From Fonticula alba ATCC 38817 (taxonomy: Eukaryota > Protista > Nucleariida), in the NCBI GenBank assembly GCA_000388065.2, contig KB932206.1: a DNA stretch of 22,466 bases; one strand, written 5' to 3'. Made by a program: the position numbers and the translations under genes. The number at the start of each line of letters is the position of its first letter. The stretch's first letter is position 1. Positions 1 to 22,466 of the stretch are shown piece after piece. Below the pieces are notes generated by a model. The model saw only the letters and a list, made by a program, of their open reading frames with translations. It was not told the origin of the DNA and made no database searches.

Positions 1-1056
1 TCGCTTCCCGAGGTGATGACCTTCCTGGCGCACATGGAAACCACCGTGGCCGACCTTCGGGGGCACTTGCCAGCTGCGGCGGCGGCGGCGGCGGCCGAGG
101 AGGATGCGGCTCGAGCACGGGCGGCCCTCGACCGAGCGGATCGCCAGCTCCGTGCCCTGGCCCGGCGACTAGACCAGCTTACCGCCGCCGAGTTGGCGGC
201 CATGGACCTGGTGGAGGCCCTGCACCAGGAGTCTGACAGCCTGTTCAAGCGCCTGGCCAAGGCCGAGGCGGGGCTGGGCGCGGCGCGGGCCGAGCATGCC
301 AGCGAGGTGGCCCTGCTCCGGGGCGTGTACACCGAGCAGGTGAACAGTGCGCAGGACTTGGCCACCGGGCGGGCCAAGCAGCTGGCCGCCCTGGAGGAGC
401 GCATCGCCGAGCTGGAGCAGAGCTTCCGCCAATGCCAGGCGGAGCTCGGCCGTGAGGCGGCCTTGCGGGCCTCCAGCCAGGCGGAGCTCCAGGCCACGCG
501 AGACGAGGCGGCCGGTCTCGCGGCGGCTGCCTGTGCGGCGGCGAACTCGCGGGCCGCCGCGGCCGAGGCAGCCCTCCAGGCACACCAGGCACAGGCGGAT
601 GCCATGCGTGCCAGTGGTGACCGCGCCCTGGCGGACCTCCGCCGGGAGCTGGCCGCGGAGCGCGAGCACCGTACCCGGCTCGAGGAGCGAGCCGCCGCCC
701 TCGGGCGATCGGCGTCCGTTCCACACGCCGCCGGGGCGGGCGGATCCGCCGGGCCGCCTGCGGGGCCCACCGGCTCTGTGCCGGATCTGGCCGCGCGCTT
801 TGCCACCTCCGAAGACCAGAACCGCAAGCTGCGCCTGTTGATCGTGTCCCTGCGCAAGGAAATGTCCCGGACCCAGGCGGAGCTTCATCGGCTGCAGGGC
901 GCCGGGGCGCCGGATGGCCCGGCCGACCGGCAGCTCAAGCGCCCGCTGGGTACCGACCACCTGGAGGCCGCCGGCGTCGATCGGCCAAGCCTCCCGCCCG
1001 CCCTGCGCCGGGATGCCTCCCTGCCGGCCTCCGATCCCGGGGGCGCTCCTCCCTGA
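1..1056 (+). CDS. 3' part of an alanine-rich coiled-coil protein gene; probably starts upstream of the window
   Basis: Frame is open from the window edge (SLPEVMTFLAHMETT...) to TGA at 1054-1056. Codons are strongly GC3, and heptad-like segments are present (LRALARRLDQL, LEERIAELEQSFRQCQAEL, EDQNRKLRLLIVSLRKEMSRTQAELHRL). No family recognised. Confidence 0.7.
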   Translation, partial: SLPEVMTFLAHMETTVADLRGHLPAAAAAAAAEEDAARARAALDRADRQLRALARRLDQLTAAELAAMDLVEALHQESDSLFKRLAKAEAGLGAARAEHASEVALLRGVYTEQVNSAQDLATGRAKQLAALEERIAELEQSFRQCQAELGREAALRASSQAELQATRDEAAGLAAAACAAANSRAAAAEAALQAHQAQADAMRASGDRALADLRRELAAEREHRTRLEERAAALGRSASVPHAAGAGGSAGPPAGPTGSVPDLAARFATSEDQNRKLRLLIVSLRKEMSRTQAELHRLQGAGAPDGPADRQLKRPLGTDHLEAAGVDRPSLPPALRRDASLPASDPGGAPP

Positions 1057-1727
1057 GTCGCACCATCCCCCCCCCCCCCCTTCCCGGAGAATATACCTTG
1101 TCCTTGCGCCCCTCTCTTCGTCGCCGGGTTTTGTTGCGTGGCGCTCCCCCCGGCCCTTCCGCTGTCCCGGGTGTAGGGGGGGGGGGGGGGGGGAGCGTTT
1201 GCGCGCGGTCAAAGTTTGTTTGTTTTTTTCTCCGCCCTCCGCACGATGGCCGGCCCTTTTTCCCCGGGCTCTGTGCCGCGGCATCTTGTGCCTTGCTCGT
1301 GCGGACCTCCTCGACGGGTGTGCCCCCCGGCAGGTCGCGGCCGATCGTGGCCGAGGCCGGCGGCCACGGCCCGTGGGCACTAAGGTCCCAACGGAATTGC
1401 GTTTCACATGCCTGAGTAAGTGATGGTTGAAGCCGGGGGGGGGGGCGTCTGCCAGGAAGCAGCTCGACGCCGTCCGGGTTCCGGCCGCCGGGAGGGGGGC
1501 GAGTCGGCGCGCGCGCGCGGGGCCAGGACCGCTCCCTCGTCCTAGACCGGCGAACCTGCCCGGGAGGAGGGCCCCGGATCGCCTGCCCCCGAGTTGGCCC
1601 GCAGCTGCCCGCTGAGCGGGGCCTATTTGGGCCGGCACCGCGCGCGCCCTGGGCCGGCTCGAGGCCCGACCACCGCGAGAAAGTGCTTTTGCCCCGTCTT
1701 GCTCCTCCCTCCTCCTTGCCAGTCACA

Positions 1728-2577
1728 ATGAAGATATACACCCGCCGCGGCGATTCTGGTATGTGCCCGAATTCCTGCCTCTCTCTCTCTCTCTCCCCTC
1801 CCCCCCCCCCCCCCCCCCCCCTTGTCCAATAGAATGGTCTCCGAGGCTTCTGGCTGCCGCTGCTGCCGGCCTGTGCTGCCGGCCTGTTTGTTTTTGTTTG
1901 CTGCCCGCCCCTCCCGGTCCCTCTACTCCGTGTGCTGCCACACGGGCCCACATGCATCGGTGATTGTGTGCCCACGCGTGCCAGGATATGGGGGGCATCC
2001 ACTGGGAGTCTATCGGCGTACATGCGCACATGCACACACATGCACACACATACATGTGTGTGCATGTGTGCACCTGTCAGAGCCCCATCTGACGGAGATG
2101 CGTACAAAGGTGTGTGTTGAAGTGCTGCCGGAGGTCGGCCGCGAACGACACCGCGCATGCCTTGACCGACTCCTCATCCGAGCTGCTGGCGCCTGCTTGG
2201 CCCAGCGAAGCGGCCATCAGGTCCGGCTGGAACCGGCTCAGGTGCATGGCGGTTCTGGCCAGGAGAGCGCCCAACTGCCTCTGCGAGTGGCGAACGCGCG
2301 GCTCGTTGGCCGGCGGGCCAGACCAGGCATGGCGGGCAGCAGTGTCCCGGCTGGCGGCATTGGCGGCCGTCATTGCTGGCTGTTCCAAGCGATTTCCCCG
2401 AAGGAGTCGCCTCAGATCCGCCGGCCGAAGGAGTTGCCGCATGCCGGCCGCCGGGGTGAGGAAGACCAAATGCACAAACGCCTCGAAGCCGAGCCTGTCG
2501 AGAGGGGATGGGCGCATGCGCATGCGCATGTGTGTGTGTGTGTGAGATGGGCTTGAGCTTCCCCCCCNNNNNNNNNN

Positions 2578-2625
<48 letters not shown>

Positions 2626-4483
2626 GGCCACTCACCTCGTTGCCCGTCTCCCCTGCCATGTGCAGGGACCTCGAGCCTCTACAATGGGACTCGCGTGTCC
2701 AAGTCCGACCCCGTCTTCCTGACCATGGGCCATGTTGACACGTTGAACTCCAGCATCGGGTGCGTATTGTGACGGTGCCGCTCGCGCGCACGCCGCCTGG
2801 CCTGCCACCTGCTCGACTTGCACCCTGCTGCCAGGCGCTCCTGTCCGGACTGACTCTCCTGCTTCGGGATGTGACGCAGCGTTGCGATTCAGTTCCTCAC
2901 CAGCCACAAGGACAAGAAGATGATCGCCGACCACCTGGTGTTGGTACGCCTCGCGGCCCGCCGCTGCCGCTCTCGCCGTTGCTCCTGCCGCCGCGCCTGC
3001 CCACATGCTGACCGCGCCTCCGCGCCGCACCCATAGGTCCAGAATTGGCTGTTCGACCTCGGGGCCCACATCGCCACCCCGCGGACCAGCTCCAACCCCA
3101 CAAAGATCAGTGCGTGCCGGGCTCCCGATGTGCCCCTCCTGTCCCCTCGCTGCTCACCGTCCCCGAGCCGGGCATTTTCCTGACCCCCCCCCCCCCCCCC
3201 CCCCCCCCCCCTTGCTGCCCCGGGGCACCCCCAGACGCCACCCAGTTCGACGATGATGGCATGCTGGCCACCCAGCTCGAGGAGTGGATCGACGACATCA
3301 GCGCCCGGCTTCCGCCGCTGAAGAACTTCATCCTCCCCTCCGGCGGCTACGCCTCGTCCCATCTCCACATGGCCCGGTCGTACTGCCGCATGGTCGAGCC
3401 CCACCTTGTGACGCTGGTGGTCGACCGCCAGGACTGCCATCCCTCCAGCCTGGCTTTCATCAATCGGTGCGCCCCCGTCGCGACCGGCCGGCCCTTTCGG
3501 CTGCACCCCGCGCCATCCGCTGACCGTCCTCCCTTCTCCCCCGCCCGCGCCCCCCCTCCTGGGGGTTGCCCTGCTGCTCGGGCCACAGGCTGTCGGACTA
3601 TTTGTTCGTTGCCGCGCGTCTTGCCTCGCAGGCGGATGCCGTGCCGACGGCCACCTACCAAAAGCGTCTGCTGACCGGGGCCGCGGTCCAGCGCCGGCGG
3701 ACCACCACCTCCGCCCCGGCAGGAGGTCTGCGCTTTTTGATGCTGCTCCTGCTGGCTTTCTGTGTGGCCACCTTCGTGCTGGGGGCGGTTCTCCTGACCA
3801 CGGTTTTGACGGTGGCTCCGCGGGACATGCAGGTGGATATCATCGCCGGGACCATGACGCACCCGATCTTCCTGTATCGGCTGCTGTCGCTGGCGGCCGG
3901 CGCGGCCGTGGCCAACCTCCCCCGGGTCCTCGGCCCGCTGGCTGCCATGCACCATGGTGCCATGCAGCTGGCAGGTGATCTGGTGGCTCGCGGCCCGGCC
4001 GACGCGGTGAGTCGCCTTCGTGAGCAGGCGGCCACCCTGCCGGCCCATGGGGCGGCGCTGGCCCGGTGGTCGGCGGCCGAGACGGCGGCCGTGGCGGCGC
4101 ACGCGCGCGCCACCCTCCCCAGCCTTCTGGGGTCCACCTTTGCCGAGGCCTACACCCAGTCGTACCAGCTGGCCGAGAAGGCCATCCTCCCGAGCCTGGA
4201 CTCCGGGAAGCAGTGGTCCGTCGCGACGGCGGCCCACTTCGCCCCGGCGGTGGTCGTGCGCCTGGAGCAGGCTCGCGACCAGTACCTGGCTCCGGCGCTG
4301 GCTCAGGCGGGTCGACTGGTCGGCGAGGCTGATCGCCAGGTTCCGCAGGTCCGCCGGGCCTTCATGGCGTCCGTTGACTTCCTCAACGACCGGATTGGCC
4401 ATCTGATCCAGCCTCCCGGCGGCACGGGGTCCAAGTGCGGCACGGCCAAGCCCCTGCGCCACCTGACCCCCTTCGGCAACTGA
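1728..4483 (+). CDS. MMAB: ATP:cob(I)alamin adenosyltransferase (PduO/MMAB type) with long C-terminal membrane/helical extension. Exons 1728-1758, 2666-2759, 2880-2943, 3037-3109, 3235-3466, 3589-4483
   Basis: All junctions are GT-AG and phase-compatible. Spliced product: [11 protein letters not shown]|[31 protein letters not shown]|[21 protein letters not shown]|[24 protein letters not shown]|NATQF...[34 protein letters not shown]...FINR|[10 protein letters not shown]. This matches the family motifs KIYTRTGD, Q..LFDLG, LPPL..FILP and NRLSDYLF. The 3' end is less certain because it may splice on to 4739-4900. Confidence 0.92.
2077..2494 (-). CDS. TERT: Probable terminal exon of TERT (C-terminal extension/thumb)
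   Basis: Acceptor ccctctcgacAG at 2496-2495, then G CTC GGC TTC GAG... ([12 protein letters not shown]...[15 protein letters not shown]). Its first G completes the TG|gtgcgc phase-2 end of the TERT exon at 5130, giving [12 protein letters not shown]. This resembles the human TERT CTE segment VQWLCHQAFLLKL. An internal gtacgc donor near 2105 could extend it further. Confidence 0.75.
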
Positions 4484-4500
4484 TGGCCGCCATGCCCACC

Positions 4501-4506
4501 GGTGGC

Positions 4507-4536
<30 letters not shown>
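4501..4536 (+). repeat. (GGTGGC)n hexamer microsatellite
   Basis: Five GGTGGC units followed by GGTGGT, read directly. Confidence 0.9.
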
Positions 4537-4537
<1 letters not shown>

Positions 4538-4729
4538 CCTGACGCCCGCGGGACTTGGTCCGGGGTCGATGAGTCACACGTTCCGGGCTTCCCGCATGTC
4601 CCCCCCCCCCCCCCCCCTCGGGGGACTGCCCTCGCCGGAGAGCCCGATCCAGAGCCCGGGCGCTCTGGGCTCGCCACGAGGCGTTACGACAATTGTGCGC
4701 CAAGAAGGAGGACTATTCGGGGCGGGCGA

Positions 4730-4900
4730 ATGACTAGACCGACAATTGGCGCGGAGGGCCGTCTGGTCCAGGAGGAGCGCCGCTACTTCAAGCAGCAGGA
4801 GATCACCCGGCCAGCCTCCCTGCCTCAGGATGCCGTCGTGCCGGAGGCCACCCGGTTGGCGGCCACCAACCACTATCTGGCCCCCTCTGGCTCGTCCTAA
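4730..4900 (+). CDS. 56-codon ORF or terminal exon of unknown function (MTRPTIGAEGRLVQEERRYFKQQEITRPASLPQDAVVPEATRLAATNHYLAPSGSS*)
   Basis: Strong GC3 coding-like codon usage, ending at TAA 4898-4900. An intron-like poly-C tract lies upstream (about 4590-4617). Confidence 0.45.
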   Translation: MTRPTIGAEGRLVQEERRYFKQQEITRPASLPQDAVVPEATRLAATNHYLAPSGSS

Positions 4901-5084
4901 GCTGGTGCCGNNNNNNNNNNNNNNNNNNNNNNNNNNNNNNNNNNNNNNNNNNNNNNNNNNNNNNNNNNNNNNNNNNNNNNNNNNNNNNNNNNNNNNNNNN
5001 NNNNNNNNNNNNNNNNNNNNNNNNNNNNNNNNNNNNNNNNNNNNNNNNNNNNNNNNNNNNNNNNNNNNNNNNNNNNNNNNNNNN

Positions 5085-5120
5085 TCAGCGATGGCAGTCT
5101 AGCGGTCGGGAGAAGGGGGG
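5085..5120. repeat. 36-nt sequence duplicated at 6325-6360
   Basis: tcagcgatggcagtctagcggtcgggagaagggggg occurs at both positions, each near the 5' end of a TERT intron. Confidence 0.9.
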
Positions 5121-5129
5121 CGTGCGCAC

Positions 5130-8100
5130 CAGATGACCAACGTCCGGTGGAGGCCGGCCCGGCGTGCGAGGGTCTGCTCGGCCGTCAGAGGGGAGGACGG
5201 TTCGTGGGCCGGGATTTCGCCGAGGATCTCCGAGGAAAAGACATGGAGCGCGTCGTAAATAAGTGCTGCCGGGGGCGGGCCTGTCAGTCGGAGCGTGGAG
5301 CCCCCCTTCTTCAAGGAGGGAGCAAGAGGAGCATTGGCCGAGGGAGCATCGGCCGGGGGGGGGGGGGGGGGACCAGCGCACAGGAGAGCAAAGACACCGA
5401 GGGCATGTGGAAGCCCTGGACCAGGGCCAACTCGGCCAGAAGGGACACGGCACACCGGTAGAAGCCCAGGTAGAGCATCTCAAAGAGGTTGAGCATCAGC
5501 CCGAAGGAGGGAAGCGGCGAGCTGGCAAAGGCCCCAGTGGCCAGGCAGGTGCGCTGTTGCGTGACCGCCTGCGTTGTGAACATCGGCACTATCTTGAGGC
5601 GCGGGCGGAGGAAGCGTTTGAAGAGATTCAGGAAGATTGACCGCAATGGCGGCGTCGAGCCGGCCAAACGGCGCGGCAAAGTCAGGTAGTGGCTGGCGGC
5701 TAAGGGGCGGCGGTCAGAGGGGGGAACGAGAGAGGAATTTCACCCCGTGCTGTCTCCCCGCGAAAGGAGCAGGAGCTTGGGGGGGGGGGGGGGGCAGCCG
5801 GGGGGTATTGCGGGTCCGCTTCCGAGCGTACCATTATCCGCCTGCTTGCGGTAGCTCACCCGGACGGACAAATCCGTCAAGTCCAGGCTCAGCCCGCACC
5901 ACAGGAAGGCTGAGGCAGAGGGGGAGAGGACGGCACCCAGGCAGCCGGAGATACAAGAGAGAAAGTCAGACACACAGCAGAGCAAAAGCGAGGGGGGGGG
6001 GGGGGAGGGGGCCTGTGCAGCGCGGGCCTCGTCCCAAACCAAGAAGACACACCGGTTGGCGAGCACACGGGGATGGCGGGCTGTGTCACGAAGCTCGGAC
6101 TGAAGGACATCTGCGACTTGCTCACGCTGATCTGGAGGTTGTACTTGGCAAAAACACCATCTGCCAGGCGGCGGTACAGCTCCTCGGCTTTGTTGCGGTC
6201 GGAGGTGATGAACATCACATCGTCCACATAGCACAGCAGTTGCTGCGAATGTATGCATATTTGTAGGCATGTGTGTGTGTGTGTAGCGCACGTGCGCACG
6301 GTTGCAGCATTAGGCACGCAGGCGTCAGCGATGGCAGTCTAGCGGTCGGGAGAAGGGGGGGGGGCAAGAGTACGCACGGAGTCCGAGCTGCCCAGCAGGT
6401 CGCCCAATTCCGCCTGCAGAGCATGGCCGACGTATGCGCGACAGACCAGGGTTCCGATGGTCGACCCTTGGGAAATGCCCCGCTGTTGGAGGTAGTACTT
6501 GCGATCGAACTGTCCGGCCGGTGGGACCGCAGAGAAGGACAGAAAGCCCGCCAACCGCGTATACGTACACACACACACACACATGCACACATGCGCGTGT
6601 ACACACGTATCGATGTGTCAGAAAAGCACACACACACACACACGCGCAAGTGATTGTCTGAAAAGTACGGCCCGTGGGAGGTATGTCCCACCATCGACCG
6701 TGTGGCCAAACGCACCCTGATGACATTGCGCTTGACATGGTCGGCGAGGTCCTGCAGCAGCGAGGCCTTGGTGGCCACCCAAGACCAGGATATGTCCGTG
6801 TGGATGCCCTGCTGCACGGGAAGCAGTTGCTCCGGACTGGCCGCATCCGCCGACAGGCGAGCCTGGCGCCCACGGACGCCTTGGGCATTGGTACACCGGA
6901 AGCACACGGACCCGAGGGCCTCGGAGAAGGCCCGGCCGAGAACCACATCCGCCAGGATGGGGGGCCGGTCAAGCCCCGTTGCCAGGGAGGTGCGCTTGCG
7001 GTTGAGGGACCTGCTCTGGGTCGTTCCCGACCGCTCCGGGGACAGCGTGTAGATTTTCATCAGCGAGTAGCGCTCCGACAGAAGGACCTGATCGCGGATG
7101 ATGCGGATGATCCGATCGGAGTCGAAGGAATCGTATGCGGCGCTGATGTCGAAGGAAATGGCGAACAGCCGCGGCAGTGTGCCACCCGGAGCTACCGAGC
7201 GCGCGAGGGCAGGGCCCGGCACATGAGGCCGGCACACCGGGCACACAGAGAGCAGCGAGTCAGCAGAGGGCACAGTCGGGCCGAGGGGAGTGGCGCCGGT
7301 GTGGGTACATGCATGCATGCGTTTTGCGTATGTATGTGTGTGTATGTATGTGTATGTATGTGTGCGCATGCGCATGCGTGTGTGCGTGTGTGTGTATGGC
7401 CATCGGGAATGTGCGCCTGCGCAGGTCACGTACCAGCCGTGCCCGGTGTGGAAAAGTGCTGCTTGAGTACCGGGATGAGTCGGTAGAGGTTCTGCATCCC
7501 GAGGAGGGTCCCGCGGAAGATGTCCCCCGGCACGGAGCGGCATTGTGTGCATAGCTGCCGGAGGTAGGCGGCATCGCGCGACACGAAGAACTCCGACCGC
7601 CGGCGCGACTCGTACGTCAGCACAGCAAACAGGGCTTCCAGGCGCGATCGAACGCTTTTCGCCCCATCCGACTTCACTGAGGACTTGTTGTGAGGGGGGG
7701 GGGGGAGGGGCAGCAGCCGGGACGTGTGGTCAGCACAAAAGCAGGCCCACCCAACCCACGTCCAAGGGGTCAAGCGGCAGGGAGTTCCGCAGGGGGACAG
7801 GAGGAGACCGGCGAGCAGGCCGGCACGGCGAGCATGCGAGCAGTGTCCCGCCCCCTCCCTCGGACGGACGGACGTACGGGCGAGTATTTTTGCCGGCCCA
7901 TGTTCAAGATTGGACGCAGGCCGCCATGCGAGCTGCCCGGCATTTTCTTCGGCAAAAAGCGAAGGTGCGAGAAACCGACCTTGGTGGAGGCGATAATGCT
8001 CATGGCCTGGGCCTGCGAGAGTGCGTCAGTCAAGCGAACCGCCAGCAGGCTGGGCAGGCAAGGGGGAGAAGAGGGGGGTGGGGGCGGGCGAGAGAGAGAG

Positions 8101-11100
8101 AGAGAGAGCAAAGTACAGGGAGGCAGGCAAACGGCGCGAGGCAAAGAAACCGCCAGGCAAACAAATGAACAAACAAGCAGGCCCCCGCCCCATGCCGATC
8201 CGGACCTTGGAGATGGGTGAGTAATTGCCCGAGCGGATCAGCTTCTGGAAGGCCACCCGCGAGGCGGCCGCCCAAATGTCCCGGCGGATGTATACCAGGC
8301 ACCTGCGGCCGGCCCCATTGTCCGTGATGTAGAAGGACTGCCGCAGTAGCGGCACCACGAAGAAGCCGAGCAGCCAGTGGGAAAATGCGCTCGCGGCGCC
8401 GAGAGCTCGCCGGCCCCCCTGGTCGGGGAAGGGCCCTGGCGGGGGGCGTTGTATTCCATTGGTGCCCATCGTCAGAAGTGTCCTCCAGGTGGCATTCGGC
8501 CAAAAGATGTCCCTTGTCTGGAGGGATGTCAGTCAGGAGGCGGCGGCGGCGGCGGGAGCGGCAAGCCAAAGGGGGAGTCTCCAAAAGAGGGCACGCCCCC
8601 CCCCCCCACCCTCAGGCCGCCACTTCCACGGGCAGCGGCGAGACACAGTGGCGGACCTTGAAGAGCGTCTGGAAGTCCACCTGCGTGAGGTGCTCATACC
8701 GGCGAAGGCGCACCAGCCGGATGACCACTGGGCCCGGGGATCCCAGGCAAGGGAGGGAGGCGGACAGATGCGCGCCCGTGGCACCCGGCAAAAGAGGGGA
8801 AAGGAGGAAAAAAAAAAGAAGAAGAAAGGACACCGTCAGTCACCGGTGGCCCCCATGGCCGCCACATGGTCACATCCCAGCAGAAGCAGAGGCCCCAAGG
8901 CAGCACGCACACATTCGCAGGGACAGCCAATTGCGAAAGCGCGGGTCGGCCGCCTGCTCGGGCGTGGGCGGGTTCGGCAAGCTCGGCACGCCGATCAGCT
9001 CCGGGGGCAGGGTCAAGGACAGGATGGTCAAGATGTAGCGAATGACACTGGTCGTCGGGGTGATGAACTGGGAAAAGGACTCCAGGGTCCGCTGGGCATT
9101 GCGCTCGCTGGCCGAGACGTTTGTCGCACGGGCGGTCCCGCGGAGCCTCGCCCGGGGAGAAAGAGCAGCGCTGCGCTTCTGTGTGCCATTTGCAGCGACA
9201 CGCTCGTGTGAGAAGCCGAGGGGCGGGCAAAGGGGCAGACAGAAGGAGAGGGAGAGGGAGAGAGAGAGAGACAGAGGGAGGGAGGGCCGGCGGGGCGCCA
9301 GCTGGAGGGAGGGAGGGAGGGGGGGGGGGAACAGCACGGGTGGCCACAGGGGGCGGCCGGCGAAGGCCCCGCCATGTCCGGCTTGAGGGGACGCACATCT
9401 CGCGGGCAATAGCGTGCGCGGATCCATTCCAGGGGGGGCCGACGGAAGCGATGCGGCCCGCGCATGGCCGGGAGGGCCAGCCGGCGAAAGGCGGCGCGGA
9501 ACTTCCGCAGCCCCAGCGCCAGGGCCTCCACCTGTGGGCCGGTGATGTGTGGGGGAAGTTGATTGAGGGCGGTTCGCGAGTGGCCTGCGCATGGGGGCGC
9601 CTGCCAGTCGGGCTGGAGGATGCTTCGGGCCAGCAGGCGCAAGTCCACATGCAGGCAAGTCAGCTCGTCTTCGCCAGCCGGGCCGGTGGGAAGACGCATG
9701 TGCGTGTGTGTGAGAGGGAGGGGCGAAGGGCGGGGGGAGGGGCAGACCCGCGAAGCAGGGCGCCGAGACACGGGCGGCGCAGCAAAAAACAACAAAAAAA
9801 CAAAAAAAAACCCGGCCCGGGGCACAGCCAGCGGCGCGAATTTGGCCGAAGAGCGGGGAGGAAAGGAGGAAGAGGCGGAGCAGGCGGGCCGCCGGGCGGT
9901 GGCCAGGGCGTACGGCAGAGGGGAAAAGCCCCGGAGTATTGGAACTTCTTCGGCAGCAGGGTGCCCTCCGGGGACGGGGCCCGCGAGGCAGGCCCGCGCC
10001 ATGTCCGGGGGAAGTGCCGCTCCAGGGGCGTGGAGTGGGGGAAGAGCAGCAACGGCCGCGCCTGGTAGCATGTCAAGTGGAAGGCCGCGCGATCGGTCAG
10101 GGCCGGGGCCGACGGGCCCGGGCGCGGGAGCGAGGTCTTCAGGTTGTAGAGCAAATCGGACGGGCCAATGACCAACGAGTGGGTGTCCCCCGAGGGGGAC
10201 GGGCTGACGGTGTACGACAGGCGGGGCTTCGACTTTGGCGCCGAGGGCCCGGCCGGAAGGAGGCTTTGCCGGGAGAAGGCCCGCCGGCGTTTGCGACGGC
10301 CCGCGCTGCTGGCCGCGGCTGGCTCCGCATCGGCCGGGGAGGCGGCCGATTCCGGGGCCGGGCGCGGGCGCCGCTGCCCCGGGGGAGCCTGGCTAAATCG
10401 GCGCCCGACACTGGCTCCCACATGGTGGCGACAGGGGGCGATGAGCACCTGCCGGGTGGGCCCATGCGGGACCTTGTGCTGGAAGCAGGTCCAACACACC
10501 ACATCTTTCAGGGCCACGCCTGGAAGGACAAGCGCCCGCCCCCCCCCGGTTGCCCTCGGGGAGGGGGGCCCATACGTCAGTTTGCGCGACAGAGGGCACC
10601 GGAAGCATGGCCGCCGGGGCGGGCCACACATGCACACACTGCGAGAGGCAACATACCGGACAGCTGGACATAGTGCACGGCCCGGGCCTCGGGCTCCATG
10701 GTGGGCAGCAAGTGTCGGGGATGGGTGGCAAGGTGCGCCGGGGTCGGGGTGGTCCCTGCCGAGGGGCACCGACCCCGGGAGCCCCGGTCCCCGGTGGCCT
10801 GGGGGTCCCACATGGGCGAGATAATGATGGGAGTGGCGAAGAGGAAGACCATGAACTGATCGCCAAAGCTGGGCGGGCCGCATGTCAGCATGGGGCCGAG
10901 GGGGAGGGCGCAGGCGGGACACGGTGATTGCACATACATTTGGGAGAGTCGCTTCCAATTGGACGAGTTCCGGATGTATTGGACGATGCGATTGTTGTCG
11001 GATGCCCCGGTGAAGAGGTTGAGTGTGCCCTGCGCCTGTTGTGCGGGGTAGGTGAGCCAGAGCTCGAAGCCGAGTACAGCCAAGCCCCTGGGGACGCACG

Positions 11101-11452
11101 TTCGGGTTGGTGGGAAAGAAAACATGCTGGGCCATGGGGCGGCGGCTGTGGCGCCTGTGAAAGGCACCCACCCGGAAGAAGATCTACCATCGGCCGGGGG
11201 CATGTTAGGCGGGGGGGGGGGGGCGCGGGGAGCGGCAAGGGCGAGGAGCCACTCGGCTGGTGGACGCGGCAATTGCGCGCACCTGGTTGAATGAGCCAGA
11301 CGCCTCGATCGGCGAGGTAAGGCTTCGGGAGAAGCGCTCAAAGGCGCTGGCAATGAAGCAGTCGTTCTCCGGCGGCGGGGCTCCAAGTGGAGGTGGCAGT
11401 GGGGGTTAGGGGGAGGAGGGAGTAGGCGCTGGCGGATGTCACATTTGCGGTG

Positions 11453-11493
<41 letters not shown>

Positions 11494-12002
11494 GCGTGGA
11501 GGGGTGTACCAAAGTCACTCAGCTGTGGCGGAGCGAAGACCAGCAGCGAGTCGAACAGGAAGAGCCCCAGGTGGAGATCCTCCTCGGCGAGGGGCGGCCC
11601 CGGCGGCGAGGGCACTTCGAGATCCGCATCAGCTGGCGTGGTGTAGCTGCGCTGGCGCTCGATGTCGCGCATGCATCGCAGCACCAGTGCCAGAGGCTCG
11701 GCATAGGAGGGATGGATGCCGCGCCGGGCCAGGGCCTGCAACCGGTCGGCCTCGGACAGGCCACCGCGCGCACACCAGCCAAACAGACAGAGAATGAAGT
11801 GTCCCAGGGAAATGGGCGCCATGGCCCGGGGGCCGCAATGCTCGATGCGCCACTGGCCGTTGGAGCACTGGCTAGACGCCCCATTCTGGACCATCAGCCG
11901 GTGCAGGCATTGGAATGCTCGTGAGCGGGCCCGGGCAAAGGCGGCGATCTGTGAGCTGGAGAGCCCGGCCGCTGGCAGGGCCCACCAGACATGGGTCAAC
12001 AT
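5130..12002 (-). CDS. TERT: Telomerase reverse transcriptase, main body. Approximate exons: 12002-11510, ~11380-11283, 11183-10938 (possibly split), 10868-10657, 10519-9914, 9668-9397, ~9178-8911, 8727-8657, 8517-8206, 8012-7878, 7683-7434, 7191-6716, 6509-6378, 6242-6053, 5909-5832, 5699-~5456, ~5280-5130
   Basis: Ordered TERT motifs across phase-compatible GT-AG junctions: TEN (SSNWKRLSQIFGDQFMVFLF; YVQLSG), CP (WIRARYCP), QFP (TSVIRYILTILSLTLPPELIG), T (HWLLGFFVVPLLRQSFYITD...YIRRDIW), motifs 1/2 (LRFLPKK; GLRPILNM), A (FDISAAYDSF), B' (YLQQRGISQGS), C (LLCYVDDVMFIT), D (YNLQISVSKS), E (FLWCGLSLD), CTE (NLFEMLYLGFYR). All three catalytic Asp residues are present. The start codon (12002 or 12111) and the 5' exons are uncertain. 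Confidence 0.95.
7305..7397. repeat. Compound (TG/TA/CG) alternating purine-pyrimidine tract in a TERT intron
   Basis: Largely RY-alternating sequence (tatgtatgtgtgtgtatg...gcgcatgcgcatgcgtgtgtg). Confidence 0.85.
11452..11492. repeat. (CGTG)n tetranucleotide microsatellite in a TERT intron
   Basis: About 10 tandem GCGT units, read directly. Confidence 0.9.
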
Positions 12003-12111
12003 CGAGTGCTGGCTTGGCAGAGGCCGCGCCACAGGCGAGCGGGGTGGGTGGCTGGCGAGCGACAAAAGGGGGTGACGTACGTGCCCGGCAGCTGGGTGTC
12101 GGTGGTGACAT

Positions 12112-13310
12112 ATGCTCGGCGGGCGAGCGCTCGGGCCCGAGCGTCACCACAGTCCGAGGGGGAAGGGAGAGGGAGGGGGGGGGGGAGGTGGGCCTGGGGG
12201 TCGAGAGAGAGAGAGAGAGAGGCGGAGAGAGAGGGGCGGTGGAGGAGAGGGCATGCCGAGGGGGGTGCCGCCGGGTCGCGGCCAGCGGGCCTTTCTTTTT
12301 CCGGCGTGCTGCCGCGTCGCGGCCCACGGCTCCTGGCTGGCGATCAGCCCCCCCCCCCCTCCGGCACACCGGCTCGCCCCTTGGCGGCAAGATCGCCGGC
12401 GGCCTGCATGCGGCCTGCCGCGGCTGGCCAGGCATCGCGTCACTCGGCGCCGGGATCCCGCCGCCATCTCCCAATCCTCCGGGCCGCGCCGGCCGATCGC
12501 CGGGGGTGCGCGGGCAGGGCCGACACCGTGGGCGTGGTCCCCGGGGGGGGCGGGGCGGGGGGCGGCCATTGCGCATGCCCACGGACCGCCCCCTCCAGAC
12601 AGCTTCCAAGCCGGCTCGGGGTCCCGGCCGATGCAGCTCGGGGTCCCGGCGGGGCGCCCCTGGCCATGGGCCGTCGCCGTTGTTCCGCCCCCCGCCCCCC
12701 GGGGGGGGGGGGGGGGGGGCAAGGCAGACGACCCGGCGCGCGTGAATGCCCGTGCAGACTTTTCGCTCGTGCTTACGCTCGCAGGAGGCGCCTCGCCCGG
12801 CCGGCCGCGCATCCCCCGCCCCCCGGCCCTGGCCGGCCCTTTTCGGCCGGCGCGCCCGGGGCCGGCTCCCGCGTGCGCGCGACAGGCCAGACCGACCCCT
12901 CCATCCTCCTCTCCCCCCCNNNNNNNNNNNNNNNNNNNNNNNNNNNNNNNNNNNNNNNNNNNNNNNNNNNNNNNNNNNNNNNNNNNNNNNNNNNNNNNNN
13001 NNNNNNNNNNNNNNNNNNNNNNNNNNNNNNNNNNNNNNNNNNNNNNNNNNNNNNNNNNNNNNNNNNNNNNNNNNNNNNNNNNNNNNNNNNNNNNNNNNNN
13101 NNNNNNNNNNNNNNNNNNNNNNNNNNNNNNNNNNNNNNNNNNNNNNNNNNNNNNNNNNNNNNNNNNNNNNNNNNNNNNNNNNNNNNNNNNNNNNNNNNNN
13201 NNNNNNNNNNNNNNNNNNNNNTGGCCTTTTGCGCGATGCCCAGCTACAGCCACGCCTCCCCTCCCCTCCTCCCTCTGCCGCCCTCTCCCCCCCCCGCCGC
13301 CTGAACGGAA
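12112..13310. promoter_or_regulatory. Divergent (head-to-head) intergenic region between TERT and FAD1; includes a gap
   Basis: Positional only: TERT starts leftward and FAD1 starts rightward. No specific elements identified. Confidence 0.35.
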
Positions 13311-14639
13311 ATGAACATGGCCGAGACGGCCAGGCCTGGCAATCCGGGCTCGTGGTCGCCCGACGCGCGGCGCCTGCTCGAGTCGTCGACCATCCGCGTG
13401 GTCCCGGCGGCCGGCTCGCCGACGGGCGGCCCGGCCCCCCATGGCCGGCCCCTCCCCCGGTGGCTGGGCTTCGGCGTGGCGCGGCAGGACCGGCCCACCC
13501 GGCCTGGGCCGCCTGGGCAGTCGCTGTCCGAGTGGCTGTGCGCCTTGACGGCCGAGCAGCAGCCCCTGGCCCGGCGCGTGCGCCAGTCGCTGGCCATCAT
13601 CGAGCATGCCATGGACCTGTATGACGGTCCCCTGCCGCTGGCCTGCCAGGCGCGGCTGTCCTCGCAGAATGGGCCCCCGCCGGGCGATGGCGCGGGCGAT
13701 GGCGACCCGGCCAGCTCGGTTCCCTCCTCGCCGTCCGGGCTGCTGGCGCACTCGGGCACCGGCGGGCCGGCGGGCGCCGGCGGGCAGCGCGGCTTCCTGG
13801 CCGGCGCCCGGCCGGTCCCCCGGCCCGGGGCCGAGCTTGCCTCCTGGGTGTTGGCCCGGCTGGCCAGCCCCTCATCGGTGGCGGTGTCCTTCAATGGTGG
13901 CAAGGATTGCACCGTCCTGCTGCACCTCTTTGCGGCGGTCTTCCTCCGGCGCTTGCAATTCCTGGTCTACTTGCTGGACAGCGGCGAGGCGGCCACGGCC
14001 TCCGCCGGGACTTGCCTCTGCCGGGCGGCCGGCGACCTCCCGCCGGATCCCTCACAAAGCAGCCTCTCGCTGGGGGCCACCTGCTCCCTGGTGGCCGGGC
14101 TGCCCTCCTGCTTCCAGTACCGCCTGACATCGGACATGCTGGGCTCCGGGGCGCTGGCTCGCGAGGTGGACCGGCTGCACGGCTGTGCCCTTGGCGCGAG
14201 CGGCCGTCCCGGCCCGGCGGCCGGCCGGCACAGCGGCACCGGCACCCCCGACGGCGCCGGTGCCGAGGATGGCCCCCCTGCTCATGGCAGTGGCCTGGCC
14301 TATCGCACGGCAGGCTTCTGCATCGCCGATGAGGAGCCGATCCCCCGGATCTCGGAATTCGTCGACCAGTCGATAGACGGCTACCATCTGGACTGGACGC
14401 TTCTCCGGTCGGACGCCTTCGGCTGCAGCATGAAGGCCGCCCTGGCGGGGCTCCTGGAGGCCAGCCCGCATCTGGGTGCCATTCTGATGGGCACCCGCAA
14501 GACCGATCCCCATGGCGGTATGTGACCTGTCGGTTTCCTTCTGCCTCCTTTCCGCTGTCTCTTCCTTCCGCTGCCTCCTCTGTGTTGTTTCCCCACGCCT
14601 GGCCCCCTTTTGCCAGAAGCTCGCTCCACGGGCGCACTT

Positions 14640-14709
<70 letters not shown>

Positions 14710-15254
14710 ATGCTCACGATGGGGGCACCACGCCCCGCCCGGTTGGATGCCCCTCTTCCCCCCCCACTCCGCCAGAGTATGTCTCGCCCCTGTCTCCGAC
14801 GGACCGGGATTGGCCGCAATTCATGCGGGTCAACCCGGTGCTCGAGTGGTCGCAGCCCGACGTGTGGAGCTTCCTCCGTGGCCTGGGCGTCCCCTACTGC
14901 TCGCTGTATGACCTGGGCTACACGTCGATCGGCTCGCATGCCAACACCTTCCCCAACCCCTGGCTGGCGGTCTTGCCGGACCTGCCTCTCGACGGTGTGG
15001 CCGGCTGGGACGACCCGAGCGCCGGCCGGGCCTTCCGCGTGGTTCGCGATCTGGCGGCCGTGTGCCGGTGTCGGCCCTCCTTCGAGGCCGAGCTCCGGGC
15101 CTTCCTCCCCGGGGCCCCGGCCGAGTGCATTGCCGCCGAGGAGTGCACTGCCTGCGGGAAGATCATTTGCCGAAGCTTCCTCCCGGCCTACTGCCTGCAG
15201 GACGACCTGAAGGAGCGCGACGGCCGGTATCGCAAGTCCCCCGCCGGCTGCTGA
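13311..15254 (+). CDS. FAD1: FAD synthase / FMN adenylyltransferase (PAPS-reductase fold, fungal Fad1-like). Exons 13311-14517 and 14776-15254
   Basis: Motifs [25 protein letters not shown]|[37 protein letters not shown] and ERDGR. Phase-1 intron 14518-14775 (gtatgt...ccgccag) contains a (CA)n repeat. Confidence 0.93.
14644..14707. repeat. (CA)n microsatellite in the FAD1 intron
   Basis: About 30 CA units, read directly. Confidence 0.95.
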
Positions 15255-15349
15255 TGCGCGCCGGCATGCTTCGACCGGGTGGCTGTCCGACACGCAGCGC
15301 ATGCGCGCAGCGCATGCACGCACGCCCACGCCCCCTCACAGGGGCATAC

Positions 15350-15385
<36 letters not shown>

Positions 15386-15474
15386 CTGCTCTATTGCTTT
15401 CTCGCCCTCGGTTTCTGGCATGCACGCACGGTGGGAGAATCCGTGCCCTGCCTGTGCCTCGCCCTTTTCCGGTG

Positions 15475-17614
15475 TCAAGGGTTGTCGCTGGGCCGCGATG
15501 GCCGGGCCATCCGCCCGGGCCCAGCCATGGTTGCATGGTCCGGGCCCAGGCCGGCCAGGCCGGCCAGCGCCGAGTAGAGCCCATTCGCCAAGGCTCCCTG
15601 CGAGTAGCCGCCCTCCAGGGCGAAGACCATCTTGCCGTCGGTGTGCGCTCGGGCCAGCTTTCACCACACATCCCCCCCCCCCCCCCCCGCCATTGGGCCC
15701 AGGCCGTCGTCCAGTCCGCGCAGGGGTGTGGGCATTTTCGGTCAGACGTCTCGCCGCGGTCGGTGGCCAGGCTTGCGCGCAGGGAACGACCGGCCAAGGC
15801 CATGGCAAATACACATAGATAGACCCCCCCCCCCTCCTCCCTTCCCCGGCGACATGGGGGAGGGTGGGCAAGAAAGAGGAAGAGGAGGCAGGGAAGGAGC
15901 GCGCCGGGGCAGACACACGGCCACGCACCAGGGCGAGATCGCGGCAGAAGAGGTAGTAAAATTCGGCCGGCAGGCGCCGGCCCTGCCGCTGAATGGACGG
16001 GTACTCCAGCTCGTGCGCATCGAACCCCGCACTGACGATGATCAGAGACCGGTCTGGCGGGCAGCCAGCGAGGAAGTGCGCCGCCTGCGTGAGCAGGGCC
16101 CGATACTGGCCGTCATAGTGGCCGAGGAATTCCCCGAAGTCGGCCCACGGCTGGAGGTGGACATTCCACAGGGCGTGGTCGTGATCCATGAGGCATATCG
16201 AGGCGCTGAAGATGGCCGCCGCGTCGTACAGCTCGCAGGGGTAGGACTTGATGTCGTGCAGCGAGCCGAAAAAGAGTCGAGGGGGTGCTGGATGGGCGAG
16301 CATGGTCAGCAGGCGAGCGGGCAGCGAGGCCTTGGCAGCCGACGGAGGAACAACGGGGGGGGGGGGGGGGGGCGGAGGCATGCCAAAGAGAGTGCCCAAG
16401 AACCTACCCTCCGGGTCGAGGGCGCGCTTCTGGTTGATGTCCACCACCAGGTCTTGCGTGCCATTGCCATGGTGCAGGTCGAAGTCGATGATGGCAATGT
16501 GCTCGATCTATGCGCGCGCCGAGGTGCCGGCAGAGCGAGCCAGGGGGAGACCGGTCAGGCAGGGCACAGGGCGAGCGGGGCGCATGGAAAGGGAGGCGGC
16601 GGGGAAAAAAAAAAAGGACCCCCTGCCGCCGGCCCCGGTGCGGCCGGCGACGAGCCGCGCACCCCGTGCCTGGTGAAGGCGTGGCGCGCGGCGGCCACGG
16701 CATTGTTGAAGAAGCAGAACCCCATCGGCGCGGCATGGGTGCAGTGATGGCCGGGCGGCCGGACCAGGGCGAAGGTGGCGGCCAGCTCGGCGGGCCCCTC
16801 GGGCCCCGGGGCCGGGGAGACATCCGCCGACCGGGCCAGCAGGTGTTGCCGGGCCGCGTCTCGGGCAGCCAGGGGCACGGGGCTCCGCCCGCGGGCAGCA
16901 GCCAGGTCCACCGCGTCGAGCAGCGTCCCGAGGGCCGCCCCCACGCCGGTCGGTGTGCCCGGGGAGAGGTACAGATCGCCGGAGGCCAGGGACCCCGGGC
17001 TCTCGGCAGAGACGGCCGCCTCGGCCAACAGGCGTTGGATGTACTCCGGCTGGTGAACCCCGGCCAGGTAGCTTGGAAGCTGGTCCAGGGAGATGGCCCG
17101 GCTCGATGGCCGGAGGCCGACAGACGCCCCGGCGTCGCGGGCCACACGCGGCATGCAGAGCAGAGCACGCCTGAGCCGAGGGAGGGGGAAGGGGGCGGGG
17201 GGAGAGTCAGTGACTGGGCGAAGGTCGGCGCCGGAAAGCCATGCCCGTCTGTCGGCCTGCCTGCCCGGCTGTGGCCCGCCCTCGGAGTATGGTCCCCTCT
17301 CCCGGCGTGTGGGCATGCCAATGGGGCTGAGTGCGCGCGCGCGCGCGCGTGTGCGTGCCGCATGCCCATGCGTCGACGAACCGGATGCGGTCGGGGATCT
17401 CCACGGCATACACCCCCGGGCCGGGGGCATGTGCGTTCCAGGCCGACTGGACGACCACCGTGCACCGGACCGGGGCATCGGCTTCCGCGGGCCCGGTCCG
17501 GCCGGCGACCCACTCGGCCAGCCGTGTCGGGCAGAAGGGCCGGCTCCAGTCAAAACGGCGTGCCGGTGCGGCGACGGCGCCAGAGGCCGCCAGCGCCGGG
17601 GCGGGCATGGCCAT
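15475..17614 (-). CDS. HOS3: Zn-dependent histone deacetylase, Hos3-like. Exons 17614-17382, 17170-16663, 16507-16408, 16287-15929, 15657-15475
   Basis: HDAC motifs E.PDR, GDLYLSPG, LVRPPGHH, MGFCFFNN, IIDFDLHHGNGTQD, VSAGFDA and LEGGYS. Hos3-type segments SLHDIKSYPCE and WNVHLQPW are also present. Junction phases are compatible and the catalytic HH, D-x-H, D and Y residues are intact. Confidence 0.9.
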
Positions 17615-18271
17615 GGCGCGTGCGTGTGCGTGTGCGTGTGCGCTCGGTGTGTGGGCGGGAAAGTGGGCGGTGGCGGAGGTGCAGCAGGAGAGGCGATGGA
17701 AGGGACCCGGGGGGGTGTGGGATGGCGTTGGGTGAGCTGTGCCCTGCTCCGTCGGCACACACGGGGCAGATCGCCTTCAGGCGTGAGCGTGTGTGTGTGT
17801 GTGTGTGTGTGTGCGCATGTGTGGGCAGCGCGAGCACACACACACACACGCTCAGGCACCCGCGCACACCGCACGAGGCCATGCCCCCGATCGTCCGTTG
17901 GCAAGAGCGCCGGAGACACACGCACAAAGGCGCACGGAGCCAGCTCCCCACTCGGCGGGTGGCTCTGCCCGGCGCGGCTCCGATCGCCTGGAGGGGGGGG
18001 GGGGGGGGTCGCCGCCATGACCCGCGGGATGGGCGAGGCCGCCTCGTCTTCCGGTTGTTCGTTCTTTTTTTTTTTTTTTTTTTTTCAGCAACCCGCTCTG
18101 CGGACGCTGCCGCCCCGCGCCGCCCCGACAGCCCGCTACCCCGCCCGCGATCTCCCCTCGTCCCCCTTGCCCCGCTCCAAGCCACGCCTTGTGGCCTCCC
18201 TCCCCCCGTTCTTCCCCCTCCCCCTCCCGCCCTCCCACATACACACACACACACACTCACGCTCGTCAACG
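17615..18271. promoter_or_regulatory. Divergent intergenic region between the Hos3-like and Maf-like genes
   Basis: About 650 bp between opposing start codons, rich in CA/TG tracts and with a poly-T run. Positional inference only. Confidence 0.35.
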
Positions 18272-19808
18272 ATGCCGCTCAAGGACGCGGCCAACTTTCG
18301 CTTTATCCTCGGGTCCAAGAGCCCCCGGCGCATCCAGCTCCTCGGGGAGCATTATGTGCGTGGCTGATGCTGCCGGAGCTGCCCCCCCCCCCCNNNNNNN
18401 NNNNNNNNNNNNNNNNNNNNNNNNNNNNNNNNNNNNNNNNNNNNNNNNNNNNNNNNNNNNNNNNNNNNNNNNNNNNNNNNNNNNNNNNNNNNNNNNNNNN
18501 NNNNNNNNNNNNNNNNNNNNNNNNNNNNNNNNNNNNNNNNNNNNNNNNNNNNNNNNNNNNNNNNNNNNNNNNNNNNNNNNNNNNNNNNNNNNNNNNNNNN
18601 NNNNNNNNNNNNNNNNNNNNNNNNNNNNNNNNNNNNNNNNNNNNNNNNNNNNNNNNNNNNNNNNNNNNNNNNNNNNNNNNNNNNNNNNNNNNNNCCCCGC
18701 CATAGGGCCACTGACGCTGCTTCCCCGCCGGGGCGCACAGCCCGCGGCCGAGATCGTGGTCCAGCCGTCGGCCTTCGAGGAGGACCTGGCCAAGGAGGCC
18801 TCGCCGACGGCGGCGGCCTACGTGTCGGCCACCTGCTGGGGCAAGATGACGGACCTGCTTCCCGGGCTCTTCCCCGGCATGGAGCCGGGCCTGCCCGCGT
18901 CGCCGGGGCCCGGGGCGGCGCAGGTCCTCCGGACTCCGGCCGAGGCGGTGGCCCGGCTTGCCGGGGCGCCCCTGCCGCCGGCCGGCCGGGGGTTCCGCTA
19001 TGAGATTGTCATTTGCGCCGACACGGTGGTGGTCCTGCCGGGCGTGCCGGAGGCGGCCGCCCCCGGGCCCCAGGCGGCCCGGTCGCTTCCGCTGGCCGCC
19101 TGCCAGAGCGGCGACCAGATCGTGGAGAAGCCGGCCGACGAGGGCCAAGCCTTCGCCATGATCCGGACCCTGTGCGATCGGGGGTCGCACATGGTGCTGA
19201 CGGCGGTGGCCTGCGCCGTGGTCCTGGCCTCGGTGGACCCGGGCGCGGGGCCCGGCCCCGGCCGGCTGGCCGCCTCCTTTTGCCACACCTTCGCCACCGG
19301 GGTCGACATGTGCCCGGCCTCGGACGACACGATCCGGGCCTTCATCGCCCAGTCCCATCCATAGTGCGTGCCGCCGGGGGCGCGGCGGCGGCCGAGCGGC
19401 CGGGGCGCGCCACCTCCCAACGGATCGACCGCCCCCGCCCGTCTAGTTCGCGGTCCCGCGTTCCCGGCGAGCCGGGCCGGGCCGGGCCGGGCCGGGCCGG
19501 GGGGGGGGGGGGGAGCCGCTTCCGCGAGCCCGTCCCTTCGCCCGCCGCTCGCGGTTCTCGCGCCCCACGCTGAATTCCCTCGCCGGACCGCCCACTCACC
19601 CCCACCCGCTCACACACGCGCGCTGCACACATGTCGCTCCCGCCCGCCCGCCCGCCCGCCCGGGCCGCGCAGCGACAAGGCCGGCGGTTACGACATCCAA
19701 TCGGACCTCTCACGGATGATCATCCGCGGCAGCCGCGACGGTCTGGCGTCCACGGTGATCGGCTTTCCCATCGAGGCCTTTGCCGCGCTGATGGATGCGC
19801 TGTTCTAG
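18272..19808 (+). CDS. Maf/ASMTL-N family nucleoside triphosphate pyrophosphatase (YhdE type, dTTP/UTP). Exons 18272-18355, 18741-19363, 19673-19808
   Basis: Motifs FILGSKSPRRIQLL, VQPSAFEEDL, ICADTVVV (catalytic Asp), IVEKPAD, HPY|DKAGGYDIQ and VIGFP. Splicing TA|C removes the apparent TAG at 19362-19364. SPRR, ADT and Q match YhdE-type specificity positions rather than YceF. Confidence 0.92.
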
Positions 19809-20231
19809 CGGGCTACCCCAGCCGCTGCTACGGCTGCCACGATACTCCCCCCTTTCGCCGGTGTTCGCCTCCGGGGGGGGGGGGGGGGGGGGGTCCGCCT
19901 GCACCGCTTCGCGCTGGGCTCCGGCCGCCACTGCGATCGGCACTTTTGTCCCACTTCCCTCCCCCCGGCTCCTGTGCCGCCAATACATTGCCCCTCCCTT
20001 GCCACCTGCTCCTTGCTGTCCCGCCCCTCCCCCCTCCTTCCCCCTGCTCGCGCGCGTGCGCCCCCTCCCTTCCTCGCCCCGCCTCGCCCGGCCCGCCGAT
20101 TGTCCCCGACCGGTCCGCTGTTCGCCTTTCCCCCCTGGAACTGGGCCCCGCTGGCGTGCCTCCTCCCAATGAGCGCCCCCTCCGTGCAGGCGCTCCCTCC
20201 CCCGCTGGAGCCCGGGGCTCAGCGGGGCAAG

Positions 20232-20565
20232 ATGTTCCTCAACCAGGCGGTGCACCTCCCGCAGGCCTCGCTGGTGCGCGCCACCGCCCTTTTGCCGTGC
20301 CCTCCATCGCCAGCCGGCCCCTGCTGACCCACCACCGCCGCCGGCCCGACTGCCGCCACGCTGGCCACAGTTGAATGTGTGCTGCCACCTGGCCGGCGAT
20401 GACACCACCTCCTTGGTGTACAGGTGCGGGCCGCCCCTCCTGGCACCGGCGCCCGCATGGCCATTGCCGCGGCTGCAGCTCTCCCTCTTTGCCTCCGTCT
20501 CTCTCCCTCCCCCTGCTTCCCCGGGGCCTCGCCCCTCGTCCCACTGACCGCGCCAACCGCCGCCG

Positions 20566-20615
<50 letters not shown>

Positions 20616-20738
20616 CGGCCCCCCCGTGCCCCCCCCCCCCCCCGGGGGAGGTCCGCCCCCCCCCGGCCCCCCCGGCCGCCACCCCCCACACCCCCGCCGA
20701 CCCCAAGCCGGCCCCCCCCCCCCCCCCCCCCCCCCCCG

Positions 20739-20794
<56 letters not shown>

Positions 20795-20853
20795 CGTTCT
20801 GCTTCTCGTGTGGCCGTGCCCTGTTCGCTCTCTCCCCCCCCCCCCCCCCGCCC

Positions 20854-20894
<41 letters not shown>

Positions 20895-21609
20895 AGTGCG
20901 GCCCGAGCCGCCCTCTTCCGCCTGTCCTCCCCTGTGCCCCGCGCCCCGCGCCCCGCGCCCCGTCTGACCTCCTTGGGCAGATCGTCCAAACAGACCCGCT
21001 CGGGCACCAGACCACGGTGGCCCTGGCGCCGGCCCTGCCGGCCAGCGCCTGCCCGCCCGGGGTGCTGGTGCCCGACTTGAGCCTGGCCCCGCCCGACCGG
21101 GCCCCCTGGCTCGGAGACATCCGGTGCCTGCTGGTCAGCAGTCCGGGGGACCGGCAGTTTGTGCTGATCGTCCCGCCGGCGGCCCTGCTGCTGGGCCCGG
21201 GGCTGGAGTCGGTCCTCGGCGGGGATGCCGAGGATGCGGCCAGCACGCTGGCCGCCCTGCGGCCGCGCCAGCTCCAAGCCACGCCGCTCGCCTCGCGCGG
21301 GCCCATTAGCTGCATCCAGTTTTCGGCCGGGCCGCCGGTGGCCAGCATGTCGCCCGGGCACTGGTCCGCCGGGCGGGGCGCCGGCCCGAGCGGCGCCCCA
21401 CTCGGGGCTCGCCTGGGCTTCGGTCTGGAGGAGCTCGGCTCGCGCCTGCCCCCATCGGCGGCCGCGCGCGATGCTCGCCGCGAACGGCCCCTCTATCCGG
21501 TCCTCGAGTACCGGGTGTGCTTCCTTTCCCGGGCCGACAGCGCGCCCGGCGGGCCTGCCGCCGGGTCGGGCCAGTCGCAGTCACAGCCGACGCAGCAGCA
21601 GCAACCGGC

Positions 21610-21647
<38 letters not shown>

Positions 21648-22333
21648 TGCACACCATCCAGGGGGGGCGCCTGGCGGTGGCCTTCCACACCACGACTGCG
21701 GCGGCGGCGGCGGCGGCGGCCGCGGCCGCGGCGGCCACCACCACCGGCCTCGCTCCTCCCACCATCCGCCTGACCTCCGGCCACTCGATCGACCTGTCCA
21801 ACACCCTTGAGGCGGTGGTCCAGCTGGACAGCTCCGAATGGATGATCACCCACCCGGTGGAGGTTGGCACGGCGGCCATTTGCCCGGTGCGCCCGGCGCC
21901 GCCGGGCAGCTCCGGCCCCGGCCCCGGCCCCGGCCCGGCCCCGGGGTTCCTCATCCTGTCAAGCAACTCGCTGCTGTACTTCGAGCCCCCGACCGATGCC
22001 CAGCTGCTGGAGGGGCTGGCCGGGCAGACCGGCCTGGCGGCCAGTGCCCTGGCCCCGGATGTGGCCATCGCCAATGGCGGCCTCATCCCCGGGGTGTGTG
22101 CCTTCTTGGACAGTGCCCGGCATGTGCCGGCGTCCGGGGGCCGGCGTGGCGCCCGGCGCCCGGCTGATGGCTCTCCCCCCGGGCAGCCGCCCATGGAGGT
22201 CCAGCGTTTCGTCTGCGCCGACCGGGCCGGCTTCCTGTGGGCCATGTACCTTCGCCGGCCGGGGTTCGATCCGGGCGCCTCGCTCGCCGACCGGGCGGCC
22301 CGCACGCGCATTGCCTTCCGCTGCCTGGGCTAT
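20232..22333 (+). CDS. 5' part of a DDB1/RSE1(SF3B3)/CPSF160-family beta-propeller protein; continues past the window. Exons 20232-20273, 20371-20423, (unresolved), ~20981-22333
   Basis: MFLNQAVHLPQASL|LNVCCHLAGDDTTSLVY resembles the DDB1/SF3B3 N-terminus. Later segments GQIVQTDPLGH, AAICPV..GFLILSSNSLLYF, FVCADRAGFLWAMYL and RIAFRCLG parallel DDB1 GIIDPECR, ASMVIAVP..GAIIIGQESITY, YLLGDMEGRLFMLLL and LRVELLG. Donor gtgcgt at 22334. An alternative in-frame ATG lies at 20169. Confidence 0.72.
20565..20892. repeat. Interrupted poly-C low-complexity tract, probably low-quality sequence
   Basis: Several C runs of 20-50 nt with scattered G/A. This tract produces the spurious poly-Pro and poly-Gly ORFs. 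Confidence 0.85.
21593..21735 (+). repeat. Coding (CAG)n polyQ and (GCG)n polyA tracts
   Basis: QQQQPAQQQQQQQQQQQ and about 12 Ala residues, in frame within the propeller exon. Confidence 0.9.
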
Positions 22334-22466
22334 GTGCGTTTCCTGCTGTCGGTGTGTCTCTTCCTTTGTTGATTGATGGATTGACCAGATGTCCTTGCAC
22401 TGTGCTGTCGGGGGGTGCCCGCGTGTATTTGTTCTTGCTCTTGTCTCTTCTTGCTCTTGTCTCTTC

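Follow-up and report, generated by a model that had tools for sequence, protein, structure and literature searches.

Genes that are nested or interleaved, so that an intron of one gene harbours exons of another, are well described in Drosophila and in mammals. The described cases belong to genomes with long introns. In the draft assembly of Fonticula alba, the genes for MMAB (PduO-type ATP:cob(I)alamin adenosyltransferase, plus strand) and TERT (telomerase reverse transcriptase, minus strand) are printed as such a pair: they lie on opposite strands, each has exon(s) within an intron of the other, and the joins are in phase. The pair differs from the described systems in that the other introns at the locus measure 93-242 nt, and in that the arrangement stands or falls with the joins made in a draft assembly. 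A second comparison is offered by the mis-ordering of contigs in short-read drafts. This is shared by the locus in four respects, namely breakpoints at homopolymers, simple repeats and N gaps, a piece of less than 1 kb exchanged with its neighbour, genes that are restored by the swap, and overlaps of contig ends on the scaffold that disagree with the printed order. Unlike in ordinary mis-ordering, one of the junctions carries no N, so that a low-complexity overlap must be supposed to have been fused there, which goes beyond a scaffolding slip. The analysis presented here indicates that the printed order is probably erroneous and that MMAB and TERT are most likely ordinary convergent neighbours.

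The window (the whole stretch of DNA that was analysed, 22,466 nt) corresponds to positions 2154049-2176514 of scaffold C6 in the F. alba assembly, which comprises 31.3 Mb in 214 scaffolds. Its G+C content is about 69%, and runs of C or G of at least 12 nt are found 30 times per 22 kb; locally, poly-C and poly-G runs follow each other at a spacing of about 750 nt. For the identification of the genes, exons were searched singly. The annotated MMAB protein, H696_04120, matched PF01923 (Cob_adeno_trans, 156 bits) in Pfam and TIGR00636 (PduO N-terminal equivalog, 122 bits, cut-off 108) in NCBIfam, and PF01923 was also matched by exon 2 (E 1.7e-5) and exon 5 (E 5.3e-16) taken singly. In these matches the protein agrees with known PduO/MMAB enzymes, from which it differs by an additional C-terminal extension of about 270 aa with a hydrophobic segment, encoded by exon 6. 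TERT was recognized by Telomerase_RBD (PF12009, 39.1 bits, cut-off 25) and by RVT_1, the latter with an E value of 9.9e-5 on 6054-6242 taken alone, which is below Pfam's cut-off. Reverse transcriptase motifs could be read directly in three exons, i.e. QGS (motif B') in 6509-6378, VDD (motif C) in 6242-6053 and WCG (motif E) in 5909-5832. The Telomerase_RBD and RVT_1 matches are those of known TERT proteins, whereas the C-terminal exons of F. alba are too diverged for detection alone. A literature search found no paper on F. alba telomerase, and an F. alba RNA-seq project (SRP022580) is listed in one paper. The features of the locus are collected in the table.

The join of MMAB exon 1 to exon 2 in phase over an intron of 907 nt, proposed in the initial annotation, was confirmed by direct reading and by the start of the PF01923 match. 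In exon 2 this match begins at profile position 10, on the first residue of the exon, and the nine residues that follow Met in exon 1 thus supply the missing N-terminal positions. The remaining MMAB introns, which had been put at about 90-125 nt, measured 120, 93, 125 and 122 nt. No AG dinucleotide is present in 1759-1821, the 5' part of intron 1.

On the opposite strand, the frame of the penultimate TERT exon, read without splicing, stops 10 codons past 5130. It had been claimed that the TG at the end of this exon is completed by the first base of an exon at 2494-2077, and direct reading bears this out: the base is a G that follows a CAG acceptor. An open frame of 138 codons runs through the exon at 2494-2077 and has, at 0.205 bits/codon, the highest codon score of the six frames, the known exons scoring from -0.003 to 0.44 in a leave-one-out comparison. 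Across the join, the residues seem to resemble the W-L-x-x-x-A-F stretch close to the C-terminus of vertebrate TERT, and the end of the exon seems to resemble the terminal D-F-K-T-I-L of the vertebrate proteins. Judged by phase, splice signals, codon usage, position and this apparent likeness, the exon can be putatively assigned to the TERT CTE; the CTE likeness claimed in the initial annotation gained no confirmation from searches with the exon alone.

Table. Features of the MMAB/TERT locus of F. alba (positions within the window) and of the TMEM120 locus used for comparison
Feature	Position	Strand	Remarks
MMAB exon 1	1728-1758	+	ATG at 1728, ends with G1758, phase 1, donor GTATGT; direct reading
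5' part of MMAB intron 1	1759-1821	+	41 nt, mostly CT repeat, then C22 (1800-1821); proposed false join A/B
Segment B	1823-2567		745 nt, single copy; TERT 3' UTR, last exon and 3' end of last intron; probably misplaced
Putative last coding exon of TERT	2077-2494	-	1 + 417 nt, stop at 2077-2079, CAG acceptor, phase fits TG at 5130
3' end of last TERT intron	2495-2567	-	CTCAC 48 nt from acceptor, AG-free tail, ends in plus-strand C7 at contig end
10-N gap	2568-2577		gap of minimum size, poly-C on either side
3' end of MMAB intron 1	2578-2665	+	C46 + 42 nt: CTCAC branch motif, AG-free tail, CAG acceptor ending at 2665
MMAB exons 2-6	2666-2759, 2880-2943, 3037-3109, 3235-3466, 3589-4483	+	PF01923 on exons 2 and 5; exon 6 identical to H696_04120
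Patchwork of copied fragments	4498-4910	+	end of contig Y
174-N gap	4911-5084		proposed true order puts B between Y and 5085
5' end of last TERT intron	5085-5129	-	5085-5120 copies 6325-6360 exactly, 36 nt
TERT penultimate exon	5130-5265	-	ends with TG, then donor GTGCGC; direct reading
Upstream TERT exons	5382-5699, 5832-5909, 6053-6242, 6378-6509	-	introns between them 116-143 nt
TERT exon with T motif and end of RNA-binding domain	8206-8517	-	PF12009, 39.1 bits
TMEM120 pieces, in order	scaffold C4	one strand	96-147, 31.9 bits; 786-N gap; 294-321, E 0.018; unrelated repeats; 150-249, 148 bits; 260-288, E 0.009; donor, C run, 10-N gap

For the comparison of layouts, the locus was divided into four pieces: A, which extends as far as 1821, the end of the C22 run; B, from 1823 to 2567; Y, from 2578 to 4910; and Z, which begins at 5085. 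The printed order is A-B-Y-Z, and its flanks are, in sequence, C22 (1800-1821), C7 (2561-2567), ten N (2568-2577), C46 (2578-2623) and 174 N (4911-5084). In this order MMAB intron 1 has a length of 907 nt and the last TERT intron one of 2635 nt; the 11 other definable introns of the two genes measure 93-242 nt. When B and Y are swapped, MMAB intron 1 is reduced to 41 + 42, i.e. about 83 nt around a single C run and containing no AG, and the last TERT intron to 45 + 73, i.e. 118 nt plus the gap. The suggestion of the initial annotation that moving approximately 1821-2567 beside 4911-5084 would restore short introns is therefore correct. All three junctions involved in the swap lie at weak points, namely a CT repeat with C22 and no N, the C7-N10-C46 string, and the 174-N gap. 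A poly-C misjoin, first raised as the alternative to a genuine mutual interleaving with antisense coupling, is the better-supported explanation of the two; the intron sizes, the weak junctions and the unreliable order favour misassembly over interleaving. Exon joins, intron sizes, junction positions and the unreliable local assembly order are demonstrated by the data; the physical order at the locus, most likely A-Y-B-Z, is inferred. The C runs on both sides of B are not very surprising by themselves, given that such runs occur every ~750 nt and B measures 745 nt.

In the order A-Y-B-Z, the 254 nt of B to the left of the TERT stop would form the spacer between the end of Y and the 3' end of TERT. 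MMAB intron 1 and the Y-to-B junction would have in common a CT repeat that leads into a long C run, and the assembler may have collapsed these two strings into one, fusing A to B gaplessly. Y would thereby have been left between the minimum-size 10-N gap and the 174-N gap. The A/B junction lies inside a contig without N, so the swap must assume that a gapless chimeric join was made there. Splice junctions 1758^2666 and 5130^2494 are expected in RNA under both layouts; with the same junction reads predicted by each, RNA-seq cannot separate A-B-Y-Z from A-Y-B-Z.

Two further lines of argument were given up. Gap sizes were dropped, the swap leaving the span from A to Z constant; in the 200-kb sample described below, the gaps differ greatly in size and favour no value other than the 10-N minimum. 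T-rich islands were considered as markers of 3' ends with which to orient B and were rejected, as TERT introns contain them in sense orientation as well. Elsewhere in the genome, neither a second copy of B nor a bridging copy of any junction was found. The search for independent DNA or RNA contigs with MMAB gave only the NCBI protein, and three exact look-ups returned no record.

A link between Y and B is provided by the end of contig Y, whose final 290 nt form a patchwork of copied fragments. Within it, 4618-4707 shows 96% identity to a site on scaffold C2 and 4706-4772 shows 81% to a site on C1. The last part, 4762-4910, is 96% identical to C80:2525-2673, and the identity reaches the very end of Y. 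C80 is an unplaced scaffold of 3.4 kb with a VPS26 gene, and the copy derived from it comprises the last ~46 codons and the stop. The presence of this VPS26 3' end explains the open reading frame at 4730-4900, which had been listed together with MMAB exons 2-6 as content of the last TERT intron; the frame is not a free-standing gene. Beyond the copied part, a further 44 nt of C80 lead into a CT-rich stretch, followed by C12, six bases and TTGTCCA, after which the likeness to the window ends. At the start of B, the C run is followed immediately by TTGTCCA. This heptamer has 15 occurrences in the ~375 kb sampled (both strands; 4e-5 per nt) and follows one out of 275 sampled C runs of at least 10 nt, namely the A/B run. 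The match was noticed post hoc, and the probability of its arising by chance is estimated at 0.01-0.02. It suggests that the VPS26-derived copy extends from Y over the gap into the start of B. Such a copy would supply the second string of CT repeat and C run, and so explain its collapse with the string in MMAB intron 1. The TTGTCCA trace is equally what a genuine poly-C-mediated transposition of B in the recent past would produce; this reading needs one more recent event and would entail damage to the splicing of TERT.

The other side of the 174-N gap also carries copied sequence. Z begins with 36 nt (5085-5120) that recur without mismatch at 6325-6360, inside a different intron of TERT, and the identity ends at the contig end. 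In the intron that holds 6325-6360, the 36-nt stretch ends in the sole CTGAC branch motif. An introner-type repeat was considered as the source of the identity and rejected, the stretch having just two copies in the whole genome. When these two TERT introns were compared in their 3' halves, they shared no more than an 18-nt match of CA repeat, which is uninformative. The copy represents either a young duplication of an intron segment that stopped the assembler, or a wrong extension past a C run.

The reliability of the assembly order was assessed in a 200-kb sample of scaffold C6. This sample contains 48 gaps and contigs down to 585 nt; nine of the gaps have 10 N, and these are often bordered by G or C runs. 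Such runs also hold about half of the contig ends, and for 13 out of 95 contig ends the last 28 nt are repeated within a few kb. Exact overlaps between the suffix of one contig and the prefix of another (34-95 nt) were found in four cases, only one of which agrees with the printed order while three contradict it. The discordant overlaps consist of two neighbour swaps and one case with a 3.3-kb contig interposed. The concordant one spans a 10-N gap between contig ends that overlap by 85 nt, which means that such gaps can hide overlaps. Part of the region with the discordant overlaps is duplicated, so that some of them may reflect tandem repeats that were collapsed, and not swaps. For swaps and collapsed repeats alike, the printed order of C6 is undependable at the scale of 1-3 kb.

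The same split-intron pattern as at TERT/MMAB, one junction without N included, was found for TMEM120 on scaffold C4. Along one strand, the pieces of this gene match PF07851 positions 96-147, 294-321, 150-249 and 260-288, in this order. The missing piece was located by reading frames, and the matches of 294-321 and 260-288 are weak in Pfam (E values in the table). The 5' half of an intron, with donor and poly-C, stops at a 10-N gap, and the acceptor and last exon are situated ~3.8 kb upstream, directly after the 786-N gap. As the permuted pieces all lie on the same strand, nesting offers no explanation for this arrangement.

Public annotation of the MMAB/TERT locus is wrong, with a false first exon for MMAB and a TERT model that appears to lack its last exon. 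The annotated first exon of H696_04120 is not the one at 1728; it is located at 2329-2455 on the plus strand, opposite the TERT exon in antisense. The 51-aa protein H696_04119 has its start at an internal Met of the TERT exon and covers part of 2494-2077. A splice from 2106 to the acceptor at 1556 (intron 2105-1556) adds its three final residues. In 12 out of 12 verified introns, including the two disputed ones, a CTGAC or CTCAC motif sits 14-108 nt before the acceptor, and no AG lies between motif and acceptor, apart from a single intron in which one AG directly adjoins the motif. In the H696_04119 intron, CT[GC]AC is absent from the last 500 nt and the AG-free tail is just 25 nt long. Without the branch-site architecture of the organism, this intron is taken to be a product of the gene finder. 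The only link between A and B in the annotation therefore gives the A/B join no support.

Against this background, we regard it as unlikely that the printed order is real, i.e. that the last TERT exon lies in the 907-nt intron 1 of MMAB, and MMAB exons 2-6 in a 2.6-kb intron of TERT. This order is what the assembly prints, A and B being contiguous without N, and the annotators drew the H696_04119 intron from B into A. Both disputed introns keep their CTCAC branch motif and AG-free tail in the printed layout too, the patchwork at 4498-4910 resembles the filler DNA of a true rearrangement breakpoint, and a very recent poly-C-mediated transposition of B could have given rise to the arrangement. 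However, it would leave two introns that exceed the other 11 in length by a factor of 4 to 20, with every breakpoint on a weak point of the assembly, in a scaffold with unreliable local order (the TMEM120 locus on C4 showing the same). The VPS26 link between the end of Y and the start of B would moreover demand a transposition younger than a duplication that is 96-100% identical, and the intron drawn from B into A is the one without branch-site architecture.

Both layouts treat 2494-2077 as the last TERT exon. That it does not belong to TERT, being instead a separate small gene (H696_04119) or a chance frame, with the true last exon in the 174-N gap or elsewhere, is in our opinion very improbable. 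In favour of such a reading, the exon alone gave no family or homologue in searches of Pfam, NCBIfam, PDB sequences and the atlas or by word search, HMMER returned only H696_04119 and low-complexity matches, and no long annotated F. alba protein carries it. However, exon 5383-5697, a C-terminal exon that certainly belongs to TERT, was likewise unmatched in the Pfam and PDB searches, and the failed detection thus carries little weight. Against a non-TERT origin there are also the exact join in phase, with canonical acceptor, branch motif and AG-free tail, the coding-like score in this frame only, and the apparent likeness to vertebrate TERT. If the exon were not part of the gene, TERT would end ~168 residues past motif E without the end of its C-terminal domain.

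If the interleaving were true, F. alba, with its compact genome and short introns, would offer a rare example of two genes threaded through each other, and the expression of telomerase would be tied to a metabolic gene. The TERT mRNA would need the removal of an intron of 2.6 kb, some 15 times as long as is usual at the locus, holding most of MMAB in antisense, and the transcription of MMAB and TERT would necessarily interfere. It is likelier that the F. alba reference contains local order errors at poly-C and CT-rich tracts which break gene models. Nested, scrambled or interleaved genes taken from this assembly are accordingly suspect pending a read-level check.

The public gene models at the TERT/MMAB locus look wrong, both for H696_04120, the annotated MMAB protein, and for H696_04119, a protein of 51 aa. 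The first exon of H696_04120 was placed at window 2329-2455 (plus strand), antisense to the exon of the telomerase gene TERT, and the true exon 1 is situated at 1728. H696_04119 (2247-2106 and 1555-1543, minus strand) is a truncated piece of TERT's final exon, and the 550-nt intron of this model is implausible. In exon 6 of MMAB, a stop-free read-through leads into an extension of about 270 aa (3650-4483, plus strand), which has a hydrophobic segment. No Pfam match was found for this extension, which is included in the annotated H696_04120 (494 aa).

The end of the contig carrying MMAB exons 2-6, window 4498-4910, is a patchwork of copied fragments, which may have arisen as filler DNA, from a repeat family or through an assembly chimera.

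Genomic matches of the fragments in window 4498-4910
Scaffold and position	Feature	Strand	Identity
C2:3256635-3256722		minus	96%
C1:1430418-1430484		minus	81%
C80:2525-2673	VPS26 3' end		96%

Scaffold C80 is an unplaced mini-scaffold of 3405 nt with a VPS26 gene, which is interrupted by a 1635-N gap and covers Pfam positions 29-107, 134-160 and 222-274; another gene begins at about position 3282. A second VPS26 copy is located on scaffold C6 (753554-754858).

Other suspect loci are present in the assembly. At C6:2089380-2101840, a 703-nt contig is flanked by two 10-N gaps, and its first and last 28-mers recur 2.85 kb upstream at a spacing of 703 nt. The initial 1.3 kb of the contig that begins at C6:2092949 is likewise found again at 2100532-2101840. 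These repeats reflect a duplication of the region or, alternatively, redundancy among the contigs. At C4:577500-587400, same-strand pieces of TMEM120 are in the wrong order: the last exon directly follows a 786-N gap and is placed upstream of what should be its preceding exon, and the donor of the split intron ends in a C run bordering a 10-N gap.

Long C runs on the sense strand are carried by introns of both MMAB and TERT. Two TERT introns share an exact 36-nt repeat (window 5085-5120 and 6325-6360), of which the genome contains these two copies only. The repeat begins at a C run, and its other end coincides exactly with the end of the contig. In the complete TERT intron, its last bases are the CTGAC branch motif. 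In all 12 verified introns of the window, CTGAC or CTCAC was found 14-108 nt upstream of the acceptor, and the tail behind this motif is AG-free.
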